Assembly (NCBI RefSeq): GCF_055900595.2 | Contig: NZ_CM148325.1 | Direction: 5' to 3' (one strand) | DNA length: 64,000 nt | Notes under the pieces: generated by a model | Databases searched by the model: none | What the model was told of the DNA's origin: nothing | The model's input: the letters and a program-made list of their open reading frames with translations, nothing else | Position numbers and translations under genes: made by a program | Shown: positions 1 through 64,000 of the stretch, piece after piece | How the letters are laid out: each line of letters opens with the position of its first letter | How positions within the stretch are numbered: position 1 is the stretch's first letter

Positions 1-24
1 GCGATGTTGACACGTCTTATTCTT

Positions 25-94
25 CAAAGTCGGATGCGACGCTGATGCGTCTTATCCGACCTACAGTTGGCATGCATCCGGCAATGTTGTAAGG
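25..94. repeat. REP (repetitive extragenic palindromic) element(s) downstream of ubiF
   Basis: Sequence cggatgcgacgctgatgcgtcttatccgacctac at 31..64, with a second gcatccggca-type half-unit after it, matches the enterobacterial REP/PU consensus; lies in an extragenic position. Confidence 0.6.
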
Positions 95-1270
95 CTACAA
101 CCCTAACGCATATTTCAGCGCCTGACGTTTCAACACGCCAGCTCGCTCCGCCGCCATTAACCCGAGATTACGCATAAAACGCAGTGGCGGCAGATTATTG
201 CTGAATCCGGCATAAAACAGATCCATACCGCTTTGCATAATGAAGTTATCCGCCATACGCCGCATCTGGTAACGCTTGAGGACAGGATAACTGGCCCACG
301 CTTCACCGTAGCTGCGGGCATTCACCAGAACGTCAATCAGCGCATCAACATCGCGATAACCAAGATTCACCCCCTGCCCCGCCAGCGGATGAATGGTGTG
401 CGCCGCATCGCCCACCAGCGCAAGCCCTGGTTGCACATACTGCAACGCATGGCGGCGCGTCAGCGGAAACGCACCAGCGGCGAGTGGCATCACGTACCCA
501 AGACGCGACGGGAAATGCTTCGCGATTTCCGCCTGGAGCTGCGCCATATTCATATTCTGCAACTGGCGAATACGCACCGGAGAGTCATACCACACCAGCG
601 ACGCCCAGTTATCAAACAGCGGCAGAAACGCGCGCGGCCCGTCCGGAGTAAACTGCTGCCAGGTGCTGTCGCCGGGATCATTCTCGCACTGTACGCTAAT
701 CAACATACACGACTGCGCATACTGCCAGGCATGAACGCCAATTCCCGCCATTTGCCGCACCTGCGAATTTGCACCGTCAGCGCCAATCACCAGCTTCGCC
801 TGGATCACTTCGCCCCCCTTCAGTTCCAGTTCCTGAAGATCATTATGGCGATGCAGAGCAATCAGTGAGCCTGGCACACGTAACGTTACTTTCGGATGCG
901 CTTCCAGCGCCTGCCACAGCGCCTGTTGCAGGACAGTGTTTTCCACCATATAGCCAAGCAACGGCAGCTTCAATTCGGCTGCATCAAACACCACATGCGC
1001 CGTTTCCCACTCCCACGTTTCCAGTCTGCGATAAGGATGGCAACGCATGGCCTGTACCGCGTCCCAGACGCCTAAATCTTTAAGCAATGATACCGAAGCC
1101 GCGCTGATCGCCGAGATCCGCACGTCAGGCTGGCTGTCAGCGACAAACGGTGCAGGTTCTGCGTGCTCGATTACCGTTACCGAAAATCCGTGCTGTGCCA
1201 GTCCCAGCGCCAGTGCGCCGCCGACCATTCCTCCGCCGACAATGGCAATTTCCGTTGGTTGATTTGTCAT
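95..1270 (-). CDS. ubiF: 2-octaprenyl-3-methyl-6-methoxy-1,4-benzoquinol hydroxylase (FAD-dependent monooxygenase)
   Basis: ORF-track 393 aa; N-terminus MTNQPTEIAIVGGGMVGG (FAD-binding GxGxxG) from the ATG at 1270; synteny next to miaB. Confidence 0.9.
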   Translation of the reverse strand: MTNQPTEIAIVGGGMVGGALALGLAQHGFSVTVIEHAEPAPFVADSQPDVRISAISAASVSLLKDLGVWDAVQAMRCHPYRRLETWEWETAHVVFDAAELKLPLLGYMVENTVLQQALWQALEAHPKVTLRVPGSLIALHRHNDLQELELKGGEVIQAKLVIGADGANSQVRQMAGIGVHAWQYAQSCMLISVQCENDPGDSTWQQFTPDGPRAFLPLFDNWASLVWYDSPVRIRQLQNMNMAQLQAEIAKHFPSRLGYVMPLAAGAFPLTRRHALQYVQPGLALVGDAAHTIHPLAGQGVNLGYRDVDALIDVLVNARSYGEAWASYPVLKRYQMRRMADNFIMQSGMDLFYAGFSNNLPPLRFMRNLGLMAAERAGVLKRQALKYALGL

Positions 1271-1415
1271 GGTCAATCATCCTGTTAGCAATATGCTTTA
1301 AGTTTACAGGATTTTTACCCCCAAGGGCTGATAACGCTCATACTGGTCACAACGGCAGCAAAGCATTACACTATGCGCCCTGCATTCCTGGCTACTATTT
1401 CGCAAGAGCAAGTCG

Positions 1416-2840
1416 ATGACCAAAAAACTCCATATTAAAACCTGGGGCTGTCAGATGAACGAGTACGATTCATCGAAGATGGCCGATCTGCTGGATGCCA
1501 CCCACGGCTATCAACTGACCGACGTGGCGGAAGAAGCGGATGTGCTGCTGCTGAACACCTGCTCAATCCGCGAGAAGGCTCAGGAAAAAGTCTTCCATCA
1601 GTTGGGTCGCTGGAAACTGTTAAAAGAGAAGAATCCAGACCTGATTATCGGCGTCGGCGGCTGCGTGGCATCGCAAGAAGGCGAGCACATTCGCCAGCGC
1701 GCCCACTATGTTGATATTATTTTTGGGCCGCAAACGCTGCACCGTCTGCCGGAGATGATCAACTCCGTACGCGGCGACCGCAGCCCGGTTGTAGATATCA
1801 GCTTCCCGGAAATCGAGAAGTTTGACCGTCTGCCGGAACCGCGTGCCGAAGGACCAACCGCGTTTGTCTCCATCATGGAAGGCTGCAATAAATATTGCAC
1901 CTACTGTGTGGTGCCTTACACCCGTGGTGAAGAGGTAAGCCGTCCTTCCGACGATATTCTGTTTGAGATTGCCCAGCTTGCGGCTCAGGGCGTGCGTGAA
2001 GTCAACCTGCTCGGTCAGAACGTGAACGCCTGGCGTGGTGAGAACTACGACGGCACCACCGGATCGTTTGCCGATCTGCTGCGTCTGGTTGCGGCGATCG
2101 ACGGGATCGATCGTATTCGCTTTACCACCAGCCATCCGATCGAATTCACCGACGATATCATCGAAGTGTATCGCGACACGCCGGAGCTGGTGAGCTTCCT
2201 GCATCTGCCGGTTCAGAGCGGTTCCGATCGCATTCTAAACCTGATGGGACGTACCCACACGGCGCTGGAGTACAAAGCGATCATCCGTAAATTGCGTGCG
2301 GCGCGTCCTGATATTCAGATCAGTTCTGACTTCATTGTCGGCTTCCCGGGTGAAACCACCGAAGACTTCGAAAAAACGATGAAGCTGATTGCCGACGTCA
2401 ATTTCGACATGAGCTACAGCTTTATCTTCTCCGCTCGTCCAGGAACGCCTGCCGCCGATATGGTTGATGATGTTCCGGAAGAAGAGAAGAAGCAGCGTCT
2501 GTATATTCTGCAAGAGCGCATTAATCAGCAAGCGATGGCATGGAGCCGCCGTATGCTCGGCACCACCCAGCGTATTCTGGTAGAAGGTACATCGCGTAAG
2601 AGCATCATGGAGCTTTCCGGTCGTACTGAAAATAACCGCGTGGTCAACTTCGAAGGTACGCCGGATATGATCGGTAAATTCGTCGATGTAGAAATTACCG
2701 ACGTCTACCCGAACTCTCTGCGCGGTAAAGTGGTGCGAACTGAAGATGAAATGGGTCTGCGCGTGGCAGAAACACCGGAATCGGTGATTGCCCGTACCCG
2801 CAAAGAAAATGACCTGGGCGTGGGTTATTATCAGCCGTAA
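1416..2840 (+). CDS. miaB: tRNA-i6A37 methylthiotransferase (radical SAM)
   Basis: 474 aa; radical-SAM motif CNKYCTYC; N-terminus [19 protein letters not shown]. Confidence 0.95.
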
Positions 2841-2845
2841 TTCTC

Positions 2846-2880
2846 AGGCCCGCCGTTCCGGTGGGCCTTGTTTTTTCTCT
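2846..2880 (+). terminator. Hairpin plus T-run after miaB (intrinsic terminator or attenuator before ybeZ)
   Basis: GC-rich inverted repeat aggcccgccgttccggtgggcct followed by tgttttttctct. Confidence 0.5.
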
Positions 2881-2992
2881 CTTTATCCCCATCTTTATCG
2901 CAATGCTTGCGCCTTTTTCCTGTGGCGTGAATAATTTCCTTATAGGCCGGTGAATGTTCAGCTTCCGGCGGCATACAGATAAGAGGAACGGT

Positions 2993-4033
2993 TTGAACAT
3001 AGACACTCGCGAAATCACTCTGGAGCCAGCAGACAACGCACGTCTGTTGAGCCTGTGCGGCCCGTTTGATGACAACATCAAACAACTCGAACGCCGTCTC
3101 GGCATCGAAATCAATCGCCGCGATAATCATTTTAAACTGACCGGCCGTCCGATTTGCGTCACCGCTGCGGCAGACATTCTGCGTAGCCTGTATGTCGATA
3201 CTGCCCCGATGCGCGGTCAGATTCAGGATATCGAGCCGGAACAGATCCACCTTGCGATTAAAGAAGCGCGCGTGCTGGAACAAAGTGCGGAGAGCGTGCC
3301 GGAGTATGGCAAAGCGGTCAATATCAAGACCAAACGCGGTGTAATTAAACCGCGCACGCCAAACCAGGCGCAGTACATCGCCAATATTCTCGACCATGAC
3401 ATTACCTTCGGCGTTGGCCCGGCGGGTACGGGTAAAACCTACCTGGCAGTGGCTGCGGCAGTTGATGCCCTGGAGCGTCAGGAAATTCGCCGTATTCTGC
3501 TGACTCGTCCGGCGGTAGAAGCCGGTGAGAAACTGGGCTTCCTGCCTGGCGATTTAAGCCAGAAAGTGGACCCGTATCTGCGCCCGCTGTATGACGCGCT
3601 GTTTGAAATGTTGGGCTTTGAGAAAGTCGAGAAGCTGATTGAGCGCAACGTTATTGAAGTCGCACCACTGGCCTATATGCGTGGTCGTACGTTGAACGAC
3701 GCGTTTATCATTCTTGATGAGAGCCAGAACACCACCATCGAACAGATGAAGATGTTCCTGACTCGTATCGGTTTTAACTCAAAAGCGGTTATTACCGGCG
3801 ATGTCACGCAGATCGACTTACCGCGTAATACTAAATCAGGTTTACGTCACGCTATCGAAGTGTTAGCCGATGTCGAAGAGATCAGCTTTAACTTCTTCCA
3901 CAGCGAAGACGTGGTTCGTCACCCGGTGGTAGCGCGTATCGTTAACGCTTATGAAGCCTGGGAAGAAGCCGAACAAAAACGAAAAGCGGCGCTGGCAGCA
4001 GAACGCAAGCGCGAAGAACAGGAACAAAAATGA
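2993..4033 (+). CDS. ybeZ: PhoH-like ATPase
   Basis: Walker [12 protein letters not shown] at 2993 is preceded by aagagga (SD) and gives 346 aa, which is the length I recall; the in-frame ATG at 2954 (359 aa) lacks an SD. Confidence 0.85.
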
Positions 4034-4497
4034 GTCAGGTGATCCTCGATTTACAACTGGCATGTGAAGATAATTCCGGGTTACCGGAAGAGAGCCAGTT
4101 TCAGACATGGCTGAATGCGGTGATCCCGCAGTTTCAGGAAGAATCGGAAGTGACTATTCGCGTGGTCGATACCGCCGAAAGCCACAGTCTCAATCTGACC
4201 TATCGCGGTAAGGATAAGCCGACCAACGTGCTCTCCTTCCCGTTTGAAGTACCGCCTGGCATGGAGATGTCGCTGCTGGGCGATCTGGTTATCTGCCGTC
4301 AGGTGGTTGAGAAGGAAGCACAGGAGCAAGGCAAACCACTGGAAGCGCACTGGGCGCATATGGTGGTGCACGGCAGTCTGCATTTGTTAGGTTACGATCA
4401 CATCGAAGACGACGAAGCAGAAGAAATGGAAGCCCTCGAAACAGAGATTATGCTTGCTCTGGGCTATGAGGATCCGTACATTGCCGAGAAAGAATAA
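4030..4497 (+). CDS. ybeY: Endoribonuclease YbeY (16S rRNA 3'-end maturation factor)
   Basis: 155 aa; metal-binding motif [11 protein letters not shown]; start overlaps the ybeZ stop (ATGA). Confidence 0.95.
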
Positions 4498-4586
4498 TTT
4501 GCCAGGCATTTGACTGGCAGACGTCCCCGCCGTTGGTGATTAACGACGGCGTTTTGATTAACTAACATGAGAACCCATACGACGCC

Positions 4587-5465
4587 ATGAGCGACGACAA
4601 TTCACACAGTAGTGACACGATAAGCAACAAGAAGGGATTTTTCTCCCTGTTACTCAGCCAACTTTTCCACGGTGAACCGAAAAACCGTGACGAACTGCTG
4701 GCGCTGATCCGTGATTCCGGGCAGAACGACCTTATCGACGAAGATACGCGCGATATGCTCGAAGGGGTGATGGACATCGCAGACCAACGCGTTCGCGACA
4801 TCATGATCCCCCGCTCCCAGATGATTACCCTGAAACGCAACCAGACGCTGGACGAATGCCTTGATGTCATCATCGAGTCCGCCCACTCACGTTTCCCGGT
4901 GATTAGCGAAGACAAAGATCACATTGAAGGGATTCTGATGGCGAAAGACTTGCTGCCGTTTATGCGCAGCGATGCTGAAGCCTTCAGCATGGACAAAGTG
5001 TTACGTCAGGCGGTTGTCGTTCCTGAAAGTAAGCGCGTAGACCGGATGCTGAAAGAGTTTCGCTCTCAGCGTTACCACATGGCGATCGTCATTGACGAAT
5101 TCGGTGGGGTTTCCGGTCTGGTGACCATTGAAGATATCCTGGAGCTGATTGTTGGTGAGATTGAAGACGAGTATGACGAAGAAGATGATATCGACTTCCG
5201 TCAGCTGAGTCGTCATACCTGGACCGTGCGCGCACTGGCTTCCATCGAAGATTTCAACGAAGCCTTCGGCACCCACTTTAGCGATGAAGAAGTCGACACC
5301 ATCGGAGGTCTGGTGATGCAGGCATTTGGGCATCTCCCGGCGCGTGGCGAAACCATCGACATCGACGGTTACCAGTTCAAAGTGGCGATGGCTGACAGTC
5401 GGCGTATTATTCAGGTTCATGTCAAAATCCCGGATGACTCACCCCAGCCAAAGCTGGATGAATAA
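4587..5465 (+). CDS. corC: CBS-domain Mg/Co efflux-associated protein CorC
   Basis: 292 aa; CBS pair plus CorC/HlyC C-terminal domain; synteny ybeZ-ybeY-corC-lnt. Confidence 0.9.
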
Positions 5466-5489
5466 AACCGAAACTGGATAGATAACTAC

Positions 5490-7028
5490 ATGGCTTTTGC
5501 CTCATTAATTGAACGCCAGCGCATTCGCCTGCTGCTGGCGTTATTATTCGGTGCCTGCGGAACGCTGGCCTTCTCTCCTTACGACGTCTGGCCTGCGGCG
5601 ATTATTTCGCTGATGGGGCTTCAGGCGCTGACCTTTAACCGCCGTCCACTCCAGTCTGCCGCTATTGGCTTTTGCTGGGGATTTGGCCTGTTTGGCAGCG
5701 GTATTAACTGGGTCTATGTCAGCATCGCGACCTTTGGCGGAATGCCTGGCCCAGTTAACATCTTCCTGGTGGTGCTGCTGGCAGCGTATTTGTCGCTGTA
5801 TACCGGACTGTTTGCTGGCGTGCTGTCGCGTCTGTGGCCGAAAACCACCTGGCTACGCGTGGCGATTGCCGCCCCTGCTCTCTGGCAAGTGACCGAGTTT
5901 CTGCGCGGTTGGGTGCTGACTGGCTTCCCGTGGTTGCAGTTCGGCTATAGCCAGATTGACGGTCCGTTAAAAGGACTGGCACCGATAATGGGCGTGGAAG
6001 CCATTAACTTCCTGCTGATGATGGTAAGCGGCCTGCTGGCACTGGCGTTGGTCAAACGCAACTGGCGTCCGCTGGTGGTGGCCGTCGTGCTGTTTGCCCT
6101 TCCCTTCCCGCTACGTTACATCCAGTGGTTTACCCCGCAACCGGAGAAAACCATTCAGGTATCGATGGTTCAGGGCGACATTCCGCAATCGCTGAAGTGG
6201 GATGAAGGCCAGCTTCTCAATACGCTGAAGATTTACTACAACGCAACGGCACCGCTGATGGGCAAGTCATCGCTGATTATCTGGCCGGAGTCGGCGATAA
6301 CCGACCTGGAAATTAATCAGCAGCCGTTCCTCAAAGCACTGGACGGTGAGTTGCGTGATAAAGGTAGCTCGCTGGTCACCGGGATTGTCGACGCGCGTCT
6401 CAATAAGCAGAACCGCTACGATACCTACAACACCATCATCACGCTGGGTAAAGGTGCACCGTATAGCTACGAATCAGCCGATCGCTATAACAAAAACCAT
6501 CTGGTGCCGTTTGGCGAGTTTGTCCCGCTGGAGTCGATTCTGCGTCCGTTAGCACCGTTCTTTGACCTGCCGATGTCGTCATTCAGCCGTGGACCATATA
6601 TCCAACCACCGCTGTCGGTAAATGGTATTGAGCTTACTGCGGCTATTTGCTACGAGATCATTCTCGGCGAGCAAGTGCGCGATAACTTCCGCCCGGATAC
6701 CGACTATCTGCTGACTATCTCCAACGATGCGTGGTTTGGTAAGTCTATTGGCCCATGGCAGCACTTTCAGATGGCGCGAATGCGTGCGCTGGAGCTGGCG
6801 CGCCCGCTGCTGCGTAGCACCAATAATGGCATCACGGCGGTGATTGGTCCGCAGGGTGAGATTCAGGCGATGATCCCGCAATTCACCCGCGAGGTGTTGA
6901 CCACTAATGTGACGCCGACTACCGGACTCACACCGTACGCACGTACCGGCAACTGGCCGCTGTGGGTGCTGACGGCACTGTTTGGTTTTGCCGCTGTGCT
7001 GATGAGACTGCGAGCACGTCAACGTTAA
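5490..7028 (+). CDS. lnt: Apolipoprotein N-acyltransferase
   Basis: 512 aa; multi-TM N-terminus followed by a carbon-nitrogen hydrolase domain; synteny. Confidence 0.95.
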
Positions 7029-7032
7029 TGTG

Positions 7033-7067
7033 AATGATGCACTGGCCAGCAAAATCGCATCATTTTT
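7033..7067 (+). terminator. Candidate intrinsic terminator after lnt
   Basis: 8-bp perfect stem aatgatgc / gcatcatt with a 16-nt loop, followed by ttt. Confidence 0.4.
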
Positions 7068-7132
7068 GCAGGCCAGATAAACTGTTCACACCACATCCGG
7101 TATCAACAAAACGTACTTTCTCATTGAGCTGT

Positions 7133-7160
7133 GGGGCGTGATTATCATGCCCCTTTTTTT
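7133..7160 (+). terminator. Hairpin plus T7 run abutting the stop of the convergent rhomboid-propeller ORF
   Basis: ggggcgtgat / atcatgcccc imperfect stem followed by ttttttt; the T-run overlaps the TAA stop (reverse strand) of ORF 7159..9096. Confidence 0.45.
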
Positions 7161-9096
7161 ACGGTTCAGGGATACAAGCCACATCGCCATATTGGGGATG
7201 CCGAATAATTGCCTGCGGATCAAGCGAGCGCGTCCTGTCCATTTGGATTAACCCGTTCTTCGCCATAACAAATATCTTTCTACCATCCGCTGAAAAACGA
7301 AGATGATTAACGTAGCTGGCAGGATAAACGCCAATAATCTGCCCGGCATTAATATTGAGCAGGATGACATAACCTTGCAGGCCATATGACACCAACGCTA
7401 AATACTGACCGTCCGGGCTAATACCCTCAACAGAATAAACGCTCCTGCTACACCATTGCGTCATAATGCTGGCTTGTTGATCCCCTGTGCTTATACCTGA
7501 AATCCCCTGACTATCGGCAAAAATAACCTCACCATTTTTTGGTCGGAATCCCATCGCAGAAACGACACCACGCGCATCACCTGCGGGAAAATCTTCTTTC
7601 TGATGCGTGATGGTATTGATCCGCACGATGTTACCTCTGCCTGCTCCCGGAACCAGTAATGTTTTTTCATCCGGGGAAAGTGCCATAACCCAGGCGCCTG
7701 GTTTACCGCTCGTCCCCGTCCCGTCGTATTTCTCCAGTGGGATATCCGCCACATGCTGATAAGTCACCAGATCAATCGCTGACACACTATTACTGGTGCG
7801 ATTCATCACCCAGGCTTTTGTGCCATCACGCGAGAGGATAAGGCTGTCAGGATGGGCGCCGGTGGTAATCGACTGAATAATCTCCCCCGTCGCCACGTTA
7901 ATGACCGATACTGCATTCGCTTCAAATGAAGTCGCATACAGCAACTTTTCATCGGGGCTTAACACCAGCGATCTGACGCCCTGATCTTTACAGCCACCAC
8001 AATGTTTGACTGACTTTTCTTTCGCTATGGGCGCTGTAAAGGTATGCAGGATTTTCTTTTGTCCGAGGTCGAAAACAACAATACTGTTCGTGTTTTCAAT
8101 TGCGGCATAAAACGTATTACCATCCCGACTGATCGCCATATCATGGATATCGGCAATCTCAGCGAGCAAATCACCACTGGCCTGTTCACGACTTACCGGA
8201 GCGGGTAATGTTTCCCTGAGGGCGTTGCGTTCCTCCGCTAACTGCTGCTTTTTATGCCGTCGCTCTTGTTCAATCTCCTGCGGATAAAACTCTTCACGCA
8301 GGCTTTGCCTGACCTGCAAAACTGATTCATCAATCTGCTGCTGCACAAGCCAGATAGCCCCGGTCAGTAGAAGACTACCCGCAACAATAATCCCGCCTTC
8401 CGTAACAAGTCGGTTTTGCCCAGATAAACGCGCACTCAGCCAACCCAACGCGCCCCCCGCAATCAGGCCGCCAATGTGGCAAGCGTTATCTATTCCTGTT
8501 TGCCGGGTACCATACAACAGTGTCAGCGCCACCATACCCAACAGAGAAAATACTCGCCGCTGGTTTTTATGGTGTGTACCCGCACCTGAAGAAAGCTGTG
8601 TTGCTATCGCAGCGCCAGCTATTCCCATAATTGCCCCGGATGCCCCAACGCTGATGACTATCTGCTCACTTTCGCGTAACGCATAACAGGCGCTGATGAG
8701 CCCACCAAAGATGCCGGAGAATAACCAGATAATCAGGAGTCGCCATTTCCCCAGTATCCGTTCCGCCACTGTCCCCACCACCAGGAGTGCAAACATATTC
8801 ATCAGCAAATGGGAAAAACTACTGTGCAGAAAAACACTGCTCAATAAGCGCCAGGGTTCACCCGACAACGTGAGAGAGGCAACGTTAGCGCCGAGATGGA
8901 TGAGTGCGGATTGATCGACTTCTTCATAACTCATCCATTGTGCGAGGTAACAAAATATCCCAACACATAGCGCAAAAAGGATCAGGGTTATTGCGGGTAA
9001 TTGAACATTTAACGGCTTAACCGAAGATGCAGACATAAGGTGATTCTTCCTTGAAAAGACAGGTAAAAAAGCATTTTTCCCGTGTGCAGTTATCAT
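7159..9096 (-). CDS. Rhomboid-family intramembrane serine protease fused to a C-terminal beta-propeller-like domain (YVTN/lactonase-type repeats); uncharacterised
   Basis: 645-aa ORF. Rhomboid signatures seen directly: WRLLSSVFLHSSFSHLLMNM, catalytic-Ser motif GASGAIMG, catalytic-His motif HIGGLIAGG, about 7 hydrophobic segments. C-terminal ~330 aa carry repeated S(P/R)DG...hydrophobic-strand units (SRDGNTFYAA, SPDEKLLYAT, SRDGTKAWVM, SPDEKTLLVP, SPDGQYLALV, SADGRKIFVM). Alternative start at the ATG at 9036 (625 aa) has a better SD (aggaag). Confidence 0.8.
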   Translation of the reverse strand: MITAHGKNAFLPVFSRKNHLMSASSVKPLNVQLPAITLILFALCVGIFCYLAQWMSYEEVDQSALIHLGANVASLTLSGEPWRLLSSVFLHSSFSHLLMNMFALLVVGTVAERILGKWRLLIIWLFSGIFGGLISACYALRESEQIVISVGASGAIMGIAGAAIATQLSSGAGTHHKNQRRVFSLLGMVALTLLYGTRQTGIDNACHIGGLIAGGALGWLSARLSGQNRLVTEGGIIVAGSLLLTGAIWLVQQQIDESVLQVRQSLREEFYPQEIEQERRHKKQQLAEERNALRETLPAPVSREQASGDLLAEIADIHDMAISRDGNTFYAAIENTNSIVVFDLGQKKILHTFTAPIAKEKSVKHCGGCKDQGVRSLVLSPDEKLLYATSFEANAVSVINVATGEIIQSITTGAHPDSLILSRDGTKAWVMNRTSNSVSAIDLVTYQHVADIPLEKYDGTGTSGKPGAWVMALSPDEKTLLVPGAGRGNIVRINTITHQKEDFPAGDARGVVSAMGFRPKNGEVIFADSQGISGISTGDQQASIMTQWCSRSVYSVEGISPDGQYLALVSYGLQGYVILLNINAGQIIGVYPASYVNHLRFSADGRKIFVMAKNGLIQMDRTRSLDPQAIIRHPQYGDVACIPEP

Positions 9097-9390
9097 CCCG
9101 GCAAACGTCCCATACCGAAAAGTTAACTCTGTCCGAAATATGACTTTTTCAGCCTGAAATTACAATCGTAATTAATTCATCCCTAAGTATTTTTTGGCAT
9201 GTAAGTTGCTTTATTTACTGTGTAAGCAATGAAATCAGCCGCAACGCAACCGGGTTGCACCAACACAAATCAGCGGTAGCACCAAAAAGGTGCGGTTTAA
9301 GAATTTTGCTTCGGAATGGTGCGGCGCATCTCGCAAAAACAAACAATAAAACATCAATATCTTTACATTTAGCCAAACTAAATGTTACCT

Positions 9391-9448
9391 AACAAACACA
9401 ACACTGCACAATAAAGTTGCAGATGATAACAACACAAACACTCACAAC
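9391..9448 (+). promoter_or_regulatory. C/A-rich elements in the gltI 5' leader (candidate GcvB sRNA target site)
   Basis: aacaaacacaacactgcacaa (9391..9411) and aacaacacaaacactcacaac (9428..9448), 44-100 nt upstream of the gltI ATG; gltI is a known GcvB target through a C/A-rich leader element in Salmonella/E. coli. Confidence 0.5.
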
Positions 9449-9491
9449 GGGTATCCATGCGTTCTTAACGCAGAAGATAAAGGAGTTGGAT

Positions 9492-10400
9492 ATGCAATTA
9501 CGTAAACCTGCCACAGCAATCCTGGCCCTGGCGCTTTCCGCAGGACTGGCACAGGCAGATGACGCCGCCCCGGCAGCGGGCAGTACGCTGGACAAAATCG
9601 CCAAAAACGGTGTGATTGTCGTCGGTCACCGTGAATCTTCAGTACCTTTCTCTTATTACGACAATCAGCAAAAAGTGGTGGGTTACTCGCAGGATTACTC
9701 CAACGCCATTGTTGAAGCAGTGAAAAAGAAACTCAACAAACCGGACTTGCAGGTGAAACTGATTCCGATCACCTCACAAAACCGTATTCCTCTGCTGCAA
9801 AACGGCACTTTCGATTTTGAATGTGGTTCTACCACCAACAACGTCGAACGCCAAAAACAGGCGGCTTTCTCTGACACTATTTTCGTGGTCGGTACGCGCC
9901 TGCTGACCAAAAAGGGCGGCGATATCAAAGATTTTGCCGACCTGAAAGGCAAAGCCGTAGTCGTTACTTCCGGCACTACCTCTGAAGTTTTGCTCAACAA
10001 ACTGAATGAAGAGCAAAAAATGAATATGCGCATCATCAGCGCCAAAGATCACGGTGACTCTTTCCGCACCCTGGAAAGCGGTCGTGCCGTTGCCTTTATG
10101 ATGGATGACGCTCTGTTAGCCGGTGAGCGAGCGAAAGCGAAGAAACCAGACAACTGGGAAATCGTCGGCAAGCCGCAGTCTCAGGAAGCCTACGGTTGCA
10201 TGTTGCGTAAAGACGATCCGCAGTTCAAAAAGCTGATGGATGACACTATCGCTCAGGTGCAGACCTCCGGTGAAGCGGAAAAATGGTTTGATAAGTGGTT
10301 CAAAAATCCAATTCCGCCGAAAAACCTGAACATGAATTTCGAACTGTCGGACGAAATGAAAGCACTGTTCAAAGAACCGAATGACAAGGCACTGAACTAA
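9492..10400 (+). CDS. gltI: Glutamate/aspartate ABC transporter periplasmic binding protein
   Basis: 302 aa from the ATG at 9492 (SD aggag at 9481..9485); signal peptide MQLRKPATAILALALSAGLAQA; the ORF-track start at 9417 is an upstream in-frame extension. Confidence 0.9.
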   Translation: MQLRKPATAILALALSAGLAQADDAAPAAGSTLDKIAKNGVIVVGHRESSVPFSYYDNQQKVVGYSQDYSNAIVEAVKKKLNKPDLQVKLIPITSQNRIPLLQNGTFDFECGSTTNNVERQKQAAFSDTIFVVGTRLLTKKGGDIKDFADLKGKAVVVTSGTTSEVLLNKLNEEQKMNMRIISAKDHGDSFRTLESGRAVAFMMDDALLAGERAKAKKPDNWEIVGKPQSQEAYGCMLRKDDPQFKKLMDDTIAQVQTSGEAEKWFDKWFKNPIPPKNLNMNFELSDEMKALFKEPNDKALN

Positions 10401-10556
10401 TTACAAGAACCAGGGGCGGAAATTCCAGCCCTCTCGATTGTTACGTAGCACGGACAGACTATACGCCTGATGGTCGTTCCCCATCGGGCCTGAAAACCGC
10501 AATACGCTGGGTAACAATCTTCGAGGGTAGCAGTTAACGCTGCTACCCTCTTTTTT
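10401..10556 (+). ncRNA. sroC: SroC-like sRNA processed from the gltI-gltJ intergenic region
   Basis: Intergenic segment immediately 3' of gltI ending in a strong Rho-independent terminator (gagggtagcagttaacgctgctaccctc + tttttt at 10523..10556); position matches the known origin of SroC in the gltIJKL mRNA. The 5' end is not determinable from sequence. Confidence 0.5.
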
Positions 10557-10569
10557 CTGGAGTAGATTT

Positions 10570-11310
10570 ATGTCTATAGACTGGAACTGGGGTATTTTTT
10601 TACAACAAGCCCCGTTCGGCAACACCACCTATCTTGGTTGGATCTGGAGTGGTTTTCAGGTGACGATCGCTTTGTCGATCTGCGCCTGGATTATCGCTTT
10701 CCTTGTCGGTTCATTTTTCGGCATTTTACGTACCGTTCCAAACCGTTTTCTCTCCGGTCTGGGTACGTTGTATGTCGAACTGTTCCGCAACGTGCCGTTG
10801 ATTGTGCAATTCTTTACCTGGTATCTGGTTATCCCTGAACTGTTGCCGGAAAAAATCGGCATGTGGTTTAAGGCAGAACTAGACCCAAATATTCAGTTTT
10901 TCCTCTCCTCCATGCTCTGTCTGGGACTGTTTACTGCAGCTCGTGTTTGCGAACAAGTACGCGCCGCGATTCAGTCGTTGCCGCGTGGGCAAAAGAATGC
11001 CGCGCTGGCAATGGGTCTGACGCTACCGCAGGCTTACCGCTACGTACTGTTGCCTAACGCTTATCGCGTTATCGTCCCGCCAATGACCTCTGAGATGATG
11101 AACCTGGTAAAAAACTCCGCCATCGCCTCGACCATCGGTCTGGTGGATATGGCGGCGCAGGCCGGTAAATTGCTCGATTACTCGGCCCACGCCTGGGAGT
11201 CATTTACCGCCATTACGCTGGCGTATGTGTTGATTAACGCTTTTATCATGCTGGTGATGACGCTGGTTGAACGTAAAGTTCGCCTGCCCGGCAACATGGG
11301 GGGCAAATAA
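10570..11310 (+). CDS. gltJ: Glutamate/aspartate ABC transporter permease
   Basis: 246 aa polytopic membrane protein; synteny gltIJKL. Confidence 0.9.
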
Positions 11311-11983
11311 TGTACGAGTTTGACTGGAGTTCCATTGTTCCTTCCCTGCCATATCTGCTCGACGGGCTGGTGATCACCCTGAAAATCACCATCACGGCGG
11401 TGGTCATTGGTATTTTGTGGGGTACGATGCTGGCAGTAATGCGCTTGTCCAGCTTTGCGCCGATTGCCTGGTTTGCCAAAGCCTACGTTAACGTATTCCG
11501 CTCGATTCCTTTAGTCATGGTTTTGCTGTGGTTTTACCTGATTGTGCCGGGTTTTCTGCAAAACGTGCTGGGATTATCGCCAAAAAATGATATCCGTTTA
11601 ATTTCGGCGATGGTGGCGTTTTCGATGTTTGAAGCGGCCTACTATTCAGAGATTATCCGTGCCGGTATTCAAAGTATTTCCCGTGGGCAGTCGAGCGCCG
11701 CGCTGGCGTTGGGGATGACTCACTGGCAGTCGATGAAACTGATTATTCTGCCGCAGGCGTTCCGCGCTATGGTGCCGCTGCTGCTCACTCAGGGCATCGT
11801 ACTGTTCCAGGATACCTCACTGGTGTATGTGTTATCTCTGGCCGATTTCTTCCGTACCGCCTCAACCATTGGTGAGCGTGATGGTACACAGGTCGAAATG
11901 ATTCTGTTTGCCGGGTTTGTTTATTTCGTTATTAGCCTTAGCGCATCGTTGTTGGTCAGCTACTTGAAAAGAAGGACAGCATA

Positions 11984-11984
<1 letters not shown>
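11310..11984 (+). CDS. gltK: Glutamate/aspartate ABC transporter permease
   Basis: 224 aa; start overlaps the gltJ stop by 1 nt; ABC permease. Confidence 0.9.
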
Positions 11985-12709
<725 letters not shown>

Positions 12710-12826
12710 TCACTCTGGCGCGCATACCCAAGTGCGCGCCATCTCACGCTTTCTCGTTTCGGCCCTCGTATCTGTTACATCCTGGCGTTACCCTTGTCGC
12801 AAAGAAGCACACAACAAGGAGCAACA

Positions 12827-13762
12827 ATGGCACTGCCAATTCTGTTAGATTGCGATCCAGGTCATGACGACGCTATCGCAATAGTTCTCGCCCTCGCCTC
12901 ACCAGAGCTTGATGTCAAAGCAATTACGTCTTCCGCCGGAAACCAGACACCAGAAAAAACCTTACGCAATGTTCTGCGTATGCTGACCTTGCTTAATCGC
13001 ACCGATATTCCGGTAGCAGGCGGCGCGGTAAAACCATTAATGCGTGATTTGATTATCGCGGACAATGTGCACGGCGAAAGCGGTCTCGACGGCCCTGCAT
13101 TACCGGAACCGACGTTCGCACCGCAAAACTGTACGGCGGTGGAGTTGATGGCGAAAACGCTGCGTGAAAGTGCGGAACCTGTCACGATTGTTTCTACCGG
13201 ACCGCAAACTAACGTTGCCTTGCTGCTCAATAGCCACCCGGAACTGCATAGCAAAATCGCCCGAATCGTGATTATGGGCGGCGCAATGGGGATTGGTAAC
13301 TGGACGCCAGCCGCCGAGTTTAATATTTATGTTGACCCGGAAGCGGCAGAAATTGTCTTCCAGTCAGGGATCCCGGTGGTGATGGCCGGTCTGGATGTTA
13401 CTCACAAAGCGCAAATTTACGTTGAGGACACCGAGCGTTTCCGCGCGATTGGCAACCCTGTTTCAACCATTGTTGCCGAACTGCTGGATTTCTTCCTCGA
13501 ATATCATAAAGACGAAAAATGGGGCTTTGTTGGCGCACCGCTGCATGACCCATGCACCATCGCCTGGCTGTTGAAACCAGAGTTGTTTACCACTGTTGAG
13601 CGCTGGGTTGGCGTGGAAACACAAGGGAAATATACCCAGGGTATGACGGTTGTTGATTATTATTATCTGACCGGCAATAAACCGAATGCTACTGTAATGG
13701 TCGATGTTGATCGTCAGGGCTTTGTTGATTTACTGGCTGATCGTCTGAAATTTTACGCTTAA
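12827..13762 (+). CDS. rihA: Pyrimidine-specific ribonucleoside hydrolase
   Basis: 311 aa from the ATG at 12827 (SD aagga); nucleoside hydrolase motif [17 protein letters not shown]. Confidence 0.9.
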
Positions 13763-13773
13763 CACACGTCATT

Positions 13774-13826
13774 GATTAAGATCACCACGCGTTACCTGGG
13801 TGGTCTTAATCTGTTTATCTCTTTTT
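13774..13826 (+). terminator. Candidate intrinsic terminator after rihA
   Basis: Stem gattaagatcacc / ggtggtcttaatc (12 of 13 bp) followed by T-rich tgtttatctctttttcc. Confidence 0.45.
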
Positions 13827-13845
13827 CCTTTAAGATATAAATGCA

Positions 13846-15516
13846 ATGGATAATGCAGAACTCGCCATTGGTATCGATCTCGGTACTACCAATAGTTTAA
13901 TTGCCGTCTGGAAAGACGGTGCCGCGCAATTAATTCCAAATAAGTTCGGTGAATATTTAACACCATCCATAATTAGCATGGATGAAAATAATCATATTTT
14001 AGTCGGAAAACCCGCTGTATCACGGCGCACTTCGCATCCGGATAAAACGGCAGCGTTATTTAAACGTGCAATGGGCAGTAATACCAACTGGCGGTTAGGC
14101 AGCGACACATTTAACGCGCCTGAACTGTCCTCTTTGGTATTACGCTCATTAAAAGAAGATGCCGAAGAATTTCTGCAACGTCCGATTAAAGATGTGGTGA
14201 TCTCCGTTCCGGCTTATTTCAGCGATGAACAACGCAAGCATACCCGTTTAGCAGCGGAGTTAGCCGGGTTAAATGCGGTACGCTTAATTAATGAACCCAC
14301 AGCAGCTGCGATGGCATATGGCCTGCATACGCAACAAAATACCCGCTCGCTGGTTTTTGATCTCGGTGGCGGCACGTTTGACGTCACGGTGCTCGAATAC
14401 GCCACGCCGGTGATTGAAGTTCACGCCTCCGCTGGCGACAACTTTCTTGGCGGCGAAGATTTTACTCATATGCTGGTGGATGAAGTTTTAAAACGCGCCG
14501 CAGTGGCTAAAAACATGCTCAACGAAAGTGAGCTGGCAGCCCTGTACACCAGCGTGGAAGCGGCAAAATGCAGCAATCAATTACCGCTGCAAATTAGCTG
14601 GCAGTATCAGGAAGAAACGCGTGAGTGCGAATTTTACGAGAACGAACTGGAAGATTTGTGGTTGCCGCTGCTCAATCGCTTGCGAGTGCCGATTGAACAG
14701 GCGTTGCGCGATGCACGTCTGAAGCCAAGTCAAATCGACAGTCTGGTGCTGGTTGGCGGCGCATCACAAATGCCGCTGGTGCAGCGAATCGCCGTGCGTC
14801 TGTTTGGCAAATTACCGTATCAAAGTTACGACCCGAGTACTATTGTCGCGCTGGGCGCAGCGATCCAGGCCGCCTGCCGCTTACGCAGCGAAGACATTGA
14901 AGAAGTGATCCTCACCGATATTTGCCCCTACTCCTTAGGTGTTGAAGTTAACCGCCAGGGCGTTTCCGGCATTTTCTCACCGATTATTGAACGAAACACC
15001 ACTGTACCGGTGTCGCGTGTAGAAACTTACTCGACCATGCACCCGGAACAGGATTCAATTACGGTTAACGTCTATCAGGGAGAAAACCACAAAGTTAAAA
15101 ATAACATTCTGGTAGAATCCTTCGATGTGCCGTTGAAGAAAACCGGGGCTTATCAGTCGATTGATATTCGCTTTAGTTATGATATCAACGGGTTGCTTGA
15201 AGTTGACGTGCTTCTGGAAGACGGCAGCGTTAAGTCCAGAGTCATTAACCACAGTCCTGTAACATTGAGCGCACAGCAGATTGAAGAGAGTCGGACGCGG
15301 TTATCCGCATTGAAAATTTATCCGCGCGATATGCTCATCAACCGCACCTTTAAGGCCAAACTGGAAGAGTTGTGGGCGCGGGCGCTGGGTGACGAGCGAG
15401 AAGAGATCGGCCGGGTGATCACCGATTTTGATGCGGCGTTGCAGTCAAACGATATGGCCCGCGTCGATGAAGTTCGGCGACGGGCGAGCGATTATTTGGC
15501 TATTGAGATCCCTTAA
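13846..15516 (+). CDS. hscC: Hsp70-family chaperone HscC (Hsc62)
   Basis: 556 aa; Hsp70 ATPase motif IDLGTTNS near the N-terminus, DLGGGTFD, substrate-binding domain. Confidence 0.95.
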   Translation: MDNAELAIGIDLGTTNSLIAVWKDGAAQLIPNKFGEYLTPSIISMDENNHILVGKPAVSRRTSHPDKTAALFKRAMGSNTNWRLGSDTFNAPELSSLVLRSLKEDAEEFLQRPIKDVVISVPAYFSDEQRKHTRLAAELAGLNAVRLINEPTAAAMAYGLHTQQNTRSLVFDLGGGTFDVTVLEYATPVIEVHASAGDNFLGGEDFTHMLVDEVLKRAAVAKNMLNESELAALYTSVEAAKCSNQLPLQISWQYQEETRECEFYENELEDLWLPLLNRLRVPIEQALRDARLKPSQIDSLVLVGGASQMPLVQRIAVRLFGKLPYQSYDPSTIVALGAAIQAACRLRSEDIEEVILTDICPYSLGVEVNRQGVSGIFSPIIERNTTVPVSRVETYSTMHPEQDSITVNVYQGENHKVKNNILVESFDVPLKKTGAYQSIDIRFSYDINGLLEVDVLLEDGSVKSRVINHSPVTLSAQQIEESRTRLSALKIYPRDMLINRTFKAKLEELWARALGDEREEIGRVITDFDAALQSNDMARVDEVRRRASDYLAIEIP

Positions 15517-15520
15517 ACAC

Positions 15521-15562
15521 GGCTGCCGGATGCGGCATAAACGCTGCATTCGGCATCGGCGC
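15521..15562. repeat. REP-like palindromic element between hscC and djlC
   Basis: gctgccggatgcggcataaacgctgcattcggcatcggcgc resembles the REP consensus (gccggatgcg...); extragenic between convergent genes. Confidence 0.5.
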
Positions 15563-15575
15563 AAAAAACACATCC

Positions 15576-17027
15576 TCAGCTAAACAACATCGCGATTTTT
15601 CCGAGAGCATAACCTATCACCAGCACCGTTAAGCTGATTTTGATAATGCTGGTAATGCTCTGTGGTTTTTCATCCTCATCATTTTTTTCTTCGTGGTTTT
15701 CAGGTGTTGGCTCATCGACATCTTCATCCTCCGGCTCGAGTTTCACTTTCGTCAACAGCATCCGCGTGATAATGGCCTCTAATGGATGAGCATCTCCACC
15801 TTCCAGCCTTGTATTAAGACGGGCCAGCATCTCTTGTTTCGGGAACGCTTCCAGCACAACCTGTTCCGCTACCCGATACAAATCCAGTAACGGTGAATCT
15901 TGTTCTGTCTCGCTACCGACTCTCGATTTCCACCATGCCCATGTTTTGCGCTTGAAGAATAACGACTCAATAAACGATTGACCTAACGGCGATAATTTTC
16001 CGCTATGTAAAATTTCCGCCCATAACAGCCTCGTCCGGGCGCTCTCACCAGGAACATATTTCAGCGGCTTACCTTGCGCATCAACCATGCTTCGCGCTTC
16101 GATAACCATCACTAACAGCGCGAAGTAATCCGGGCAATGTTGCGCACTCCACTGCAGTAATAAATTATCGGCTTGTGTAGATGGATAACTTTCCCAGTAA
16201 CCACAGAGATCGGCAAGCATGCTTTCACCCTCGCCGCAGTATAACCGTTGCGCACACTGGTAATATCGGGCATCTTCACTTTCTGGTTCTTCCGTTTGCC
16301 ACTGTTGCGCTACAGAAATGAGTTCCGCCATACCTGTTTGCACCGAGCTATACCAGCGCAACAATTTGCGATGCAACTTCGCATCATCGGGAATGAACCA
16401 CGGACCTTCCATCGCCAAAAACGCAGTGACATAGTCAGGGTGATAACGGCAGCAGCGTTCCAATGCGAAGTAATACTCAACAGTCTGGTTCTGCAACGCG
16501 ACGGGATATTCCAGAAGGCTTAGAAAATCGAAACAATCCCCGGCCTGAATGGCCTCAAGAAAAGCCTCCCGTTCTTCCTCGTCCATGCCTTCACTTTCAT
16601 TAAATGAATGCCAGTTCAAACGCTCTGCCAGCAAAGAAGCACAATTTAATGAAAGATATCGCGCTTCTGTAGCGATTGCACACAGCGGCCAGCGTAATTG
16701 ATCGACATCCTCCATGTTCCAGGTATTTAATTGCTGAATAAATTTCTGCCAGGCGGAGGGCTGAAAACGATCGCTTTCCGAAGCCAGTAAGGTTCTGAAC
16801 GCTTTCAGTGCTTCGTGCTCTTCTGCAAGATTTTTCTCGTCATCAGCATTTTTTTCGTCCGGATTGACAGCCAGTCGCAGCGCCTCTTCATAGGCCTGGC
16901 GTAATGCTTTAAACCCCTGCGGATCGGTTTCGGGATGACACAACGGTAAGCGAGCAAGATAAGCCTGGCGGATACTGTCTATTTGCGTCGTGCTTTCAAT
17001 TTCGAGGATTTGCCAACATGTTTTCAT
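15576..17027 (-). CDS. djlC: J-domain-like co-chaperone of HscC with C-terminal membrane anchor
   Basis: 483 aa; N-terminus [11 protein letters not shown]...LCHPETDP (J-domain-like, HPE tripeptide); C-terminal hydrophobic tail [26 protein letters not shown]; ATG overlaps the ybeU stop (ATGA). Confidence 0.9.
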
Positions 17028-17731
17028 AGGTCGCTCACATCCTTAAGCGTTACCGGGCATTCAGGCTGGACAATTAATGGCTGCCAGGGAAGCGTGGCAT
17101 AGAAACGATCGCTTCCCGCTGCCAACTCCTCGAACATCCGACTCCCGGCGTTATCGTATTTGTACAGGGTTAGCGCCTCGCGTAGCGAAGCGTTGTCTTC
17201 ACACTGGGAAGATTGCCAGTAGAGACGTCCTAATGAATAGGCGGCAAAATAGTGAATCCAGCTGTGATAATAATGGTGAGCTCGTACATAAACGCGCGAT
17301 TGCAGCCATAAACTCTCTTCTTCCGTCAGCCAATTGTTGAGCACACCGACCCGCGATAAAAACCCCATCCGCACATAATCCCAGGCTTTGATTCCCCCTT
17401 CCCCACAACACATAGCGGTTTGGGCAACGAATTGGGTATAAATCAACCCTCTCTCCGAGCCGCCAGCAATTAATGTTTTCCACTCTTCAGGGGAAGAGCG
17501 ATGCCATGTCAGATATAAGCCAGCTAAATCATTGGCATGACCATCATCGGTCATCTGATAAATAGTCTGAATTAAATCATCACGATTATTTATTCCCCAG
17601 GATGATGAGAGATCGAATTCTTTTATCCCAGTATACATTTTTGGCGAGTCATGCGCTGGCTTGCAACCCTGATTAAGTATTTCCATGGGTGCAGAAAGCG
17701 CAAAAAGAAGATATTGTTCTTCCTTATTCAT
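17024..17731 (-). CDS. ybeU: DUF1266-family protein
   Basis: 235 aa; paralogous to the downstream ybeR product (shared blocks FALSAPMEI / [41 protein letters not shown]). Confidence 0.85.
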
Positions 17732-17831
17732 TTGTTAATAATCCCTTAAGTGCATTAACTGACTACTTTTTTATTATCGATGAGTATAAACTTGACGTTT
17801 TCAAAATAAAAGAAAATAGAAGTATTCATGC

Positions 17832-18386
17832 ATGAATAAAAAATTAATATATATATTCGCAATATTTATAGTTGCGGCAATTACCTGTATTAGCCAACCC
17901 AACAAAACGACCCTGCGCGATAAAGCTATGGCGAATTATGTCTTTGATTATTTAAGCTCACCGGGCAGTCTTCCGTTTACCACGGCAGCAACAGAGCTTT
18001 CCGCCATTCATGGTCACTCAACGTCGCAATATAGACTTGGCGAATTTTATCTTCATGGTAGCGATGGTAAGCCTCTGGATTATACAAAGGCGAGATACTG
18101 GTATGAGCAATCAGCGGAACAGGAAAATCCACGCGCGCAAAGTCAACTGGGATGGATCTACCTGAAAGGTTTGGGAGTCAATCCCGATACCCGTAAAGCA
18201 ATTCTCTGGCATAAGGAAGCAGCTGAACAAGGGCATGTTCATGCACAATACACGTTGGGTTTGATCTACAGAAACGGCACGGGCATTAGCACCAACAATT
18301 ATGAAGCTCGCAAATGGTTAGAACTGGCGGCAGAGCAACATTATAAAAATGCGGAAAGATTACTTGCAGAGCTTCCCGCACATTAA
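17832..18386 (+). CDS. ybeT: Sel1-repeat (TPR-like) protein
   Basis: 184 aa; N-terminal signal/TM segment followed by Sel1-type repeats ([30 protein letters not shown]). Confidence 0.85.
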
Positions 18387-18395
18387 CGTCGACTT

Positions 18396-19823
18396 TCACC
18401 CGAACAGATGAAGTATTTTCCCTATCAAACCGGCAAAGATAAAAATATAGAAAATAATTTTAATGATGCCCAGACAGCCCGGCCCACCATCGTCAACGGG
18501 CATTGGCTGCGGTTGCGGCTCCGGCTTGACGGTTTGTTGCCCGGCAAAATTCGCCGACTGAATTAATAATCGTCGAATTATTAATGCGTCCAGAGGACAA
18601 CGATCTTCTGCATCAAGGCGGGCGACGATCGGCATCAATGATTCTTCTGTCGGTTGGCTGGTCTTCACTAATTGTTTAGCAACTAAATATAATGGCCATA
18701 AGGGATGTTCTGTATCACGCGTGAGTGAGATTCGCGGCTTACGCCCTTTGTGCAAAACCATCTCAACCAGAGAACGCCCCAGCGCAGAGAGTTTCTCATC
18801 GCTGAGTATTTCGTATAATTGAAAGCGCGTACGCGCACTGTCGCCAGGAACATAAAGTAACGGTTTCCCCTGATCGTTAACCAGTTCACGTGCTTCAATC
18901 ATCATCACGACTAACGGGTAATAATCGACCCGATGCTGACGGCACCATTGCAACATTAATACATCTGCCTGGGTCGAGGGAGACTCGCGCCAGAAGTCAC
19001 AAAGTTCTGCCAGCAAGCTTTCGCCTTCTCCACAATAGACGCGTTGCGCGTATTCATAATAACGCGCATCTTCATTATCAGGTTCAGTTTCCCGCCATGA
19101 CCGGGCGTAGTCCAGGAGTTCGGGTATTCCCAGGCGGACTGCGCTATACCAGCACAGTAAATTTCTGTGCAGTTTTACATCATCGGGGATAATTACCGCA
19201 CGATGTTGCGATAAATATAATGTCAGCCATTCTGGATGCGATGACCAAATCCGCGCGAACATTTGGTAAAAATCAATGGTTTCATTTTGCACGGCAACAG
19301 GCAGATGCAGAATGGTCTGGAAGTTAAAAACATTCCCCTTCGCAATGGCATATAAAAAGGATTCCAGTTCTTCTTCGTCTATTTCCCCGGTGTTTTCCTC
19401 CTGTCGCCACCGCAATCTTTCTGCTAATAAAGCCACGCACTCGAAGGATAAATGGGCAGTGTTCATGGCTATTGTGCACAGTGACCAGCGTAATTCATCA
19501 ATATCTTCCATCGAGCAATAATTTAATTGCTGAATGAATCGCTGCCAGGCAGAGGGCAGAAAACGTTCGCTATCAGAGGCGAGTAACGCACGAAAGGCGA
19601 ACAGTATTTCATGTTCTGCAACTTCATGTTCTTCTGGTTGCCAAACAGATTTAGCAGGCGACTGCGCAATCCGTAGCGCGTCCTCATACGCCTGACGAAG
19701 TTGTTTAAAACCCTGCGGATCGGTTTCTGGATGAAAGGACGGTAACAGCGCCAGATAAGCGCGGCGGATAATATCGACTTCAGTCGTTTCCTCTATTTCG
19801 AGAATCTTCCAGCAATTTTTCAT
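18396..19823 (-). CDS. djlB: J-domain-like co-chaperone with C-terminal membrane anchor (DjlC paralog)
   Basis: 475 aa; N-terminus [36 protein letters not shown]; C-terminal hydrophobic tail; ATG overlaps the ybeR stop. Confidence 0.9.
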
Positions 19824-20527
19824 AGGTCGCTCATATCCTTAAGCGTTTCCGGGCATGCAGAATAGTAAGCCAATGGTTGCCAGGACAAGGTAGGGTAATA
19901 CGCATCATCACTGGCAAATAATTGATAAAACATATCATTGCCGGAATCGTCGTATTCTTTACGCGCTAAAAATTCACGTAATAACTGAAGATTATCATCT
20001 TCGGGAGACTGCCAATATTGCCGACCAAAGGTATAACCGGCAAAGTATTGCTGCCAGTTACTATAATAACGTAGCGCCCGTAGATGAATGCGCGACTGGA
20101 TCCATAGACTTTCTTCTTCGCTCAACCAGTTATTAAGTACGCCCATTCGGCTTAAAAAACCCATCCGGACATAATCCCAGGCTTTGATTCCCCCTTCGCC
20201 ACAGCATTCGGCGGTGCTGGCGACAAATTGCGCATAAGCCTGACCTTGCTCATTTAGTTCAGCAAGATAATCACGCCATTCACATGGAGAATAACGAAAC
20301 CAGCGGTGATAAAGCCCTGCCAACCGAGCGGCATGACCGTTATCGATCATTCGGTGAATTGTACGCAGCAGGTCATCACGGTCATCAATTCCCCATGAGG
20401 AAGAAAGGTCAAAAAAGCATGTACCTAAATACATTTTGGGGGATGAATGCGAAGGTAAACAGCATTCATTGCGTATTTCCATCGGAGTGGAAAGTGCAAA
20501 CAATATTTTTTGCGACTCCATGTCCAT
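19820..20527 (-). CDS. ybeR: DUF1266-family protein (YbeU paralog)
   Basis: 235 aa from the ATG at 20527 ([18 protein letters not shown]); the ORF track extends 12 codons further upstream. Confidence 0.85.
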
Positions 20528-20690
20528 ATAATTTATCCTTAAACATTCATTTAATGAATACAAACTACATTGCGAGACTCAGTTATTTATACTTTTCTGA
20601 CGCAACATAATACGCATAAAATAAGGCTTACGCAAAAATGGAATACATAAAAATATAATATGTTTTATCTACAACCATAAGGAAATGATA

Positions 20691-21668
20691 ATGATTTTTA
20701 CGTCAAGTTGCTGCGATAATTTATCAATAGATGAGATTATCGAACGTGCTGAAAAAGGCGATTGCGAGGCTCAATATATTGTTGGGTTTTATTATAATCG
20801 CGATAGCGCAATTGACTCTCCGGACGACGAAAAGGCCTTTTACTGGCTGAAGCTGGCCGCTGAGCAAGGTCATTGTGAAGCACAATATTCCTTAGGGCAA
20901 AAGTATACCGAGGATAAAAGCCGTCATAAAGATAATGGGCAAGCCATCTTTTGGCTGAAAAAAGCTGCCCTACAAGGCCATACTTTCGCTTCCAACGCCC
21001 TTGGCTGGATACTGGATCGTGGAGAAGACCCCAACTATAAAGAAGCGGTTGCCTGGTATCAGATAGCCGCGGAGAGCGGAATGTCTTATGCGCAAAATAA
21101 TCTTGGGTGGATGTACAGAAATGGCAACGGAGTCACACAAGATTATGCGCTGGCATTTTTCTGGTACAAACAAGCTGCATTGCAAGGCCATAGTTACGCA
21201 CAAGACAATCTGGCCGATCTTTATGAAGACGGTAAAGGTGTTGCCCAAAACAAAGCTCTTGCCGCATTCTGGTATTTGAAAAGCGCACAGCAAGGTAATC
21301 GGCACGCTCAATTTCAAATTGCGTGGGATTATAACGCTGGCGAAGGGGTTGACCAGGACTATAAGCAAGCAATGTACTGGTATCTGAAGGCTGCCGCTCA
21401 GGAAAGCGTCGGCGCTTACGTTAACATCGGCTATATGTATAAACACGGTCAAGGCGTTGAGAAGGATTATCAGGCCGCCTTTGAATGGTTTACGAAAGCC
21501 GCTGAATGCGATAATGCCACTGCCTGGTATAACCTTGCCATTATGTATCATTACGGAGAAGGAAGACCTGTCGATCTCCGACAGGCTCTCGATCTGTATC
21601 GTAAAGTTCAGTCATCCGGTACCAGGGATGTCAGTCAAAAAATCCGTGAGATTGAAGATTTACTGTAG
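20691..21668 (+). CDS. ybeQ: Sel1-repeat protein
   Basis: 325 aa from the ATG at 20691 (SD aagga, 7 nt spacing); multiple Sel1 repeats (AQYSLGQKY, AQNNLGWMYRNGNGV, AQDNLADLYEDGKGV and others). Confidence 0.85.
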   Translation: MIFTSSCCDNLSIDEIIERAEKGDCEAQYIVGFYYNRDSAIDSPDDEKAFYWLKLAAEQGHCEAQYSLGQKYTEDKSRHKDNGQAIFWLKKAALQGHTFASNALGWILDRGEDPNYKEAVAWYQIAAESGMSYAQNNLGWMYRNGNGVTQDYALAFFWYKQAALQGHSYAQDNLADLYEDGKGVAQNKALAAFWYLKSAQQGNRHAQFQIAWDYNAGEGVDQDYKQAMYWYLKAAAQESVGAYVNIGYMYKHGQGVEKDYQAAFEWFTKAAECDNATAWYNLAIMYHYGEGRPVDLRQALDLYRKVQSSGTRDVSQKIREIEDLL

Positions 21669-21737
21669 AGATAAAAACAAGGGCCGGGGAATTTTATTCG
21701 GCCCATATTCTCTTTATTGCTGTTTGAAATCGGACCA

Positions 21738-22220
21738 TTAAGGCTCGAACGGGCGTCTCTGGAACTGATCATGACCACATTTCGGGCATAGCGTCAGCAC
21801 TTCCGGTGTGTAGATTGGGAGATGGAAGTGACATTTCTCGCAGACCAGATTCCCCAGACCTACGACTTCCCCGCTGTGATAAACCCCGTGATGATTGAGG
21901 TCCTGGAAAACTTCGCGCCATTCAAGCTGCGTTTTATCGGTGATGTCTGCCAGTTCCTGCCACAAGCTTTCTTTAATCACCCGCATAAAGACGCTGTCAG
22001 ACTCTTCTTTCAGGCTCTCTTCATAGCTCATGGCGAACTCTTCCAGGTCACGTCTGACAGCTCGCGTCAGCTCATCGACCTCGGTTCGCGTTAACTCCCC
22101 TGTTTTTATTACGCGCTCGCGCGCCTGTTCCACCAGTGCGTCGATATCACGTTCGCCATTACGCAGGCGTTCGCTCAGTGACGCGACCAGTTCACGGTAA
22201 TATTGAGCAACCTTGTTCAT
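21738..22220 (-). CDS. ybeL: DUF1451-family protein with C-terminal Cys4 zinc-ribbon
   Basis: 160 aa; C-terminal CEKCHF...CPKCGH zinc-ribbon-like motif. Confidence 0.85.
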   Translation of the reverse strand: MNKVAQYYRELVASLSERLRNGERDIDALVEQARERVIKTGELTRTEVDELTRAVRRDLEEFAMSYEESLKEESDSVFMRVIKESLWQELADITDKTQLEWREVFQDLNHHGVYHSGEVVGLGNLVCEKCHFHLPIYTPEVLTLCPKCGHDQFQRRPFEP

Positions 22221-22455
22221 CGTTTCATCTCCCGGGTCGTTAACTGACTATAATAATAGACGTTCTTTGTTCCTTGCTTTGCTATTACGCCCACAAACTC
22301 TGTAAATTAATGTATGAATAATCCGGGCATCATTTCAACGTCGAGTGCGCGAAAGGCTGTTTTGACGCGGACGTTTGGGCTATGCTATGCGGATCTGAAA
22401 AACCACCTCTAACGCTACTTTTGTAGCCGTATTGAAAACAGGACCACTGGCTGCC

Positions 22456-25038
22456 ATGCAAGAGCAATACCGCCCGGAAGAGATAGAATCCAAAGTACAG
22501 CTTCATTGGGATGAGAAGCGCACATTTGAAGTAACAGAAGACGAGAGCAAAGAGAAGTATTACTGCCTGTCTATGCTTCCCTATCCTTCTGGTCGACTAC
22601 ACATGGGCCACGTACGTAACTACACCATCGGTGACGTGATCGCCCGTTACCAGCGCATGCTGGGCAAAAACGTTCTGCAGCCGATCGGCTGGGACGCGTT
22701 TGGTCTGCCTGCGGAAGGCGCAGCGGTGAAAAATAACACCGCGCCAGCACCGTGGACGTACGACAACATCGCGTACATGAAAAACCAGCTCAAAATGCTG
22801 GGCTTTGGTTATGACTGGAGCCGCGAGCTGGCAACCTGTACACCGGAATACTACCGTTGGGAACAGAAATTCTTCACCGAGCTGTATAAAAAAGGCCTGG
22901 TATATAAGAAGACTTCTGCGGTCAACTGGTGCCCGAACGACCAGACCGTACTGGCGAACGAACAGGTTATCGACGGCTGCTGCTGGCGCTGCGATACCAA
23001 AGTTGAGCGTAAAGAGATCCCGCAGTGGTTTATCAAAATCACCGCTTACGCTGACGAGCTGCTCAACGATCTGGATAAACTGGATCACTGGCCAGACACC
23101 GTTAAAACCATGCAGCGTAACTGGATCGGTCGTTCCGAAGGAGTGGAAATCACCTTCAACGTTAACGACTATGACAACACGCTGACCGTTTACACTACCC
23201 GCCCGGACACCTTTATGGGTTGTACCTACCTGGCGGTAGCGGCAGGTCATCCGCTGGCACAGAAAGCGGCGGAAAATAATCCTGAACTGGCCGCCTTTAT
23301 TGACGAATGCCGTAACACCAAAGTTGCCGAAGCTGAAATGGCGACGATGGAGAAAAAAGGCGTCGATACTGGCTTTAAAGCGGTTCACCCATTAACGGGC
23401 GAAGAAATTCCGGTTTGGGCAGCAAACTTCGTATTGATGGAATATGGCACCGGCGCAGTCATGGCGGTTCCGGGTCACGATCAGCGCGACTACGAGTTTG
23501 CCTCTAAATACGGCCTGAATATCAAGCCGGTTATCCTGGCAGCTGACGGCTCTGAGCCAGATCTTTCTCAGCAAGCCCTGACCGAAAAAGGCGTGCTGTT
23601 CAACTCTGGCGAGTTCAACGGCCTTGATCATGAAGCAGCCTTCAACGCCATCGCCGATAAACTGACTGCGATGGGTGTTGGCGAGCGTAAAGTGAACTAC
23701 CGCCTGCGCGACTGGGGTGTTTCCCGTCAACGTTACTGGGGCGCGCCGATTCCGATGGTGACGCTGGAAGACGGTACTGTAATGCCGACCCCGGACGACC
23801 AACTGCCGGTGATCCTGCCGGAAGATGTGGTGATGGACGGCATTACCAGCCCAATCAAAGCTGATCCTGAGTGGGCGAAAACCACCGTTAACGGTATGCC
23901 TGCGCTGCGTGAAACCGATACTTTCGACACCTTTATGGAGTCCTCCTGGTACTATGCGCGCTACACTTGCCCTGAGTACAAAGAAGGTATGCTGGATTCC
24001 GAAGCGGCCAACTACTGGCTGCCGGTGGATATCTACATTGGTGGTATCGAACACGCCATTATGCACCTGCTCTACTTCCGCTTCTTCCATAAACTGATGC
24101 GTGATGCAGGCATGGTGAACTCTGACGAACCAGCAAAACAGTTGCTGTGTCAGGGTATGGTGCTGGCGGATGCCTTCTACTATGTTGGCGAAAACGGCGA
24201 GCGTAACTGGGTTTCCCCAGTTGATGCTATCGTTGAACGTGACGAGAAAGGCCGTATCGTGAAAGCGAAAGATGCGGCAGGCCATGAACTGGTTTATACC
24301 GGCATGAGCAAAATGTCTAAGTCGAAGAACAACGGTATCGACCCACAGGTGATGGTTGAACGTTACGGCGCGGACACCGTTCGTCTGTTTATGATGTTTG
24401 CTTCTCCGGCGGATATGACTCTCGAATGGCAGGAGTCTGGCGTGGAAGGGGCTAACCGCTTCCTGAAACGTGTCTGGAAACTGGTTTACGAGCACACTGC
24501 AAAAGGTGATGTTGCAGCACTGAATGTCGACGCGTTGACTGAAGATCAGAAAGCACTGCGTCGCGATGTTCATAAAACTATCGCTAAAGTGACCGATGAT
24601 ATCGGCCGTCGTCAGACCTTCAACACCGCGATTGCGGCAATTATGGAGCTGATGAACAAACTGGCGAAAGCACCGACCGATGGCGAGCAGGATCGCGCCC
24701 TGATGCAGGAAGCGCTGCTGGCGGTAGTCCGTATGCTTAACCCGTTCACCCCGCACATCTGCTTCACGCTGTGGCAGGAACTGAAAGGCGAAGGCGATAT
24801 CGACAACGCGCCGTGGCCGGTTGCTGACGAAAAAGCGATGGTGGAAGACTCCACCCTGGTGGTGGTGCAGGTTAACGGTAAAGTCCGTGCCAAAATCACT
24901 GTTCCGGTGGACGCAACGGAAGAACAGGTTCGCGAACGTGCTGGTCAGGAACATCTGGTAGCAAAATATCTTGATGGCGTTACCGTGCGTAAAGTGATTT
25001 ACGTACCGGGTAAACTCCTCAATCTGGTCGTTGGCTAA
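22456..25038 (+). CDS. leuS: Leucyl-tRNA synthetase
   Basis: 860 aa from the ATG at 22456 ([11 protein letters not shown]); class I aaRS motifs HMGH and KMSKS present. Confidence 0.95.
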
Positions 25039-25052
25039 GCGCGGGAGGAAGC

Positions 25053-25634
25053 GTGCGATATCTGGCAACATTGTTGTTATCTCTGGCGGTGTTAATCACC
25101 GCCGGGTGTGGCTGGCATCTGCGTGATACTACGCAGGTTCCTTCCACTATGAAGGTCATGATCCTGGACTCTGGCGACCCGAACGGGCCGTTAAGTCGTG
25201 CGGTACGTAACCAGTTACGTCTGAACGGTGTCGAGTTGCTTGATAAAGAAACCACGCGTAAGGACGTTCCATCCCTGCGTTTGGGTAAAGTGAGCATCGC
25301 GAAAGATACCGCATCGGTATTCCGTAACGGTCAAACAGCAGAGTATCAGATGATCATGACGGTCAATGCGACCGTGTTGATCCCCGGCCGTGACATCTAC
25401 CCGATTAGCGCCAAAGTCTTCCGTTCGTTCTTCGATAACCCGCAAATGGCGTTAGCGAAAGATAACGAACAAGACATGATCGTAAAAGAGATGTACGACC
25501 GTGCTGCCGAACAGCTGATTCGTAAGCTGCCAAGCATCCGTGCTGCGGATATTCGTTCCGACGAAGAACAGACGTCGACCACAACGGATACTCCGGCAAC
25601 GCCTGCACGCGTCTCTACCACGCTGGGTAACTGA
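25053..25634 (+). CDS. lptE: LPS assembly lipoprotein LptE
   Basis: 193 aa; GTG start; lipobox LITAGC; synteny leuS-lptE-holA. Confidence 0.9.
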
Positions 25635-26665
25635 TGATTCGGTTGTACCCGGAACAACTTCGCGCGCAGCTCAATGAAGGGCTGCGCGCGGCGTATCTTT
25701 TACTTGGTAACGATCCTCTGTTATTGCAGGAAAGCCAGGACGCTATTCGTCAGGTCGCTGCGGCACAAGGATTCGAAGAACACCACACTTTTTCCATTGA
25801 TCCCAACACTGACTGGAATGCGGTCTTTTCGTTATGCCAGGCCATGAGTCTGTTTGCCAGTCGACAAACGCTATTGCTGTTGTTACCAGAAAACGGACCG
25901 AATGCGGCGATCAATGAACAACTTCTCACACTCACTGGACTTCTGCATGACGACCTGCTGTTGATCGTCCGCGGTAATAAATTAAGCAAAGCGCAAGAAA
26001 ATGCTGCCTGGTTTACTGCTCTTGCGAATCGCAGCGTGCAGGTGACCTGTCAGACGCCGGAGCAGGCTCAGCTTCCCCGCTGGGTTGCTGCGCGTGCAAA
26101 ACAGCTCAACTTAGAACTGGATGACGCCGCAAATCAGGTGCTCTGCTACTGTTATGAAGGTAACCTGCTGGCACTGGCCCAGGCACTGGAGCGTTTATCG
26201 CTGCTCTGGCCGGACGGCAAACTGACATTACCGCGCGTTGAACAGGCGGTGAATGATGCCGCGCATTTCACCCCTTTTCATTGGGTTGATGCTTTGTTGA
26301 TGGGAAAAAGTAAGCGCGCATTGCATATTCTTCAGCAACTGCGTCTGGAAGGCAGCGAGCCGGTTATTTTGTTGCGCACATTACAACGAGAACTGTTGTT
26401 ACTGGTTAACCTGAAACGCCAGTCTGCCCATACGCCACTGCGTGCGTTGTTTGATAAACATCGCGTTTGGCAGAACCGCCGGGGCATGATGGGCGAGGCG
26501 CTAAACCGCTTAAGCCAGTCGCAGTTACGTCAGGCCGTGCAACTCCTGACACGAACGGAACTCACCCTCAAACAAGATTACGGTCAGTCAGTATGGGCAG
26601 AGCTGGAAGGGTTATCTCTTCTGTTGTGCCATAAACCGCTGGCGGACGTATTTATCGACGGTTGA
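25634..26665 (+). CDS. holA: DNA polymerase III delta subunit
   Basis: 343 aa; start overlaps the lptE stop (TGATG); synteny. Confidence 0.9.
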
Positions 26666-26666
26666 T

Positions 26667-27308
26667 ATGAAATCTTTACAGGCTCTGTTTGGTGGCACCT
26701 TTGATCCGGTGCACTATGGTCATCTTAAGCCCGTGGAAACGCTGGCGAACTTGATTGGTCTGACGCGAGTCACCATCATCCCTAATAATGTTCCTCCGCA
26801 TCGTCCCCAGCCGGAAGCAACCAGTGTGCAGCGTAAACACATGCTTGAACTGGCGATTGCCGACAAGCCACTGTTTACCCTTGATGAACGCGAGCTAAAG
26901 CGCAATGCTCCCTCTTACACTGCACAAACACTGAAAGAATGGCGGCAGGAACAAGGGCCAGATGTGCCGCTGGCATTTATTATTGGCCAGGATTCACTGC
27001 TCACCTTTCCAACCTGGTACGAATACGAAACGATACTCGACAATGCACATTTGATCGTCTGTCGGCGTCCCGGTTACCCACTAGAAATGGCGCAACCGCA
27101 ATACCAGCAATGGCTGGAAGATCATTTGACACATAACCCGGAAGATCTTCACCTTCAGCCTGCCGGTAAAATTTATCTGGCTGAAACGCCGTGGTTTAAC
27201 ATCTCGGCGACCATCATCCGTGAACGTTTGCAAAACGGTGAATCGTGTGAGGATTTATTGCCGGAACCGGTACTGACTTACATTAACCAACAAGGCTTGT
27301 ATCGCTGA
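26667..27308 (+). CDS. nadD: Nicotinate-nucleotide adenylyltransferase
   Basis: 213 aa; nucleotidyltransferase motif [11 protein letters not shown]. Confidence 0.95.
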
Positions 27309-27331
27309 TACCTGTCGTTACGGAGGGCATG

Positions 27332-27943
27332 ATGCGACTGTGGTTAATTCGTCATGGCGAAACGCAAGCGAATATCGATGGTCTGTACAGCGGTTATGCT
27401 CCCACCCCCCTGACTGCGCGCGGAATTGAGCAAGCGCAAAATCTGCATACGCTGCTACATGGTGTTTCCTTTGACCTGGTTTTATGCAGTGAACTGGAAC
27501 GGGCACAGCATACCGCGCGACGGGTTCTCAGTGATCGCCAGCTCCCCGTGCAAATCATCCCTGAACTCAACGAAATGTTTTTTGGCGACTGGGAGATGCG
27601 ACATCATCGCGACCTCATGCAAGAAGATGCCGAAAACTATAGCGCGTGGTGCAATGACTGGCAGCATGCTGTCCCCACGAACGGTGAAGGATTTCAGGCA
27701 TTTTCACAACGTGTGGAACGGTTTATCGCAAGGCTTAGTGAATATCAGCACTATCAGAATATTTTAGTCGTCAGCCATCAGGGTGTGCTGAGTCTGTTAA
27801 TCGCCCGTTTAATGGGTATGCCTGCCGAGGCTATGTGGCATTTTCGCGTTGACCAGGGGTGTTGGAGCGCCATTGATATCAACCAAAAATTCGCGACGCT
27901 ACGCGTCCTCAATAGCCGTGCCATCGGGGTCGAGAATACATGA
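27332..27943 (+). CDS. cobC: Adenosylcobalamin/alpha-ribazole phosphatase (histidine phosphatase family)
   Basis: 203 aa from the ATG at 27332; phosphoglycerate-mutase-family motif LIRHGETQAN. Confidence 0.9.
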   Translation: MRLWLIRHGETQANIDGLYSGYAPTPLTARGIEQAQNLHTLLHGVSFDLVLCSELERAQHTARRVLSDRQLPVQIIPELNEMFFGDWEMRHHRDLMQEDAENYSAWCNDWQHAVPTNGEGFQAFSQRVERFIARLSEYQHYQNILVVSHQGVLSLLIARLMGMPAEAMWHFRVDQGCWSAIDINQKFATLRVLNSRAIGVENT

Positions 27944-28184
27944 CTTTTCTGTTTTTTTACGGGTAAGCCGCAACGACCATTGACAGCCCCGGGCAGGCTG
28001 ATATTCTCCGCAGCCAGACTTTTTTCGCCAGACACGACTTTGTAGAAATTGTTTTACAAAAATGGCGATGCAATCTGCGGCGCGGGGTGGGATGATAGCC
28101 CACTTTCGAAAGCCGATTCGGCGACAATTGTCCCGAAATCGCCTCTGGTTCAGGTATACTGACAGACCATTTTTATCTATTTGA

Positions 28185-28520
<336 letters not shown>

Positions 28521-28523
28521 TGC

Positions 28524-28991
28524 GTGAAGCTGCAACTTGTCGCCGTGGGAACGAAAATGCCGGACTGGGTACAAACCGGTTTTACCGAGTACCTGCGTCG
28601 TTTTCCGAAAGATATGCCCTTCGAGCTGATTGAAATTCCGGCCGGAAAACGCGGCAAGAATGCGGACATCAAGCGCATACTCGACAAAGAGGGTGAGCAG
28701 ATGCTGGCAGCCGCAGGCAAAAACCGCATTGTCACCCTCGATATTCCAGGCAAGCCCTGGGATACGCCGCAGTTAGCCGCTGAACTGGAACGCTGGAAGC
28801 TGGATGGTCGCGACGTCAGTCTGCTGATTGGCGGGCCTGAAGGGTTGTCGCCTGCCTGCAAAGCGGCGGCGGAACAAAGCTGGTCGCTGTCGGCGCTTAC
28901 CCTTCCCCATCCGCTGGTTCGCGTGCTGGTCGCAGAGAGTCTGTACCGGGCGTGGAGCATCACCACCAACCATCCTTATCACCGTGAGTGA
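28524..28991 (+). CDS. rlmH: 23S rRNA (pseudouridine1915-N3)-methyltransferase
   Basis: 155 aa; GTG start 3 nt after the rsfS stop; SPOUT family. Confidence 0.9.
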
Positions 28992-29021
28992 TAAGGGAGC
29001 TTTGAGTAGAAAACGCAGCGG

Positions 29022-30923
29022 ATGAAACTACAGAACTCTTTTCGCGACTATACGGCAGAGTCCGCGCTGTTTGTGCGCCGGGCGCTGGTCGCCTTTTTGG
29101 GGATTTTGCTGCTGACCGGCGTGCTTATCGCCAACCTGTATAATCTGCAAATTGTTCGCTTTACCGATTACCAGACCCGATCTAATGAAAACCGCATTAA
29201 GCTGGTGCCTATCGCGCCCAGCCGCGGCATTATCTACGACCGTAACGGTATCCCTCTGGCACTTAACCGCACTATCTACCAGATAGAGATGATGCCGGAG
29301 AAAGTCGATAACGTGCAGCAAACGCTGGACGCTTTGCGCAGTGTGGTTGATCTGACCGATGACGATATTGCTGCATTCCGAAAAGAGCGCGCACGTTCAC
29401 ACCGTTTCACCTCCATTCCGGTGAAAACTAACCTGACTGAAGTACAAGTGGCACGCTTTGCCGTCAATCAGTACCGTTTTCCGGGTGTCGAAGTTAAAGG
29501 CTATAAGCGTCGTTACTATCCTTACGGTTCGGCGTTGACCCACGTCATCGGCTATGTGTCGAAAATCAACGATAAAGACGTCGAACGCCTGAATAATGAC
29601 GGCAAACTGGCCAACTATGCGGCAACGCATGATATCGGTAAGCTGGGCATTGAGCGTTACTATGAAGACGTGCTGCACGGTCAGACCGGTTATGAAGAGG
29701 TTGAAGTTAACAACCGTGGGCGTGTTATCCGCCAGTTAAAAGAAGTGCCACCGCAAGCCGGACACGATATTTACCTGACGCTGGATCTCAAACTCCAGCA
29801 ATATATTGAAACGCTGCTGGCGGGTAGCCGCGCAGCGGTGGTAGTCACCGATCCGCGTACAGGTGGGGTGCTGGCGCTGGTTTCCACGCCTAGTTATGAC
29901 CCAAACCTGTTTGTTGACGGTATCTCCAGCAAAGATTATTCCGCCTTGCTGAACGACCCAAATACACCGCTGGTGAACCGCGCCACACAGGGGGTTTATC
30001 CTCCCGCGTCTACAGTTAAACCCTATGTGGCGGTTTCGGCATTGAGCGCCGGAGTGATCACGCGCAATACGACGCTGTTTGACCCAGGCTGGTGGCAACT
30101 GCCAGGTTCAGAAAAACGTTATCGTGACTGGAAAAAATGGGGCCACGGGCGTCTGAATGTCACAAGATCGCTGGAAGAATCTGCGGATACCTTCTTCTAT
30201 CAGGTGGCCTACGATATGGGAATCGATCGCCTCTCCGAATGGATGGGTAAATTCGGTTATGGTCATTACACCGGTATCGACCTGGCGGAAGAACGTTCCG
30301 GCAACATGCCTACCCGCGAATGGAAACAGAAACGCTTTAAAAAACCGTGGTATCAGGGTGACACCATTCCGGTTGGTATCGGTCAGGGTTACTGGACAGC
30401 GACCCCAATCCAGATGAGTAAGGCACTGATGATCCTGATTAATGACGGTATCGTGAAAGTTCCACATTTGCTGATGAGCACCGCTGAAGACGGCAAACAG
30501 GTGCCATGGGTACAACCGCATGAACCGCCCGTCGGCGATATTCATTCCGGTTACTGGGAGCTGGCAAAAGACGGTATGTACGGTGTTGCTAACCGCCCTA
30601 ACGGTACGGCGCATAAATACTTTGCCAGCGCACCGTACAAAATTGCAGCAAAATCCGGTACGGCTCAGGTCTTCGGCCTGAAAGCGAACGAAACCTATAA
30701 TGCGCACAAAATTGCCGAGCGTTTACGTGACCACAAACTGATGACCGCCTTTGCGCCATACAACAATCCGCAAGTCGCTGTCGCCATGATTCTGGAGAAC
30801 GGCGGTGCGGGTCCGGCGGTTGGTACGCTGATGCGCCAGATCCTCGACCACATTATGCTGGGTGATAACAACACCGATCTGCCTGCGGAAAATCCAGCGG
30901 TTGCCGCAGCGGAGGACCATTAA
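29022..30923 (+). CDS. mrdA: Peptidoglycan D,D-transpeptidase PBP2
   Basis: 633 aa; transpeptidase active-site motif STVK; N-terminal TM anchor. Confidence 0.95.
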
Positions 30924-30925
30924 TC

Positions 30926-32038
30926 ATGACGGATAATCCGAATAAAAAAACATTCTGGGATAAAGTCCATCTCGATCCCACAATGCTGCTGATCTTACTG
31001 GCATTGCTGGTTTACAGCGCCCTGGTTATCTGGAGCGCCAGCGGTCAGGATATTGGCATGATGGAGCGTAAAATCGGCCAAATCGCGATGGGTCTGGTCA
31101 TCATGGTGGTGATGGCGCAAATTCCTCCACGCGTTTATGAAGGCTGGGCCCCCTATCTCTATATCATCTGTATTATTTTGCTGGTAGCAGTAGATGCTTT
31201 TGGTGCCATCTCTAAAGGCGCTCAACGCTGGCTGGACCTCGGTATCGTTCGTTTTCAGCCGTCGGAAATTGCCAAAATAGCCGTACCACTGATGGTAGCA
31301 CGCTTTATCAACCGCGACGTTTGCCCGCCATCGTTGAAGAACACCGGCATCGCGCTGGTGCTGATATTTATGCCCACGCTGCTGGTGGCTGCACAGCCTG
31401 ACCTGGGAACATCAATCCTCGTTGCGCTTTCTGGTCTGTTTGTACTGTTCCTCTCTGGCCTTAGCTGGCGTCTGATTGGCGTCGCAGTAGTGCTGGTAGC
31501 GGCGTTCATTCCGATTCTGTGGTTCTTCCTGATGCATGATTACCAGCGCCAGCGCGTAATGATGCTCCTGGACCCGGAATCAGACCCACTCGGCGCGGGC
31601 TATCACATTATTCAGTCTAAAATTGCTATTGGCTCCGGCGGATTACGCGGCAAAGGCTGGCTGCATGGCACTCAGTCACAGCTTGAATTTCTCCCCGAAC
31701 GCCATACCGACTTTATCTTCGCGGTACTGGCGGAAGAGCTGGGATTAGTGGGCATTTTGATTCTGCTCGCTCTCTACATTCTGCTGATCATGCGCGGGCT
31801 GTGGATAGCCGCCAGAGCGCAAACCACCTTTGGTCGCGTCATGGCTGGCGGCTTAATGCTGATATTATTCGTTTATGTCTTCGTAAATATTGGTATGGTA
31901 AGCGGTATTCTGCCGGTTGTAGGGGTTCCGCTCCCACTGGTCAGTTATGGAGGATCGGCGCTAATTGTGCTGATGGCTGGGTTCGGGATTGTAATGTCAA
32001 TCCACACCCACAGGAAAATGTTGTCGAAAAGCGTGTAA
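30926..32038 (+). CDS. mrdB: Peptidoglycan glycosyltransferase RodA (SEDS family)
   Basis: 370 aa polytopic membrane protein; synteny after mrdA. Confidence 0.95.
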
Positions 32039-32048
32039 GAGGTGCGCA

Positions 32049-33137
32049 ATGCGTAAGCAGTGGCTCGGGATCTGCATCGCGGCAGGAATGCTCGCGGCAT
32101 GTACAAGCGATGATGGTCAGCAACAGACGGTAAGTGTACCGCAGCCTGCGGTATGTAACGGCCCCATAGTTGAAATTAGCGGGGCGGACCCGCGTTTCGA
32201 ACCACTGAACGCGACGGCAAATCAGGATTACCAGCGCGACGGTAAAAGCTACAAAATCGTGCAGGATCCGTCTCGATTTAGCCAGGCGGGACTGGCGGCA
32301 ATCTATGATGCCGAACCCGGCAGTAACCTGACGGCCTCTGGCGAAGCATTCGATCCGACACAGCTGACAGCGGCCCATCCAACGCTTCCGATCCCCAGCT
32401 ACGCCAGAATCACTAACCTGGCTAACGGGCGAATGATCGTGGTGCGCATTAATGATCGCGGTCCTTACGGCAACGACCGCGTTATTTCGCTTTCTCGCGC
32501 GGCAGCTGACCGTCTTAACACGTCAAACAACACCAAAGTTCGTATCGATCCGATTATTGTCGCCCAGGATGGTTCGCTTTCTGGTCCTGGTATGGCCTGT
32601 ACCACAGTTGCCAAACAGACTTACGCCCTGCCTGCACCTCCCGATTTAAGCGGTGGCGCGGGAACAAGTTCAGTGTCTGGCCCGCAGGGTGACATTCTTC
32701 CGGTCAGTAATTCGACGCTAAAAAGCGAAGATCCGACCGGCGCGCCGGTAACCAGCAGCGGTTTCCTCGGTGCACCAACGACGTTAGCGCCTGGTGTGCT
32801 GGAAGGCAGCGAACCAACACCTGCGCCACAGCCCGTTGTTACAGCTCCCTCGACAACGCCTGCAACCTCGCCTGCAATGGTGACACCGCAAGCCGCCTCG
32901 CAAAGCACTAGCGGCAACTTTATGGTGCAAGTTGGGGCCGTAAGCGATCAGGCGCGTGCGCAACAGTACCAACAGCAACTGGGACAGAAGTTCGGCGTCC
33001 CCGGTCGCGTAACTCAAAATGGCGCGGTCTGGCGGATCCAGCTTGGCCCATTCGCCAGCAAAGCCGAAGCCAGTACCTTGCAGCAACGTTTGCAAACCGA
33101 AGCCCAATTACAGTCATTTATTACCACCGCGCAGTAG
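32049..33137 (+). CDS. rlpA: Septal ring lytic transglycosylase RlpA (lipoprotein, C-terminal SPOR domain)
   Basis: 362 aa; lipobox MLAAC; DPBB domain; Pro/Ala/Thr-rich linker; C-terminal SPOR domain (FMVQVGAVSDQARAQQ...). Confidence 0.95.
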   Translation: MRKQWLGICIAAGMLAACTSDDGQQQTVSVPQPAVCNGPIVEISGADPRFEPLNATANQDYQRDGKSYKIVQDPSRFSQAGLAAIYDAEPGSNLTASGEAFDPTQLTAAHPTLPIPSYARITNLANGRMIVVRINDRGPYGNDRVISLSRAAADRLNTSNNTKVRIDPIIVAQDGSLSGPGMACTTVAKQTYALPAPPDLSGGAGTSSVSGPQGDILPVSNSTLKSEDPTGAPVTSSGFLGAPTTLAPGVLEGSEPTPAPQPVVTAPSTTPATSPAMVTPQAASQSTSGNFMVQVGAVSDQARAQQYQQQLGQKFGVPGRVTQNGAVWRIQLGPFASKAEASTLQQRLQTEAQLQSFITTAQ

Positions 33138-33211
33138 CGTAAAGCAGGCATCTGATGTGTCAATTTCTGTAAATGACGTTAACAAAGTCACGCGGAAAGT
33201 CAGATGCCTGC

Positions 33212-33247
33212 CGGTAGTGCATTTGCTATAGTAGGGCACTTTTTTTA
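33212..33247 (+). terminator. Candidate terminator after rlpA
   Basis: Short stem agtgc / gcact followed by ttttttt (33241..33247); lies just 3' of a 12-bp inverted repeat (33144..33155 / 33200..33211). Confidence 0.35.
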
Positions 33248-33276
33248 ATTCCATCACGGATGTCGTAGTTCAGACC

Positions 33277-34488
33277 ATGAATACCATTTTTTCCGCTCGT
33301 ATCATGAAGCGCCTGGCGCTCACCACGGCTCTTTGCACAGCCTTTATCTCTGCTGCACATGCCGATGACCTGAATATCAAAACTATGATCCCGGGTGTAC
33401 CGCAGATCGATGCGGAGTCCTACATCCTGATTGACTATAACTCGGGCAAAGTGCTCGCCGAACAGAACGCAGATGTCCGCCGCGATCCTGCCAGCCTGAC
33501 CAAAATGATGACCAGTTACGTTATCGGCCAGGCAATGAAAGCCGGTAAATTTAAAGAAACTGATTTAGTCACCATCGGCAACGACGCATGGGCCACCGGT
33601 AACCCGGTATTTAAAGGTTCTTCGCTGATGTTCCTCAAACCGGGCATGCAGGTTCCGGTTTCTCAGCTGATCCGCGGTATTAACCTGCAATCGGGTAACG
33701 ATGCTTGCGTCGCCATGGCCGATTTTGCCGCTGGTAGCCAGGACGCTTTTGTTGGCTTGATGAACAGCTACGTTAACGCACTGGGCCTGAAAAACACTCA
33801 CTTCCAGACCGTGCACGGTCTCGACGCTGACGGTCAGTACAGCTCCGCGCGAGATATGGCGCTGATCGGCCAGGCGTTGATCCGTGACGTACCGAATGAA
33901 TACTCGATCTATAAAGAAAAAGAATTTACGTTTAACGGTATTCGCCAGCTGAACCGTAACGGCCTGTTATGGGATAACAGCCTGAATGTCGACGGCATCA
34001 AAACCGGACACACTGACAAAGCAGGTTACAACCTTGTTGCTTCTGCGACTGAAGGCCAGATGCGCTTGATCTCTGCGGTGATGGGCGGACGTACTTTTAA
34101 AGGCCGTGAAGCCGAAAGTAAAAAACTGCTAACCTGGGGCTTCCGTTTCTTCGAAACCGTTAACCCACTGAAAGTAGGTAAAGAGTTCGCCTCTGAACCG
34201 GTTTGGTTTGGTGATTCTGATCGCGCTTCGTTAGGTGTTGATAAAGACGTGTACCTGACCATTCCGCGTGGCCGCATGAAAGATCTGAAAGCCAGCTATG
34301 TGCTGAACAGCAGTGAATTGCATGCGCCGCTGCAAAAGAATCAGGTCGTCGGTACTATCAACTTCCAGCTTGATGGCAAAACGATTGAACAACGCCCGCT
34401 GGTTGTGCTGCAAGAAATCCCGGAAGGCAACTTCTTCGGCAAAATCATTGATTACATTAAGTTAATGTTCCATCACTGGTTTGGTTAA
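33277..34488 (+). CDS. dacA: D-alanyl-D-alanine carboxypeptidase PBP5
   Basis: 403 aa; signal peptide; active-site SLTK and SGN motifs. Confidence 0.95.
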
Positions 34489-34545
34489 AAATCGAACACT
34501 TGAAAGTGTGATTTCCGCCCCCATATACTAAGCATCAGTAAAAAA

Positions 34546-34565
34546 CTCCCGCCTTCTGGCGGGAG
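34546..34565. terminator. Hairpin between dacA and ybeD (terminator-like)
   Basis: ctcccgcc-ttct-ggcgggag perfect 8-bp stem flanked by an A-run upstream and T-rich sequence downstream. Confidence 0.35.
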
Positions 34566-34597
34566 TTGCTATTTAATTACGTTACGCCGGAGCTGAC

Positions 34598-34861
34598 ATG
34601 AAAACCAAACTTAACGAACTGCTTGAATTCCCTACTCCTTTTACTTACAAAGTTATGGGGCAGGCGTTACCTGAGCTGGTTGATCAGGTGGTTGAAGTGG
34701 TACAGCGCCATGCGCCAGGTGACTACACCCCAACGGTAAAACCAAGCAGCAAAGGCAACTACCACTCGGTATCTATCACTATCAACGCCACTCATATTGA
34801 GCAGGTTGAAACACTGTATGAAGAACTGGGCAAAATCGATATTGTCCGCATGGTTCTGTAA
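34598..34861 (+). CDS. ybeD: UPF0250 protein YbeD
   Basis: 87 aa; conserved position immediately upstream of lipB. Confidence 0.9.
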
Positions 34862-34961
34862 CTCGCGTATTCTTTACCCGGCCCCTGGTCGGGTAACTCC
34901 CCTCTCCTCGCTGTGATATACTTTTCCCCCACTTTTACTCATTCTCCACGGAGATGCCGTT

Positions 34962-35603
34962 TTGTATCAGGATAAAATTCTTGTCCGCCAGCTCGGTCTT
35001 CAGCCTTACGAGCCAATCTCCCAGGCTATGCATGAATTCACCGATACCCGCGATGAAAGTACTCTTGATGAAATCTGGCTGGTCGAGCACTATCCGGTAT
35101 TCACCCAAGGGCAGGCAGGAAAAGCGGAGCACATTTTAATGCCGGGCGATATTCCGGTGATCCAAAGCGATCGCGGTGGGCAGGTGACTTATCACGGGCC
35201 GGGGCAACAGGTGATGTATGTGTTGCTTAACCTGAAACGCCGTAAACTCGGTGTGCGTGAACTGGTGACCTTGCTCGAGCAAACAGTGGTGAATACCCTG
35301 GCTGAACTGGGTATAGAAGCACATCCTCGGGCTGACGCGCCTGGTGTCTATGTCGGGGAAAAGAAAATTTGCTCACTTGGCTTACGTATTCGGCGCGGTT
35401 GTTCATTCCACGGTCTGGCATTAAACGTCAATATGGATCTTTCGCCATTTTTACGTATTAATCCTTGTGGGTATGCCGGAATGGAAATGGCTAAAATATC
35501 ACAATGGAAACCCGAAGCGACAACTAATAATATTGCACCGCGTTTGCTAGAAAATATTTTAGTGCTACTAAACAATCCCGACTTCGAATATATTACCGCT
35601 TAA
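34962..35603 (+). CDS. lipB: Octanoyltransferase (lipoyl(octanoyl)transferase)
   Basis: 213 aa; TTG start ([12 protein letters not shown]); synteny ybeD-lipB. Confidence 0.9.
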
Positions 35604-35862
35604 TTACATACATCAATGGCCCAATTTACACTGGGTCATTACTCATAATACCTGCTAATGCTTTACTTCTCCTTCGCGTTTGTATATTTTCTTTATCACT
35701 TGCAGAAATGCGATGCAATGCTTCGCTCCGTAACTCACCCCATTGATTAACTTATTGAAATAGTTGACTATGGTGAGCAAAAGCGTTCCATTCAAATTAG
35801 ATATAAGATTATTGTAATTTTTTTAAATATTATTTTTCCATGAATAAAATTGGAGTAAGTGC

Positions 35863-36816
35863 GTGGATAGTAATAATCAAATTGAACCCTGTTTAAGCAG
35901 AAAGTCGTCAGAAGGTAAACCACAAATATTTACAACCTTACGAAATATTGATCTTAACCTTCTGACTATTTTTGAAGCTGTGTATGTGCATAAAGGGATC
36001 GTTAATGCAGCGAAAGTGCTTAATCTGACACCCTCGGCAATCAGTCAGTCTATTCAGAAACTGCGCGTTATATTCCCTGACCCATTGTTTATTCGCAAAG
36101 GCCAGGGCGTCACTCCTACTGCATTTGCAATGCATTTGCATGAGTATATCAGTCAGGGCCTTGAATCCATTCTCGGCGCGCTGGATATCGAAGGAACCTA
36201 TGATAAGCAACGAACGATAACTATCGCGACCACCCCCTCGGTCGGAGCCCTGGTCCTTCCTGTCATCTATCGGGCGATTAAATCTCACTATCCGCAGCTT
36301 TTACTGCGCACCCCCCCCATCAGCGACGCGGAAAACCAACTCAGTCAGTTTCAAACCGATCTCATCATCGATAACATGTTTTGCACCAATCGTACGGTGC
36401 AACATCATGTTCTGTTCACCGACAATATGGTGTTAATTTGCCGCGAGGGAAATCCGCTACTCTCTTTAGAAGATGACAGAGAGACTATTGACAACGCTGC
36501 GCATATACTCCTGTTACCGGAAGGGCAAAATTTCAGCGGTCTGCGGCAGAGAGTTCAAGAGATGTTTCCGGACCGGCAAATCAGTTTCACCAGCTACAAC
36601 ATTTTGACAATCGCTGCACTGGTTGCCAACAGTGACATGTTAGCGATTATTCCCAGCCGTTTTTATAACCTGTTTAGCCGTTGCTGGCCGCTGGAAAAAC
36701 TGCCTTTTCCGTCCTTAAATGAGGAGCAAGTAGATTTCTCTATCCACTACAACAAATTCAGCCTGCGTGATCCCATCCTGCACGGGGTAATAGATGTTAT
36801 CCGTAATGCATTTTGA
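35863..36816 (+). CDS. ybeF: LysR-family transcriptional regulator
   Basis: 317 aa; GTG start with SD ggag; N-terminal HTH (LNLLTIFEAVYVHKGIVNAAKVLNLTPSAISQSIQKLR). Confidence 0.85.
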   Translation: MDSNNQIEPCLSRKSSEGKPQIFTTLRNIDLNLLTIFEAVYVHKGIVNAAKVLNLTPSAISQSIQKLRVIFPDPLFIRKGQGVTPTAFAMHLHEYISQGLESILGALDIEGTYDKQRTITIATTPSVGALVLPVIYRAIKSHYPQLLLRTPPISDAENQLSQFQTDLIIDNMFCTNRTVQHHVLFTDNMVLICREGNPLLSLEDDRETIDNAAHILLLPEGQNFSGLRQRVQEMFPDRQISFTSYNILTIAALVANSDMLAIIPSRFYNLFSRCWPLEKLPFPSLNEEQVDFSIHYNKFSLRDPILHGVIDVIRNAF

Positions 36817-37024
36817 AAAAGTATTGTTACAGCCAGATCACAGCGAAGAACGAAAAAATGGCACAATCCAACAACAATTTTACATTTTCGCGACCGCTTT
36901 GGCTGCTTTCAGGTCCGTTTCAATGATATACTGCCAGTCGTTAATTCAAAAATAGTTGATAATTACAACAATCTATTGAATTGAAACGCTTTCCTTCGTA
37001 ATTCGCAACTGGAACACGCACGCT

Positions 37025-37990
37025 ATGAGTAAACCCATTGTGATGGAACGCGGTGTTAAATACCGCGATGCCGATAAGATGGCCCTTATCCCGGTTAAAA
37101 ACGTGGCAACAGAGCGCGAAGCCCTGCTGCGCAAGCCGGAATGGATGAAAATCAAGCTTCCAGCGGACTCTACACGTATCCAGGGCATCAAAGCCGCAAT
37201 GCGCAAAAATGGCCTGCATTCTGTCTGCGAGGAAGCCTCCTGCCCTAACCTGGCGGAATGCTTCAACCACGGCACAGCAACGTTTATGATCCTCGGCGCT
37301 ATTTGTACCCGCCGTTGTCCGTTCTGTGACGTTGCCCACGGTCGCCCGGTAGCTCCGGATGCCAATGAACCAGTGAAACTGGCGCAGACCATTGCCGATA
37401 TGGCGCTGCGTTATGTGGTTATCACCTCCGTTGACCGTGATGACCTGCGCGATGGCGGTGCCCAGCACTTTGCGGATTGCATTACTGCCATTCGGGAAAA
37501 AAGCCCGCAAATCAAAATTGAAACTCTGGTGCCGGATTTCCGCGGTCGTATGGATCGTGCTCTGGATATTCTGACCGCCACACCACCAGATGTGTTCAAC
37601 CATAACCTGGAAAACGTACCGCGTATTTACCGTCAGGTACGGCCTGGTGCAGATTACAACTGGTCGCTGAAGCTGCTGGAACGCTTTAAAGAAGCGCATC
37701 CGGAAATCCCGACCAAGTCTGGGCTGATGGTGGGTCTGGGTGAAACCAATGAAGAAATTATTGAGGTAATGCGCGACCTGCGCCGTCATGGTGTGACGAT
37801 GCTAACGCTGGGGCAATATTTGCAGCCAAGCCGCCATCACCTGCCGGTTCAACGTTACGTTAGCCCGGATGAGTTCGACGAAATGAAAGCCGAAGCGCTG
37901 GCGATGGGCTTTACCCATGCTGCATGCGGTCCGTTTGTCCGCTCGTCTTACCACGCCGATTTGCAGGCGAAAGGGATGGAAGTTAAGTAA
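37025..37990 (+). CDS. lipA: Lipoyl synthase (radical SAM)
   Basis: 321 aa; Cys clusters CPNLAEC and CTRRCPFC. Confidence 0.95.
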
Positions 37991-38020
37991 TCCTGTAATA
38001 ATTACTTACATCTGTCTGAT

Positions 38021-38050
38021 AAAAAACCCGCTTTTTGAAGCGGGTTTTTT
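38021..38050. terminator. Bidirectional intrinsic terminator between convergent lipA and tatE
   Basis: aaaaaa-cccgctttttgaagcggg-tttttt: perfect hairpin flanked by A- and T-runs. Confidence 0.8.
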
Positions 38051-38090
38051 GTATCGAACAAGATATTGAGGGAGCGTCCTGCTCGCCACG

Positions 38091-38294
38091 TCACTCTTTA
38101 TGAGAGAGCTTTTCAGCCTGAAGATCAACGTCTGCGCCTTTTTTCGCCGCAGCATCGTCATCATTCATCGCCTTCTTGAACCCTTTAATGGCCGCTCCAA
38201 GGTCTCCGCCCAGCGTACGTAACTTCTTAGTCCCAAACAGCAGAACGACCAGCGCCGCAACCACCAGCAGTTTGGTAATACTAATCTCACCCAT
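38091..38294 (-). CDS. tatE: Twin-arginine translocase subunit TatE
   Basis: 67 aa; N-terminal TM helix plus amphipathic helix ([33 protein letters not shown]). Confidence 0.95.
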
Positions 38295-38422
38295 AGATAC
38301 CTTCTTGACATATAACCGGCAACAGAACGCGCCTTAAAAACCAGAGAATATTAACGGTCATTCGACGCGCGCACACAATAGCAATCTGTAACAAGGTGAA
38401 TCAAGCGCCGAGTAAAAAAACA

Positions 38423-39211
38423 TCATAATAATTGCGGCGGCGCAAAGCGACGGTTGTTTAAGACGGGCAGTTGCGCGCGCACCTGACGCACACGTTCGGG
38501 CGTCACTTCCGCCATAATGAGTGCAGGCATTTCTGACGCTGCCGCAATGGTGACGCCAAAGGGATCTATAATCCGGCTTTGCCCGATATTTTTGTTCCCG
38601 CACTCCCCCGCCGCCACCATATAACAGGTGGTATCCAGCGCACGAGCGGCAAGCAACGTTGACCAGTGATGCTCTTTGAGCGGCCCGCGAACCCAGGCGG
38701 CAGGAAGTACCAGAATTTCAGCTCCCTGTAATGCCTGTGCCAGCGCCAGCTCTGGAAAGCGTAAGTCATAACAGGTCATCAGACCGACCTTCATCCCTTC
38801 CACCTCCAGTAACGGAGCTATTTCATTACCAGCATCAACATGGCGTGATTCCTGAATGGCAAATGCATCATAGAGATGCAGTTTGGCATAACGGGCGACG
38901 ATGTTTCCTGCCTGTAGCGCCACCAGCATATTCCATGCGCGCCCCGGCGTTGAAGGAACATGAATCGTCAGAATTGTCGTCATCATGTTACGTTTACTTT
39001 CTCGCCGTAAACGTCCGAGAAATTCGCCTTCCAGCAGCTGTGCTGATTTAACCGATAGATCTGCATCATGATCATCACGCGCCAACAATGCTTCCGGCAG
39101 GACAAACAGCGAAACGTCGTTTTCCGCCGCCTGCGCCATCAACGAGGCACAAATCTCAGCGTTCTTTTCCCACACAGATGTAACAGCAAACTGTCCTGCG
39201 GCAACCAGCAT
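38423..39211 (-). CDS. ybeM: Carbon-nitrogen hydrolase (nitrilase superfamily, Nit1/deaminated-glutathione-amidase-like); intact
   Basis: 262 aa from the ATG at 39211 (SD aggagg); catalytic Cys context [13 protein letters not shown]; uninterrupted reading frame here. Confidence 0.85.
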
Positions 39212-39306
39212 TGCCACCTCCTCCTGTCAGAGTCGTAAAATTCGCCAACGGCGATTATTCGGCGTTACACTTATCACTCATACAAATCAAATAGCAGGAT
39301 TTTGCA

Positions 39307-39690
39307 GTGTTACAACTTCTTTTAGCAGTTTTTATTGGCGGTGGTACGGGAAGCGTGGCGAGATGGCTGTTAAGTATGCGATTTAACCCGCTGCATCAGG
39401 CGATTCCGTTGGGGACGCTGGCTGCAAACCTGATTGGGGCATTCATCATAGGAATGGGATTCGCCTGGTTTAGCAGGATGACGAACATTGATCCAGTGTG
39501 GAAAGTATTAATCACCACCGGATTTTGTGGCGGTCTAACAACCTTCTCAACATTTTCGGCAGAAGTGGTGTTTTTGTTACAAGAGGGCCGCTTTGGCTGG
39601 GCATTACTGAACGTTTTCGTCAACCTTCTGGGGTCTTTTGCCATGACCGCACTGGCTTTCTGGCTGTTTTCGGCCTCAACCGCACACTAA
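39307..39690 (+). CDS. crcB: Fluoride ion channel CrcB/FluC
   Basis: 127 aa; four TM segments; conserved GxxGGxTTFSTF motif ([12 protein letters not shown]). Confidence 0.95.
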
Positions 39691-39694
39691 AGAC

Positions 39695-39726
39695 CAAAAA
39701 AAACCCGCTGATTAAGCGGGTTTTGA
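39695..39726. terminator. Bidirectional intrinsic terminator between convergent crcB and cspE
   Basis: aaaaaaaa-cccgctgattaagcggg-tttt hairpin with flanking A/T runs. Confidence 0.8.
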
Positions 39727-39743
39727 ATTCTTGCTGACGTATC

Positions 39744-39953
39744 TTACAGAGCGATTACGTTTGCAGCAGAAGGGCCTTTGGCACCGTTAGTGATTTCGAA
39801 CTCTACGCGCTGACCTTCAGCAAGAGTTTTAAAACCATTAGTCTGGATTGCAGAGAAGTGTACGAACACGTCTTTGCTGCCGTCTTCCGGAGTAATGAAA
39901 CCGAATCCTTTGGACTCATTAAACCACTTAACGTTACCTTTAATCTTAGACAT
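39744..39953 (-). CDS. cspE: Cold-shock-domain protein CspE
   Basis: 69 aa from the ATG at 39953: [20 protein letters not shown] with RNP1/RNP2 motifs; the ORF track extends further upstream. Confidence 0.95.
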
Positions 39954-40127
39954 CAAAATTACCTTTACATGAAAAATAGACACAAATGCTGTGTCGGTTA
40001 CCAGTACACCAATTGTGGTACGCTTTGTCCAGTGCAACTTTACTAAAAAGTGATAAAAGTCGCGTTATTTTTGATGTTAATTATTTTAGTCATTGATTTT
40101 AAAGAAGTTACTAAAATTTCATTTGTC

Positions 40128-40688
40128 TCAAAACTGAAAGCGCATCCAGGCAAAGTACACATTGCCATTGTTATAGGTACCCGGAATGTAGGTCATCTGA
40201 AAAGTCACTGGACCATAACCCACAGAGGCCAATGGCAGTAGAACCGGGAGAGGGATGTAATTCCAGTTATCGCGTGCCGTTACGCCAGCGGTGAATCCCA
40301 GTCCTAAATGAAAATTTTCATCCGCCAGCGGTCGCCAGGTACTTTCCCATCCGTATCCGGCAATCGGTTCCCATTTGTTCCACGAGTCCTTAAATGCCAT
40401 GGCATACAGGCCATGCCAGTTTCCTTTTTCATCCCAACGCGACTGACCAAAACCGCCCCCCCACGGTCGCTCGTTATAGCGATCGGTTTTTTCTTTGTCG
40501 TAAGCGAAACGAGCATGCCAGGTGATGGCAGGAATATATAAATCATAATGTTCAGGCTGTTGCCAGGTTTGTGTAATATTTTCTCCAAACGTTGTCATCC
40601 ACTCATCTGCGTTAGCTAAAACTTTACCAACGCTGATTAACTGAATAAAAACAAAGGAAAATATAGCGACATATTTACTCACGTTCAT
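40128..40688 (-). CDS. pagP: Lipid A palmitoyltransferase (outer-membrane beta-barrel)
   Basis: 186 aa from the ATG at 40688; signal peptide [25 protein letters not shown]; full-length match to the PagP family. Confidence 0.9.
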
Positions 40689-41173
40689 TTGTGACCATAA
40701 AACATTTATCAAAAATCTACTACTAGCATAGCAAAACTACAATTAACATAACCTTAATAGACCCAACATGAAGAATAATCTGAATAGCTGCTCTATTTAT
40801 TTCCGCTTGTTCAAGTTAAATATTTCCGCGCATCGATTAAAGATGATGCGTCGTTTTCTGCGATGGGAATAGTCAAAAAAGAAAAACCAAGTCTTTTTTG
40901 ATGACAAAATGCAATCAAAGAAAAATTATTTTATTTTTTAACTAGATACAACAATCATCTTAACGAAGTATATAATATATATCGTCAACCCATGCTCATG
41001 GTAGATTATTTTATGAGCACACAACCGCAGCTAACACCATTGCAATTAACAAATTTGCATCAATCCACCATCAATTTACACACATTATTATGTGATAATT
41101 GCCAACCGCTAAATATGCGTTTTGTTATCTATGTATAAAAACAGCAACTTCAATGTCTTAATGGCAGTTTTTC

Positions 41174-41187
41174 TTGATTTTAATCAG
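41174..41187 (+). promoter_or_regulatory. FNR-like site (TTGAT-N4-ATCAg) upstream of dcuC
   Basis: ttgattttaatcag, about 90-100 bp upstream of the dcuC ATG; dcuC is known to be anaerobically induced via FNR. The assignment is by consensus match only. Confidence 0.45.
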
Positions 41188-41276
41188 CATTCACCGCCAA
41201 TTTATTGGGCATATTTTTTCCTTAAGCTTTAGGAATTTTTTATTATTTACCTTGGGGCCTGGAGACAGGAAAAATT

Positions 41277-42662
41277 ATGCTGACATTCATTGAACTCCTT
41301 ATTGGGGTTGTGGTTATTGTGGGTGTAGCTCGCTACATCATTAAAGGGTATTCCGCCACCGGCGTGTTATTTGTCGGTGGCCTGTTATTGCTGATTATCA
41401 GTGCCATTATGGGGCACAAAGTGTTACCGTCCAGCCAGGCTTCAACAGGCTACAGCGCCACGGATATCGTTGAATACGTTAAAATATTGCTAATGAGCCG
41501 CGGCGGCGACCTCGGCATGATGATTATGATGCTGTGTGGCTTTGCCGCTTACATGACCCATATCGGCGCGAATGATATGGTGGTCAAGCTGGCGTCAAAA
41601 CCATTGCAGTATATTAACTCCCCTTACCTGCTGATGATTGCCGCCTATTTTGTCGCCTGTCTGATGTCTCTGGCCGTCTCTTCCGCAACCGGTCTGGGTG
41701 TTTTGCTGATGGCAACCCTGTTTCCGGTGATGGTAAACGTTGGTATCAGTCGTGGCGCAGCAGCTGCAATTTGTGCCTCTCCAGCGGCGATTATTCTTGC
41801 ACCGACTTCAGGGGATGTGGTGCTGGCGGCGCAGGCTTCCGAAATGTCGCTGATTGATTTCGCCTTCAAAACGACGCTGCCTATCTCGATTGCTGCGATT
41901 ATCGGCATGGCGATCGCCCACTTCTTCTGGCAACGTTATCTGGATAAAAAAGAGCACATCTCTCATGAAATGTTAGATGTCAGTGAAATCACCACCACTG
42001 CCCCTGCGTTTTACGCCATTCTGCCGTTCACGCCGATCATCGGAGTACTGATTTTTGACGGCAAATGGGGTCCGCAATTACACATCATCACAATTCTGGT
42101 GATCTGTATGCTGATTGCCTCCATTCTGGAGTTCATTCGCAGCTTTAATACTCAGAAAGTGTTCTCGGGCCTGGAAGTGGCTTATCGCGGGATGGCAGAT
42201 GCGTTTGCTAACGTGGTGATGCTGCTGGTTGCCGCTGGGGTATTCGCTCAGGGGCTTAGCACCATCGGCTTTATTCAAAGTCTGATTTCTATCGCCACTT
42301 CGTTTGGTTCGGCGAGTATCATCCTGATGCTGGTATTGGTGATCCTGACAATGCTGGCAGCAGTCACGACCGGTTCAGGCAATGCGCCGTTTTATGCGTT
42401 TGTTGAGATGATCCCGAAACTGGCGCACTCTTCCGGCATTAACCCGGCGTATTTGACTATCCCAATGCTGCAGGCGTCAAACCTCGGTCGTACCCTGTCA
42501 CCCGTTTCTGGCGTAGTCGTTGCGGTTGCCGGGATGGCGAAAATCTCACCATTTGAAGTCGTAAAACGCACCTCGGTGCCGGTGCTTGTTGGGCTGGTGA
42601 TTGTTATCGTTGCTACAGAGCTGATGGTGCCAGGAACGGCAGCCGCGGTAACAGGCAAGTAA
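41277..42662 (+). CDS. dcuC: Anaerobic C4-dicarboxylate transporter DcuC
   Basis: 461 aa polytopic membrane protein; SD ggagacagga; synteny with pagP and dpiA. Confidence 0.9.
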   Translation: MLTFIELLIGVVVIVGVARYIIKGYSATGVLFVGGLLLLIISAIMGHKVLPSSQASTGYSATDIVEYVKILLMSRGGDLGMMIMMLCGFAAYMTHIGANDMVVKLASKPLQYINSPYLLMIAAYFVACLMSLAVSSATGLGVLLMATLFPVMVNVGISRGAAAAICASPAAIILAPTSGDVVLAAQASEMSLIDFAFKTTLPISIAAIIGMAIAHFFWQRYLDKKEHISHEMLDVSEITTTAPAFYAILPFTPIIGVLIFDGKWGPQLHIITILVICMLIASILEFIRSFNTQKVFSGLEVAYRGMADAFANVVMLLVAAGVFAQGLSTIGFIQSLISIATSFGSASIILMLVLVILTMLAAVTTGSGNAPFYAFVEMIPKLAHSSGINPAYLTIPMLQASNLGRTLSPVSGVVVAVAGMAKISPFEVVKRTSVPVLVGLVIVIVATELMVPGTAAAVTGK

Positions 42663-42702
42663 ATAGTCATGCCGGAGGCAAGCTTCCTCCGGCTTTATCA
42701 TG

Positions 42703-43383
42703 TCACCCACTGTGGTATATGCGTTGCGGTCTGCCAACTTTGCCGTGAACAATTTCAGCAATAATCAGATGGCGGCTGGCGCAATATTCAAGATAACGTC
42801 TGGCAGTGGTGCGGCTGATAGTCAGTGCCTGCGCCACCGTTTCTGCCGTATGTTGCACACCAGGCTCTTTAAACAGTTTTCGCACCGCGTTTAGCGTCAA
42901 GGGGTCAATGCCGGTCGGCAGTTCGTCTTTGGGTTCACCGCGAGCATAGGCATTAAACATCTCATCGATTTGCTTCTGGCTGGCGCTATCAATACTTTCC
43001 AGCATATGTTTACGCTGGCGGAAACGGGTTAGCGTTTGCCCCAGCCGTTCATAGGCAATTGGCTTAATGAGATAATCAAATACACCACAACGTACGGCTT
43101 CAGACACCGTTTCCATATCACTGGCTGCAGTGGTAAACACCACGTCGCCGGGATAATGCGCCTGCACCAGTTCATGCAGTAAATTAATCCCTCTACCGTC
43201 AGGAAGATAGTTATCGAGCAAGATTAGCCCCGGCTTAAAACGCTCGATCATCATTCGGGCCTGCGCCAGGTTTCCCGCCAGTAATATCTGACTGAATCCG
43301 GGAATGTGACGAATATATTCCGCATGCATCTCTGCCAGCGGCGTTTCGTCCTCAACGATCAATAGGGTTAATGGAGCTGTCAT
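42703..43383 (-). CDS. dpiA: Two-component response regulator DpiA (CitB)
   Basis: 226 aa; receiver domain (LTLLIVEDE...LILLDNYLPDG) plus C-terminal HTH. Confidence 0.9.
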   Translation of the reverse strand: MTAPLTLLIVEDETPLAEMHAEYIRHIPGFSQILLAGNLAQARMMIERFKPGLILLDNYLPDGRGINLLHELVQAHYPGDVVFTTAASDMETVSEAVRCGVFDYLIKPIAYERLGQTLTRFRQRKHMLESIDSASQKQIDEMFNAYARGEPKDELPTGIDPLTLNAVRKLFKEPGVQHTAETVAQALTISRTTARRYLEYCASRHLIIAEIVHGKVGRPQRIYHSG

Positions 43384-45010
43384 TAGGTTTCACTTTCGGA
43401 ATATAGATTGAAAATAAGGTACCGCAGGGATCATTATCTTCGAGAGTGATAACACCACCGCAGCGCGTTACGTAGCTGGCAATCAAGTACAACCCAATGC
43501 CATGTTCGCCGGGCTCGTCAGCACGCGTACTGACACCCTGCTCAAATATTTTGTCTCGTAGAGACTCTGGAACGCCGCAGCCCTGATCGGCGACTTCAAT
43601 CACCACATCATCGCCTTCATCGCTGAGGAATAATTCAACGATCTTGTTTCCTTCATCGCTACGCAGGCTGGCTTCGAAGGCGTTATCAAGTAAATTGCCA
43701 ACAATGGCTGCAAACTCGGTGCTGTCCAGTCCTGGCGGCAGTTGCGAAAGATGACTTCCGGGGACGATGACCATTTTTAGCCCCAGTTCGCGGGCGCGCT
43801 GCACTTTACCAAAAAGCAGCCCCGCCACCTGGCGATCGGCAAACGCCTCGCGCAGGCTATCAATAAGCTGTTGCTGGGCCTGAGACTCCCCCTGCACCAT
43901 CGCCAACACGCGATCATACTCTTTCATCTGCAACAGACCATTGAGCGTCGACATCCAATTGAGATGCTCGTGTCGCAATGTGCGCAGGCTCTCGACGTAT
44001 TGTTTAATTTGCGTCAGTTGTGCATTGAGGGTGGATATTTCGTCTTTACTACGAAAGCTGATAATGGCCCCCAGCAAATCATCACCAGAACGAATAGCTT
44101 CCCGGTTGGCAATAACGCTCAGACCGTTAAAGTTCGCCACCACATCCTGACGTTTTTCATCAATCTGTTCGGTAAAGAAATCGGCGGGCCTGACCACTTC
44201 AGCAATGGGTTTACCCAACCATTGCCGTCCGGGGGAACTCAGCCCCAGCATCTTTCTTGCGTTACGATTGATGGCGGTAATGTAACCGTGCGGATCCACC
44301 GCAATCAGCCCTTCATAAACCGAACTAAACAGCGCCTCTTGCTGACGGACCACGCGTGCGATTTGCTTTGGCTCCATGCCCATCATTTGCCGACGGATAT
44401 GCGCGGCCAGGAACCACGACAGCAACATCAGAATCCCTAACAGCACGACAAACACGCCAGCCATCGGTAATAAAAACTCAGCCCGCCAGCTATCGATTTT
44501 ACTCACCAGGTAGCCAATCGACACCACGCCGATGACTTTTCCATCGTCATCAAAGATTGGCGTTTTGGCACGCATCGCCATGCCAATTGACCCTTTCCCG
44601 GTGATAAAGTAGCTCTCCCCTTTCTCCAGCGCGCCCGGTTTGGTGAACTGCATAGGATAACCAATTTTCTCCGGATTAGGATGGTAAAGACGAATCGAGT
44701 GCCGATCGCCAATCACCACATAATCGAAATCAGTATCTCTTTGTAATTTGTCAGCGATGGTCGCCAGCCTCTTGTAGTCACGCGTTTTCACTGCGCTGAT
44801 GATACTGTCATTAGAAGCAATAATTTTTGCCTGATTCATTGCCATGTCGCGCACATGAAGCGTTAAATAGTCCTCAAAACTGGCCGTAAAATATTGCGCC
44901 AGGGCTGCAATGACAAATATTGAGAACACCAGAATCAGCAAAAAGATACGCAGCGGAAATGCCAGTCTTTGGAAAAATGCAAACTGTTTATTCTCGTTAA
45001 GCTGCAACAT
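43352..45010 (-). CDS. dpiB: Sensor histidine kinase DpiB (CitA)
   Basis: 552 aa from the ATG at 45010 (MLQLNENKQFAFF); two TM segments flanking a periplasmic PAS-like domain; H-box LRHEHLNWMSTL; overlaps the dpiA start. Confidence 0.9.
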   Translation of the reverse strand: MLQLNENKQFAFFQRLAFPLRIFLLILVFSIFVIAALAQYFTASFEDYLTLHVRDMAMNQAKIIASNDSIISAVKTRDYKRLATIADKLQRDTDFDYVVIGDRHSIRLYHPNPEKIGYPMQFTKPGALEKGESYFITGKGSIGMAMRAKTPIFDDDGKVIGVVSIGYLVSKIDSWRAEFLLPMAGVFVVLLGILMLLSWFLAAHIRRQMMGMEPKQIARVVRQQEALFSSVYEGLIAVDPHGYITAINRNARKMLGLSSPGRQWLGKPIAEVVRPADFFTEQIDEKRQDVVANFNGLSVIANREAIRSGDDLLGAIISFRSKDEISTLNAQLTQIKQYVESLRTLRHEHLNWMSTLNGLLQMKEYDRVLAMVQGESQAQQQLIDSLREAFADRQVAGLLFGKVQRARELGLKMVIVPGSHLSQLPPGLDSTEFAAIVGNLLDNAFEASLRSDEGNKIVELFLSDEGDDVVIEVADQGCGVPESLRDKIFEQGVSTRADEPGEHGIGLYLIASYVTRCGGVITLEDNDPCGTLFSIYIPKVKPNDSSINPIDR

Positions 45011-45389
45011 TGTTTTCCTTGCGGGTTGTCCCGAGCCTCTTTGACGGATGTAATTAAAATGTTGAATCAAAATACATAGATATTAAATATAATCGTGGCA
45101 AATTTTATTCATTAAATCAATTAAATCACTTAAACCTGCGGGTCATTTCGTAATTACATTAATTAAAAAACTTAAAACCATTAAATAAATAAAAAACCAC
45201 TAACTCTATGTGAAATAAATCAAAATTTCACGCTGCAATACTCCTTAGGATGTATAGCGAAAGGAGAAAAAGATATACCTCGATCGCCCCCCTTTCTCCC
45301 AAGTGAAAATAAAAGGTTATCAGTTTGCAACATCGAACAACATTCGTTGCAAATCGATAACAACATGCACCTTCAGGATACTATTTATT

Positions 45390-46448
45390 ATGTTCGGCAA
45401 TGATATTTTCACCCGTGTAAAACGTTCAGAAAATAAAAAAATGGCGGAAATCGCCCAATTCCTGCATGAAAATGATTTGAGCGTTGACACCACAGTCGAA
45501 GTATTTATTACCGTAACCCGCGATGAAAAGCTTATCGCGTGCGGTGGAATTGCCGGAAATATTATTAAATGCGTTGCTATCAGTGAATCCGTTCGCGGTG
45601 AAGGACTGGCGCTGACATTAGCCACTGAATTGATAAACCTCGCCTATGAGCGGCACAGCACGCATCTGTTTATTTATACCAAAACCGAATACGAGGCGCT
45701 GTTCCGCCAGTGCGGTTTTTCCACGCTGACCAGTGTACCCGGCGTGATGGTGCTGATGGAAAACAGCGCCACGCGACTGAAACGCTATGCCGAATCGCTG
45801 AAAAAATTTCGTCATCCAGGGAACAAGATTGGCTGCATTGTGATGAACGCCAATCCCTTTACGAATGGTCACCGTTATCTGATTCAACAGGCTGCAGCAC
45901 AGTGCGACTGGTTGCATCTGTTTTTAGTTAAAGAAGATTCTTCACGCTTTCCCTATGAAGACCGGCTGGATCTGGTGTTAAAAGGCACCGCCGATATTCC
46001 ACGCCTGACTGTGCATCGCGGCTCCGAATACATCATCTCCCGCGCTACGTTCCCTTGCTACTTCATTAAAGAACAGAGCGTCATTAACCATTGTTACACC
46101 GAAATTGATCTGAAGATTTTCCGTCAGTACCTCGCTCCCGCGCTGGGTGTAACTCACCGCTTTGTCGGTACTGAACCCTTTTGTCGCGTTACCGCCCAGT
46201 ACAACCAGGATATGCGCTACTGGCTGGAAACGCCGACTATCTCCGCACCGCCCATCGAACTGGTTGAAATTGAGCGGCTGCGTTACCAGGAGATGCCGAT
46301 ATCCGCTTCCCGGGTACGTCAACTGCTGGCGAAAAACGATCTCACGGCTATCGCGCCGCTGGTCCCTGCAGTCACGCTGCATTATTTGCAGAACCTGCTT
46401 GAGCACTCCCGCCAGGACGCGGCAGCTCGTCAAAAGACCCCCGCATGA
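45390..46448 (+). CDS. citC: [Citrate (pro-3S)-lyase] ligase
   Basis: 352 aa from the ATG at 45390 (MFGNDIFTRVKRSENKK); synteny citCDEFXG. Confidence 0.9.
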   Translation: MFGNDIFTRVKRSENKKMAEIAQFLHENDLSVDTTVEVFITVTRDEKLIACGGIAGNIIKCVAISESVRGEGLALTLATELINLAYERHSTHLFIYTKTEYEALFRQCGFSTLTSVPGVMVLMENSATRLKRYAESLKKFRHPGNKIGCIVMNANPFTNGHRYLIQQAAAQCDWLHLFLVKEDSSRFPYEDRLDLVLKGTADIPRLTVHRGSEYIISRATFPCYFIKEQSVINHCYTEIDLKIFRQYLAPALGVTHRFVGTEPFCRVTAQYNQDMRYWLETPTISAPPIELVEIERLRYQEMPISASRVRQLLAKNDLTAIAPLVPAVTLHYLQNLLEHSRQDAAARQKTPA

Positions 46449-46462
46449 GAAACAGGTGAAAA

Positions 46463-46759
46463 ATGAAAATAAACCAGCCCGCCGTTGCAGGCACCCTTGA
46501 GTCTGGGGATGTGATGATACGCATCGCCCCACTCGATACGCAGGATATCGACCTGCAAATCAACAGCAGCGTTGAAAAACAGTTTGGTGATGCCATTCGC
46601 ACCACCATTCTGGACGTTCTCGCCCGCTACAACGTGCGCGGCGTACAGCTGAATGTCGATGACAAAGGCGCACTGGACTGCATTTTACGTGCACGACTGG
46701 AAGCCCTGCTGGCACGCGCCAGCGGTATCCCGGCTCTGCCATGGGAGGATTGCCAATGA
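46463..46759 (+). CDS. citD: Citrate lyase acyl carrier protein (gamma subunit)
   Basis: 98 aa; conserved prosthetic-group Ser context (AGTLESGD). Confidence 0.9.
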
Positions 46760-47664
46760 TTTCCGCTTCGCTGCAACAACGTAAAACTCGCACCCGCCGC
46801 AGCATGTTGTTTGTGCCTGGTGCCAATGCCGCGATGGTCAGCAACTCATTCATCTACCCGGCTGATGCCCTGATGTTTGACCTCGAAGACTCCGTAGCAT
46901 TACGTGAAAAAGACACCGCCCGCCGCATGGTTTACCACGCGCTGCAACATCCGCTGTATCGCGATATTGAAACCATTGTGCGTGTAAACGCGCTGGATTC
47001 CGAATGGGGTGTCAACGACCTGGAAGCCGTCGTTCGCGGTGGTGCGGACGTTGTGCGTCTGCCGAAAACCGATACCGCTCAGGATGTTCTGGATATCGAA
47101 AAAGAGATCCTGCGTATCGAAAAAGCCTGTGGTCGTGAACCCGGCAGTACCGGCTTGCTGGCGGCGATTGAATCTCCACTGGGCATTACCCGCGCAGTGG
47201 AAATCGCTCACGCTTCCGAGCGTTTGATCGGTATCGCCCTCGGTGCAGAAGACTATGTGCGCAACCTGCGTACAGAACGCTCCCCGGAAGGAACTGAACT
47301 GCTGTTCGCTCGCTGCTCCATTTTGCAGGCCGCGCGATCTGCGGGTATTCAGGCGTTCGATACCGTCTATTCTGACGCAAACAACGAAGCCGGATTCCTG
47401 CAAGAAGCCGCCCATATCAAACAGCTGGGCTTTGACGGCAAATCGCTGATCAACCCGCGTCAGATTGATCTGCTGCACAACCTCTACGCACCGACCCAGA
47501 AAGAAGTGGATCACGCCCGCCGCGTCGTAGAAGCCGCTGAAGCCGCCGCTCGCGAAGGCCTCGGCGTGGTTTCCCTGAACGGCAAGATGGTGGACGGTCC
47601 GGTTATCGATCGCGCCCGTCTGGTGCTCTCCCGTGCAGAACTTTCCGGCATCCGCGAAGAATAA
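46756..47664 (+). CDS. citE: Citrate lyase beta subunit (citryl-ACP lyase)
   Basis: 302 aa from the ATG at 46756 (SD gggagga); overlaps the citD stop by 4 nt. Confidence 0.9.
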
Positions 47665-47674
47665 GGCAATCAAA

Positions 47675-49207
47675 ATGACGCAGAAAATTGAACAATCTCA
47701 ACGACAAGAACGGGTAGCGGCCTGGAATCGTCGCGCTGAATGCGATCTTGCCGCTTTCCAGAACTCGCCAAAGCAAACCTACCAGGCTGAAAAAGCGCGC
47801 GATCGCAAACTGTGCGCCAACCTGGAAGAAGCGATTCGTCGCTCGGGTTTACAGGACGGCATGACGGTTTCCTTCCATCACGCTTTCCGTGGCGGTGACC
47901 TGACCGTCAATATGGTGATGGACGTCATCGCGAAGATGGGCTTTAAAAACCTGACTCTGGCCTCCAGCTCCCTGAGTGATTGCCATGCGCCGCTGGTAGA
48001 ACACATTCGCCAGGGCGTGGTTACCCGCATTTATACCTCTGGCCTGCGCGGTCCACTGGCGGAAGAAATCTCCCGTGGTCTGCTGGCGGAACCGGTGCAA
48101 ATCCACTCTCACGGCGGACGTGTGCATCTGGTACAGAGCGGCGAACTGAATATCGATGTGGCTTTCCTCGGCGTCCCGTCCTGTGATGAATTCGGTAATG
48201 CCAACGGCTACACCGGTAAAGCCTGCTGCGGCTCCCTCGGCTATGCAATGGTTGATGCCGACAACGCAAAACAGGTCGTGATGCTTACCGAAGAACTGCT
48301 GCCTTATCCGCATAATCCGGCAAGCATTGAGCAAGATCAGGTTGATCTGATCGTCAAAGTTGATCGCGTTGGCGATGCTGCAAAAATCGGCGCTGGTGCT
48401 ACCCGTATGACCACTAACCCGCGCGAACTGCTTATTGCCCGTAGCGCTGCGGATGTGATTGTTAACTCTGGCTACTTCAAAGAAGGTTTCTCCATGCAGA
48501 CCGGCACCGGCGGCGCATCGCTGGCGGTAACCCGTTTCCTGGAAGACAAAATGCGTAGCCGCGATATTCGCGCTGACTTCGCCCTCGGTGGTATTACCGC
48601 AACGATGGTTGATCTGCACGAAAAAGGTCTGATCCGCAAACTGCTGGATGTGCAGAGCTTTGACAGCCACGCTGCACAATCGCTGGCCCGTAACCCCAAT
48701 CACATCGAAATCAGCGCCAACCAGTACGCTAACTGGGGTTCAAAAGGTGCATCGGTTGATCGTCTCGACGTGGTGGTACTGAGCGCGCTGGAAATTGACA
48801 CCCAGTTCAACGTTAACGTGCTGACCGGCTCTGACGGCGTACTGCGTGGCGCTTCCGGTGGTCACTGCGATACCGCGATTGCCTCTGCACTTTCCATCAT
48901 CGTCGCACCGCTGGTACGCGGTCGTATTCCGACTCTGGTGGATAACGTGCTGACCTGCATCACCCCGGGCTCCAGTGTCGATATTCTGGTCACAGACCAC
49001 GGTATCGCAGTTAACCCGGCACGTCCGGAACTGGCAGAACGTCTGCAGGAAGCGGGGATCAAAGTGGTTTCTATTGAGTGGCTGCGTGAACGTGCGCGTC
49101 TGCTGACCGGTGAACCACAGCCGATTGAATTCACCGACCGCGTCGTTGCCGTTGTGCGTTACCGCGATGGCTCGGTGATCGATGTTGTGCATCAGGTGAA
49201 GGAATAA
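47675..49207 (+). CDS. citF: Citrate lyase alpha subunit (citrate CoA-transferase)
   Basis: 510 aa from the ATG at 47675 (MTQKIEQSQRQ). Confidence 0.9.
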   Translation: MTQKIEQSQRQERVAAWNRRAECDLAAFQNSPKQTYQAEKARDRKLCANLEEAIRRSGLQDGMTVSFHHAFRGGDLTVNMVMDVIAKMGFKNLTLASSSLSDCHAPLVEHIRQGVVTRIYTSGLRGPLAEEISRGLLAEPVQIHSHGGRVHLVQSGELNIDVAFLGVPSCDEFGNANGYTGKACCGSLGYAMVDADNAKQVVMLTEELLPYPHNPASIEQDQVDLIVKVDRVGDAAKIGAGATRMTTNPRELLIARSAADVIVNSGYFKEGFSMQTGTGGASLAVTRFLEDKMRSRDIRADFALGGITATMVDLHEKGLIRKLLDVQSFDSHAAQSLARNPNHIEISANQYANWGSKGASVDRLDVVVLSALEIDTQFNVNVLTGSDGVLRGASGGHCDTAIASALSIIVAPLVRGRIPTLVDNVLTCITPGSSVDILVTDHGIAVNPARPELAERLQEAGIKVVSIEWLRERARLLTGEPQPIEFTDRVVAVVRYRDGSVIDVVHQVKE

Positions 49208-49210
49208 GCC

Positions 49211-50615
<1,405 letters not shown>

Positions 50616-50665
50616 TTATTTAAGCACTTGATAAATTTGGAAATATTAATTTTCGGAGAACCCGT

Positions 50666-52129
50666 ATGTCTTTAGCAAAAGATAATATATGGAAACTATT
50701 GGCCCCACTGGTGGTGATGGGCGTCATGTTTCTTATCCCTGTCCCCGACGGTATGCCACCGCAGGCATGGCATTACTTCGCTGTGTTTGTGGCAATGATT
50801 GTCGGCATGATCCTCGAGCCAATTCCGGCAACAGCGATCAGTTTTATTGCGGTTACTATTTGCGTTATTGGCAGTAATTACCTTCTCTTTGATGCCAAAG
50901 AATTAGCTGACCCAGCGTTTAATGCGCAAAAACAGGCGCTGAAATGGGGTCTGGCTGGTTTTTCCAGCACCACGGTATGGCTGGTATTTGGTGCATTTAT
51001 TTTTGCATTAGGGTATGAAGTTTCCGGGTTAGGTCGTCGCATTGCCCTTTTCCTGGTGAAATTCATGGGCAAACGCACGCTGACGTTAGGTTATGCGATA
51101 GTCATTATCGACATTCTGCTGGCACCGTTTACACCTTCCAACACCGCGCGTACCGGGGGTACGGTTTTTCCGGTCATTAAAAACCTGCCGCCGCTGTTTA
51201 AATCATTCCCGAACGATCCGTCCGCGCGTCGTATTGGCGGCTATTTGATGTGGATGATGGTCATTAGTACCAGTCTGAGTTCGTCCATGTTTGTCACCGG
51301 TGCGGCACCAAACGTGCTGGGTCTGGAGTTCGTCAGCAAAATTGCCGGCATCCAGATTAGCTGGTTGCAGTGGTTCCTCTGCTTCCTGCCGGTTGGCGTT
51401 ATCTTACTTATCATTGCGCCGTGGCTTTCCTACGTGCTTTACAAACCGGAAATCACACACAGTGAAGAAGTAGCAACCTGGGCGGGTGATGAACTAAAAA
51501 CCATGGGTGCGCTGACACGCAGAGAGTGGACGCTGATTGGCCTTGTATTGCTCAGCTTAGGTTTGTGGGTATTTGGCAGTGAAGTCATTAATGCTACTGC
51601 GGTAGGTCTGCTGGCAGTTTCGCTAATGCTGGCCCTGCACGTTGTGCCGTGGAAAGACATTACCCGCTATAACAGCGCATGGAACACGCTGGTCAACCTG
51701 GCAACTTTGGTTGTGATGGCTAATGGCCTGACTCGTTCTGGCTTTATTGACTGGTTCGCCGGTACCATGAGTACGCACCTGGAAGGATTCTCACCAAACG
51801 CAACGGTGATTGTACTGGTTCTGGTGTTCTACTTTGCGCACTACCTGTTTGCCAGCCTGTCTGCGCACACCGCAACCATGCTGCCGGTTATTCTGGCCGT
51901 CGGTAAAGGTATTCCGGGCGTACCAATGGAACAACTGTGTATCCTGCTGGTGCTGTCTATCGGTATCATGGGCTGTCTGACGCCGTATGCAACCGGTCCT
52001 GGGGTGATTATTTATGGCTGCGGCTATGTGAAATCAAAAGATTACTGGCGACTTGGTGCAATCTTCGGGGTGATTTACATCTCTATGTTGCTGTTGGTTG
52101 GCTGGCCGATTCTCGCCATGTGGAACTAA
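50666..52129 (+). CDS. citT: Citrate:succinate antiporter (DASS family)
   Basis: 487 aa polytopic membrane protein; downstream of the cit lyase genes. Confidence 0.9.
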   Translation: MSLAKDNIWKLLAPLVVMGVMFLIPVPDGMPPQAWHYFAVFVAMIVGMILEPIPATAISFIAVTICVIGSNYLLFDAKELADPAFNAQKQALKWGLAGFSSTTVWLVFGAFIFALGYEVSGLGRRIALFLVKFMGKRTLTLGYAIVIIDILLAPFTPSNTARTGGTVFPVIKNLPPLFKSFPNDPSARRIGGYLMWMMVISTSLSSSMFVTGAAPNVLGLEFVSKIAGIQISWLQWFLCFLPVGVILLIIAPWLSYVLYKPEITHSEEVATWAGDELKTMGALTRREWTLIGLVLLSLGLWVFGSEVINATAVGLLAVSLMLALHVVPWKDITRYNSAWNTLVNLATLVVMANGLTRSGFIDWFAGTMSTHLEGFSPNATVIVLVLVFYFAHYLFASLSAHTATMLPVILAVGKGIPGVPMEQLCILLVLSIGIMGCLTPYATGPGVIIYGCGYVKSKDYWRLGAIFGVIYISMLLLVGWPILAMWN

Positions 52130-52160
52130 TACGTTCGCCAAACGCTGAATAAATCATCAC

Positions 52161-52195
52161 GCCCGCCAGGTAAGCCCACCTGGCGGGCTTTTTTA
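52161..52195 (+). terminator. Intrinsic terminator after citT
   Basis: Perfect 11-bp stem gcccgccaggt / acctggcgggc followed by tttttt. Confidence 0.8.
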
Positions 52196-52242
52196 TGATT
52201 TAATAGATAGTATTCAGTGTATGTATGAGTTCCACACCCATT

Positions 52243-53049
52243 ATGAAAGCATTCTGGCGTAACGCCGCGTTGCTCGCGGTTTCTCTGCTTCCCTTCTCTT
52301 TTGCCAACGCCGTGGCGTTGCAGGCAAAACAGTATGGCGATTTTGATCGCTATGTCCTGGCCCTCTCCTGGCAAACCGGATTTTGCCAGAGTCAACACGA
52401 TCGAAATCGTAACGAACGAGATGAATGTCGCCTGCAAACCGAAACGACCAACAAAGCTGATTTTCTGACCGTACATGGTCTATGGCCAGGATTGCCTAAA
52501 TCGGTTGCTGCCCGTGGTGTTGATGAACGCCGCTGGATGCGCTTCGGTTGCGCTACTCGCCCAATCCCGAATCTACCAGAGGCGCGCGCCAGCCGGATGT
52601 GTTCATCGCCGGAAACTGGGTTATCACTGGAAACGGCAGCTAAACTAAATGAAGTCATGCCGGGAGCTGGCGGTCGTTCCTGCCTGGAACGTTACGAATA
52701 TGCCAAACACGGCGTCTGCTTTGGTTTTGATCCGGACGCTTACTTCAGCACGATGGTACGTCTGAATCAAGAAATTAAAGAGAGCGAAACCGGAAAATTT
52801 CTTGCGGATAACTACGGTAAAACAGTGAGCCGCCGTGATTTTGATGCCGCCTTTGCCAAAAGCTGGGGAAAAGAGAACGTGAAAGCCGTTAAGCTAACGT
52901 GCCAGGGTAACCCTGCGTATTTGACTGAAATTCAGATTTCAATCAAAGCTGACGCCATCAACGCTCCGCTTTCTGCAAACTCATTCTTGCCACAACCACA
53001 CCCAGGCAACTGTGGCAAAACCTTTGTGATTGATAAAGCAGGTTATTAA
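52243..53049 (+). CDS. rna: Periplasmic ribonuclease I (RNase T2 family)
   Basis: 268 aa from the ATG at 52243 (MKAFWRNAALLAVSLLPFSFANA signal peptide); catalytic-His motif FLTVHGLWP. Confidence 0.9.
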   Translation: MKAFWRNAALLAVSLLPFSFANAVALQAKQYGDFDRYVLALSWQTGFCQSQHDRNRNERDECRLQTETTNKADFLTVHGLWPGLPKSVAARGVDERRWMRFGCATRPIPNLPEARASRMCSSPETGLSLETAAKLNEVMPGAGGRSCLERYEYAKHGVCFGFDPDAYFSTMVRLNQEIKESETGKFLADNYGKTVSRRDFDAAFAKSWGKENVKAVKLTCQGNPAYLTEIQISIKADAINAPLSANSFLPQPHPGNCGKTFVIDKAGY

Positions 53050-53196
53050 TCCTCTGATTTACAAAAGACGCTAATTCGTCTTCCATAAACTATGACGATT
53101 AAGATTTATACATAATGCGCTGCATTGAGGAATTCCCTGAATGTGACGCAAATCACTTCAAAGAGTGAGCAACAGTCAGTATCATCATGTGAGTTA

Positions 53197-53230
53197 AACC
53201 CTCGCCGCCTGACGGTGAGGGTTTTCTTTT
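53197..53230 (+). terminator. Candidate intrinsic terminator between rna and rnk
   Basis: aaccctcgccgcc / ggtgagggtt stem followed by ttttctttt. Confidence 0.5.
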
Positions 53231-53278
53231 GGGTATGTTTATCTGCGACACTCGCAGTACCGACGACATGGAGTAAAA

Positions 53279-53689
53279 ATGTCCAGACCAACTATCATCA
53301 TTAACGACCTGGATGCCGAACGCATCGATATTCTGCTGGAGCAACCCGCCTATGCTGGTTTGCCAATCGCCGACGCGTTAAACGCAGAGTTGGATCGCGC
53401 CCAAATGTGTTCGCCAGAAGAGATGCCACACGACGTGGTGACAATGAACAGCCGGGTTAAATTCCGCAATCTTAGCGATGGCGAAGTGCGTGTGCGCACG
53501 CTGGTGTATCCGGCAAAAATGACCGATAGCAATACTCAGCTTTCCGTTATGGCTCCGGTAGGTGCCGCACTGCTGGGGCTGCGCGTTGGCGATTCCATTC
53601 ACTGGGAACTTCCGGGCGGCGTTGCAACCCACCTTGAAGTGCTGGAACTCGAATACCAGCCAGAAGCTGCTGGCGACTACCTGCTTTAA
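53279..53689 (+). CDS. rnk: Regulator of nucleoside diphosphate kinase (GreA/GreB-like C-terminal domain)
   Basis: 136 aa; synteny rna-rnk. Confidence 0.9.
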
Positions 53690-54044
53690 TCCCATCTGCA
53701 CAAGCGACAACTCGCTTTGCCCAGAGGATGCACTCGCATCCTCTTTCCGCTCAAATATCAACCAGATTTATCATTTTGCTCTTAAGCACAGCATTCTAAT
53801 CTGAACTGGTTATTCATCTGCGGAACCCCATATGAGCGAAGCTCTCAGTATCACTGCGTTTTATATATTCATAGCAGCTATTATTGTTGCTGCAGTGCTA
53901 TACCTTGAACAACGCTGGTAGTACCTGGTTTTATTTATTTTCCAGATCAATCGCAAATTCAGATCGAATCAGCCTCGCAAATCATAGATTCATAATCAAT
54001 AATGTGCTGTTATGTATACATGCAAAAACAAGGAGAGAATGCTT

Positions 54045-54473
54045 ATGTACAAAACAATCATCATGCCAGTGGATGTTTTCGAAATGGAATTGAGCGACAA
54101 AGCTGTTCGCCACGCTGAATTCCTCGCCCAGGATGACGGAGTTATTCATCTACTTCACGTACTACCGGGGTCAGCCAGCCTGAGCCTGCACCGTTTTGCC
54201 GCTGATGTACGTCGTTTTGAAGAGCATCTGCAACATGAAGCAGAAGAACGTCTGCAAACGATGGTCAGCCACTTCACCATCGATCCTTCCCGCATTAAAC
54301 AACATGTCCGTTTTGGTAGCGTGCGGGATGAAGTCAATGAGTTGGCAGAAGAACTGGGGGCTGATGTTGTCGTTATCGGTTCGCGCAACCCATCGATTTC
54401 GACCCATCTGTTAGGTTCTAACGCCTCAAGCGTTATCCGCCACGCCAATCTGCCGGTGCTGGTCGTTCGCTAA
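54045..54473 (+). CDS. uspG: Universal stress protein G
   Basis: 142 aa from the ATG at 54045 (SD aaggagag); UspA-like fold motif [10 protein letters not shown]. Confidence 0.9.
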
Positions 54474-54493
54474 TAGATAAAAGTATTTATGTC

Positions 54494-54528
54494 GCCCTGC
54501 CCGGAGCCATCCCGGCGGGGCTTTTTAT
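54494..54528 (+). terminator. Candidate terminator after uspG
   Basis: Imperfect GC hairpin gccctgcccgg...cccggcggggc followed by tttttatt. Confidence 0.5.
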
Positions 54529-54534
54529 TGCAAT

Positions 54535-54566
54535 AAAAAAGCCGCCAGGTTTGACCCCGGCGGCTA
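54535..54566 (-). terminator. Candidate terminator after ahpF (reverse strand)
   Basis: Reverse-strand hairpin gccgccgggg...cctggcggc followed by tttttt. Confidence 0.55.
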
Positions 54567-54594
54567 AGCAATTGCAGGTGAATCTTACTTCTTC

Positions 54595-56160
54595 TTATGC
54601 TGTTTTGGTGCGAATCAGGTAGTCAAAAGCACTCAGAGAGGCTTTGGCACCTTCGCCAGTGGCGATGATGATCTGCTTGTACGGAACCGTTGTACAGTCA
54701 CCCGCAGCGAACACGCCTTTGACGTTGGTTTCGCATTTCGCATCAATGATAATCTCGCCCATGCGGTTACGTTCGACTGCGCCTTCGAGCCAGTTGGTGT
54801 TCGGCAGCAGACCAATCTGGACGAAAATACCGGCCAGTTCGATGTTGTGAATATCGCCGCTGACACGATCGCGATATTCCAGACCAACAACTTTGCTGCC
54901 GTCGCCTTTCACTTCCGTGGTTTGCGCATTCAGAATAATGTCGACGTTTTTCAGGCTGCGCAGTTTGTCCTGCAGAACCTGGTCGGCTTTCATTTCTGGC
55001 GCAAATTCCAGCAGAGTTACGTGCTCAACGATACCCGCCAGGTCGATTGCCGCTTCCACGCCGGAGTTACCGCCGCCGATGACCGCTACGCGTTTGCCTT
55101 TAAACAGCGGGCCGTCGCAGTGCGGGCAGTAGGTCACGCCTTTGGTGCGATATTGATCTTCGCCCGGAACGTTCATGTTACGCCATTTTGCACCGGTCGC
55201 CACGATAATACTGCGTGCTTTCAGTACCGCGCCAGAAGCTGTTTCAATCTGATGCAGGCCGCCTTCAACCGCTGCCGGGATCAGTTTGCTGGCGCTCTGG
55301 CTGTCGATCACATCAACGTCGTATTCATCAACGTGAACTTTCAGCGCACCTGCCAGCTTCTGCCCTTCGGTCTTCGGTACAGAAATGTAGTTTTCGATAT
55401 CAACGGTATCGAGGATCTGACCACCAAAACGTTCGCCCATCAGACCAGTACGAATACCTTTACGTGCGGAGTAAATTGCTGCCGCTGCACCCGCAGGGCC
55501 GGAACCAACGATTAATACGTCATAAGCATCACGCTTGTTCAGCTCTTCTGCCGCACGTTTTTCCGCGCCAGTATCGATTTTGGCGACGATTTCGGAAATA
55601 GTCATGCGGCCCTGACCAAACTCTTTCCCGTTTACGAACACTGCCGGAACGCCCATCACGTTGCGATCGGTGATTTCGTTCTGGAAGGTGCCGCCGTCAA
55701 TTGCCGTATGCTTGATGCGCGGGTTCAGTACGCTCATCAGGTTCAGCGCCTGCACCACGTCCGGGCAGTTGTGGCAAGAGAGCGAGTAATAGGTTTCGAA
55801 TTCAAAATCACCGTCAATATGGCGAATCTGCTCCAGCAGAGACTGCGCTTCTTTCGACGGATGACCACCGGTCCACAACAACGCCAGTACCAGCGAGGTG
55901 AACTCGTGGCCCAGCGGGGAACCTGCAAAACGTGGCCCCTGGTTGGAACCTGGGTTAGTGATCAGGAAAGACGGCTTACGCACCGGCAAGCTGTTATCTT
56001 CTTTAAAGGTGACTTTGTCTGACAGTTCTGCGATTTCAGCCAACAGTTCCTTGATTTCTGCCGATTTAGCGCTGTCATCCAGCGTGGCAATTAACTCAAC
56101 AGGCTTGGTCAATTTCTCAAGGTAAGCCTTGAGTTGAGTTTTCATATTTGTGTCGAGCAT
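54595..56160 (-). CDS. ahpF: Alkyl hydroperoxide reductase subunit F
   Basis: 521 aa from the ATG at 56160 ([17 protein letters not shown]); redox motifs CHNC and CPHCDG; FAD/NAD-binding Rossmann motifs. Confidence 0.95.
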
Positions 56161-56330
56161 GTTTATCTCCTGGGCTTTAAACATCATCATGCAAGCGGCC
56201 TCTGCGGCTACCTGGATGCAGCTTGCATCATGGTGCGGGGAAGAAAATCGGGTGCCGCAGCACCCGAAGAATTAGGTGAATTTCCGAAGTATTTCGCGCC
56301 GGAGTTGGTAGCGCGAAAGACGAAGGAAAT

Positions 56331-56894
56331 TTAGATTTTACCAACCAGGTCCAGAGACGGAGCCAGAGTTGCTTCACCTTCTTTCCATTTAGCCGGGCAA
56401 ACTTCACCTGGGTGAGAAGCTACGTACTGTGCTGCTTTGATTTTACGCAGCAGGTCAGACGCGTCACGGCCAATGCCTTCAGCGGTAACTTCGATTGCCT
56501 GGATGATACCCTGCGGGTCAACAACGAAGGTCGCACGGTCAGCCAGACCTTCATCTTCACGCATGTTGTCGAAGTTACGGGTCAGGGCGCCAGTCGGGTC
56601 GCCGATCATCGCATATTTGATTTTAGCGATAGTTTCAGAGCTGCTGTGCCATGCTTTGTGGGTGAAGTGAGTATCGGTAGATACTGCGTATACATCTACG
56701 CCCAGTTTCTGCAGTTCTTCGTAGTGGTCAGCAACGTCACCCAGTTCGGTCGGGCATACGAAAGTAAAGTCAGCCGGGTAGAAGAAGAAGACGCTCCAGC
56801 GGCCTTCGGTATCTTTTTCGGTGATTTCGATGAATTCGCCGTTTTTGAATGCCTGGTTTTTAAAAGGTTTAATTTTGGTGTTAATCAAGGACAT
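56331..56894 (-). CDS. ahpC: Alkyl hydroperoxide reductase subunit C (peroxiredoxin)
   Basis: 187 aa; peroxidatic Cys motif FTFVCPTEL; SD ggagga. Confidence 0.95.
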
Positions 56895-57266
56895 CTATAC
56901 TTCCTCCGTGTTTTCGATGAGATGTAAGGTAACCAATTTTTGCCGATTCGGCTAATGCGTTTCCATTATCAAATCGATAAGTTTTACCTTACAACCGTCG
57001 TAAGACAACTTTGTGAACTTTGCACCGCCAGTGGCGATAAAAAGTAAAATGGGCCCTCTTTCCAGGTGACCGTGTAATCTGAACTACCCTTTGGTATCTT
57101 CAGCGCCTGCCTGCAGGCTGTGGTGTTGCCCTTACAAATGCAACAACGACATGGATTACAACACCCTCATAAACAAAGGGCAATCACCTGATCTAAGCTC
57201 TTACCTATGACAGTGATAGGTTATGCCTTTTACTCCATTTTTGCACTGACTGAAAAGGACAAATTA
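56895..57266. promoter_or_regulatory. Divergent ahpC / dsbG control region (expected OxyR-regulated promoters)
   Basis: Intergenic region between divergently transcribed ahpC and dsbG; ahpCF and dsbG are established OxyR regulon members. No specific site is pinpointed from sequence. Confidence 0.4.
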
Positions 57267-58013
57267 ATGTTAAAAAAGATACTTTTACTGGCTCTGCTTC
57301 CTACAATCGCCTTTGCAGAGGAACTTCCTGCTCCGGTAAAAGCGATTGAAAAACAGGGCATTAAGATCATCAAAACGTTCGATGCCCCCGGCGGAATGAA
57401 AGGTTATCTCGGCAAGTATCAGGATATGGGCGTCACCATCTACCTGACTCCAGATGGTAAGCACGCTATCTCTGGTTACATGTACAACGAGAAAGGTGAA
57501 AACCTGAGTAACATGCTTATCGAAAAAGAAATTTATGCGCCAGCCGGACGCGAAATGTGGCAACGGATGGAACAATCGCACTGGCTCCTCGACGGTAAAA
57601 AAGACGCGCCAGTCATAGTCTACGTTTTCGCCGATCCGTTCTGCCCATATTGTAAACAGTTCTGGCAGCAGGCGCGCCCGTGGGTTGATTCTGGCAAAGT
57701 ACAGTTGAGAACATTGTTGGTTGGGGTTATCAAACCAGAAAGTCCGGCGACAGCCGCGGCAATTCTGGCCTCTAAAGATCCCGCAAAAACCTGGCAAGAA
57801 TATGAAGCCTCTGGCGGCAAACTTAAGCTAAATGTGCCTACAAACGTAAGTGCAGAGCAAATGAAAGTGTTAAGCGACAACGAGAAACTCATGGACGATC
57901 TGGGGGCAAATGTCACACCGGCTATCTATTACATGAGTAAGGAAAATACGCTGCAACAGGCCGTGGGGTTGCCCGATCAGAAAACGCTTAATATCATCAT
58001 GAGAAATAAATAG
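57267..58013 (+). CDS. dsbG: Periplasmic thiol:disulfide isomerase DsbG
   Basis: 248 aa from the ATG at 57267 ([17 protein letters not shown] signal peptide); CPYC active site; the ORF track extends 20 codons upstream. Confidence 0.9.
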
Positions 58014-58220
58014 AAGGTAATTCATGGGTGGTTGAAATACATTCTTGCTTTTCAACCATTCTAAAAACGCATGAATTGCTTCTTCCCCTCCTGACAACTG
58101 TGTTACTTTAGAAAAACTTAATCCAGAGTTAAGTAATAAAACATAACAAATATAAATAAAACAGTAGAATCATTGATTACAAGAATGATTTATGGAAAAG
58201 ATAATATAACGGAGTATGTT

Positions 58221-59123
58221 ATGGCTAATCTTTATGATTTAAAAAAATTCGACCTCAATTTACTGGTCATATTTGAGTGCATTTATCAACACCTCAGCAT
58301 TAGCAAAGCAGCAGAATCATTATATATAACGCCATCTGCCGTTAGTCAGTCGTTACAACGTTTACGCGCGCAATTTAATGACCCGTTATTCATCCGCTCA
58401 GGGAAAGGTATCGCGCCGACTACAACAGGGTTAAATCTGCATCACCATCTTGAGAAAAATCTCCGAGGCCTTGAACAAACGATCAATATCGTTAATAAGT
58501 CTGAGCTGAAGAAAAATTTTATTATCTACGGTCCTCAGCTTATTTCTTGTAGTAATAACAACATGCTAATCCGCTGTCTAAGACAAGATACTTCAATCGA
58601 TATAGAATGCCATGACATACTGCTTTCAGCTGAAAACGCTGAAGAATTGTTAGTTCAACGCAAAGCTGACCTGGCAATTACACTGCAACCAGTAATTAGC
58701 CGCTCTGTCATCTGCATGCCGGTACATACTATTCGCAATTCTCTTATATGTAGCAACAAACATCCTCGTATTACCGATACCAGTAACTATGAACAAATTA
58801 TCGCCGAAGAATTCACCTTGTTGATATCTAAATCAGCAGGGATTGACGAAATTCAAATGGACATAGATGAACGTTTTATGAACCGTAAAGTTTCATTTCG
58901 CAGTTCTTCTTTGTTGACGATAATTAATAGTATTTCTGTTACTGACTTATTGGGCATTGTGCCCACCGAACTGTACGATTTACATCGTGATTTTTTGAAG
59001 TTACAAGAGATAAAACTGGAACGACCACTTCCTACGGTTAAACTTTATATTTCCTATAACAAGGCTTCGTTGAACAACCTTGTCTTCTCACGATTCATAG
59101 ATCGTTTAAATGATAGCTTCTGA
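58221..59123 (+). CDS. ybdO: LysR-family transcriptional regulator
   Basis: 300 aa from the ATG at 58221; HTH LNLLVIFECIYQHLSISKAAESLYITPSAVSQSLQRLR; low-GC, AT-rich codon usage. Confidence 0.85.
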   Translation: MANLYDLKKFDLNLLVIFECIYQHLSISKAAESLYITPSAVSQSLQRLRAQFNDPLFIRSGKGIAPTTTGLNLHHHLEKNLRGLEQTINIVNKSELKKNFIIYGPQLISCSNNNMLIRCLRQDTSIDIECHDILLSAENAEELLVQRKADLAITLQPVISRSVICMPVHTIRNSLICSNKHPRITDTSNYEQIIAEEFTLLISKSAGIDEIQMDIDERFMNRKVSFRSSSLLTIINSISVTDLLGIVPTELYDLHRDFLKLQEIKLERPLPTVKLYISYNKASLNNLVFSRFIDRLNDSF

Positions 59124-59269
59124 TTTATTACCACGGATAAATGTTATATTACGCATCAATTGATTCATTGTGTGAATATAAAATAATGTGCTCTATCTTG
59201 CTTCGTTTACCCTATAATTAGCGGATTCATCTCACAAGTCACCCAGTAACGTTCAGAGAGCGTTTTCAG

Positions 59270-60490
59270 ATGTCTATTTATAAAATCCCTCTTCCGCTGA
59301 ATATTTTAGAAGCTGCACAGGAACGTATTACCTGGACACTTAACACATTGCCCCGTGTTTGCGTTTCTTTTTCGAGGGGTAAAGATTCCGGATTAATGCT
59401 GCATCTTACCGCCGAACTTGCCAGAAAATTGGGAAAAAAAATCTGCGTTTTGTTTATCGACTGGGAAGCACAGTTCTCTTGTACCATCGACTATGTACAG
59501 TCGTTACGCGAGTTGTATACCGACGTTATTGAAGAGTTTTACTGGGTAGCACTCCCACTCAAGACGCAAAATTCCCTTTCACAATACCAACCAGAATGGC
59601 AGTGCTGGGAATCTGATGTCGAATGGGTGCGTCAGCCCCCGCAAGAAGCGATAACCGATCCTGACTTTTTCTCCTTTTACCAGCCAGGCATGACCTTCGA
59701 ACAATTTGTACGTGAGTTTGCCGAATGGTTTTCACAAAAACGTCCGGCGGCGATGATGATCGGCATCCGTGCGGATGAGTCCTACAACCGTTTTGTCGCC
59801 ATCGCCAGTTTAAGTAAACAACGTTTTGCCGATGATAAGCCCTGGACCACAGCCGCACCAGGCGGTCACAGCTGGTACATTTACCCCATCTACGACTGGA
59901 AAGTAGCTGATATCTGGACCTGGTATGCTAATCATAAATCCCTATGTAACCCATTGTATAATATCATGTATCAGGCAGGCGTTCCCCTGCGTCATATGCG
60001 AATTTGCGAACCTTTTGGCCCGGAGCAACGGCAAGGATTATGGCTCTATCACGTTATCGAACCGGATCGCTGGGCTGCTATGTGCGCACGAGTTAGCGGG
60101 GTAAAAAGTGGCGGCATTTACGCCGGACATGACAATCATTTTTATGGTCATCGGAAAATCCTCAAACCAGAGCATTTAGACTGGCAAGAGTATGCATTAT
60201 TGCTGCTTGATAGCATGCCGGAGAAAACGGCTGAGCATTACCGCAACAAAATTGCCATTTACTTGCATTGGTATCAGAAAAAAGGTGTCGAGGTGCCACA
60301 GACCCAGCACGGGGACATTGGCGCGAAAGATATCCCCTCCTGGCGGCGAATTTGCAAGGTGTTACTGAATAACGATTACTGGTGTCGGGCATTATCATTT
60401 AGCCCAACCAAAGCGAAGAATTATCAGCGTTATAACGAACGGATAAAAGTAAAACGTCAGGAGTGGGGAATACTATGCAACAACAATTAA
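59270..60490 (+). CDS. ybdN: PAPS-reductase-like (PP-loop ATP pyrophosphatase superfamily) protein with C-terminal extension
   Basis: 406 aa; PP-loop-type motif SFSRGKDSG near the N-terminus. Confidence 0.85.
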   Translation: MSIYKIPLPLNILEAAQERITWTLNTLPRVCVSFSRGKDSGLMLHLTAELARKLGKKICVLFIDWEAQFSCTIDYVQSLRELYTDVIEEFYWVALPLKTQNSLSQYQPEWQCWESDVEWVRQPPQEAITDPDFFSFYQPGMTFEQFVREFAEWFSQKRPAAMMIGIRADESYNRFVAIASLSKQRFADDKPWTTAAPGGHSWYIYPIYDWKVADIWTWYANHKSLCNPLYNIMYQAGVPLRHMRICEPFGPEQRQGLWLYHVIEPDRWAAMCARVSGVKSGGIYAGHDNHFYGHRKILKPEHLDWQEYALLLLDSMPEKTAEHYRNKIAIYLHWYQKKGVEVPQTQHGDIGAKDIPSWRRICKVLLNNDYWCRALSFSPTKAKNYQRYNERIKVKRQEWGILCNNN

Positions 60491-61092
60491 CGCAGGATTT
60501 AACCCAATTTCTCGCCAGCTTGCCGGAAGACGATCGCATCAAAGCGATTAACGAAATCCGCCTGGCGATCCATCAGGTTAGCCCCTTTCGTGAAGAGCCA
60601 GTAGATTGTGTTCTGTGGGTTAAAAACAGCCAACTTATGCCAAATGATTACAACCCAAACAATGTGGCACCGCCCGAGAAAAAACTGTTACAAAAATCCA
60701 TTGAGATAGATGGTTTTACCCAACCTATTGTGGTCACGCACACAGATAAAAATGCTCTGGAAATCGTGGATGGCTTTCACCGTCATGAAATTGGTAAAGG
60801 CTCTAACACGTTAAAAATGCGATTAAAAGGATATTTACCGGTCACCTGTCTGGAAGGAACACGTAACGAACGCATCGCCGCGACTATTCGTCATAACCGC
60901 GCTCGTGGACGCCACCAAATTACAGCCATGTCAGAAATCGTTCGTGAACTCAGCCAGTTAGGATGGGACGACAATAAAATCGGCAAAGAGCTGGGTATGG
61001 ACAGCGACGAAGTGTTGCGCCTGAAACAAATTAACGGCCTGCAAGAGTTATTTGCTGACCGTCAATATTCCCGCGCCTGGACAGTAAAATAA
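60463..61092 (+). CDS. ybdM: ParB/Srx-like domain protein
   Basis: 209 aa; overlaps the ybdN 3' end by 28 nt; Arg-rich ParB-like region (ATIRHNRARGRHQ); start may instead be the internal ATG at 60475. Confidence 0.8.
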   Translation: MGNTMQQQLTQDLTQFLASLPEDDRIKAINEIRLAIHQVSPFREEPVDCVLWVKNSQLMPNDYNPNNVAPPEKKLLQKSIEIDGFTQPIVVTHTDKNALEIVDGFHRHEIGKGSNTLKMRLKGYLPVTCLEGTRNERIAATIRHNRARGRHQITAMSEIVRELSQLGWDDNKIGKELGMDSDEVLRLKQINGLQELFADRQYSRAWTVK

Positions 61093-62253
61093 TTACAGCT
61101 GGCGCAGGCGTTCAGCTGCCGCCAGCAACGTCGATTCCTTCTTGGCAAAACAGAGACGAATGAGCTTATGGGGGAAGGGATCGGCGCAAAATACCGACAG
61201 CGGGATCGCCGCCACGCCATGCTCCCGCGTCAGCCACTGGCAAAACTCAACGTCATCCAGCGAAGAAACCGCGCTGTAATCCACCAGCAAAAAGTAAGTG
61301 CCTTCGCACGGTAAAATCTCCAGCCGACTCTCACTTAAGGCGTTCACCAGAATATCGCGCTTCTGGCGATAAAAGTCCGGTAACGCAAGGTAGTGTTCAG
61401 GTTCTGCTCGCAGCATATCGGCAAGGGCCAGCTGCGCCGGGGTATTCACCGAAAAAGTCAGATACTGATGCACTTTGCGGATCTCGGCGCTGATGGGCGC
61501 AGGCGCAACGCAATAGCCCACTTTCCAGCCGGTCATATGATAGGTCTTGCCAAACGATGACACCGCCACCGCCCGCTCACGCAGTTGCGGATGCGCCAGC
61601 ACACTGGCATGGCCCTGCTGTGAAAAGTTGATATGCTCGTAAACTTCATCGCTAATGACAAAAATCTCGTGCCCGGCAATTGCCTGCCACAAAGCGGAAA
61701 AATCAGTCTGCTGCCAGACAGTAGCACTGGGGTTATGCGGGGTGTTAAGGATCACCAGTCGGGTGCGCTCGCTTAACAATGCGGCAAATTCCTGCCAGTC
61801 CACGCGAAAATGCGGTGGTTGCAGTGCAATACGTTTCACTATTCCACCCGCAAGCGTGATGGCGGGGGCGTAACTGTCATAGCTGGGATCAAAGCAAATC
61901 ACTTCATCGCCATTGCGCACCAATGCAGTAATCGCTGCGTACAGCGCTTCCGTCGCCCCTGCTGTTACGGTGATATCGCTGTCGGCATCTGGTTGATAGC
62001 CATACAGCCGTTCCGTTTTCTGAACAATCGCCTCGCGCAAGGCCTGCACGCCGGTCATGGGTGCGTATTGGTTTGCTCCGTGGGCAACGTGGTACGCCAG
62101 CCGTTCCTGCAAATAGCGCGGACCATCAAAATCAGGAAAGCCTTGCGACAGGTTAATCGCCTGGTGTTGCTGCGCCAGTGCGCTCATCTGGGTGAAAATA
62201 GTGGTGCCAAGTTGTGGAAGTTTGCTTTGTGGAATCAGAGGGTTATTTGTCAT
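61093..62253 (-). CDS. ybdL: Methionine-oxo-acid aminotransferase (PLP-dependent, class I)
   Basis: 386 aa from the ATG at 62253 (MTNNPLIPQSKLPQLG); PLP-Lys context SSFGKTYHMTGWKVG. Confidence 0.9.
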   Translation of the reverse strand: MTNNPLIPQSKLPQLGTTIFTQMSALAQQHQAINLSQGFPDFDGPRYLQERLAYHVAHGANQYAPMTGVQALREAIVQKTERLYGYQPDADSDITVTAGATEALYAAITALVRNGDEVICFDPSYDSYAPAITLAGGIVKRIALQPPHFRVDWQEFAALLSERTRLVILNTPHNPSATVWQQTDFSALWQAIAGHEIFVISDEVYEHINFSQQGHASVLAHPQLRERAVAVSSFGKTYHMTGWKVGYCVAPAPISAEIRKVHQYLTFSVNTPAQLALADMLRAEPEHYLALPDFYRQKRDILVNALSESRLEILPCEGTYFLLVDYSAVSSLDDVEFCQWLTREHGVAAIPLSVFCADPFPHKLIRLCFAKKESTLLAAAERLRQL

Positions 62254-62361
62254 TTTTATTGTGCCTGACAAAGTTGCGTGTTGAAGCCACTATAACACGA
62301 TGCTAGTATTTGGCAATCAAGACGTTTAGATGTCTAAATAAAACAATAAGGACAACACAAC

Positions 62362-63450
62362 ATGCCTCACAATCCTATCCGCGTCGTCGTTGGCCCTGCT
62401 AACTACTTTTCTCATCCCGGCAGTCTCAATCACCTGCATGATTTTTTCACTGATGAACAACTTTCTCGCGCAGTGTGGATCTACGGTGAACGTGCACTTG
62501 CCGCGGCGCAAACCAAACTTCCATCGGCGTTTGAACTGCCAGGAGCAAAGCATATTTTGTTTCGCGGTCATTGCAGTGAAAGCAATGTGCAACAACTGGC
62601 GGCTGAGTCCGGTGACGATCGCAGCGTGGTGATTGGCGTCGGCGGCGGCGCACTGCTCGACACCGCGAAAGCCCTCGCCCGCCGTCTCGGTCTGCCGTTT
62701 GTTGCCGTTCCAACGATTGCCGCTACCTGCGCTGCCTGGACACCACTCTCTGTCTGGTACAACGATGCCGGACAGGCGCTACATTATGAGATTTTTGACG
62801 ACGCCAATTTTATGGTGCTGGTGGAACCGGAGATAATCCTCAATGCGCCGCAAGAATATCTGCTGGCAGGAATCGGTGACACGCTGGCGAAATGGTATGA
62901 AGCGGTGGTGCTGGCTCCTCAGCCAGAAACGCTGCCGCTAACCGTGCGGCTGGGAATCAATAATGCGCAGGTCATTCGCGACGCCTTGTTAAACAGTAGC
63001 GAACAGGCGCTTGCCGATCAGCAAAATCAGCAGTTAACGCAATCATTTTGCGATGTGGTCGATGCGATTATCGCCGGAGGCGGAATGGTCGGTGGTCTGG
63101 GCGATCGTTTTACGCGTGTGGCGGCGGCCCATGCCGTGCATAACGGTCTGACCGTTTTGCCGCAAACCGAGAAGTTTCTCCACGGCACCAAAGTCGCCTA
63201 CGGAATTCTGGTGCAAAGCGCCTTGCTGGGTCAGGATGATGTGCTGGCGCAATTAACCGGGGCGCATCAGCGTTTTCATCTGCCGACCACGCTGGCGGAG
63301 CTGGAAGTGGATATCAATAATCAGGCAGAGATCGACAAAGTGATTGCGCACACCTTGCGTCCGGCGGAATCCATTCATTACCTGCCGGTCACGCTGACAC
63401 CAGATACGTTGCGTGCAGCGTTCGAAAAAGTGGAATCGTTTAAAGTCTGA
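62362..63450 (+). CDS. ybdH: Iron-containing alcohol dehydrogenase / glycerol dehydrogenase-family oxidoreductase (hydroxycarboxylate dehydrogenase)
   Basis: 362 aa; NAD-binding motif GVGGGALLDTAKA. Confidence 0.85.
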   Translation: MPHNPIRVVVGPANYFSHPGSLNHLHDFFTDEQLSRAVWIYGERALAAAQTKLPSAFELPGAKHILFRGHCSESNVQQLAAESGDDRSVVIGVGGGALLDTAKALARRLGLPFVAVPTIAATCAAWTPLSVWYNDAGQALHYEIFDDANFMVLVEPEIILNAPQEYLLAGIGDTLAKWYEAVVLAPQPETLPLTVRLGINNAQVIRDALLNSSEQALADQQNQQLTQSFCDVVDAIIAGGGMVGGLGDRFTRVAAAHAVHNGLTVLPQTEKFLHGTKVAYGILVQSALLGQDDVLAQLTGAHQRFHLPTTLAELEVDINNQAEIDKVIAHTLRPAESIHYLPVTLTPDTLRAAFEKVESFKV

Positions 63451-63459
63451 CGTACAGAT

Positions 63460-63657
63460 TTAGCAGCAGCGCGCGCCACCTTTTCCACCGTAGCGCGCGT
63501 CCTGCCGCTCACGGAAAAACTCCTCGTAGGTCATCGGCGTTTGATCGGGATGGTTAACCCGCATATGTTCGACATAGTTGTCGTAATCGGGCATACCAAT
63601 CATCAGCTTCGCTGCCTGACCTAAATATTTTCCGGCTTTTGCCAGTGAATCAAACAT
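63460..63657 (-). CDS. ybdD: Small DUF466 protein encoded downstream of cstA
   Basis: 65 aa from the ATG at 63657 ([33 protein letters not shown]...GGARCC). Confidence 0.85.
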
Positions 63658-63718
63658 CAATACCTCCGGTAATCAGATTGCTGAGAGAGTGCATTAATAG
63701 CTATCAACGCGCTCGGTC

Positions 63719-63795
63719 AGTCCCCTCGCCCCACCGGGGAGAGGGTTAGGGTGAGGGGGAACCCTAGGCACTACGCCAACATCCCCCTCACTCTG
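63719..63795. repeat. GC-rich imperfect palindromic intergenic repeat (BoxC-like; family assignment uncertain)
   Basis: tcccctcgccccaccggggagagggttagggtgagggggaaccc...atccccctcactct: G/C-tract dyad symmetry in the cstA-ybdD spacer. Confidence 0.45.
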
Positions 63796-63798
63796 ACT

Positions 63799-64000
63799 TT
63801 AGTGCGCGCCTTTCGCCTGCGCCACGATCTCCTCGACATTTTCCGGCATTGGCTCATACGGCGTTTCTTTCGCCGTTGGCTTCGGCTCTTTCAATGCCGC
63901 CAGTGCCGTCTTAATCGAGAACAGCGCCAGAACCACCACGACCACCATAAAGAAGATGGTTAACCCGGCATCCAGACGGTTGTTGAACACCAGTTGCGCC
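63799..64000 (-). CDS. cstA: Carbon starvation / pyruvate transporter CstA family, C-terminal fragment (gene continues beyond the window end)
   Basis: Reading frame open to the window edge; hydrophobic C-terminal TM segment (TIFFMVVVVVLALF); the ybdD-after-cstA arrangement matches known synteny. Confidence 0.7.
   Translation of the reverse strand, partial: AQLVFNNRLDAGLTIFFMVVVVVLALFSIKTALAALKEPKPTAKETPYEPMPENVEEIVAQAKGAH

Follow-up and report, generated by a model that had tools for sequence, protein, structure and literature searches.

Steady-state 3' ends of Rho-dependent or processed E. coli mRNAs, lying just downstream of stable, U-poor stem-loops that protect against PNPase and RNase II, have been described by Dar and Sorek (2018, NAR, PMC6061677). 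The element analyzed here, a hairpin between rlpA and dacA that we call H1, is similar to this class in being a stable stem-loop followed closely by a precise 3' end and in having a U-poor tail, both of which were found when tested, and in lying in an intergenic 3' UTR without being a REP. Unlike the typical terminator-like hairpins of the class, H1 is much longer (68 nt) and has a structured 44-nt interior, and it is followed not by an untranslated rut region but by an active promoter and a gene that is translated. With the downstream promoter overlap as an addition, H1 fits the class, and by likeness its 3' end might depend on Rho and on exonuclease trimming.

Three other kinds of element are also comparable. 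Like canonical intrinsic terminators, H1 is a GC-containing hairpin that stands where an operon ends, and an RNA 3' end follows its stem by about 10 nt, but it has no U tract (the 3' end is at A33221/U33222), its 44-nt interior contains nested helices, and it was missed by a consensus scan. In the overlapping terminator-promoter arrangements of compact bacterial intergenic regions, which are a general arrangement and not a defined family, one short spacer serves both as the end of the upstream transcript and as the start of the next, as is the case here, although the overlap at this locus is tighter than usual (one arm is the -35 element and the loop is the upstream promoter region) and the two arms evolve asymmetrically. 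REP/BIME elements, which stall 3' exonucleases and stabilise the upstream mRNA, are intergenic palindromes as well, but they occur in many copies with a consensus whereas H1 is single-copy per genome: a median of one place was found per E. coli genome, and a covariance model detects only H1 in the window, that is, the whole 64-kb stretch of DNA analyzed. H1 is an ordinary kind of element, and it has not previously been singled out or named at the rlpA-dacA locus.

The window is from Escherichia coli: with 601 nt around the site as query, matches at 95-99.7% identity are obtained in 5424 of 5426 complete genomes, and the matching, near-identical E. coli genomes are annotated rlpA then dacA in RefSeq, with the gene order mrdB-rlpA-dacA-ybeD-lipB in a K-12-like record. 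The gene immediately before rlpA is mrdB, within which Kim et al. 2012 (PMC3415461) mapped a separate start for rlpA. The spacer between rlpA and dacA is 139 nt long (33138-33276) and carries no annotated feature in RefSeq. An identity of at least 99% over this spacer is kept in 5272 of the 5424 E. coli genomes, whereas for the 601-nt stretch with the coding flanks the same holds in only 543 of the 5424; by these identities, the spacer is more strongly constrained within E. coli than the flanking codons. The features of the locus are as follows.

32049 to 33137, plus strand: rlpA coding sequence, the upstream gene whose transcript carries the hairpin (stop codon TAG at 33135-33137; open reading frame list and RefSeq)
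33138, minus strand: antisense RNA 3' end (…GCCUGCUUUACG; Term-seq 664101(+), all three growth conditions, Adams et al. 2021)
33144 to 33211, plus strand: whole hairpin H1, 68 nt (minimum free energy -31.4 kcal/mol, z -7.7)
33144 to 33155, plus strand: 5' arm GCAGGCATCTGA, which varies more than the 3' arm (column entropies of 0.0-1.9 and 0.0-1.3 bits, respectively)
33159 to 33173, plus strand: CpxR-like direct repeat GTCAAtttctGTAAA, a candidate DNA-level site in the loop (-79 to -65 from the dacA start)
33200 to 33211, plus strand: 3' arm TCAGATGCCTGC, with GATGCC nearly invariant, holding the dacA -35 hexamer ATGCCT (33204-33209)
33216 to 33240, plus strand: short hairpin H2 (AGUGC…GCACU plus a weak inner stem; -8.1 kcal/mol, z -2.0)
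33221 (OD 0.4) or 33222 (OD 2.0), plus strand: rlpA-sense steady-state RNA 3' end from Term-seq (A33221/U33222)
33224 to 33232, plus strand: dacA extended -10 element, TGcTATAGT (TG 33224-25, TATAGT 33227-32), invariant in 55 species
33238, plus strand: dacA transcription start, an A (start-site table of Kim et al. 2012, 663224(-))
33240 to 33246, plus strand: T7 run (T6 in K-12), +3 to +9 of the dacA mRNA
33277 to 34488, plus strand: dacA (PBP5) coding sequence, the downstream gene (open reading frame list and RefSeq)

A first-pass annotation, made from the letters of the window only, had pointed out a perfect 12-bp inverted repeat with a 44-nt spacer just after the rlpA stop. Both a repeat finder and direct reading confirmed it: the arms GCAGGCATCTGA (33144-33155) and TCAGATGCCTGC (33200-33211) are each 12 nt long, 100% complementary and 44 nt apart, and the first of them begins 6 nt past the stop codon. 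The bare repeat is not significant by itself, because 0.34 perfect inverted repeats of at least 12 bp are expected by chance per 64 kb and at least one is present in 30% of shuffles (200 dinucleotide-preserving shuffles of the window, spacer 3-100 nt); the window itself contains three such repeats with a spacer in this range. The annotation had also proposed RNA folding, a comparison with related species and 3'-end mapping as checks: a single stable hairpin was obtained (-31.4 kcal/mol, z -7.7), the arms are conserved with compensatory changes across 49 Enterobacteriaceae species, and a published Term-seq end lies 10-11 nt past the stem. It is the folding energy, the conservation with covariation and the mapped RNA 3' end, therefore, that make the element real.

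In the predicted fold, the 12 Watson-Crick pairs are extended by U33156·G33199 and followed by a 7-nt asymmetric bulge, an inner helix of 7 pairs (33164-33170 with 33192-33198) and a small, weakly supported apical helix (33174-33177 with 33187-33190). This fold makes up 74% of the ensemble. The reverse strand folds to only -23.5 kcal/mol, the sense strand being 8 kcal/mol more stable, and the RNA ending at the mapped 3' end folds to -41.8 kcal/mol (z -5.5). A search against Rfam 15 gave no family match, the two hits obtained being at chance level (E 0.59 and 3.8) and both far below the gathering scores. We also considered an apparent extension of the helix in E. coli through pairing of the rlpA stop region with 33213-33220, so that the base of the helix would coincide with the 3' end; it was rejected as a conserved feature by a tail-swap over the 49 species, where the native ΔΔG was -2.9 kcal/mol and the swapped one -3.0 kcal/mol.

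Term-seq of MG1655 by Adams et al. 2021 (eLife, PMC7815308) lists a 3' end at 664018(-) in LB at OD 0.4 (91,306 reads) and at 664017(-) in LB at OD 2.0 (41,794 reads), that is, in two of the three growth conditions, and classes these ends as 'orphan' and as 'upstream ORF, -54, dacA'. The coordinates were mapped to the window through the printed flanking sequences, which span 50 nt upstream to 10 nt downstream of an end (checked on the sgrS row), and through the '-54 to dacA' entry. The ends thus fall at 33221 and 33222, 10-11 nt past the H1 stem and inside CGGUAGUGCA, a stretch that is not U-rich: the 10 nt following the stem (33212-33221) contain only 2 U. Because dacA transcription starts further downstream, at 33238, so that the ends lie at -17/-16 of the dacA promoter, they belong to the upstream, rlpA-sense transcript. 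In this way a published 'orphan' end, listed as a possible event in the dacA 5' UTR, can be assigned as the 3' end of rlpA at a conserved hairpin. The antisense end at 33138 is on the other strand, 6 nt beyond H1, which appears to give rise to 3' ends in both directions. In supplementary file 2 of Adams et al. (BCM), the range 6638xx-6641xx has no entry for a Rho-termination region, a signal that the strong transcription from the adjacent dacA promoter would mask. The SMRT-Cappable-seq data contain no entry for rlpA or dacA, and our literature searches found no paper linking rlpA with RNase III cleavage sites and, among the papers listed for ProQ, Hfq and RIL-seq, no mention of rlpA.

For the comparison between species, we fetched 80 orthologous dacA loci from different species; 49 Enterobacteriaceae species were analyzed. 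The rlpA-dacA spacer is 135-145 nt long in 48 of the 49 and 153 nt in the remaining one. Its 3' half is nearly invariant, GATGCC(T/A)G…TTTGCTATAGTA(A/G)GGCAC-T(n)-AAT…CACGGATGTCGT, and its 5' half is variable; a long hairpin closing on the GATGCC block is found in all 49 species, with energies from -15.7 to -34.9 kcal/mol (mean -25.5). The core stem was predicted unaided by RNAalifold from a sequence-only alignment of 84-nt segments anchored on the 3' arm, whereas a plain MAFFT alignment of the whole spacer, with about 20% of the 5' arms misaligned, made RNAalifold miss the long-range stem. When the E. coli structure was applied to the anchored alignment, 75% of cells were paired, compared with 33-44% when the partners were slid (cell counts overstate the number of independent events, since the species share phylogeny), and the covariation score was 0.194, compared with at most 0.114 for slid partners, and none of 500 shuffles reached 0.194. 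By helix, 83% of cells are paired in the outer, 77% in the inner and 51% in the apical one. Double changes are present at 7 of the 12 outer-helix pairs; compensatory changes there include columns 17/71 (UA 21, CG 20), 15/73 (UA 40, CG 4) and 10/78 (AU 15, UA 7, CG 2), and in the inner helix columns 36/64 flip between CG (10) and GC (9). Within the E. coli 12-mer, conservation is weak at the three outermost pairs, leaving a conserved core of 9 bp.

The kind of mismatch tolerated in this core tells which strand is paired. Its cells comprise 363 Watson-Crick pairs, 31 G·U and 7 A·C; transitions should yield the two types of mismatch about equally, so the excess of G·U over A·C indicates that the pairing takes place in the rlpA-sense RNA. 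Variation is much lower in the 3' arm than in the 5' arm, whose entropy is higher at almost every pair, and some constraint besides pairing must therefore act on the 3' arm. The length of the loop ranges from 13 to 56 nt across genera (13, 28 and 37-56 nt; 13-39 nt in Erwinia and its relatives), and Serratia has much longer inserts between the arms.

The constraint on the 3' arm is explained by dacA. The start mapped by Kim et al. 2012 (PLoS Genet, PMC3415461) at 663224(-) has 336 reads, a 38-nt 5' UTR and a printed flank ending …TATAGTAGGGCA, and another study names the promoter elements as -35 ATGCCT and -10 TATAGT and drove GFP from a fragment starting at 33209 (PMC9338883). The layout is that of a sigma-70 promoter, with ATGCCT (33204-09), 17 bp and TATAGT (33227-32) upstream of the mapped start, although the -35 hexamer shares only 3 of 6 bases with TTGACA, and a simple promoter scan misses the dacA promoter. 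Since the 3' arm holds the -35 element, it hardly varies, and pairing is kept up by changes in the 5' arm. The overlap is visible in how the arms evolve: the arm constrained by the promoter stays fixed, and the free arm follows it by way of G·U intermediates. The hairpin loop sits in the upstream region of the same promoter, and the conservation of the 3' arm and of the loop could in part be due to the dacA promoter alone. One short spacer holds two overlapping codes, an RNA stem and a promoter -35 with its upstream region, and engineering of the dacA promoter or deletion of rlpA, as has been done in secretion strains, will alter the hairpin too.

On balance we consider it likely, with some reserve, that H1 is a hairpin without a U tract that fixes the 3' end of the rlpA mRNA, protects it and at the same time overlaps the dacA promoter. 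The arms are the base of a conserved hairpin, about 68 nt long, within the 3' UTR of the rlpA transcript. Most likely this hairpin blocks exonucleases working 3' to 5': transcripts that extend further, whether through read-through towards dacA or after a cut in the AU-rich stretch beyond the hairpin, would be shortened as far as the hairpin, so that the end is defined and stable, and in this sense the hairpin probably protects the rlpA mRNA. The same DNA serves dacA through the -35 element in the 3' arm and the promoter upstream region in the loop. The link from the hairpin to the end at 33221/33222 is positional, and we infer from it that the hairpin causes the end. The distance of 10-11 nt from stem to end is compatible with either trimming or termination. 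We prefer trimming of read-through or endonucleolytically cut transcripts because the tail is poor in U and because there is little room for Rho to act, only about 65 nt of untranslated RNA lying between the hairpin and the dacA start codon.

The first-pass annotation had left three readings side by side, namely a structured 3' UTR or processing site, a protein-binding palindrome, and a terminator ahead of the dacA promoter. The first of these is supported by the data, as the stem covaries as rlpA-sense RNA and a Term-seq end follows 10-11 nt after it. The last was only half right: the hairpin has no U tract, and rather than standing ahead of the promoter it overlaps it, with the -35 element in the 3' arm. 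A genuine, non-canonical terminator or insulator without a U tract, which releases RNA about 10 nt past the stem, perhaps with the help of NusA, NusG or Rho, and shields the dacA promoter from read-through out of rlpA, is unlikely, though the chance is large enough to be taken seriously. It would account for a precise end 10-11 nt past a very stable stem, near the 7-9 nt of intrinsic terminators, for the canonical terminators found at the same place in related families, and for the 3' end of the antisense RNA, in which UUUACG comes next to the stem and the end is reached after 6 nt. However, termination by E. coli RNA polymerase is poor when a U tract is missing, and the 10 nt after the stem (CGGUAGUGCA) have 2 U only; moreover, a terminator scan of the plus strand from 32900 to 33500 found nothing, and an interior of 44 nt is far above the 3-8 nt loops of intrinsic terminators. 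A polymerase roadblock at the dacA promoter was rejected on geometry; by our reckoning collision ends should be found near -75 and not at -17.

The annotation had also noticed the short hairpin and the T7 run that follow, and these do exist as sequence features, as direct reading and folding showed. H2 extends across the -10 element and the start of dacA transcription, and in E. coli it is predicted to be a 10-pair bulged hairpin (-8.1 kcal/mol) with U6-U7 directly after it, so that together with the T run it does look like a weak intrinsic terminator in the fold model. If it were the real terminator (33216-33246), ends would be trimmed back through this weak hairpin to the strong one, and a T run of about T4-T8 is indeed kept in most of the Enterobacteriaceae; it is polymorphic within E. 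coli. We nevertheless find this improbable as the site at which the 3' end is formed. The dacA start lies inside it, the data of Adams et al. contain no curated Term-seq 3' end at the T run, the outer stem AGUGC/GCACU is present in only 5 of 49 species (Escherichia and a few others, mean -5 kcal/mol), and in most species the best local hairpin is not beside the T run. The conserved bases are those of the -10 element, the discriminator and the dacA mRNA start, and their conservation is accounted for by promoter function. At the very start of a transcript, a U run also recalls UTP-sensitive reiterative transcription, as in pyrBI, codBA and upp, or a translational enhancer that binds S1.

Another possibility is that the repeat acts as DNA, either as inverted half-sites for a regulator of dacA or as a cruciform, with the RNA hairpin a by-product. 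In favour of this, the nearly invariant 3' arm extends into the -35 region, the interior contains conserved motifs including the CpxR-like direct repeat, and inverted half-sites could co-vary as well. On the other hand, arm spacings of 13, 28 and 37-56 nt, and longer in Serratia, argue against a site of fixed protein geometry; the nested inner helices covary too; the 5' arm tolerates G·U and not A·C (31 versus 7), which is a property of pairing in one RNA strand; and a 44-nt loop strongly disfavours cruciform extrusion. The protein-binding palindrome of the annotation is not supported, on the same grounds, a loop of 13-56 nt across genera, a 5' arm that drifts against a fixed 3' arm, and the G·U bias, and H1 lacks what defines a dimeric site, two conserved half-sites at a fixed spacing. 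We consider an action as DNA very improbable. Still less credence can be given to a cis-regulatory leader or attenuator of dacA acting on transcripts started upstream, which would be suggested by the entry 'upstream ORF, -54, dacA' that Adams et al. list among the '3' ends upstream of ORFs' and by a conserved structure just upstream of a gene. The only dacA start in the table of Kim et al. (33238, 336 reads) is downstream of both the hairpin and the 3' end, so that H1 is outside the 5' leader of that transcript, no start site lies between rlpA and the hairpin in the data examined, and no Rfam family was matched.

The loop contains a candidate site of its own. GTCAAtttctGTAAA agrees with the CpxR box GTAAA-N5-GTAAA in 9 of 10 bases, and at the aligned position a match of at least 8 of 10 is kept in 37 of the 49 species, four of them perfect, compared with 1.8% at other offsets. 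For CRP, ArcA or PhoB sites in the loop the spacings, as we read them, do not fit; only the CpxR-type repeat does. The published record of the site is a PSSM prediction, one of more than 10,000 (PMC9600279), and in our literature search no experimental test of the box at dacA was found. Going by the motif and its conservation, dacA may be an unrecognised Cpx target, and a CpxR site would explain the conserved sequence of the loop. It is possible, but in our view doubtful, that the spacer is deliberately dual-coded, with the U-less RNA hairpin by itself ending upstream transcripts on both strands and the DNA serving as a dacA regulatory region with the -35 element in the 3' arm and a conserved CpxR-type repeat in the loop. 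If this were true, envelope-stress control of PBP5 and insulation from the mrd operon would be physically coupled and would co-evolve.

Other motifs were seen around the promoter. Two copies of GGATGYC are present, one in the -35 region at 33202-08 (AGATGCC in E. coli), the other in the dacA 5' UTR at 33259-65. This 5' UTR contains the highly conserved block CACGGATGTCGT (33255-33276), with no obvious Shine-Dalgarno sequence 5-10 nt before the ATG; insertion of one raised DacA activity about 2-fold (PMC9338883). In Enterobacter, Leclercia, Kosakonia and others, TATAGC-N4-GCTATA is found just upstream of the -10 position, as a 6-bp hairpin or a palindrome whose 3' half is the -10 element itself; the motif is absent from E. 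coli. In Rahnella, Hafnia and one Enterobacterales isolate, short GC-rich hairpins with U-rich tracts behind them come right after rlpA, for example GGGGCTGCGGCCCCGTTTTTAT. The loci concerned are as follows.

Equivalent of 33215-33230: TATAGC-N4-GCTATA (loci L007, L008, L018-L024, L026, L028, L030, L031, L034, L040 and L053)
About 10-45 nt past the rlpA stop: Rahnella/Hafnia-type hairpins (loci L070, L072, L075, L076 and L078)

The Rahnella/Hafnia-type hairpins, some of them with U tracts, take the place of the long U-less hairpin of the Enterobacteriaceae. The comparison of these sequences suggests that what is required and conserved at the site is the formation of an RNA 3' end.

Elsewhere in the window, a second perfect 12-bp inverted repeat, CTTTCATTAAAT and ATTTAATGAAAG, is found at 16594-16605 and 16644-16655 with a 38-nt spacer. 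At 38021-38050, AAAAAACCCGCTT…AAGCGGGTTTTTT is a symmetric arrangement of A run, hairpin and T run in the form of a bidirectional intrinsic terminator, and this sequence is that of the cspE/crcB 3' end in the table of Adams et al. 2021 (PMC7815308).

Follow-up and report, generated by a model that had tools for sequence, protein, structure and literature searches.

An open ybeM reading frame, very probably a functional deaminated glutathione amidase gene, in a non-K-12-type Escherichia coli

Members of the nitrilase superfamily carry a Glu-Lys-Cys triad and pass through a covalent, Cys-linked acyl-enzyme during catalysis (PMC9913352). Among them, Nit1 and its yeast orthologue, the product of the NIT2 gene, hydrolyse deaminated glutathione (PMC5714238), a reaction that yields alpha-ketoglutarate and L-cysteinylglycine and is regarded as metabolite repair (PMC10452834). 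Eukaryotic Nit1 proteins (the mammalian enzymes; the yeast NIT2 product, structures 4H5U, 4HG3 and 4HGD; and the Nit domain of C. elegans NitFhit, 1EMS) fall into the same superfamily branch as E. coli YbeM and are assigned the same reaction, and the two share a predicted fold (TM about 0.9) and an active site of the Glu-Lys-Cys(+Glu) type. They are only 28-30% identical in sequence, however, and YbeM is shorter, without the yeast insertions, the Fhit fusion or the mitochondrial targeting. Peracchi et al. (PNAS, 2017) reportedly found the E. coli homologues of Nit1 to be likewise good deaminated glutathione amidases, and RefSeq, UniRef and later papers name E. coli YbeM a deaminated glutathione amidase. 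The bacterium synthesises glutathione, which is the source of deaminated glutathione. E. coli YafV, mammalian Nit2 and yeast Nit3 share with YbeM superfamily branch 10, the fold and the triad, but these omega-amidases are paralogous to it and have a different substrate, 2-oxoglutaramate.

In K-12 MG1655 (NC_000913.3), ybeM was formerly split into ybeH and ybeM, and it is annotated as a pseudogene of 788 nt (b4581, 658031-658818). The same locus in a K-12-type strain is described by PGAP as "deaminated glutathione amidase, frameshifted". The gene, its functional assignment and its pseudogene status in K-12 are all already known and present in databases. A passage in a paper on MG1655 engineering names ybeM as an integration site, together with yncI, ycgH, ygaY and ilvG (PMC11731478). 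Such use of ybeM is consistent with its status as a K-12 pseudogene. We take all of these integration sites to be pseudogenes of K-12.

The window, by which we mean the whole 64,000-nucleotide stretch of DNA analysed here, contains ybeM as a single continuous frame preceded by a ribosome-binding site; gshA and gshB lie outside it. The two features are as follows.

38423..39211, minus strand: intact coding sequence of ybeM, 262 codons followed by TAA (from the ORF list and the sequence)
39216..39225, minus strand: Shine-Dalgarno region AGGAGGAGGT, (AGG)3-T, separated by 4 nt from the ATG of ybeM (read from the sequence)

According to the six-frame ORF list of the window, the start ATG occupies 39211-39209 and the TAA 38425-38423, with a product of 262 aa. 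The original prediction had described a continuous 262-aa frame at 38423-39211, and these coordinates are exact for the coding sequence including its stop; the strand, which had been left unstated, is minus. It had also credited the gene with a good Shine-Dalgarno sequence, and the stretch upstream of the ATG, GACAGGAGGAGGTGGCAATG, does hold a strong AGGAGGT that ends 4 nt before the start codon. A GTG in the same frame at 39217, two codons further up, would give a protein of 264 aa; it was considered as the start and rejected, as it falls within the Shine-Dalgarno sequence and the ATG is what RefSeq takes on identical DNA. In alignments, this region (39217-39225, minus strand) has three AGG units here versus two in K-12 and BL21, a 3-nt difference. 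An exact 64-mer with the (AGG)3 form is found in 846 of 5,423 complete E. coli genomes, apparently including UTI89-like strains.

The predicted membership of the nitrilase superfamily is borne out by a full-length match to the Pfam family CN_hydrolase (PF00795; E = 4.2e-41, 141.4 bits versus a gathering score of 23.2), in which residues 3-245 cover positions 2-255 of the 256 in the profile. The more specific label proposed at the outset, "deaminated-glutathione amidase-like", agrees with the NCBIfam model for deaminated glutathione amidase (NF033621), which the protein matches with 451.5 bits (cut-off 355) over residues 3-261 (profile positions 2-260 of 260). This is the sole NCBI curated model whose cut-off YbeM passes, the others scoring far below theirs; the YafV/omega-amidase model NF007757 gives a partial match of 61.5 bits where 249 are required, which places YbeM outside that family. 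When PDB entries are ranked by sequence, NitFhit comes first (1EMS, 1.7e-29), followed by the yeast NIT2 product (4H5U, 1.1e-26) and the K. lactis protein (7ELF, 1.3e-24), with the omega-amidases behind this Nit1 branch (mouse Nit2, 4.4e-22; yeast Nit3, 6.4e-20). YbeM thus appears to be nearer to the Nit1 orthologues than to Nit2 and the omega-amidases, by a modest margin. Relatives at E values up to 1e-10 numbered 4,360 among 1.84 billion cluster representatives.

The motif with the catalytic Cys spans residues 141-153 of YbeM, and four active-site codons were located by alignment with solved relatives.

39092..39094, minus strand: Glu40 codon, catalytic base, motif LPE, aligned with the LPE Glu of 1EMS and 4H5U
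38882..38884, minus strand: Lys110 codon, catalytic Lys, motif YAKLHLYD, aligned with the KLHLFD Lys of 1EMS and 4H5U
38849..38851, minus strand: Glu121 codon, second active-site Glu, motif QES, aligned with the ES motif of 1EMS and 4H5U
38771..38773, minus strand: Cys147 codon, nucleophile, motif TCYD, aligned with the catalytic Cys of 1EMS and 4H5U

The catalytic triad that had been expected is present, with Glu40, Lys110 and Cys147 all aligning with their counterparts in NitFhit and yeast Nit2; in the yeast Nit2 mutant C169S (4HGD), it is the substituted Ser that falls opposite Cys147 (codon 38773-38771). In a family alignment of 73 sequences (72 full-length homologues, 31-48% identical, plus the window protein), P39, E40, K110, C147, R151 and F152 never vary, and at least 90% of the sequences keep E121. 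The AlphaFold2 model of YbeM built from this alignment consists of alternating strands and helices (mean pLDDT 96.8, pTM 0.93), and a Foldseek comparison with the PDB matches it to solved nitrilase-superfamily structures at TM 0.86-0.91, which indicates the same fold. Nit2 from K. lactis and from yeast comes first (TM 0.89-0.91), followed by mouse Nit2, a plant N-carbamoylputrescine amidase and NitFhit. This order mostly agrees with that obtained from sequence, the exception being NitFhit, which here comes after mouse Nit2.

In the mechanism that we propose, the substrate would be deaminated glutathione, which is glutathione's 2-oxo analogue and arises from transaminase side reactions. Cys147 would attack the amide carbonyl of this compound with Glu40 acting as the general base, and Lys110 and Glu121 would help to hold the substrate in place and to stabilise the intermediate. 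The thioester acyl-enzyme formed in this way would then be hydrolysed, and the products, 2-oxoglutarate and cysteinylglycine, would bring a useless by-product back into metabolism. A triad alone cannot give substrate specificity, and an intact, catalytic YbeM might have a physiological substrate other than deaminated glutathione, such as 2-oxoglutaramate or a small amide. The aguB, YafV and nitrilase models do match the protein weakly and in part (E 1e-17 to 1e-12), and mouse Nit2 and N-carbamoylputrescine amidase are among the structural neighbours, at similar TM-scores. We nevertheless consider a different substrate very unlikely, as the deaminated glutathione amidase model alone passes its curated cut-off, the closest sequence relatives with structures belong to the Nit1 branch, and the protein is identical at 261 of 262 positions to one named deaminated glutathione amidase in Swiss-Prot/UniRef and RefSeq. 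In addition, E. coli has a separate Nit2-type protein, YafV, that is cited as the 2-oxoglutaramate amidase (PMC8711792). The window ORF is, with high probability, a functional allele of E. coli ybeM that encodes a cytosolic Nit1-type amidase (EC 3.5.1.128), and we infer both the enzymatic activity and the expression of this allele from its sequence. It is through curated database names that the window protein is connected to an E. coli protein of characterised function.

By BLASTP, the window YbeM is identical to the BL21(DE3) protein at 261 of 262 residues, and the one difference maps to the following codon.

38840..38842, minus strand: His124 codon (CAT), the one amino-acid difference; Arg124 (CGT) in BL21(DE3) and O157:H7

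The BL21(DE3) protein is WP_000959109.1, which is also the UniRef representative YBEM_ECO57, "Deaminated glutathione amidase"; it is the product of the same gene, with the same length and the same crcB-ybeM-tatE locus. The window protein itself is RefSeq WP_001305561.1 (262/262 identical), likewise named deaminated glutathione amidase, and its DNA is 100% identical in strain Z0117EC0005. This exact protein, with His124, occurs on at least 1,000 public contigs, where it bears the same name. Position 124 lies three residues after Glu121 in a variable column of the 73-sequence alignment, and Arg124 is commoner than His124. Apart from His124 and the third AGG in the Shine-Dalgarno region, nothing substantial separates the window allele from the known YbeM. 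At the DNA level, the window and BL21 genes differ by 9 synonymous changes and 1 non-synonymous change (pN/pS about 0.04), which points to purifying selection on intact ybeM alleles. Judged from this 9-to-1 ratio against BL21(DE3) and the CN_hydrolase match at E = 4.2e-41, the ybeM ORF is not a chance frame.

K-12-type strains are 98.3% identical to the window over a 1,001-bp stretch of the locus (coding sequence plus flanks), and the locus is orthologous. Both the pairwise and the five-way alignments contain a single internal gap between the window and K-12, the G at ORF nucleotide 200, in codon 67.

39011..39013, minus strand: Arg67 codon (CGT), whose middle G (39012) is lost in K-12 and related strains and present here

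The statement in the original prediction that ybeM is disrupted in K-12 was correct, since pseudogene b4581 lacks one G and is neither intact nor identical to the window allele; the alignment that had been suggested as a check places this lesion at codon Arg67, window position 39012. When translated, the K-12 gene switches frame at codon 67 and meets a stop after 75 codons, with the remainder in another frame. The same G at ORF nucleotide 200 is deleted in strain 300709, and the window does not have the K-12-type allele. The N-terminal fragment of K-12 keeps Glu40 and loses Lys110, Glu121 and Cys147, and the downstream fragment has Lys110, Glu121 and Cys147 without Glu40. Because the catalytic residues are divided between the two fragments, we infer that neither can be an active amidase. 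The K-12 gene also carries the substitutions V33A and V37A, neither of which is found in the window allele. We considered whether the K-12 lesion might be an artefact and rejected this, as the site is not a homopolymer and hundreds of independent assemblies share the deletion, which wild isolates carry too.

The ybeM locus was found in 5,424 of 5,426 complete E. coli genomes, and an exact K-12 80-mer across the deletion is present in 860 of these 5,424 (~16%). The remaining genomes are at least one position off the 80-nt probe, and among the matches listed they span 81 nt. Among the wild carriers of the deletion are isolates from human stool in Mozambique and Ecuador, both with the annotation "frameshifted", and further carriers come from river water and farms. 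In the extracted loci of K-12 and strain 300709, the deletion-bearing gene is positioned as follows.

K-12 locus L003, 3032-3819: deletion-bearing ybeM
Strain 300709 locus L004, 737-1524: deletion-bearing ybeM

A probe over V33A and V37A is matched exactly in 365 genomes, and 40 of the 40 matches listed look like K-12 laboratory derivatives. The Mozambique strain, on the other hand, bears the deletion together with Val33 and Val37, and it differs from K-12 by 2 non-synonymous and 0 synonymous changes. Because the deletion occurs there without V33A and V37A, it predates them; the comparison indicates that the codon-67 deletion is an older natural polymorphism, not a laboratory accident, and that V33A and V37A came later in K-12. 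Relaxed selection after the lesion would fit the 2:0 pattern of non-synonymous to synonymous changes, with recombination as another possible source.

Of 40 locus matches sampled across the spread of genomes, 31 span 1,001 or 998 nt, with no net frameshift, 8 span 997 nt, like K-12 one base short of the commonest length, and 1 is split. An intact ybeM is the common, majority state in E. coli, and presumably also the ancestral one. The suggestion that the open frame could serve as a strain marker holds to the extent that it excludes the K-12-type deletion lineage. As a positive identifier it is weak, because intactness is the majority state and the lesion is not specific to K-12 (860/5,424). An independent lesion is found in O166:H15 strain JNE21-003, in which the IS21-family element ISEc62 (istA/istB) is inserted near the 3' end of ybeM.

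NZ_AP041809.1, locus L009, 3090-6007: ISEc62-split ybeM, the 5' part annotated by PGAP as a 241-aa CDS

Five public proteins (P0016, P0020, P0022, P0031 and P0151) are YbeM-like but truncated or chimeric, each in its own way; among them are frames shifted near codons 118 and 144 and joins to unrelated sequence, which suggests either recurrent disruption or assembly errors. Strain PD007 was considered as a reversion of the K-12 deletion and rejected; it has a different, BL21-like haplotype and a one-base deletion of its own, located in an A5 run, which may be a sequencing error. This strain (NZ_CP120910.1), a "human milk" isolate, has MG1655-like coordinates and an MG1655-like genome length (4,641,666 bp), and its assembly may be reference-guided or contain errors. 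The weakest match, strain UTME-9, was left out, as all genes in the region are annotated as frameshifted there, a sign of a low-quality assembly.

The genes around ybeM make up the conserved core context lipA / tatE / ybeM / crcB / cspE / pagP, and several further features of the window were annotated.

37025-37990, plus strand: lipA
38091-38294, minus strand: tatE
39307-39690, plus strand: crcB
39696-40054, minus strand: cspE with its 5' leader, matching the Rfam cspA thermoregulator at full model length with 123 bits (gathering score 78)
10396-10558, plus strand: sroC sRNA, 174.8 bits
53125-53233, plus strand: enterobacterial rnk leader, 124.9 bits
59270-60490, plus strand: ybdN-like ORF, open, 406 aa

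The window is 99.6-99.7% identical over 25 kb to a few human and dog isolates, with identity of at least 99% in just 16 genomes, and the region around ybeM is ordinary core chromosome. Both sroC and the rnk leader are expected in a core region like this one, and no tRNA genes were found in the 64-kb window. The ybdN gene is annotated as frameshifted in E400634, the closest complete genome, and is open in the window. As crcB genes often carry a fluoride riboswitch, one was sought in the 95-bp divergent spacer between crcB and ybeM (39212-39306); no Rfam family matched there at E values up to 1, and there is therefore no riboswitch shared with ybeM in this spacer.

A sigma-70 consensus scan found no convincing promoter in the same spacer, and in a promoter and terminator scan of 38000-39800 the sites were no commoner than in shuffled sequence, with none positioned for ybeM. 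This lack of a clear sigma-70 promoter would fit a frame that is open in a gene already silent and decaying, an unexpressed relic that has yet to acquire a disabling mutation. The gene is also evidently dispensable, being frameshifted in the ~16% of complete genomes mentioned above and split by ISEc62 in O166:H15, with several more truncated or chimeric forms in public data. A relic of this kind would not, however, be expected to differ from BL21 by 9 synonymous changes to 1 non-synonymous change with all of its catalytic and near-invariant residues unchanged, nor to keep a strong Shine-Dalgarno sequence. K-12 provides the contrast, as its 2 non-synonymous and 0 synonymous differences from another deletion allele are the pattern expected after selection is lost. 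We consider it extremely unlikely that the window gene is such a relic, and we retain the reading of a functional ybeM allele.

The window thus represents a non-K-12-type E. coli with a complete gene for a metabolite-repair amidase, and the comparison pins the K-12 lesion down to one G lost from codon Arg67. The status of ybeM is a cheap lineage marker of the deletion-bearing clade. As the frameshift is natural and the gene has been independently disrupted elsewhere, K-12 is a poor model for the repair of glutathione damage. We tentatively raise the possibility, which we find somewhat doubtful at present, that ybeM is a recurrently lost gene of E. coli, with one old deletion in ~16% of genomes and independent IS and frameshift lesions in others. 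If this is true, K-12-like strains would be without deaminated-glutathione repair and would accumulate or excrete the metabolite, whereas strains like that of the window would not. The status of ybeM would then be a natural metabolic polymorphism, by which K-12 differs in a hidden way from the B or wild strains in laboratory use.

Follow-up and report, generated by a model that had tools for sequence, protein, structure and literature searches.

What does the long, AT-rich stretch of DNA that separates pagP from dcuC in E. coli contain, and does its content belong to the two flanking genes or to something else encoded between them? Within the stretch of E. coli DNA that we analysed (64,000 nucleotides of contig NZ_CM148325.1, here called the window), pagP lies on the minus strand with its ATG at 40688 and dcuC lies on the plus strand with its ATG at 41277, leaving a divergent spacer of 588 bp. 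Both genes are familiar ones. The regulation of pagP by PhoP, H-NS and SlyA is well studied, and dcuC encodes the textbook FNR-activated anaerobic carrier of succinate and C4-dicarboxylates.

An earlier note on this DNA had drawn attention to the size and composition of the spacer, to an FNR-like site upstream of dcuC and to a short ORF, and had read them as signs of dense regulatory content or of an unannotated small RNA or peptide. The spacer, the site and the ORF are all present at the positions given there. From the features of the sequence, the degree to which they are conserved, and ChIP and expression data in the literature, we consider it highly probable that the spacer is the shared control region of pagP and dcuC, with clearly functional content at both of its ends. 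The features on which this reading is built, together with those that were considered and set aside, are listed in Table 1.

Table 1. Features of the pagP–dcuC spacer, in order of position in the window.
Feature	Position	Strand	Basis or remark
pagP–dcuC divergent intergenic region	40689..41276		588 bp, 31.5% GC
Putative pagP -10 hexamer TATGCT	40725..40730	-	Predicted; PhoP-like box lies 12 nt upstream
PhoP-box-like direct repeat TATTAA-ggtta-TGTTAA, pagP promoter	40743..40759	-	Motif scan, 9/12 to consensus
Variable AT-rich filler, putative H-NS binding tract	40761..41045		Alignment and diversity
Terminator-like hairpin followed by CGTTTTCTGC	40828..40851	+	Terminator scan; not conserved, judged incidental
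Promoter-like ATGACA-17-AATTAT, SELEX-listed 'constitutive' dcuC promoter	40901..40929	+	Promoter scan and genomic SELEX study
41-codon ORF of the earlier note (48 codons from 40992)	41013..41138	+	Judged a chance ORF
Block conserved within E. coli, with ArcA-like repeat TGTTATCTATGTATAA at 41123..41138	41046..41173		Divergence and motif scan
FNR box TTGATTTTAATCAG, activator site of the dcuC promoter	41174..41187	+	9/10 to consensus
Predicted dcuC -10 hexamer CATATT, class II FNR-dependent promoter	41210..41215	+	Predicted
dcuC ribosome-binding region GGAGACAGGA	41261..41270	+	Read from sequence

Results

Length, composition and conservation of the spacer

The pagP–dcuC spacer is the longest of the 52 intergenic regions in the window, for which the median length is 113 bp. 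Its GC content is 31.5%, compared with 50.1% for the window as a whole, and only 0.16% of the 588-bp segments that can be taken from the window are as AT-rich, every one of them overlapping the pagP–dcuC locus. This locus is also the only place in the window where the GC content is 34% or lower over 588 bp. As the longest intergenic region and the lowest-GC 588-bp stretch, the spacer deserves its description as unusually long and very AT-rich. Its counterpart in MG1655 (NC_000913.3, 655969..656556) is likewise 588 bp long and has no annotated feature inside. The window shows 100% identity to E. coli strain E400634. A 751-bp query found the spacer once per genome in 5,413 of the 5,426 complete E. 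coli genomes, the median being one place.

For comparison between genera, 80 Enterobacteriaceae dcuC loci were fetched, 46 of which gave a pagP–dcuC spacer, making 47 syntenic spacers with that of the window. Their lengths range from 281 to 899 bp. The spacers of Klebsiella and Raoultella are 281–307 bp long, those of Salmonella and Citrobacter about 400–465 bp and most of those of Escherichia 558–588 bp, although one Escherichia locus, whose pagP is incomplete, has a spacer of only 422 bp. In Enterobacter a few spacers extend up to 899 bp. Alignment across genera covers the two ends of the spacer only. The expectation of dense regulatory content therefore holds for these two ends, and fails for the middle, which cannot be aligned between genera.

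A conserved FNR box and the dcuC promoter

The sequence TTGATTTTAATCAG, centred at 41180.5, matches 9 of the 10 defined positions of the FNR consensus TTGAT-N4-ATCAA. Matches of this quality occur eight times in the window, where 2.98 are expected by chance; a 9/10 match is by itself not significant, and the weight of this site comes instead from its position, its conservation and published ChIP data. A box is found in all 47 syntenic Enterobacteriaceae spacers, with a 9/10 match in 40 of them and an 8/10 match in the other seven. It lies 92–107 bp from the dcuC ATG in 43 spacers and farther away in four (147, 153, 334 bp and similar); in one or more of these four the leader carries an insertion.

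In the study of Myers et al. (2013; PMC3688515), dcuC belongs to the Category 1 operons, those that FNR activates directly. The ChIP-seq summit is at 655,298, and their supplement lists CTGATTAAAATCAA as the ChIP-bound motif for 'dcuC/pagP', with a PWM score of 12.38. In the same study, dcuC expression in an fnr mutant was 0.0498 of that in the wild type, a drop of about 20-fold. The listed motif is the window site read on the opposite strand, and when the summit is converted to window coordinates (using an offset of 777 to NC_000913.3) it falls at 41170, 10 bp from the centre of the box. A separate dcuC-lacZ fusion has also been reported to be FNR-dependent. We conclude that the FNR site is real and conserved, and that it is already known from the work of Myers et al. 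(2013).

The box also stands at a fixed distance from a second conserved element. In 45 of the 47 spacers a regular-expression search places the first base of a CA(C/T)ATT hexamer exactly 29.5 bp downstream of the box centre, and the remaining two have CAGATT at what was judged by eye to be an equal offset. Promoters of class II carry the FNR box at -41.5 and the -10 hexamer at -12 to -7. The fixed 29.5-bp spacing is that of the class II geometry and would put the dcuC -10 hexamer at 41210..41215, with a predicted transcription start at about 41222. The FNR-like site singled out in the earlier note is conserved and, at a constant offset from the hexamer, well placed. The FNR reading of the note is correct, but the site had already been published as bound in ChIP-seq.

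Farther downstream, AGGA (41267..41270) ends 6 nt short of the dcuC ATG and, as read from the sequence, would serve as the ribosome-binding site; 'GACAGG(G/A)' in this region is kept across genera (alignment A1). Regarding the transcription start, Myers et al. (2013; PMC3688515) remark of dcuC 'TSS not in peak region', which implies that a start site then on record lay elsewhere in the spacer. For sigma-70, a single ChIP peak is listed in the spacer, and it falls at the pagP end, not at 41215.

A promoter scan gave one promoter-like site in the spacer, against 4.3 in shuffled controls. The element ATGACA-17-AATTAT, which a genomic SELEX study counts among 'constitutive' promoters, for dcuC, is probably not functional in vivo, and its -35 element varies among E. 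coli strains.

By the available tests, then, the dcuC side of the spacer is a class II FNR-activated promoter whose start position is predicted. Under anaerobiosis an FNR dimer would bind the box, with its centre about 41.5 bp upstream of the predicted start, and would there contact RNA polymerase seated on the weak -10 hexamer CATATT. The resulting dcuC mRNA would carry a leader (5' UTR) of about 55 nt.

The pagP end of the spacer

About 75 bp adjoining pagP can be aligned across genera, and this end of the spacer (about 40689..40760) would form a PhoP-type pagP promoter. Using the PhoP box consensus (T/G)GTTTA-N5-(T/G)GTTTA, positioned at or near -35, we identified a direct repeat, TATTAA-ggtta-TGTTAA, which overlies a block conserved across genera, TGTTAAGG. 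That block corresponds in position to the PhoP box of Salmonella pagP, CTGTTTATAGTTTGTTAAG, which has been mapped by DNase footprinting. The repeat is thus our candidate for the PhoP box of E. coli pagP. The TATGCT hexamer downstream of it would be the -10 element, and on this basis we infer a pagP transcription start at about 40718. A published sigma-70 ChIP peak at 655,742 converts to window position 40726, on the TATGCT hexamer. The pagP side of the spacer matches the known pagP promoter, which is silenced by H-NS and controlled by PhoP and SlyA.

The middle of the spacer and H-NS

Between the two promoter ends the spacer behaves very differently. Its middle cannot be aligned outside Escherichia and is missing in Klebsiella and Raoultella. 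In the bin 40897..41045 the window strain diverges by 16–17% from a B2 strain and an O157-like strain, compared with 8–9% at the third codon positions of dcuC. Nucleotide diversity among 10 E. coli strains is 0.056 at 40761..40880 and 0.131 at 40881..41025, compared with 0.015–0.026 in the flanks. Divergence in part of the middle is thus at or above the rate at third codon positions in the neighbouring genes, and we judge the central stretch of about 285 bp to be unconstrained. This is evidence that roughly half of the long spacer evolves without constraint.

Binding of H-NS to the dcuC–pagP spacer is recorded in the genomic SELEX study. In addition, pagP has been reported to be derepressed 18-fold in an hns mutant and to be SlyA-dependent, with SlyA acting as the antagonist. 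The 'H-NS-like composition' remarked on in the earlier note fits both the SELEX binding and the 18-fold derepression. Within the spacer, 40761..41045 is the predicted H-NS binding tract, and this stretch most likely has no other role. H-NS bound to this AT-rich middle would silence pagP, and SlyA would counteract it.

Conservation within E. coli just upstream of the FNR box

Immediately beyond the variable middle, the picture within E. coli changes sharply. In the bin 41046..41195 the window strain differs by 2% from the B2 strain and the O157-like strain, compared with 16–17% in the adjacent bin, and the two bins that together span 41046..41345 diverge by 0.7–2% in the same comparisons. The block 41046..41173, of about 130 bp, diverges 5- to 8-fold less within E. 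coli than the stretch next to it. It contains the ArcA-like repeat TGTTATCTATGTATAA. According to Park et al. (2013), an ArcA site scoring 15 bits or more lies at some point within the dcuC/crcA spacer, but no ChIP peak was reported for it. Consensus scans of the spacer for CRP, NarL, IHF and SlyA sites and for H-NS nucleation motifs returned weak matches only. The block probably holds auxiliary sites for regulators of dcuC, either ArcA-like or for a nucleoid protein.

A more ambitious interpretation is that the block is a regulatory module coupling the two promoters, or else that the Escherichia-specific part of the spacer gives rise to a small transcript, possibly Ssr1. A coupling module would agree with published data in which dcuC and pagP vary together in fnr and arcA mutants, and with the rise of the sigma-70 signal at the pagP end under anaerobic conditions. 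We nevertheless regard this pair of possibilities as unlikely, and prefer auxiliary dcuC sites as the reading of the block. The block is also the only place left in the spacer where something new, though modest, could turn up.

Does the spacer encode a small RNA?

The idea of an unannotated small RNA can be framed in two ways. The spacer might encode the Ssr1 RNA of Shigella flexneri, or the terminator-like hairpin at 40828..40851 might end a plus-strand RNA roughly 110 nt long; in either case the targets would be distant ones or the leaders of pagP or dcuC. The hairpin is weak and the one plus-strand structure of its kind, it is intact in K-12-type alleles, and a good -10 element, TACAAT (40738..40743), lies upstream of it. 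K-12-type alleles are close to those of Shigella. Nevertheless, changes that are not compensated break the hairpin in O157-like strains and in the B2 strain, its 3' arm carrying two to three of them in the B2 strain and PNUSAE/H6.

Neither structure nor homology argues for a small RNA in the spacer. Folding is no more stable than that of shuffled controls, with z-scores of -0.32 and +0.50 for the two strands of 40975..41175 and of -0.54 for 40750..40860. RNAalifold, applied to an eight-sequence Escherichia alignment, gave a covariation term of +0.8, which is unfavourable, with one compensated pair out of 26. A scan of 39500..42000 against Rfam at E ≤ 10 found nothing in the spacer except a meaningless snoRNA match. 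The only true Rfam match in the scanned region is the cspA-type leader of the neighbouring cspE. The annotation of MG1655, which includes validated small RNAs, is empty here, and neither dcuC nor pagP is mentioned in the Term-seq 3'-end tables of Adams (2021).

The paper describing Ssr1 (Wang et al., 2016; PMC4782007) names both flanking genes, as would be expected if Ssr1 maps between them; 'dcuC' occurs in it once, 'pagP' once and 'intergenic' five times. Phrase searches of the paper for the wording that would be expected in that case, of the type 'between pagP and dcuC', found none, and the two names may refer to flanking genes, predicted targets or proteome hits. With no Rfam match, no excess folding stability and no covariation, the proposal of a small RNA was not borne out, and we think it quite improbable that the spacer encodes one.

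Origin of the additional DNA in Escherichia

The roughly 300 bp by which the Escherichia spacer exceeds that of Klebsiella could in principle be a decayed mobile element or the remnant of a lost gene. The range of lengths among genera and the lineage-specific, AT-rich nature of the middle are compatible with such an origin. The spacer is also a recurrent target of IS5 in published laboratory evolution under kanamycin, and one Citrobacter amalonaticus strain has an insertion of a repeat element of about 235 bp in the dcuC leader. Against this, a database search with the middle segment gave no similarity to any phage record, and its matches in a plasmid database were solely to E. coli records containing the same spacer at 93–98% identity. 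Two of these records are of 113 and 280 kb and six are of 0.7–4.9 Mb, several being chromosome-sized. Since phage similarity is lacking and the plasmid matches are to the same spacer, nothing points to a decayed mobile element. Moreover, the spacer has a median of one place per E. coli genome, and neither terminal repeats nor matches to protein families turned up. We therefore give an origin of this kind very little probability.

The short ORF is not supported as a gene

The ORF at 41013..41138 has the translation given in the earlier note, and an in-frame ATG at 40992 would extend it to 48 aa. Its description as unannotated is true of RefSeq and PGAP, although several older GenBank submissions call it a 'hypothetical protein'. 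If it were translated, it could encode a small protein, or could be a leader ORF that tunes dcuC from a far-upstream promoter. In Escherichia sp. MOD1 and in nine of the 10 E. coli sampled the frame is open for 41–48 codons, its 3' two-thirds fall in DNA conserved inside E. coli, and promoter-like elements are found just upstream (ATGACA-17-AATTAT, and TATAAT at 40971..40976). An ORF of this size is, however, to be expected here, as 61% of Markov-1 random sequences matched to it in length and composition contained an ATG-initiated frame of at least 41 codons, the match being to the spacer.

The start of the ORF is not maintained. Among 10 E. coli, ATG is found at 41013 in the window strain only, eight of the others having TTG and one CTG, while the corresponding codon is GGG in E. 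whittamii and TTT in Escherichia sp. E1V33. The in-frame ATG upstream is replaced by ACG or GTG in some strains. A Shine-Dalgarno sequence is absent at the ORF start, in agreement with the earlier note, which had seen no convincing one. The frame fares no better: a 1-bp deletion in the B2 strain shifts it after 17 codons, E. whittamii and E1V33 have indels of 6 bp and 2 bp together with stops, and in the cross-genus spacer alignment the ORF cannot be aligned beyond Escherichia. Conservation of the ORF in enterobacteria, which had been suggested as a check, thus breaks down in these relatives.

The pattern of substitution leads to the same view. Comparison of the ORF codons of the window with those of Escherichia sp. 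MOD1 gave two synonymous and 12 nonsynonymous changes, with similar results in two control frames, and variable sites are distributed 7/11/9 over codon positions 1/2/3, without an excess at the third position. The ORF has no family match in Pfam or NCBIfam at E ≤ 10. The older GenBank calls disagree over its start, giving products of 32, 41, 46 or 48 aa, and PGAP, which does call small proteins in the window, such as YldA, omits it. The small-protein papers that we consulted mention neither dcuC nor pagP.

The suggestion of a peptide gene thus fails at the start codon, in the frame and in the substitution pattern, and we regard translation of 41013..41138, or of 40992..41138, as most improbable. 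In our judgement the ORF is a chance reading frame that runs from the variable filler into the upstream block; it does not qualify as a gene or as a leader peptide. Its 3' two-thirds share their DNA with the block 41046..41173, and the frame probably stays open in most E. coli because that block is constrained for a non-coding reason.

Discussion

The results describe two promoter-bearing ends set apart by a variable middle. The pagP–dcuC finding as a whole is already known, and its significance beyond a tidier annotation is slight. The analysis makes two modest additions. The first is a testable model of the dcuC promoter, in which the spacing from box to hexamer is fixed across 47 species; the second is that the long Escherichia spacer is mostly unconstrained DNA. 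One candidate small protein can also be removed from consideration.

Comparison with known systems places each part of the spacer. The short ORF resembles the spurious 'hypothetical protein' ORFs of AT-rich DNA in its inconsistent starts, its one-species distribution and its lack of purifying selection; it differs from them in that most E. coli keep the frame open. Ssr1 would be the nearest small RNA for comparison, as an intergenic RNA of the very close relative Shigella flexneri whose paper names both flanking genes, but the pagP–dcuC spacer shows no conservation of structure or of a terminator that would support an RNA of this sort.

The dcuC side shares with class II FNR promoters a near-consensus box, a fixed distance of 29.5 bp from it to a weak -10 hexamer, FNR occupancy in vivo and FNR-dependent anaerobic induction of the gene. 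There is no difference of substance, the -41.5 position at dcuC being derived from the hexamer spacing and not from a 5' end.

The pagP side belongs with promoters that are silenced by H-NS and countersilenced by SlyA and PhoP, such as those of pagP, pagC and ugtL in E. coli and Salmonella. AT-rich upstream DNA is common to both, as are repression by H-NS that SlyA antagonises, known from the literature, and a candidate repeat of the PhoP type beside the putative -10 hexamer. Relative to the footprinted box of Salmonella, the E. coli repeat TATTAA-N5-TGTTAA is displaced by one half-site. The pagP–dcuC locus differs from this class in its history, being ancestral and syntenic across Enterobacteriaceae and not horizontally acquired.

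A hypervariable spacer core beside a conserved block

The pagP–dcuC spacer is unevenly conserved within E. coli. Its core is hypervariable, with a diversity of 0.13 among ten E. coli strains. In an overlapping bin, the window strain has diverged by 16-17% from a B2 strain and an O157-like strain, which is about twice the divergence at dcuC third codon positions and 5- to 8-fold that of adjacent DNA in the same comparison. Against K-12 there are 13 differences, of which 7 cluster within 34 bp. The 130 bp upstream of the FNR box are strongly conserved, with approximately 2% divergence within E. coli, and this block carries tandem CATCAAT repeats as well as an ArcA-like repeat, TGTTATCTATGTATAA.

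Positions of features in the window
Feature	Position	Strand or location
Spacer core	40881..41025	
Divergent bin	40897..41045	
Cluster of K-12 differences	40991..41024	
Conserved block	41046..41173	upstream of FNR box
Tandem CATCAAT repeats	41059..41078	in conserved block
ArcA-like repeat		in conserved block
9/10 FNR-consensus match	13772	intergenic, rihA/hscC
9/10 FNR-consensus match	19263	
9/10 FNR-consensus match	27873	
9/10 FNR-consensus match	37142	
9/10 FNR-consensus match	50391	
9/10 FNR-consensus match	56875	
9/10 FNR-consensus match	63694	intergenic, ybdD/cstA
Rhomboid-family intramembrane protease gene	7158..9035	minus, between lnt and gltI
Segment lacking alignment to APEC O2:K1	35947..36846	
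cspE leader and gene	39696..40054	minus
ybdN	59270..60489	

Matches to the FNR consensus at 9 of 10 positions are more frequent in the window than expected (8 observed against 2.98), a number reached in one of 100 shuffles. Besides the dcuC box there are seven, some of them intergenic.

Elsewhere in the window, cspE and its leader score 123 bits against the cspA thermoregulator family (Rfam RF01766; gathering score 78), and the annotated rhomboid-family protease has 625 aa. In the B2 strain APEC O2:K1, ybeF is truncated and frameshifted, and a segment of about 900 bp shows no alignment with the window strain. A strain identical to the window has ybdN annotated as a frameshifted pseudogene.

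Possible co-regulation of dcuC and pagP

The single sigma-70 ChIP peak listed for the spacer (Myers 2013, PMC3688515) lies at MG1655 U00096.2 position 655,742, which converts to approximately 40726 in the window, on the pagP promoter. Its entry, labelled 'Anaerobic', gives the values 37 and 366, which probably stand for aerobic and anaerobic conditions, respectively. Expression of pagP (crcA) is 3.4-fold lower in an fnr mutant. Together, the peak and this decrease hint at co-regulation of the divergent pair, even though some 460 bp separate the FNR box from pagP.

Divergence of pagP and spacer insertions

Judged by sequence identity, PagP diverges between genera far more quickly than DcuC does (about 72-87% versus 87-94%), and pagP looks to have decayed in some Escherichia lineages. 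Full-length PagP identity is just 62% in Escherichia sp. MOD1-EC7003, and in E. coli SCPM-O-B-8794 the match is confined to residues 127-186; the adjoining DcuC is 98-99% identical in both.

In four Enterobacter loci (L015, L032, L043 and L044) the spacers are 700-899 bp long and richer in GC (40-47%), suggesting that they contain an insertion element or an additional small gene. In Citrobacter amalonaticus S646, an insertion of approximately 235 bp in the dcuC leader, directly 3' of the -10 region, separates the FNR promoter from the dcuC start codon and places the FNR box 334 bp from the ATG. Its internal inverted repeats resemble an ERIC-type enterobacterial repeat element.

Follow-up and report, generated by a model that had tools for sequence, protein, structure and literature searches.

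DpiA (CitB) switches on anaerobic citrate fermentation, and the DpiA/CitB system links beta-lactam stress to the SOS response. The Cit+ innovation in the long-term evolution experiment belongs to the same locus. Control of citCDEFXGT and dpiBA by CitA/CitB (DpiB/DpiA) has been described in E. coli (Ingmer 1998; Yamamoto 2009; Scheu 2012; DpiA sites in EcoCyc), and the region analysed here matches that system in locus, genes and regulator, with nothing that points to a biological difference. The dpiB-citC control region and the DpiA sites within it are already known: the sites are annotated in EcoCyc, as stated in a preprint (bioRxiv 10.1101/2023.10.13.562223), and have been used experimentally. 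Genomic SELEX and footprinting of E. coli CitB are credited to Yamamoto 2009 (doi 10.1271/bbb.80586).

In Klebsiella, the citC control region is a target of both phospho-CitB and CRP, which act together (PMC2735749), and the title of the original paper (Meyer, Dimroth and Bott) speaks of A+T-rich target sequences. The citS-citC region of Klebsiella pneumoniae (Meyer, Dimroth and Bott 1997, 2001) has its phospho-CitB targets upstream of citC, and the E. coli-type region similarly features a CRP/FNR-type site beside the arrays described below. In contrast to the dpiB/citC pair of E. coli, the divergent gene in K. pneumoniae is citS, and citAB are found at the end of the citS operon.

MaeR, which belongs like DpiA to the citrate family of two-component systems, protects three tandem 8-bp TTATT(A/T)AA direct repeats in a divergent intergenic region (PMC5457438). 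Repeats 1 and 2, which are separated by 1 bp and spaced 9 bp from start to start, dominate binding. Binding is abolished when the repeats are mutated and is enhanced by phosphorylation (PMC5457438). The MaeR operator of Lactobacillus casei (maeP-maeK intergenic region; PMC5457438; Landete 2010) and the arrays described below both occupy a divergent region and consist of tandem AT-rich direct repeats with a 9-bp period (between repeats 1 and 2 in the case of MaeR). The repeated unit differs (TTATT(A/T)AA for MaeR, ATTAAAnMM here), and MaeR has one array, whereas two arrays 42 bp apart are present here. Unlike that of DpiA, the MaeR system is Gram-positive, concerns malate and features a non-canonical kinase.

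Operators of the OmpR/PhoB type are similarly made of tandem direct repeats, read head-to-tail by phosphorylation-induced dimers. In such operators, promoters without a -35 element are activated from a site that overlaps the -35 region, which matches the predicted position of array A1 at dpiB. In contrast, DpiA carries an HTH_64 domain, and its putative units have a 9-bp period and rotate round the helix, while those of the OmpR/PhoB type are spaced by 10-11 bp and lie on one face.

The window, a 64-kb stretch of DNA, is derived from E. coli, and positions 44900-45500 are 100% identical to several E. coli chromosomes. Positions 45011-45389 correspond exactly to the divergent dpiB/citC intergenic region, which is 379 bp long. 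A preliminary description of the window had named the two flanking genes from the letters alone, and the identical annotated E. coli chromosomes show that both names are correct: dpiB (minus strand) ends at 45010 and citC (plus strand) starts at 45390. The gene order is the same in the MG1655 annotation, which lists citT-citG-citX-citF-citE-citD-citC followed, on the other strand, by dpiB-dpiA-dcuC. In the EHEC annotation, the start of citC is set at an upstream GTG, at 45303. The strain differs from MG1655 at 9 of the 379 positions, just one of which is inside the repeats; window positions 45111-45197 correspond to MG1655 positions 652048-652134. The local GC content is 20-24%, and is 21% in the repeat core. 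The genes relevant to the analysis are the following:

42703-43383, minus strand: dpiA (citB), response regulator with a receiver and an HTH_64 "DpiA-like" DNA-binding domain (Pfam PF00072 and PF20714, E = 1.6e-48; annotation); presumed to be the regulator reading the arrays.
43352-45010, minus strand: dpiB (citA), citrate sensor kinase, divergent from the control region (Pfam sCache_3_2, PAS and HATPase_c; annotation).
45390-46448, plus strand: citC, first gene of the citrate lyase operon and regulated target (Pfam Citrate_ly_lig; annotation).

The preliminary description had also pointed to TTAAAT(C/A)A repeats in direct orientation between the two genes. Pattern searches revealed that these repeats are real: three exact copies (45112-45119, 45121-45128 and 45181-45188), along with looser ones, are all found on the plus strand. 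Of the starts originally given, those at 45113 and 45173 are off by one and were moved to 45112 and 45172. The copies at 45083 (TTAAATAT) and 45172 (TTAAAACC) are close variants and do not carry the exact motif. Additional copies, absent from the original list, occur at 45130 (TTAAACCT), 45163 (TTAAAAAA) and 45054. The shorter pattern (A/C)TTAAA is found eight times on the plus strand (citC-sense), at 45053, 45082, 45111, 45120, 45129, 45162, 45171 and 45180, and not once on the minus strand. The spacings between these copies are 29, 29, 9, 9, 33, 9 and 9 bp, so that six of them make up two triplets with a strict 9-bp period. A period-9 array spanning 45111-45134, with the consensus ATTAAATCA, was independently detected by Tandem Repeats Finder. 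The outlying copies at 45054 and 45083 were rejected as array members: the first is located in a differently conserved block and the second is Escherichia-specific. Neither is kept outside Escherichia, and both are probably not part of the arrays.

Short A/T words recur readily in AT-rich sequence, and the repeats could be the functionless outcome of chance in low-complexity DNA or of replication slippage. Enrichment was evaluated by 5000 dinucleotide-preserving shuffles of either the 379-bp region or the 21%-GC core. With both patterns picked post hoc, TTAAAT[CA]A was observed 3 times versus 0.17-0.22 expected (P = 0.0004-0.0008), and [AC]TTAAA was observed 8 times versus 1.3-1.4 expected (P < 0.0002). 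Enrichment above the AT-rich background, the lack of which had been named as a refutation, is borne out at P <= 0.001 for these post hoc patterns. Identical spacing in four of the seven intervals has a P value of ~0.001 under random placement. The pattern MTTAAA-N3-MTTAAA-N3-MTTAAA, searched with at most one mismatch, has four overlapping matches in the region, none elsewhere in the 64 kb, and none in 100 shuffles. Between Escherichia and Providencia, moreover, the units do not shift in position, and 5352 of 5426 complete E. coli genomes carry the region at 95-100% identity. The shuffles and this constancy argue so strongly against chance or slippage that we give this origin next to no credit, although the motif definitions were chosen post hoc. 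A variable-number tandem repeat was also considered, and is ruled out by the fixed unit positions across genera, the unit-specific sequences and the lack of copy-number variation. A scan against Rfam returned only a spurious sub-threshold match to SCARNA7 (17.6 bits, compared with a gathering score of 65), and no RNA family in that scan explains the repeats.

The units conform to the 9-bp consensus A-T-(T/a)-A-A-A-n-(C/A)-(C/A), or ATTAAAnMM, are arranged head-to-tail, and point towards citC. They are organized as follows:

45111-45137, plus strand: array A1, three 9-bp units ATTAAATCA ATTAAATCA CTTAAACCT (Tandem Repeats Finder with period 9, pattern search, multiple alignment and unit table).
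45120-45137, plus strand: core site 1, 18-bp double unit ATTAAATCA-CTTAAACCT, which fits ATTAAnnnA-(A/C)TWAAAACC and is found at the equivalent position in ~40 loci.
45153-45197, plus strand: array A2, five in-register 9-bp units ATTACATTA ATTAAAAAA CTTAAAACC ATTAAATAA ATAAAAAAC (repeat family and unit table).
45162-45179, plus strand: core site 2, 18-bp double unit ATTAAAAAA-CTTAAAACC, the most strongly conserved block.

The invariant part of each array is the 18-bp double unit ATTAAnnnA-(A/C)TWAAAACC. The two cores map to 652125-652108 and 652083-652066 in MG1655. Extra units flank the cores in E. coli, at 45111, 45153, 45180 and 45189, and the first and last units of A2 are degenerate in this species. 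The cross-genus consensus of A1 is ATTAAATCA ATTAAACAA ATAAAAACC. A repeat search revealed that A1 and A2 are paralogous copies, which form a 34-nt repeat family with spacings of 42, 9 and 9. The core-to-core offset is 42 bp in 36 of the 42 loci with at least two matches, the remainder being accounted for by extra overlapping matches. This distance corresponds to about four helical turns, and places both cores on the same face of the DNA. The 9-bp spacing inside each core is less than one helical turn.

A scan of one genome per species yielded 80 citC loci, ~50 of which feature a divergent upstream dpiB and an intergenic region of similar length. TTAAA units spaced by 9 bp lie on the same strand and at a near-constant distance from the start codon of citC in Escherichia, Citrobacter, Salmonella, Intestinirhabdus, Hafnia, Buttiauxella, Atlantibacter, Providencia and Moellerella. 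The arrays keep their position, orientation and spacing over a range that extends from Escherichia to Providencia and Serratia. They rank with the best conserved blocks of a 15-taxon alignment: over the other 14 taxa, mean identity to E. coli reaches 0.79 in A1 and 0.81 in A2 (45160-45197), compared with 0.45 for the A1-A2 spacer, 0.38-0.39 for other unconserved stretches and 0.57 for the whole region. The composite module of two cores and a TGTGA site (see below) is conserved in the four families covered, namely the Enterobacteriaceae, Hafniaceae, Morganellaceae and Yersiniaceae.

Arrays and regulator genes occur together. In 78 citC loci from other species (~540 kb in total), which are phylogenetically related, a relaxed triple-unit pattern has 136 matches upstream of citC on the citC strand, a single match on the opposite strand and none at any other place. 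Of the 57 loci whose upstream flank encodes a DpiA/DpiB homologue, 56 have arrays upstream of citC, compared with 0 of the 21 loci without one, figures that overstate the number of independent events because the loci share ancestry; the positive set spans several Enterobacterales families. No array was detected in ~510 kb of flanking DNA. The single Klebsiella locus in the set (L068) has a different gene order and no arrays.

The positive set includes Serratia loci in which the regulator gene alone, with no kinase gene, is next to citC. For instance, in Serratia sp. H1w (L049), a 228-residue DpiA-like response regulator (1991-2677) faces citC, and the genes beyond it are ABC-transporter permease-like, with no kinase. 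Similarly, four Serratia loci (L044, L054, L063 and L081) and one locus of an unclassified member of the Enterobacteriaceae (L045) carry a DpiA-like match near citC and no DpiB match in the flank. All of these loci retain the proximal array and, with the exception of L063, in which no TGTGAA site was found, the TGTGAA site described below.

Two public assemblies in the set are probably contaminated or mislabelled. A 484-bp contig labelled Terrisporobacter mayombei (L079; coverage ~1x) encodes a CitC fragment 99% identical to that of E. coli, and a contig labelled Chryseobacterium sp. 18061 (L032) carries an Enterobacterales-type citC (77% identical).

With a GC content of 20-24%, the core has the typical composition of H-NS-bound DNA and would also attract H-NS or Fis. 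The citrate genes are off under most conditions, and DpiA itself is described as a general AT-rich DNA binder. The repeats might accordingly serve mainly nucleoid-associated proteins (H-NS, Fis, IHF) or DNA curvature, silencing or shaping the divergent promoters, with no specific reading of the 9-bp units. AT-richness would suffice for such proteins, whereas the 9-bp register, the single orientation and the 42-bp and 47-bp offsets are kept across Enterobacterales families, and the AT-rich spacers drift while the blocks stay. The profile of an H-NS-type silencer, which is AT-rich with no conserved register or orientation, fits the region in base composition, but not in its conserved register, orientation and spacing. 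Moreover, the 9-bp period is out of helix phase and would not produce planar A-tract bending, and citC promoters without DpiAB have no arrays. A main role in nucleoid protein binding or curvature is hence improbable.

The TTAAA repeats are most likely the operator of the citrate-responsive regulator DpiA (CitB). The preliminary description had suggested DpiA binding sites, and support for this suggestion is indirect but strong: it comes from conservation, from the co-occurrence of arrays and DpiA/DpiB genes, from the likeness to the MaeR operator, and from the EcoCyc sites and a deletion reported for C. rodentium. The location between dpiBA and citC, beside the genes of the regulator itself, fits an operator of the CitB/DpiA (HTH_64) family, and the tandem AT-rich units with a 9-bp period (45111, 45120 and 45129; 45153 to 45189) fit a MaeR-like design of such an operator. 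A sequence search of the PDB returned as the best match to DpiA the receiver domain of L. casei MaeR (5LWK/5LWL), and found no structure of an HTH_64 DNA-binding domain or of its complex with DNA. In the C. rodentium dpiAB-PcitC sensor, DpiA sites were placed by alignment to the EcoCyc MG1655 sites, and deletion of the aligned sites resulted in loss of the citrate response; DpiAB of an E. coli host is able to drive the C. rodentium PcitC (bioRxiv 10.1101/2023.10.13.562223). We infer that the published E. coli DpiA footprint overlaps the arrays; the array sequence strings had no match in the full-text literature searched. Binding of DpiA to the AT-rich 13-mers repeated in oriC has been reported as well (Miller 2003, as cited in PMC4285127).

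One of the arrays, most plausibly A1 beside dpiB, could instead be primarily a site for DcuR in a DcuS/DcuR-to-citAB cascade, with DpiA bound to the other array. DcuR and DpiA have the same architecture, are 31% identical, and carry similar recognition helices (ISRTTARRYL vs ISRVSCRKYL). Scheu 2012 (J Bacteriol 194:636) reportedly places a DcuR binding site ahead of the citAB operon, with phospho-DcuR binding to that promoter region. The DcuR motif, reportedly defined by Abo-Amer 2004 as tandem (T/A)(A/T)(T/C)(A/T)AA, is fitted by ATTAAA. The DcuR footprint at LEE1 spans 18 bp, which is the size of one double unit, but its sequence (TTATCTCACATAATTTAT) is different. Against a DcuR site, too, A1 and A2 are paralogous copies of one unit, and both track DpiA/DpiB beside citC. 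By inspection, the MG1655 region upstream of dcuB, including the position that we take to be protected by DcuR, has no obvious 9-bp ATTAAA array, and for this reason no motif shared by DcuR and DpiA is claimed. Use of one array primarily by DcuR is, in our view, rather unlikely, and DpiA remains the favoured reader of both arrays.

Additional conserved elements are located between the arrays and the two genes:

45209-45224, strand not assigned: CRP/FNR-type site TGTGA-AATAAA-TCAAA (multiple alignment, identity 0.87; fixed spacing to core 2).
45246-45251, plus strand: predicted citC -10 element TAGGAT (TAcGAT in other genera), proposed from its position inside conserved block AATACTCCTTAnGATGTA.
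45092-45100, minus strand: predicted dpiB extended -10 element TGcCACGAT (TGtAACGAT in other genera), inside conserved block gATCGTTaCAGATT (identity 0.76).

The ends of the TGTGA site are conserved across genera and its centre is variable. TGTGA-N6-TCAAA matches the TGTGA-N6-TCACA-like palindrome at 9 of 10 consensus positions, and we take the 45209-45224 site to be of the CRP/FNR type from this consensus. The assignment draws further on the CRP precedent in Klebsiella (PMC2735749) and on the cAMP-CRP regulation mentioned in bioRxiv 10.1101/2023.10.13.562223. Core 2 is upstream of the TGTGAA site, with a distance of 47 bp from the core 2 start in 41 of 48 loci. A 24-nt imperfect inverted repeat (45057-45080 / 45205-45228; 71% complementary) flanks both arrays. 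Its right arm contains the TGTGA-N6-TCAAA site, of which the partly conserved left arm, AAATGTTGAATCAAAATACATAGA, is a weak mirror image.

A scan of 44950-45450 for consensus sigma-70 promoters and terminators returned no canonical match, which fits activator-dependent promoters. Transcription of citC may start near 45258. Relative to this predicted start, the TGTGA site would be centred at -41.5, a value that hangs on the predicted -10 element, with core 2 at -87.5 and core 1 at -129.5. The -10 element TAGGAT is plausible and lies within a larger conserved block, AATACTCCTTAGGATGTA (45237-45254), which also holds TACTCCT-TA-GGATGTA (45239-45254). The latter resembles a NarL/NarP 7-2-7 site, assuming TACYYMT as the heptamer. 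It is kept across genera and overlaps the predicted citC -10 element; a NarL site at this position would fit nitrate repression and the NarL regulation mentioned in bioRxiv 10.1101/2023.10.13.562223.

On the opposite side, ATCGTGGCAAATT (45092-45104), read on the dpiB strand, provides the extended -10 element TGcCACGAT. With low confidence, the dpiB start can be placed near 45085, which would set core 1 at about -43.5. The block gATCGTTaCAGATT (45091-45104), which adjoins A1, has a near-copy, TCGTTGCAAAT, at 45344-45354 (91% identical), in the right arm of an inverted repeat of the citC leader. A further conserved block, TGTAATTAAAATGTTG (45049-45064; identity 0.75), which reads TGTAATAAAAATGTTT in other genera, has two TGTWN repeats at an 11-bp distance and resembles the ArcA box (TGTTA direct repeats with 11-bp spacing). 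The left arm AAATGTTGAATCAAAATACATAGA of the 24-nt inverted repeat overlaps this block.

Both leaders contain other elements. In the dpiB leader, CCGUCAAAGAGG (45036-45047, minus strand) is a perfect 12-nt complement of nucleotides 46-57 of ChiX (RybC), CCUCUUUGACGG; the match fits the repression of dpiBA by ChiX for which Mandin and Gottesman 2009 is the source named. In the alignment, genera other than Escherichia do not share this stretch. Antisense to the 5' end of citC, a 101-residue GTG-initiated open reading frame (45320-45625, minus strand) corresponds to nog1, a published overlapping gene in the -2 frame of citC that encodes 101 residues and is restricted to Escherichia/Shigella (PMC4683798). 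Its 3' end reaches into the intergenic region as annotated in K-12. Directly upstream of the citC start codon, an inverted repeat (45316-45361) is formed by the 16-bp arms GTTATCAGTTTGCAAC and GTTGCAAATCGATAAC, which are 88% complementary and separated by 14 nt. As plus-strand RNA, the repeat has a folding energy of -16.6 kcal/mol (z = -3.3), and 0 of 200 shuffles were as stable. On the minus strand, it is followed by CUUUUAUUUU and looks like a terminator of nog1. In other genera, the left arm alone is well conserved.

These elements may be combined in the following model, whose promoter geometry is held with much lower confidence than the assignment of the operator to DpiA. CitA/DpiB would sense citrate and phosphorylate DpiA, a dimer of which may sit head-to-tail on each 18-bp double unit, and the extra flanking units could let DpiA spread at higher concentration. 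The proximal DpiA complex would be located near -87.5 of a citC promoter with a weak -10 element (TAGGAT) and no -35 element, and may bring RNA polymerase to citC in concert with a CRP/FNR-type activator at -41.5. The distal complex would overlap the -35 region of the divergent dpiB promoter and could account for autoregulation of dpiBA. NarL bound over the citC -10 element may mediate nitrate repression. One of the arrays may in addition be used by DcuR, a DpiA paralogue whose DNA-binding domain is the same.

For the most part, these results confirm textbook regulation, and the gain is a sharper, testable definition of the sites as two 18-bp cores. The division into 9-bp units, the pair of 18-bp cores with their 42-bp offset and the constant 47-bp distance to the TGTGA site, all read from sequence comparisons, may go beyond what has been published. 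This architecture, with its off-helical 9-bp period, would add new detail to an old system, provided that no published footprint has been resolved to the level of units. Tentatively, and with more doubt than confidence, ATTAAAnMM in 18-bp double units, two of them at a fixed distance of 42 bp from each other and of 47 bp from a CRP/FNR-type site, could be proposed as the first explicit DNA-recognition rule for the HTH_64 (DpiA/CitB/DcuR) family. A gut sensor that uses the orthologous promoter of C. rodentium already exists (bioRxiv 10.1101/2023.10.13.562223), and knowledge of the bases read by DpiA would be useful for the engineering of citrate biosensors and for the prediction of other DpiA targets.

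Follow-up and report, generated by a model that had tools for sequence, protein, structure and literature searches.

The paired YbdN and YbdM proteins of Escherichia coli: a possible phage-derived, DNA-directed modification module under repression by CitR

What chemistry is carried out by the products of ybdN and ybdM, two overlapping Escherichia coli genes that lie beside a gene for a LysR-type regulator? The citR-ybdN-ybdM locus is already annotated and is not a new discovery; in agreement with an earlier note on this DNA that described the biochemical function as undefined, no paper defining the chemistry of its products was found. In the window, i.e. the whole stretch of 64,000 nucleotides analysed, an open reading frame check located the three genes and the overlap where the earlier note had placed them, in the following arrangement.

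58014..58220, + strand: spacer between dsbG and citR, strongly AT-rich (GC 0.295); probable site of the promoter and operator of citR
58221..59123, + strand: citR (ybdO), ATG at 58221, GC 0.380; LysR-type repressor of ybdNM
59124..59269, + strand: citR-ybdN intergenic region, GC 0.349; presumed ybdNM promoter
59270..60490, + strand: ybdN, 406 aa; PP-loop ATP-pyrophosphatase domain (PAPS-reductase family) and C-terminal DUF3440
60463..60490, + strand: ybdN/ybdM overlap, 28 nt, given the GTG start at 60463
60463..61092, + strand: ybdM, 209 aa, IbrB-like; N-terminal helical hairpin, ParB/Srx-fold domain and C-terminal helix-turn-helix (HTH)

The overlap is consistent with translational coupling. 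The start at 60463 is that used by RefSeq and is ATG in B2-type and A-type E. coli alleles; use of an alternative in-frame ATG at 60475 would reduce the overlap to 16 nt. The longest citR/ybdO open reading frame starts with TTG at 58173, and position 61095, where the earlier note ended the locus, is 3 nt beyond the ybdM stop and includes the stop codon of the convergent ybdL. The proposal that the locus is AT-rich holds strongly for citR and both spacers, but only mildly for ybdN (GC 0.465) and ybdM (0.459), the values for the whole window and ybdL being 0.501 and 0.549.

The LysR-type protein is a CitR equivalog (NCBIfam NF047710, 455 bits, cut-off 400), in agreement with its RefSeq annotation. 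Published work reports CitR binding upstream of citR-ybdNM (a ChIP-exo peak), increases in ybdN (log2 5.5) and ybdM (log2 2.5) on citR deletion, such that CitR represses ybdNM, H-NS control of citR, which bears out an earlier hint of H-NS silencing, and induction of the whole cys regulon on citR deletion (PMC9068703). The rise of the cys regulon is consistent with a drain on sulfur when ybdNM is on, a link made in the present analysis; alternatively, it could be a direct or unrelated consequence of CitR loss. Promoter-like hexamers are not more common in the dsbG-citR spacer than in shuffled sequence; the citR-ybdN spacer, which is 70-87% identical across E. coli allele classes, has one sigma-70-like site (TTGATT-16-AATAAT, 59160-59187), not above chance, and no FNR-like box with two or fewer mismatches.

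Profile and structure searches agree in giving YbdN a PP-loop ATP-pyrophosphatase domain of the PAPS-reductase fold and, in addition, a helical DUF3440 domain, the latter being the long C-terminal extension proposed earlier.

59357..59971, + strand: PAPS_reduct domain, YbdN residues 30-234
59372..59389, + strand: PP-loop, YbdN residues 35-40; S-R-G-K-D-S, compared with S-G-G-K-D-S in the family
59375..59377, + strand: YbdN codon 36, AGG (Arg); GGG (Gly) in the nearest complete genome
59978..60418, + strand: DUF3440, YbdN residues 237-383, mostly helical

PHROG 2302 matches YbdN over its full length (4e-75). The nearest solved folds are those of the APS/PAPS reductases and CysD, with identities to solved enzymes of 14-20%, and structure comparison gave no solved relative of DUF3440. 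The PP-loop core (S35, G37, K38, D39, S40, D64, E66, R167, E170 and S171) is strictly retained in phage, plasmid and chromosomal copies. Four cysteines, at positions 112, 246, 362 and 372, are near-invariant in the YbdN family, but are not retained in Streptococcus and Pseudoalteromonas phage homologues. The sequence SFSRGKDSG, earlier taken as a canonical motif, is in fact that of a mutated PP-loop; the family motif is SFSGGKDS, with Gly36 present in 108/108 cluster representatives with a detectable motif and in other E. coli alleles. Arg36 is due to one substituted base, at 59375; over 8901 nt, the sequence differs from NZ_CP098223.1 at 3 positions, this one included. The exact 61-mer around it is absent from complete RefSeq E. 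coli genomes, and the exact Arg36 protein occurs in 191 contigs of a large collection. The substitution is in the PP-loop itself, so the YbdN of this strain may be catalytically impaired.

The assignment of YbdM to the ParB/Srx fold was likewise upheld by profile and structure searches.

60601..60903, + strand: ParB/Srx-fold domain, YbdM approximately residues 47-147; invariant NDYNPN, DG(F)HR and RHNRARG motifs
60919..61050, + strand: three-helix HTH DNA-binding domain, YbdM approximately residues 153-196

Compared with the CTP-dependent DNA clamps and regulators KorB, VirB, ParB and Noc, YbdM has DGFHR in place of GERR and an extra helical hairpin at its N terminus, and has neither a ParA partner nor the C-terminal dimerisation domain of the ParB, KorB and VirB clamps. 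The sulfiredoxin motif is GGCHR; YbdM differs from the ParB/Srx-fold enzymes sulfiredoxin, SerK (free serine kinase) and SbnI in having DGFHR, which lacks the catalytic cysteine of sulfiredoxin, and in its added HTH, and the proximity of ybdNM to ahpCF and dsbG is thus considered coincidental. There are also connections with DNA methyltransferases: YbdM is matched by PHROG 498 'DNA methyltransferase' (9e-10) and, marginally, by PADLOC MTase_II (E 0.0024), and in P0268 a DPPW methyltransferase and a YbdM-type domain are joined in one protein. In phage ParB-domain DNA methyltransferases the YbdM-type ParB domain is the DNA-targeting module of a DNA-modifying enzyme, the difference being that the ybdNM enzyme is a separate PP-loop protein and not a SAM-dependent methylase. 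Inteins occur in YbdM-type proteins within the invariant DG(Y/F)-TQP motif.

The coupling of ybdN and ybdM, earlier proposed from their overlap, extends far beyond it. Viral matches were found on more than 598 contigs, and in 79/80 of the IMG/VR loci with a YbdM relative, its immediate same-strand neighbour is a full-length YbdN relative, whichever gene comes first; in 23/28 viral loci of the same gene order the two genes are separated by -29 to +38 nt (overlap to gap). The pair was present in 3/3 diverse metagenome/genome look-ups and is adjacent in every non-viral context examined. YbdN relatives occur on 854 plasmids, with a ParB-like gene adjoining in all the annotated matches listed, including two that were inspected, and another enterobacterial chromosome has a two-gene islet without the LysR gene. 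In E. coli, ybdNM is a near-core chromosomal copy (5420/5426 genomes); 2145/5426 genomes have a second, accessory copy, in genomic islands in the two inspected, and the accessory pair of islands and plasmids is ~57% identical to YbdN. Both genes are under purifying selection (dN/dS 0.05-0.07 for ybdN, 0.066 for ybdM, the same as for hcxA). The present analysis establishes both folds, obligate pairing, mobility and purifying selection.

While the partner is constant, the surroundings are not: no conserved third neighbour was found in the 80 viral loci, the commonest being in 8/80, and linkage to a cysteine desulfurase, an SMC-like ATPase or a restriction partner was not seen in these loci. Replication and recombination genes neighbour the pair in most of them, packaging genes in others, and DNA methyltransferases adjoin it in some phages and contigs. 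Variants carry extra enzyme-like modules, one being the unassigned 130 aa module X; five viral loci have a GNAT-like open reading frame without PHROG or NCBIfam match, in the position of which L009 has a gene with a weak Pfam Acetyltransf_1 match.

Membership of the DndC/SspD class, which the earlier note had suggested, was not borne out. YbdN scores 19.6 bits against the DndC model TIGR03183, with its cut-off of 290.4, and 16-18 bits with the PADLOC DndC/BrxP models (18 bits for DndC); curated CysH/PAPS reductase models give 24-35 bits (cut-offs 154-254) and CysD models 16-22 bits (cut-offs 195-413), and YbdM reaches 15 bits with the partition ParB model TIGR00180 (cut-off 58). No conserved Dnd or Ssp partner genes (DndA, DndD, DndE, SspA, SspC) were found near the pair. 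Since scores are far below curated cut-offs and partner genes are absent, YbdN/YbdM are not CysH, DndC/SspD or partition ParB proteins. SspB/SspD is a pairing of a ParB-superfamily with a PAPS-reductase-family protein. Dnd also pairs a ParB-superfamily protein with a PAPS-reductase-family ATP pyrophosphatase, and type 4 BREX has a PAPS reductase (PMC10853773; PMC12839542). As in the DNA phosphorothioation pairs DndB/DndC and SspB/SspD and in BrxP of type 4 BREX, where the enzyme acts on DNA, the partner of a ParB/Srx protein bearing a D-G-x-H/Q-R type motif is a PP-loop enzyme, an ATP pyrophosphatase of the PAPS-reductase family, and conserved cysteines occur in this enzyme. By contrast, YbdN has DUF3440 instead of the DndC or BrxP extensions, and YbdM has an HTH, with no HNH or DUF1524 nuclease and no linked restriction genes.

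Of the readings considered, we tentatively prefer that ybdNM is a phage-derived, DNA-directed adenylation/modification module, silenced by CitR and H-NS. Nucleic-acid modification by YbdN/YbdM is a reasonable inference, and we infer, further, that the substrate is DNA and the chemistry adenylation followed by substitution. Pointers to DNA are the HTH, the phage neighbours, the adjacent methyltransferases and the P0268 fusion, the methyltransferase-profile matches and the inteins. Counting against modification are the low DndC/BrxP/CysH scores, the lack of linked partner genes, and the fact that the cysteines are not universal; the literature, moreover, reports no DNA or RNA modification by YbdN/YbdM or IbrA/IbrB, and the sole phenotype described for any homologous pair, in which prophage eib genes are activated, is transcriptional.

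The latter observation introduces the rival that fares best, although we consider it unlikely, i.e. that the pair is purely regulatory, with YbdM/IbrB a KorB- or VirB-like binder that counters H-NS silencing or activates promoters of acquired genes, YbdN/IbrA a non-modifying cofactor (a ligand sensor or maker of a nucleotide signal), and the DNA chemically unchanged. IbrA/IbrB, from the ibrAB island of E. coli ECOR-9, are described in SEED/NCBI names and secondary citations as 'co-activators of prophage eib gene expression'. The relationship suggested earlier is supported by RefSeq, where YbdM is an 'IbrB-like domain-containing protein' and a YbdN orthologue an 'IbrA family prophage gene co-activator', and by architecture, i.e. 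a PAPS_reduct plus DUF3440 gene followed by an overlapping gene for an IbrB-like ParB/HTH protein. Also compatible with regulation, the virulence islands that house the second E. coli copies and the plasmid copies are AT-rich, the neighbours including iro, iuc, fec and a TonB receptor and, in a single instance, a regulator of the PerC family, and CitR loss alters many genes, including lrhA, flagellar genes and the cys regulon. However, ybdNM differs from ibrAB in being a near-core chromosomal copy with its own LysR repressor, and no effect on eib or another target is reported for it. The intact PP-loop core argues for catalysis, the pair is common in phages without sign of lysogeny, among replication and packaging genes, inteins, methyltransferase fusions and enzyme-like extra modules would be unusual for a plain transcription factor, and YbdM lacks the dimerisation domain used by the ParB, KorB and VirB clamps.

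A role in phage packaging or genome processing is improbable. In it, the ParB-like protein would recognise or nick the packaging site, replacing or working beside the small terminase, the PP-loop enzyme would process DNA ends, and bacterial copies would be domesticated or decaying. A small-terminase-like position in several actinobacteriophages allows this: the large terminase is immediately downstream of the pair in 4 viral loci, and gene orders include ParB, PAPS reductase, ParB, large terminase (Mycobacterium phage Gadjet), two ParB genes, PAPS reductase, a YbdM relative, then large terminase (metagenomic contig L010), and ParB, PAPS reductase, ParB, then methyltransferase, HTH gene and large terminase (Arthrobacter phage Laroye). 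These terminase-adjacent cases, however, belong to a more distant subfamily (23-27% identical), most viral pairs neighbour replication/recombination genes instead, Streptococcus phage CHPC1230 has its pair after the lysis genes, and the pair is also conserved, with purifying selection, on chromosomes and plasmids, where there is nothing to package.

Less credible still is a role as a toxin-antitoxin pair or as a defence system against phages in its own right. The Listeria pair lmo1309/lmo1310 is a TASmania toxin-antitoxin candidate by guilt by association, YbdM overexpression is reported to cost 10% in growth rate, one actinobacterial copy adjoins a type I-E CRISPR-Cas locus, and a preprint lists PAPS-reductase and ParBc genes as candidate effectors of PANGU-like defences. 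Against this, ybdM deletion is reported to be nearly neutral, the PADLOC matches (DndC, BrxP, methyltransferase) are marginal (E ~1e-3 to 1e-4), the pair is abundant within phage genomes themselves, and enrichment in defence islands, a context that the earlier note had thought worth seeking, was not seen in the contexts examined.

A metabolic role for YbdN in sulfate assimilation, either as an additional reductase of PAPS/APS or as an additional ATP sulfurylase (in keeping with the viromics label 'cysH' for an auxiliary metabolic gene), with YbdM incidental, is very unlikely in spite of the RefSeq label 'phosphoadenosine phosphosulfate reductase', the nearest solved folds, the placing of the DUF3440 clade inside the CysH phylogeny of a virome study and the cys-regulon response, since model scores and identities are low, CysH, CysD and eukaryotic FMN adenylyltransferase have no counterpart of the 170-residue DUF3440, the obligate DNA-binding ParB/HTH partner or the genomic context, the pair shows no linkage to genes for thioredoxin, sulfite reductase or CysN, and E. 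coli already has cysH, cysD and cysN.

In the preferred, DNA-modifying reading, ybdN and ybdM would together encode a self-contained module of two proteins that came from a phage or a mobile element. YbdM would bind DNA via its C-terminal HTH, its ParB/Srx domain, which keeps G-x-x-R (DGFHR) and N-x-x-R (RHNRAR) motifs, being a putative nucleotide-binding unit, and would recruit YbdN, which may adenylate a base of the nucleic acid or one of its phosphates, in the backbone or at a terminus. Displacement of AMP by a nucleophile would then leave a covalent mark. Solved members of the YbdN family (CysD, the FMN adenylyltransferase domain of FAD synthase, APS/PAPS reductase) transfer AMP to, or act on AMP joined to, phosphate or sulfate, and this family is reported to include the ATP pyrophosphatases DndC and SspD. 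A candidate nucleophile is sulfur carried on the four conserved cysteines, with housekeeping IscS as a possible donor. Such a mark would serve phages by protecting or tagging their DNA during replication; on islands and plasmids it may alter the expression of horizontally acquired genes, the type of phenotype reported for IbrA/IbrB; and the chromosomal module of E. coli would be kept nearly silent by the adjacent repressor CitR together with H-NS.

The strongest result of the analysis is the pairing of ybdN with ybdM. The last 9 kb of the window carry the Escherichia arrangement ahpF-ahpC / dsbG / citR(ybdO)-ybdN-ybdM / ybdL / hcxA(ybdH), within which the locus is composed as follows.

58221-59123, plus strand: citR (ybdO), CitR equivalog NF047710 (RefSeq)
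59270-60490, plus strand: ybdN, open reading frame of 406 aa
60463-61092, plus strand: ybdM, open reading frame of 209 aa with a GTG start
60463-60490, plus strand: overlap of ybdN and ybdM, 28 nt

The overlap, including its length, is as the earlier note had reported; the end coordinate given there for the locus, 61095, overshoots ybdM by 3 nt, into the stop codon of ybdL, which is convergent. A ybdM start at 60463 is supported by comparison of alleles, since this codon, GTG in the window, is an ATG in E. coli alleles of the B2 and A types; use of an alternative ATG at 60475 would still leave a ybdN overlap of 16 nt.

The tight coupling of the two genes, also proposed in the earlier note, extends to all the contexts examined. 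When IMG/VR was scanned with two peptide motifs of YbdM, taken from 11 sequences, more than 598 viral contigs matched. In the neighbourhoods of the best 80 of these, which are 48-60% identical to E. coli YbdM, a full-length YbdN relative adjoins the YbdM relative on the same strand in 79 of 80 loci, the single exception being a locus cut by the end of its contig. Either gene may come first, e.g. YbdN leads in 28 and YbdM in 40 of the 68 viral loci left after non-overlap filtering of ORF calls. The viral neighbours of the pair are phage replication, recombination and packaging genes, with no gene family common to more than 8 of the 80 loci as a third conserved neighbour. Adjacency is also seen in three diverse metagenome/genome contigs, in annotated phages of Streptococcus, Pseudoalteromonas, Arthrobacter, Bacillus and Mycobacterium, and in another enterobacterial chromosome, where the pair forms a two-gene islet without a LysR gene. 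A YbdN relative is present on 854 plasmids, the largest groups being from Klebsiella (323), Escherichia (204), Ralstonia (129) and Shigella (123), and a ParB-like gene adjoins it in every annotated match among the matches listed, including two plasmids examined in detail.

Of 5426 complete E. coli genomes, 2145 (~40%) carry a second, accessory pair, with protein identity of ~57% and presumably of the ibrAB type. The two accessory copies examined are both in islands, one (E. coli TW08637, locus L097, 11869-12138) beside the aerobactin genes iucABCD, a PerC-family regulator and IS elements, the other beside a TonB-dependent receptor ~8 kb from a tRNA-Asn gene. On the Klebsiella virulence plasmid pKP118 (locus L014) an ibrAB-type pair is flanked by fec genes on one side and iroBCDN on the other, and lmo1309/lmo1310 is listed in the literature as a core Listeria pair. 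The homology to IbrA/IbrB suggested in the earlier note is upheld by architecture (a PAPS_reduct-DUF3440 gene with an adjacent gene for an IbrB-like ParB/HTH protein), by adjacency, by PGAP/RefSeq names and by matches of the pair to PHROG 2302 (4e-75) and PHROG 2159 (2e-69).

Profile and fold searches agree in assigning YbdN to the PAPS-reductase family of PP-loop ATP pyrophosphatases and YbdM to the ParB/Srx superfamily; the earlier note had proposed both folds, with failure of profile searches to support them as grounds for rejection. Residues 30-234 of YbdN match Pfam PAPS_reduct (PF01507) at 3e-13, and are followed by DUF3440 (PF11922; 237-344 at 2.9e-23, 352-383 at 2.1e-6). A profile of 35 YbdN family sequences searched against the PDB retrieves FAD synthase, CysD, PAPS/APS reductases and LarE; no solved structure close to YbdN or YbdM is found by sequence search. 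With an AlphaFold2 model of YbdN (pLDDT 82), the fold search returns TilS (11.6) and the Fe-S tRNA thiolases TtuA and NcsA (9-10). The search gives aligned length without the identity of the aligned residues, but all the credible matches are PP-loop-fold proteins aligned over 141-198 residues, i.e. about the size of the N-terminal domain; in the model, the helical DUF3440 half therefore appears to be without a credible structural match.

YbdN falls well below the cut-offs of the characterized families that it most resembles. Scores are 35 bits against 154 (NF002537), 34.9 against 254.2 (TIGR02057) and 24.5 against 165.1 (TIGR00434) for CysH, 16-22 bits against 195-413 for CysD, and 19.6 bits against 290.4 (TIGR03183) for DndC. 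The comparison with the DndC/SspD class made in the earlier note thus stands as one of resemblance, but not of membership, also in that partner genes are not linked: none of cysteine desulfurase, DndD/DndE, SspC ATPase or BREX core genes is encoded within the window, and neither the 80 viral loci nor the plasmid and chromosomal neighbourhoods inspected have a conserved third gene of these kinds. CysH is marked by a C-terminal catalytic cysteine (in an ECGLH-type motif) and by thioredoxin dependence. In YbdN the DUF3440 domain takes the place of this region, so that no alignment with CysH extends past the Pfam domain. A virome study places the DUF3440 clade inside its CysH phylogeny, and viromics papers tally phage copies as 'cysH' sulfur-metabolism auxiliary genes; the present comparison suggests that this label is wrong for the phage YbdN relatives.

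YbdM has the ParB_N-type fold and the G-x-x-R nucleotide-binding motif of the ParB/Srx superfamily, with invariant motifs NDYNPN, DG(F)HR and RHNRARG. Its ParB/Srx domain matches those of KorB (10.8), sulfiredoxin (10.1), pNOB8 ParB-N (9.8), PadC (9.8), SbnI (9.1), Spo0J (9.0) and a free serine kinase (8.7). The three C-terminal helices match the DNA-binding domains of KorB (8.7), ParB (7.5) and VirB (5.8), and also resemble HTH domains of the LuxR/sigma-4 type. The architecture read from these matches is therefore an N-terminal helical hairpin, then the ParB/Srx domain, then an HTH. Compared with the ParB-type CTPase clamps (ParB, Noc, KorB, VirB), YbdM keeps the motif positions in altered form, as DGFHR and RHNRAR. 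Assignment as a partition ParB was rejected (15.1 bits against a cut-off of 58.45 for TIGR00180); there is no ParA neighbour, and YbdM ends after the HTH, without a C-terminal dimerization domain. A sulfiredoxin-like role in AhpC repair was likewise rejected: YbdM carries an HTH, the pair is found in many unrelated contexts, and Phe (in DGFHR) replaces the sulfiredoxin catalytic Cys, so that the nearness of the locus to ahpCF and dsbG is best taken as coincidence. YbdM has been called 'completely uncharacterized', in a study that found the protein 29-fold more abundant in the presence of a CTX-M-15 plasmid, and a growth-rate cost of 10% on overexpression (PMC8764527).

Relatives elaborate on the two-gene arrangement in several ways. 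A domain of ~130 aa, here called module X, occurs in 38 viral loci (L017, L034, where it lies between 6615 and 6993, L045, L067 and 34 others), all with YbdM first, either as a separate gene between the pair or fused to the C terminus of the YbdM relative. It carries the motif W-E-C ... E-W-x-x-S-C-E-H-Y-L-T-N ... N-R-I-A-W-L-G-Q-A-A, matches no entry of PHROGs, Pfam, NCBIfam or the PDB, and does not occur in the window. Five YbdN-first viral loci (L015, L030, L056, L083, L085) have an intervening small ORF that is GNAT-like by eye and without a PHROG or NCBIfam match, and in the actinobacterial locus L009 the gene between the pair (6558-7004) has a weak match to Pfam Acetyltransf_1. Among YbdM-family proteins from metagenomes, inteins (P0135, P0139) and Cys-rich inserts (P0216, P0219, P0251) interrupt the invariant DG(Y/F)-TQP motif, three proteins have tandem YbdM-type domains (P0121, P0152, P0156), and in P0268 the YbdM-type domain is fused to a DPPW-motif DNA methyltransferase; DNA methyltransferase genes also adjoin the pair in several phages. 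Among 150 YbdM-family representatives, there is no convincing YbdN-YbdM fusion.

In E. coli both genes are under purifying selection, with dN/dS of 0.05-0.07 for ybdN and ybdM, equal to that for hcxA. Of 5426 genomes, 5420 have the locus, and 5114 cover at least 80% of its 3.1 kb. Natural inactivation is seen at L002 5365-5993 (NZ_LR882973.1) and L003 5248-6295 (strain G8), the lesions being a frameshifted ybdM in one strain and an IS1-associated deletion of citR, ybdN and the 5' part of ybdM in the other.

The PP-loop of the window's YbdN is itself unusual. In the family motif SFSGGKDS, S35, G37, K38, D39 and S40 are invariant and G36 is near-invariant, with Gly at this position in 108 of 108 cluster representatives where the motif was found. 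YbdN of the window reads S-R-G-K-D-S, i.e. Gly36Arg, through a change at 59375 in codon 36 (59375-59377); over 8.9 kb the nearest complete genome shows only 3 differences, of which this is one. The 61-mer bearing Arg36 is in 0 of 5426 complete RefSeq E. coli genomes, but a large protein collection has the identical Arg36 protein on 191 contigs, and the variant is therefore a real sublineage allele and no error. Gly36Arg probably weakens ATP binding by YbdN, and Arg36 may be a loss-of-function allele in the sublineage.

The window derives from a genome of a rare Escherichia lineage, matched at 99% identity or more in 10-18 of 5426 complete genomes as assessed at 54600-57000 and 61300-63450. Compared with typical E. 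coli, ybdL and hcxA are ~93% and ahpCF ~98% identical. The ahpC-ahpF spacer (56191-56330) is 140 nt in the window, ~170 nt in ST131 and ~244 nt in an A-type strain, and low-identity windows in a three-way alignment arise because its length varies.

CitR scores above the curated cut-off of its model (455.4 bits against 400, over residues 1-294 of 295), and its gene adjoins ybdNM. citR is strongly dimorphic in E. coli over 58026-59524, which comprises citR and both spacers: between the type shared by the window and B2 (ST131) and the A-type (K-12-like) allele, divergence is 14-30% in nucleotide and 11% in protein sequence, with saturated dS of ~2.2, whereas the B2 and A types are only 2-5% apart in ybdN and ybdM. 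The pattern resembles that of an old allelic replacement, or of a balanced polymorphism, limited to the regulator. The AT-richness that the earlier note ascribed to the whole locus is marked for citR (GC 0.380) and the spacers (dsbG-citR, 0.295; citR-ybdN, 0.349), but only mild for ybdN (0.465) and ybdM (0.459), relative to 0.501 for the window and 0.549 for ybdL.

CitR (YbdO) has a binding site upstream of citR-ybdNM, and its gene is controlled by H-NS (PMC9068703). Deletion of citR raises ybdN by log2 5.5 and ybdM by log2 2.5, also induces the cys regulon (cysDNC, cysJIH, cysPUWA) and flagellar genes, and lowers lrhA (PMC9068703). An FNR box for ybdN is predicted by EcoCyc (cited in PMC9068703); none (TTGAT-N4-ATCAA) is found with up to 2 mismatches in the citR-ybdN spacer of the window allele. 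Promoter and terminator scans over 57950-61300 give counts not above those in shuffled sequence, and the inverted repeats of the regulatory region are only two short AT-rich pairs, which are not interpretable.

The locus is already known and annotated. The literature on ybdN/ybdM, IbrA/IbrB, DUF3440 and PAPS reductase with ParB yielded no paper defining its biochemistry, in agreement with the earlier note. Adjacency, mobility and dN/dS are those of a pair inherited, moved and selected as a unit, which combines a conserved PP-loop catalytic core in YbdN with a ParB/Srx domain and HTH in YbdM. In the PAPS-reductase family, the solved structures are of enzymes that form (CysD, FMN adenylyltransferase) or cleave (APS/PAPS reductase) an AMP-phosphate or AMP-sulfate bond. 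DndC and SspD are reported as ATP pyrophosphatases of the same family. In the Dnd system a ParB-superfamily protein, DndB, occurs with a PP-loop ATP pyrophosphatase, DndC, and BrxP is a divergent PAPS reductase (PMC10853773, PMC12839542).

We tentatively favour, at somewhat less than even confidence, ybdNM being a DNA-directed adenylation/modification module. YbdM would target YbdN to DNA, where YbdN would adenylate a DNA group and a nucleophile would then replace AMP. The nucleophile may be sulfur; cysteines 112, 246, 362 and 372 are kept in 48-49 of 50 YbdN family members, and the rise of the cys regulon on derepression of ybdNM would be consistent with a sulfur drain.

The principal alternative is a KorB- or VirB-like regulatory pair that turns on silenced foreign genes and leaves the DNA unchanged. 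The IbrA/IbrB naming and phenotype, the structural matches to KorB and VirB and the virulence-island contexts all argue for it. The phage setting of the pair, its fused or adjacent methyltransferases, the inteins and the add-on modules accord better with DNA modification than with a plain transcription factor, and we consider a purely regulatory pair improbable. Less likely is a packaging accessory, as suggested by the actinobacteriophage order ParB, PAPS reductase, ParB, large terminase. Also less likely are a CysH-like metabolic role, under which phage copies have been counted, and a toxin-antitoxin or defence role, PADLOC-DB v2 giving no defence system that contains both proteins and only marginal, unrelated matches (for YbdN, DndC at 18 bits and BrxP at 16 bits, E ~3e-4 to 6e-4 with partial coverage; otherwise a methyltransferase).

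Taking DNA modification further, it is conceivable, albeit doubtful, that the pair and its relatives are a minimal two-protein DNA-modification system of undescribed chemistry, the marks of which evade restriction or switch on silenced genes. If so, a ParB/Srx-HTH subunit would guide a PP-loop/DUF3440 enzyme to leave a covalent mark, e.g. backbone or base thiolation; phages would thereby escape host restriction, on islands and plasmids the mark would act epigenetically to activate silenced, horizontally acquired genes, and variants with a GNAT-like protein or module X would make more elaborate marks. ybdN and ybdM are conserved E. coli genes without an assigned function, and the pair is present in almost every E. 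coli, on virulence plasmids of Klebsiella, E. coli and Shigella, in the Listeria core genome and on hundreds of phage contigs. Thus, if it modifies DNA or counters silencing, the pair would be a widespread new player in phage-host conflict and in the control of virulence islands.

Follow-up and report, generated by a model that had tools for sequence, protein, structure and literature searches.

A conserved, strand-biased stem-loop inside ybdM as a candidate 3'-end element of the abutting convergent gene ybdL

Genes and features at the ybdL–ybdM junction

The window—the whole stretch of 64,000 nt that was analysed—carries ybdM and ybdL as adjacent genes on opposite strands with their 3' ends facing each other, which is the gene order of a convergent excludon (Table 1). 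The upstream partner of ybdM is ybdN, which lies on the same strand and overlaps the start of ybdM by 28 nt. The PGAP product name for ybdL is methionine-oxo-acid transaminase, and residues 1–386 of the 386 residues of YbdL align to the solved structure of E. coli YbdL, PDB 1U08. YbdM features a weak match to Pfam ParB_N (24.2 bits, below the cutoff of 26.3), and its C-terminus ...AWTVK, directly followed by the stop, is kept in all enterobacterial orthologs examined.

The window letters 61084–61101 read gta aaa TAA TTA cag ctg, and the TTA at 61093–61095 is the reverse complement of the TAA stop of ybdL. That the stops of ybdM and ybdL abut without a spacer, as a preliminary description of this DNA had reported, is confirmed by the window letters, by the ORF list and by PGAP, in whose annotation ybdM and ybdL are immediate neighbours; this holds for a complete genome with 100% identity to the window as well as for a K-12-like one. 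In the gene table of K-12 MG1655, ybdL spans 632809..633969 and ybdM 633970..634599, so the gap is 0 there, too. Both ORFs are real genes and the positions of their stops therefore leave no room for another annotation; re-annotation of either stop, which would undo the abutment, finds no footing, both stops being solid. Overlapping genes, with at least one nucleotide in both CDSs, are not what is found at ybdM/ybdL, where the gap is exactly 0. The zero gap itself is already part of the public annotation.

Table 1. Features at and around the ybdL–ybdM junction (positions in the window)
Feature	Position	Strand	Basis and remarks
ybdN	59270..60490	+	ORF list, PGAP, Pfam; PAPS-reductase-like plus DUF3440
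ybdM CDS	60463..61092	+	ORF list and PGAP; 209 aa, IbrB-like; stop TAA at 61090–61092
C-rich, G-poor stretch	60933..61052	-	C/G 1.6–1.8; +41 to +160 past the ybdL stop; candidate Rho loading region
U-rich run UUUGUUUCAGG (UUGAUUUGCUU in Enterobacter)	61020..61030	-	Directly 3' of the stem-loop
Conserved stem-loop	61031..61065	-	Folding, recoding, alignment; proposed ybdL mRNA 3'-end element
Junction hexamer TAATTA	61090..61095		Two stop codons back to back, gap 0
ybdL CDS	61093..62253	-	ORF list, PGAP, Pfam Aminotran_1_2; 386 aa methionine aminotransferase
Second hairpin GCUGGCG...CGCCAGC	61098..61126	-	Within the last 10 ybdL codons; then UGUAAUUAUUUUAC across the junction
C-rich, G-poor stretch	61213..61332	+	C/G 1.35–2.0; +121 to +240 past the ybdM stop, antisense to ybdL; candidate Rho loading region

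Conservation of the zero gap

The zero gap is real, yet ordinary rather than exceptional. The 11 convergent pairs of the window have gaps of 0, 9, 9, 40, 41, 53, 59, 69, 100, 121 and 154 nt, and among the 4,131 adjacent gene pairs of E. coli, 75 convergent pairs have truly overlapping CDSs (Huvet and Stumpf 2014, PMC4161906). The ybdL–ybdM pair resembles these overlapping pairs in being arranged tail to tail with no spacer; however, no coding nucleotide is shared between the two genes, and it is the ybdM CDS that would be shared with the 3' UTR of ybdL.

Conservation was followed across species with YbdM, each represented by a single genome; this sample yielded 57 loci. The convergent ybdL–ybdM arrangement is represented by 34 species from Escherichia, Citrobacter, Enterobacter, Lelliottia, Huaxiibacter, Klebsiella and Superficieibacter as well as one MAG. 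In 32 of these 34 species representatives, and in the window and the K-12-like genome in addition, the gap is exactly 0 while the stop codons vary. The hexamer at the 34 zero-gap junctions is TAATCA in 11, TAACTA in nine, TAATTA, TAGCTA and TAGTCA in four each, and TAGTTA in two cases. As the hexamer differs freely among species, the palindrome TAATTA was rejected as a meaningful motif: it is palindromic because both genes use TAA.

The two remaining representatives, both Citrobacter, carry a clean 13-nt insertion precisely between the ybdM and ybdL stops, so insertions at the junction are tolerated but rare. A plausible history is that the CDSs of ybdL and ybdM were joined stop to stop in an ancestor of Escherichia, Citrobacter, Enterobacter and Klebsiella. 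From then on the junction would have been frozen, since a deletion at this place costs C-terminal residues or a stop and only one bond accepts an insertion without harm. The conservation of the junction thus appears to reflect a ratchet, not selection for abutment.

A stem-loop on the ybdL strand within ybdM

The RNA of the minus strand features a stem-loop that is antisense to the ybdM codons I-N-G-L-Q-E-L-F-A-D-R-Q and lies 27–62 nt past the ybdL stop. Its conserved core helix is formed by 61054–61064 paired with 61032–61042, and the stem-loop is followed by UUUGUUU. With its stem starting 27 nt past the ybdL stop, the structure should be out of reach of the terminating ribosome, given what is established about ribosome coverage at stop codons. 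The minus-strand fold has a free energy of -16.2 kcal/mol and a z of -3.13, and 1 of 200 shuffles folds equally well. In the window, an A-rich run upstream of the stem can additionally pair with the U-run, resulting in an extended fold of -27 kcal/mol (z -3.75). The conservation of this outer helix (GCGC/GCGC, A-run/U-run) is loose, and it was rejected as a conserved part of the element. A search of Rfam gave no significant match for the stem-loop; the best E-value is 1.5, far below the gathering score.

The structure is biased toward one strand. The plus-strand fold of the same region has a z of -0.50 in the window, and in the K-12-like genome the z is -3.14 on the minus strand versus -0.65 on the plus strand. 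This bias arises because a G.U pair of the minus strand becomes a C.A mismatch on the opposite one: at two positions of the stem the minus strand has G.U, in 34 of 35 and 21 of 35 sequences, respectively. Being strong on one strand only, the stem-loop is not bidirectional, and a bidirectional terminator is not what is found here, with a plus-strand z of -0.5, a poor tail and a best plus-strand terminator score d of -16.8.

Conservation of the stem-loop and synonymous constraint in ybdM

Almost every genus has the stem-loop at an equivalent position. Against synonymous recodings of the 12 YbdM codons (median p 0.0075), the minus-strand fold comes out as the more stable one in 31 of 34 species; in 31 of 34, too, the minus strand is more stable than the plus strand. 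These species are related, which makes the counts non-independent. The fold is weak in the Klebsiella oxytoca group, at -9.5 to -10.1 kcal/mol. In an alignment of 36 sequences, 86.7% of the cells are paired, versus 19–56% if the partners are slid against each other. Two stem pairs feature double changes, namely U-A/U-G/C-G at one and A-U/G-U/G-C at the other. The covariation is modest (1 of 500 shuffles attains its score), and conserved amino acids constrain the majority of stem positions as well.

A scan of synonymous divergence along ybdM, made without reference to structure, finds its minimum in the 12-codon window QINGLQELFADR / INGLQELFADRQ, with a value of 0.32 versus 0.51 overall. The amino-acid-normalised ratio of observed to expected divergence (O/E) of this window is 0.686, which ranks 1st of 198; the permutation P is 0.034 for any window and 0.0006 for this one as prespecified. 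The codons of the stem are frozen: Leu is encoded by CTG only and Asp by GAC only, Asn is almost always AAC, Arg is CGT or CGC, and Gly is GGC or GGT. The loop codons are free to vary, with O/E of 1.0–1.5. Among 13 distant YbdM homologs with the protein motif ...TGLAELFADR..., 12 are without the hairpin.

These patterns bear on the simplest alternative, in which nothing at or near the junction has a function: the zero gap would be a frozen accident, transcripts would read through until stopped by Rho or by chance, and the hairpin would follow from codon preference, amino acids and ancestry. Such an account gains from the modest covariation and from the fact that zero or negative convergent gaps are common. 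GAC is the minority Asp codon in E. coli, and codon preference leaves the invariance of this rarer codon unexplained. Equally unexplained are the frozen stem codons beside variable loop codons, the strand-specific fold and the missing hairpin in distant homologs with the same motif.

Loci without ybdL

In seven genomes, ybdL and hcxA are deleted, and ybdD-cstA faces ybdM instead. The hairpin is gone in two Citrobacter (L015, L046), and in three further genomes (L009, L010, L012) it is weaker and its strand bias is reversed. Two Trabulsiella keep the hairpin; one of them has ybdD 10 nt from ybdM, and Trabulsiella odontotermitis keeps it with no convergent gene nearby. After the loss of ybdL, codons that are otherwise invariant are altered, GAC to GGT or AAT and CTG to CTT—a further change for which an absence of function at the junction offers no explanation. 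The recoding test is passed by 32 of 35 genomes with a neighbour within 13 nt, versus 2 of 6 with the neighbour at 42 nt or more (Fisher p 0.0045, uncorrected for phylogeny). In the spacers of the ybdL-less Citrobacter, a replacement terminator was looked for and only borderline sites were found, none of them obvious.

Alternatively, the inverted repeat might work on the plus strand, in the ybdM mRNA, or at the level of double-stranded DNA; the ParB-like YbdM could, for instance, bind it within its own gene. parS sites do sit inside some parB genes, and YbdM features the weak ParB_N match. The repeat is by nature present on both strands, its plus-strand fold beats synonymous recodings in 14 of 34 species, and its plus-strand version is stronger in the ybdL-less Citrobacter. 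However, the plus-strand fold is near background in the window and the K-12-like genome (z -0.5 and -0.65), and the G.U stem positions (34/35 and 21/35) read C.A on the other strand and break the palindrome in DNA. Translating ribosomes, moreover, would be expected to melt a hairpin located 27 nt upstream of the ybdM stop. An action on the plus strand or in the DNA is accordingly regarded as very improbable.

Terminator scores and mapped 3' ends

Hairpins with a U-tail were scored by d, in the form of d'Aubenton-Carafa, recalibrated empirically on the window. Terminators at gene ends of the window (citT, ahpF, uspG, ahpC, cspE, lipA/tatE, dacA, crcB, dcuC, rnk, ybeL) score d of 9–63. The stem-loop at 61031–61065 is borderline, with d of 3.6 (rank 43 of 3437); among its orthologs, d runs from -13 to +6. 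The tail score T of UUUGUUUCAGG is 4.41 and ranges from 3.3 to 4.5 in other species; those of the gene-end terminators of the window are mostly 4.0–6.0, with a lowest value of 3.5. A simple promoter and terminator scan, whose counts match the shuffled expectation, calls no terminator at the junction; it missed the stem-loop because the loop is larger than 8 nt.

Compared with intrinsic terminators, the ybdL-strand element shares a stable stem-loop followed by a U-rich run, 27–70 nt past the stop. It differs by a longer stem, a larger loop of 7–11 nt, a lower GC content, an interrupted U-run and the borderline score, and it lies wholly inside a CDS. On both strands taken together (128 kb), d is at least 0 at 54 sites, of which 18 are near gene ends. 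The score of the stem-loop falls in this background zone, which fits an absence of function, as do the weak expression of ybdL and ybdM—both have low read counts in the tables of a p19 dsRNA study—and the lack of a mapped 3' end: neither gene has a row, and no coordinate 6347xx or 6348xx occurs, in the eLife 2021 Term-seq and TERMITe tables. Weighed against the codon, strand and gene-loss patterns above, an absence of function is considered unlikely, if still worth reckoning with.

The end of ybdM and the second hairpin

Nothing comparable to the stem-loop serves ybdM. In the window, no terminator-like plus-strand site occurs within 150 nt past the ybdM stop, the best d being the value of -16.8 given above. 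A plus-strand terminator for ybdM was rejected across the sample as well, none being present within 150 nt in most species (median background fraction 0.47). The Klebsiella oxytoca group is the exception and features a good plus-strand site 48 nt into antisense ybdL, with d of 11–15. Elsewhere, ybdM probably relies on Rho. A Rho-dependent end is likely because the read-through RNA is untranslated, antisense to ybdL and furnished with a C-rich, G-poor stretch. Both C-rich stretches of Table 1 are defined by the composition of 80-nt windows only; the one on the minus strand starts within the stem-loop and continues just 3' of it.

A second hairpin is located at the very end of the ybdL CDS. At -17 kcal/mol it ranks within the top ~1% of its own mRNA's windows, and it is strong in E. 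coli-like lineages only, being absent from E. albertii, Citrobacter and Klebsiella. Tested against synonymous recoding, it yields a median p of 0.235 across 32 species, and the last 12 codons of ybdL show no synonymous constraint (O/E 0.92, rank 110 of 375). In the window its d is -5.4 (rank 83 of 3437); the K-12-like genome gives 5.0 and strain SCPM 15.1. As a conserved element it was rejected: it is lineage-limited and unconstrained, has a d of -5.4 in the window and would be covered by the ribosome at termination. The second hairpin is probably incidental or auxiliary, and it may contribute in E. coli proper, where d ranges from 5.0 to 15.1.

Overlapping transcription and comparison with known systems

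The absence of a spacer means that any transcript covering either stop is antisense to the other gene. Overlapping 3' transcription, which the preliminary description had expected from the abutting stops, agrees with published data: in the main text of the ExcludonFinder study (NAR 2025, PMC12288877), ybdL–ybdM is among 165 convergent excludons of E. coli MG1655, whose transcripts overlap in no fewer than 50% of 58 RNA-seq sets. According to the same text, 146 of the 165 pairs have predicted terminators that lie within the neighbour. The present locus is thus the same pair with the same 3' overlap, and embedded terminators are argued for there too; the main text of PMC12288877 lists the pair without an element, position, structure or conservation, and the lineage of the window is ~92–93% identical to typical E. 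coli. The transcript overlap is real; its regulatory weight is only putative.

In a regulatory excludon, the two genes would repress each other via polymerase collision or RNase III, and the stem-loop would position head-on collisions as a bidirectional terminator element. The published listing (PMC12288877, main text) and the synteny of the pair across genera are compatible with such a role, and stem-loops are reportedly needed to position the collisions of convergent genes (preprint 10.1101/2022.10.23.513370). The same preprint, however, reports that collision-based termination works best for highly expressed pairs, and both genes have low read counts in the p19 dsRNA tables. In Salmonella, ybdL and ybdM reportedly shift in the same direction (PMC11481890). 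No reciprocal expression data were found for the pair. Antisense interference at ybdL–ybdM, as put forward in the preliminary description, is a possibility; mutual repression organised by the stem-loop is rated as quite improbable.

Stable stem-loops with a C-rich, G-poor region downstream are described for Rho-dependent ends by Dar and Sorek 2018 (PMC6061677). The ybdL-strand element resembles the protective stem-loops described there in being without a strong U-tract and in having, as judged by composition only, a C-rich, G-poor region directly downstream. It differs from the ends in PMC6061677 by the moderate U-run at the stem-loop, and Rho dependence and exonuclease trimming are hypothetical at ybdL. 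The embedded hairpin belongs to known kinds, namely terminators or protective stem-loops within the neighbouring transcription unit. While neither the zero gap nor the overlap of transcripts is new, no description of an embedded 3'-end hairpin at ybdL–ybdM was found in the literature consulted; judged from sequence comparison, it would be a modest new detail with good comparative support.

Proposed 3' end of ybdL and its implications

Taken together, the observed junction, its conservation, the structure with its strand bias and the synonymous constraint point to a stem-loop that makes or protects the 3' end of ybdL. That the stem-loop is a ybdL 3'-end element embedded in ybdM is given about an even chance of being correct. 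In this proposal, ybdL would have an ordinary 3' UTR of ~70 nt that is the antisense of the last ~24 ybdM codons, and the stem-loop together with the U-rich run would set the end of the ybdL mRNA ~70 nt past the stop. Two versions are conceivable: the stem-loop and the U-run may act as a weak intrinsic terminator, or the stem-loop may resist exonucleases and so define the end of a ybdL transcript terminated by Rho. The latter version fits because of the C-rich, G-poor stretch just downstream (C/G 1.6–1.8). Transcripts of ybdM would run into antisense ybdL and be stopped there by Rho.

The conclusion that abutting stops leave no room for terminators is not supported, since 3'-end signals need no non-coding DNA, and a conserved, strand-specific stem-loop with a U-rich run is present 27–62 nt past the ybdL stop. 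The stem codons would be frozen because ybdM has to encode both a protein tail and an RNA structure. The last third of ybdM would accordingly be dual-coded, for its protein tail and for the ybdL 3'-end hairpin of the opposite strand—a constraint that would shape synonymous codons across several genera and relax after the loss of ybdL. Confidence in this dual coding is evenly poised.

The locus would show where a 3'-end signal goes if two genes leave no spacer: the signal can be read from synonymous constraint alone, a strand-specific mark in the partner gene. Analyses of codon usage and dN/dS treat such sites as neutral, which they may not be, and recoding or deletion of ybdM could change the expression of ybdL. 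The pair is in addition an experimentally tractable case for asking if selection maintains the embedded terminators of tight convergent pairs or if these are incidental. If true, the proposal would make ybdL–ybdM a clean case from nature in which purifying selection keeps a transcript-end signal in a neighbour's CDS.

Tight convergent junctions in the window

The hcxA/ybdD pair, which adjoins ybdL/ybdM, is likewise convergent and narrowly spaced (Table), and ybdD-hcxA is also among the published convergent excludons of E. coli MG1655, i.e., convergent pairs with overlapping transcripts (PMC12288877). Because a 9-nt gap lies next to the abutting stops of ybdL and ybdM, cstA-ybdD-hcxA-ybdL-ybdM is a stretch in which genes on alternating strands meet at one very narrow junction after another. 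A second convergent pair of the same spacing, ybeT/djlB, has the layout of ybdL/ybdM: window-wide terminator scoring places a minus-strand terminator-like hairpin within the ybeT coding sequence, so that a putative 3' signal would be embedded in the partner gene. At its upstream end, ybdM overlaps ybdN. The annotated start of ybdM is a GTG, and use of the alternative in-frame ATG at 60475 would still leave an overlap of 16 nt.

Terminator-like hairpins elsewhere

The convergent pairs lipA/tatE and crcB/cspE each share a textbook bidirectional terminator whose hairpin scores well on either strand; these two serve as positive controls for what ybdM/ybdL is without. Two very high-scoring terminator-like hairpins lie within coding sequence, one on the sense strand of corC and one antisense to ubiF.

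Features of the window and of ybdM loci of other species (d, hairpin-plus-U-tail terminator score calibrated on the window; L numbers, ybdM loci of other species)
Feature	Position	Strand	Remark
hcxA/ybdD convergent pair	hcxA ends 63450, ybdD stop 63460	hcxA +, ybdD -	9-nt gap
ybeT/djlB convergent pair	ybeT ends 18385, djlB stop 18395	ybeT +, djlB -	9-nt gap
Hairpin in ybeT	18380 to 18350	-	d 5.4; 45 nt beyond djlB stop
ybdN/ybdM overlap	60463-60490	same strand	28 nt
lipA/tatE terminator	38027-38044	both	
crcB/cspE terminator	39704-39720	both	
Hairpin in corC	7133-7153	+	GGGGCGUGAUUAUCAUGCCCC; d 50
Hairpin antisense to ubiF	2847-2867	+	d 50.5
13-nt insertion CGAAATCACGTCA	L011 3131-3143		Citrobacter; exactly between both stop codons
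13-nt insertion CGAAATCGCGTCA	L014 3131-3143		Citrobacter; exactly between both stop codons
Hairpin CAGCCAGC...GCUGGCUG, then UUUGG	about 27-48 nt beyond ybdM stop, L032, L034, L036	+	within antisense ybdL; d 11-15

Variation of the ybdL/ybdM junction and hairpin

Across the 34 species in which ybdL converges on ybdM, the insertions in two Citrobacter loci are the sole exceptions to a gap of 0. Escherichia albertii NBRC 107761 (L007) carries an in-frame stop in ybdM (…CVL*VKN…) at the position of a Trp in other species, and by its sequence the gene looks like a pseudogene; junction and hairpin are both kept despite this stop. The Klebsiella oxytoca group (L032, L034, L036) features a weak minus-strand hairpin in ybdM and, in addition, a plus-strand hairpin beyond the ybdM stop whose score falls among those of real terminators. 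The layout in this group may be a mirror image.

In two further loci (L009, L010), the initial ~60 nt beyond the ybdM stop look like a degenerate relic of the 3' end of ybdL (…GCGTTCAGCCGCTGACAGCAGC…). As ybdL and hcxA are otherwise deleted, ybdM is now faced by ybdD-cstA. In E. coli strain IR53017 (hit H15; NZ_CP064103.1 3701353-3701969), the match is limited to the distal third of the query (60400-62300), and a truncated aminotransferase gene adjoins pagP. This arrangement points to the loss, by deletion or rearrangement, of ybdM through the genes toward pagP.

Divergence of the window

In the segment comprising citR/ybdO, a LysR-type regulator gene, and its flanks (58150-59400), GC content is low (33-39%) and identity with K-12-like E. 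coli amounts to only 72-84%, compared with about 91-97% for the remaining locus; citR/ybdO is far more diverged than the neighboring genes. The query 60400-62300 has matches in 5,420 E. coli genomes; identity is at least 99% in only 18 of these and 90-95% in all the rest. For the 5.6-kb locus, none of the genomes that represent species in the collection exceeds about 89% identity. Because of these two results, the window is assigned to a divergent lineage of Escherichia that is uncommon and is catalogued under E. coli.
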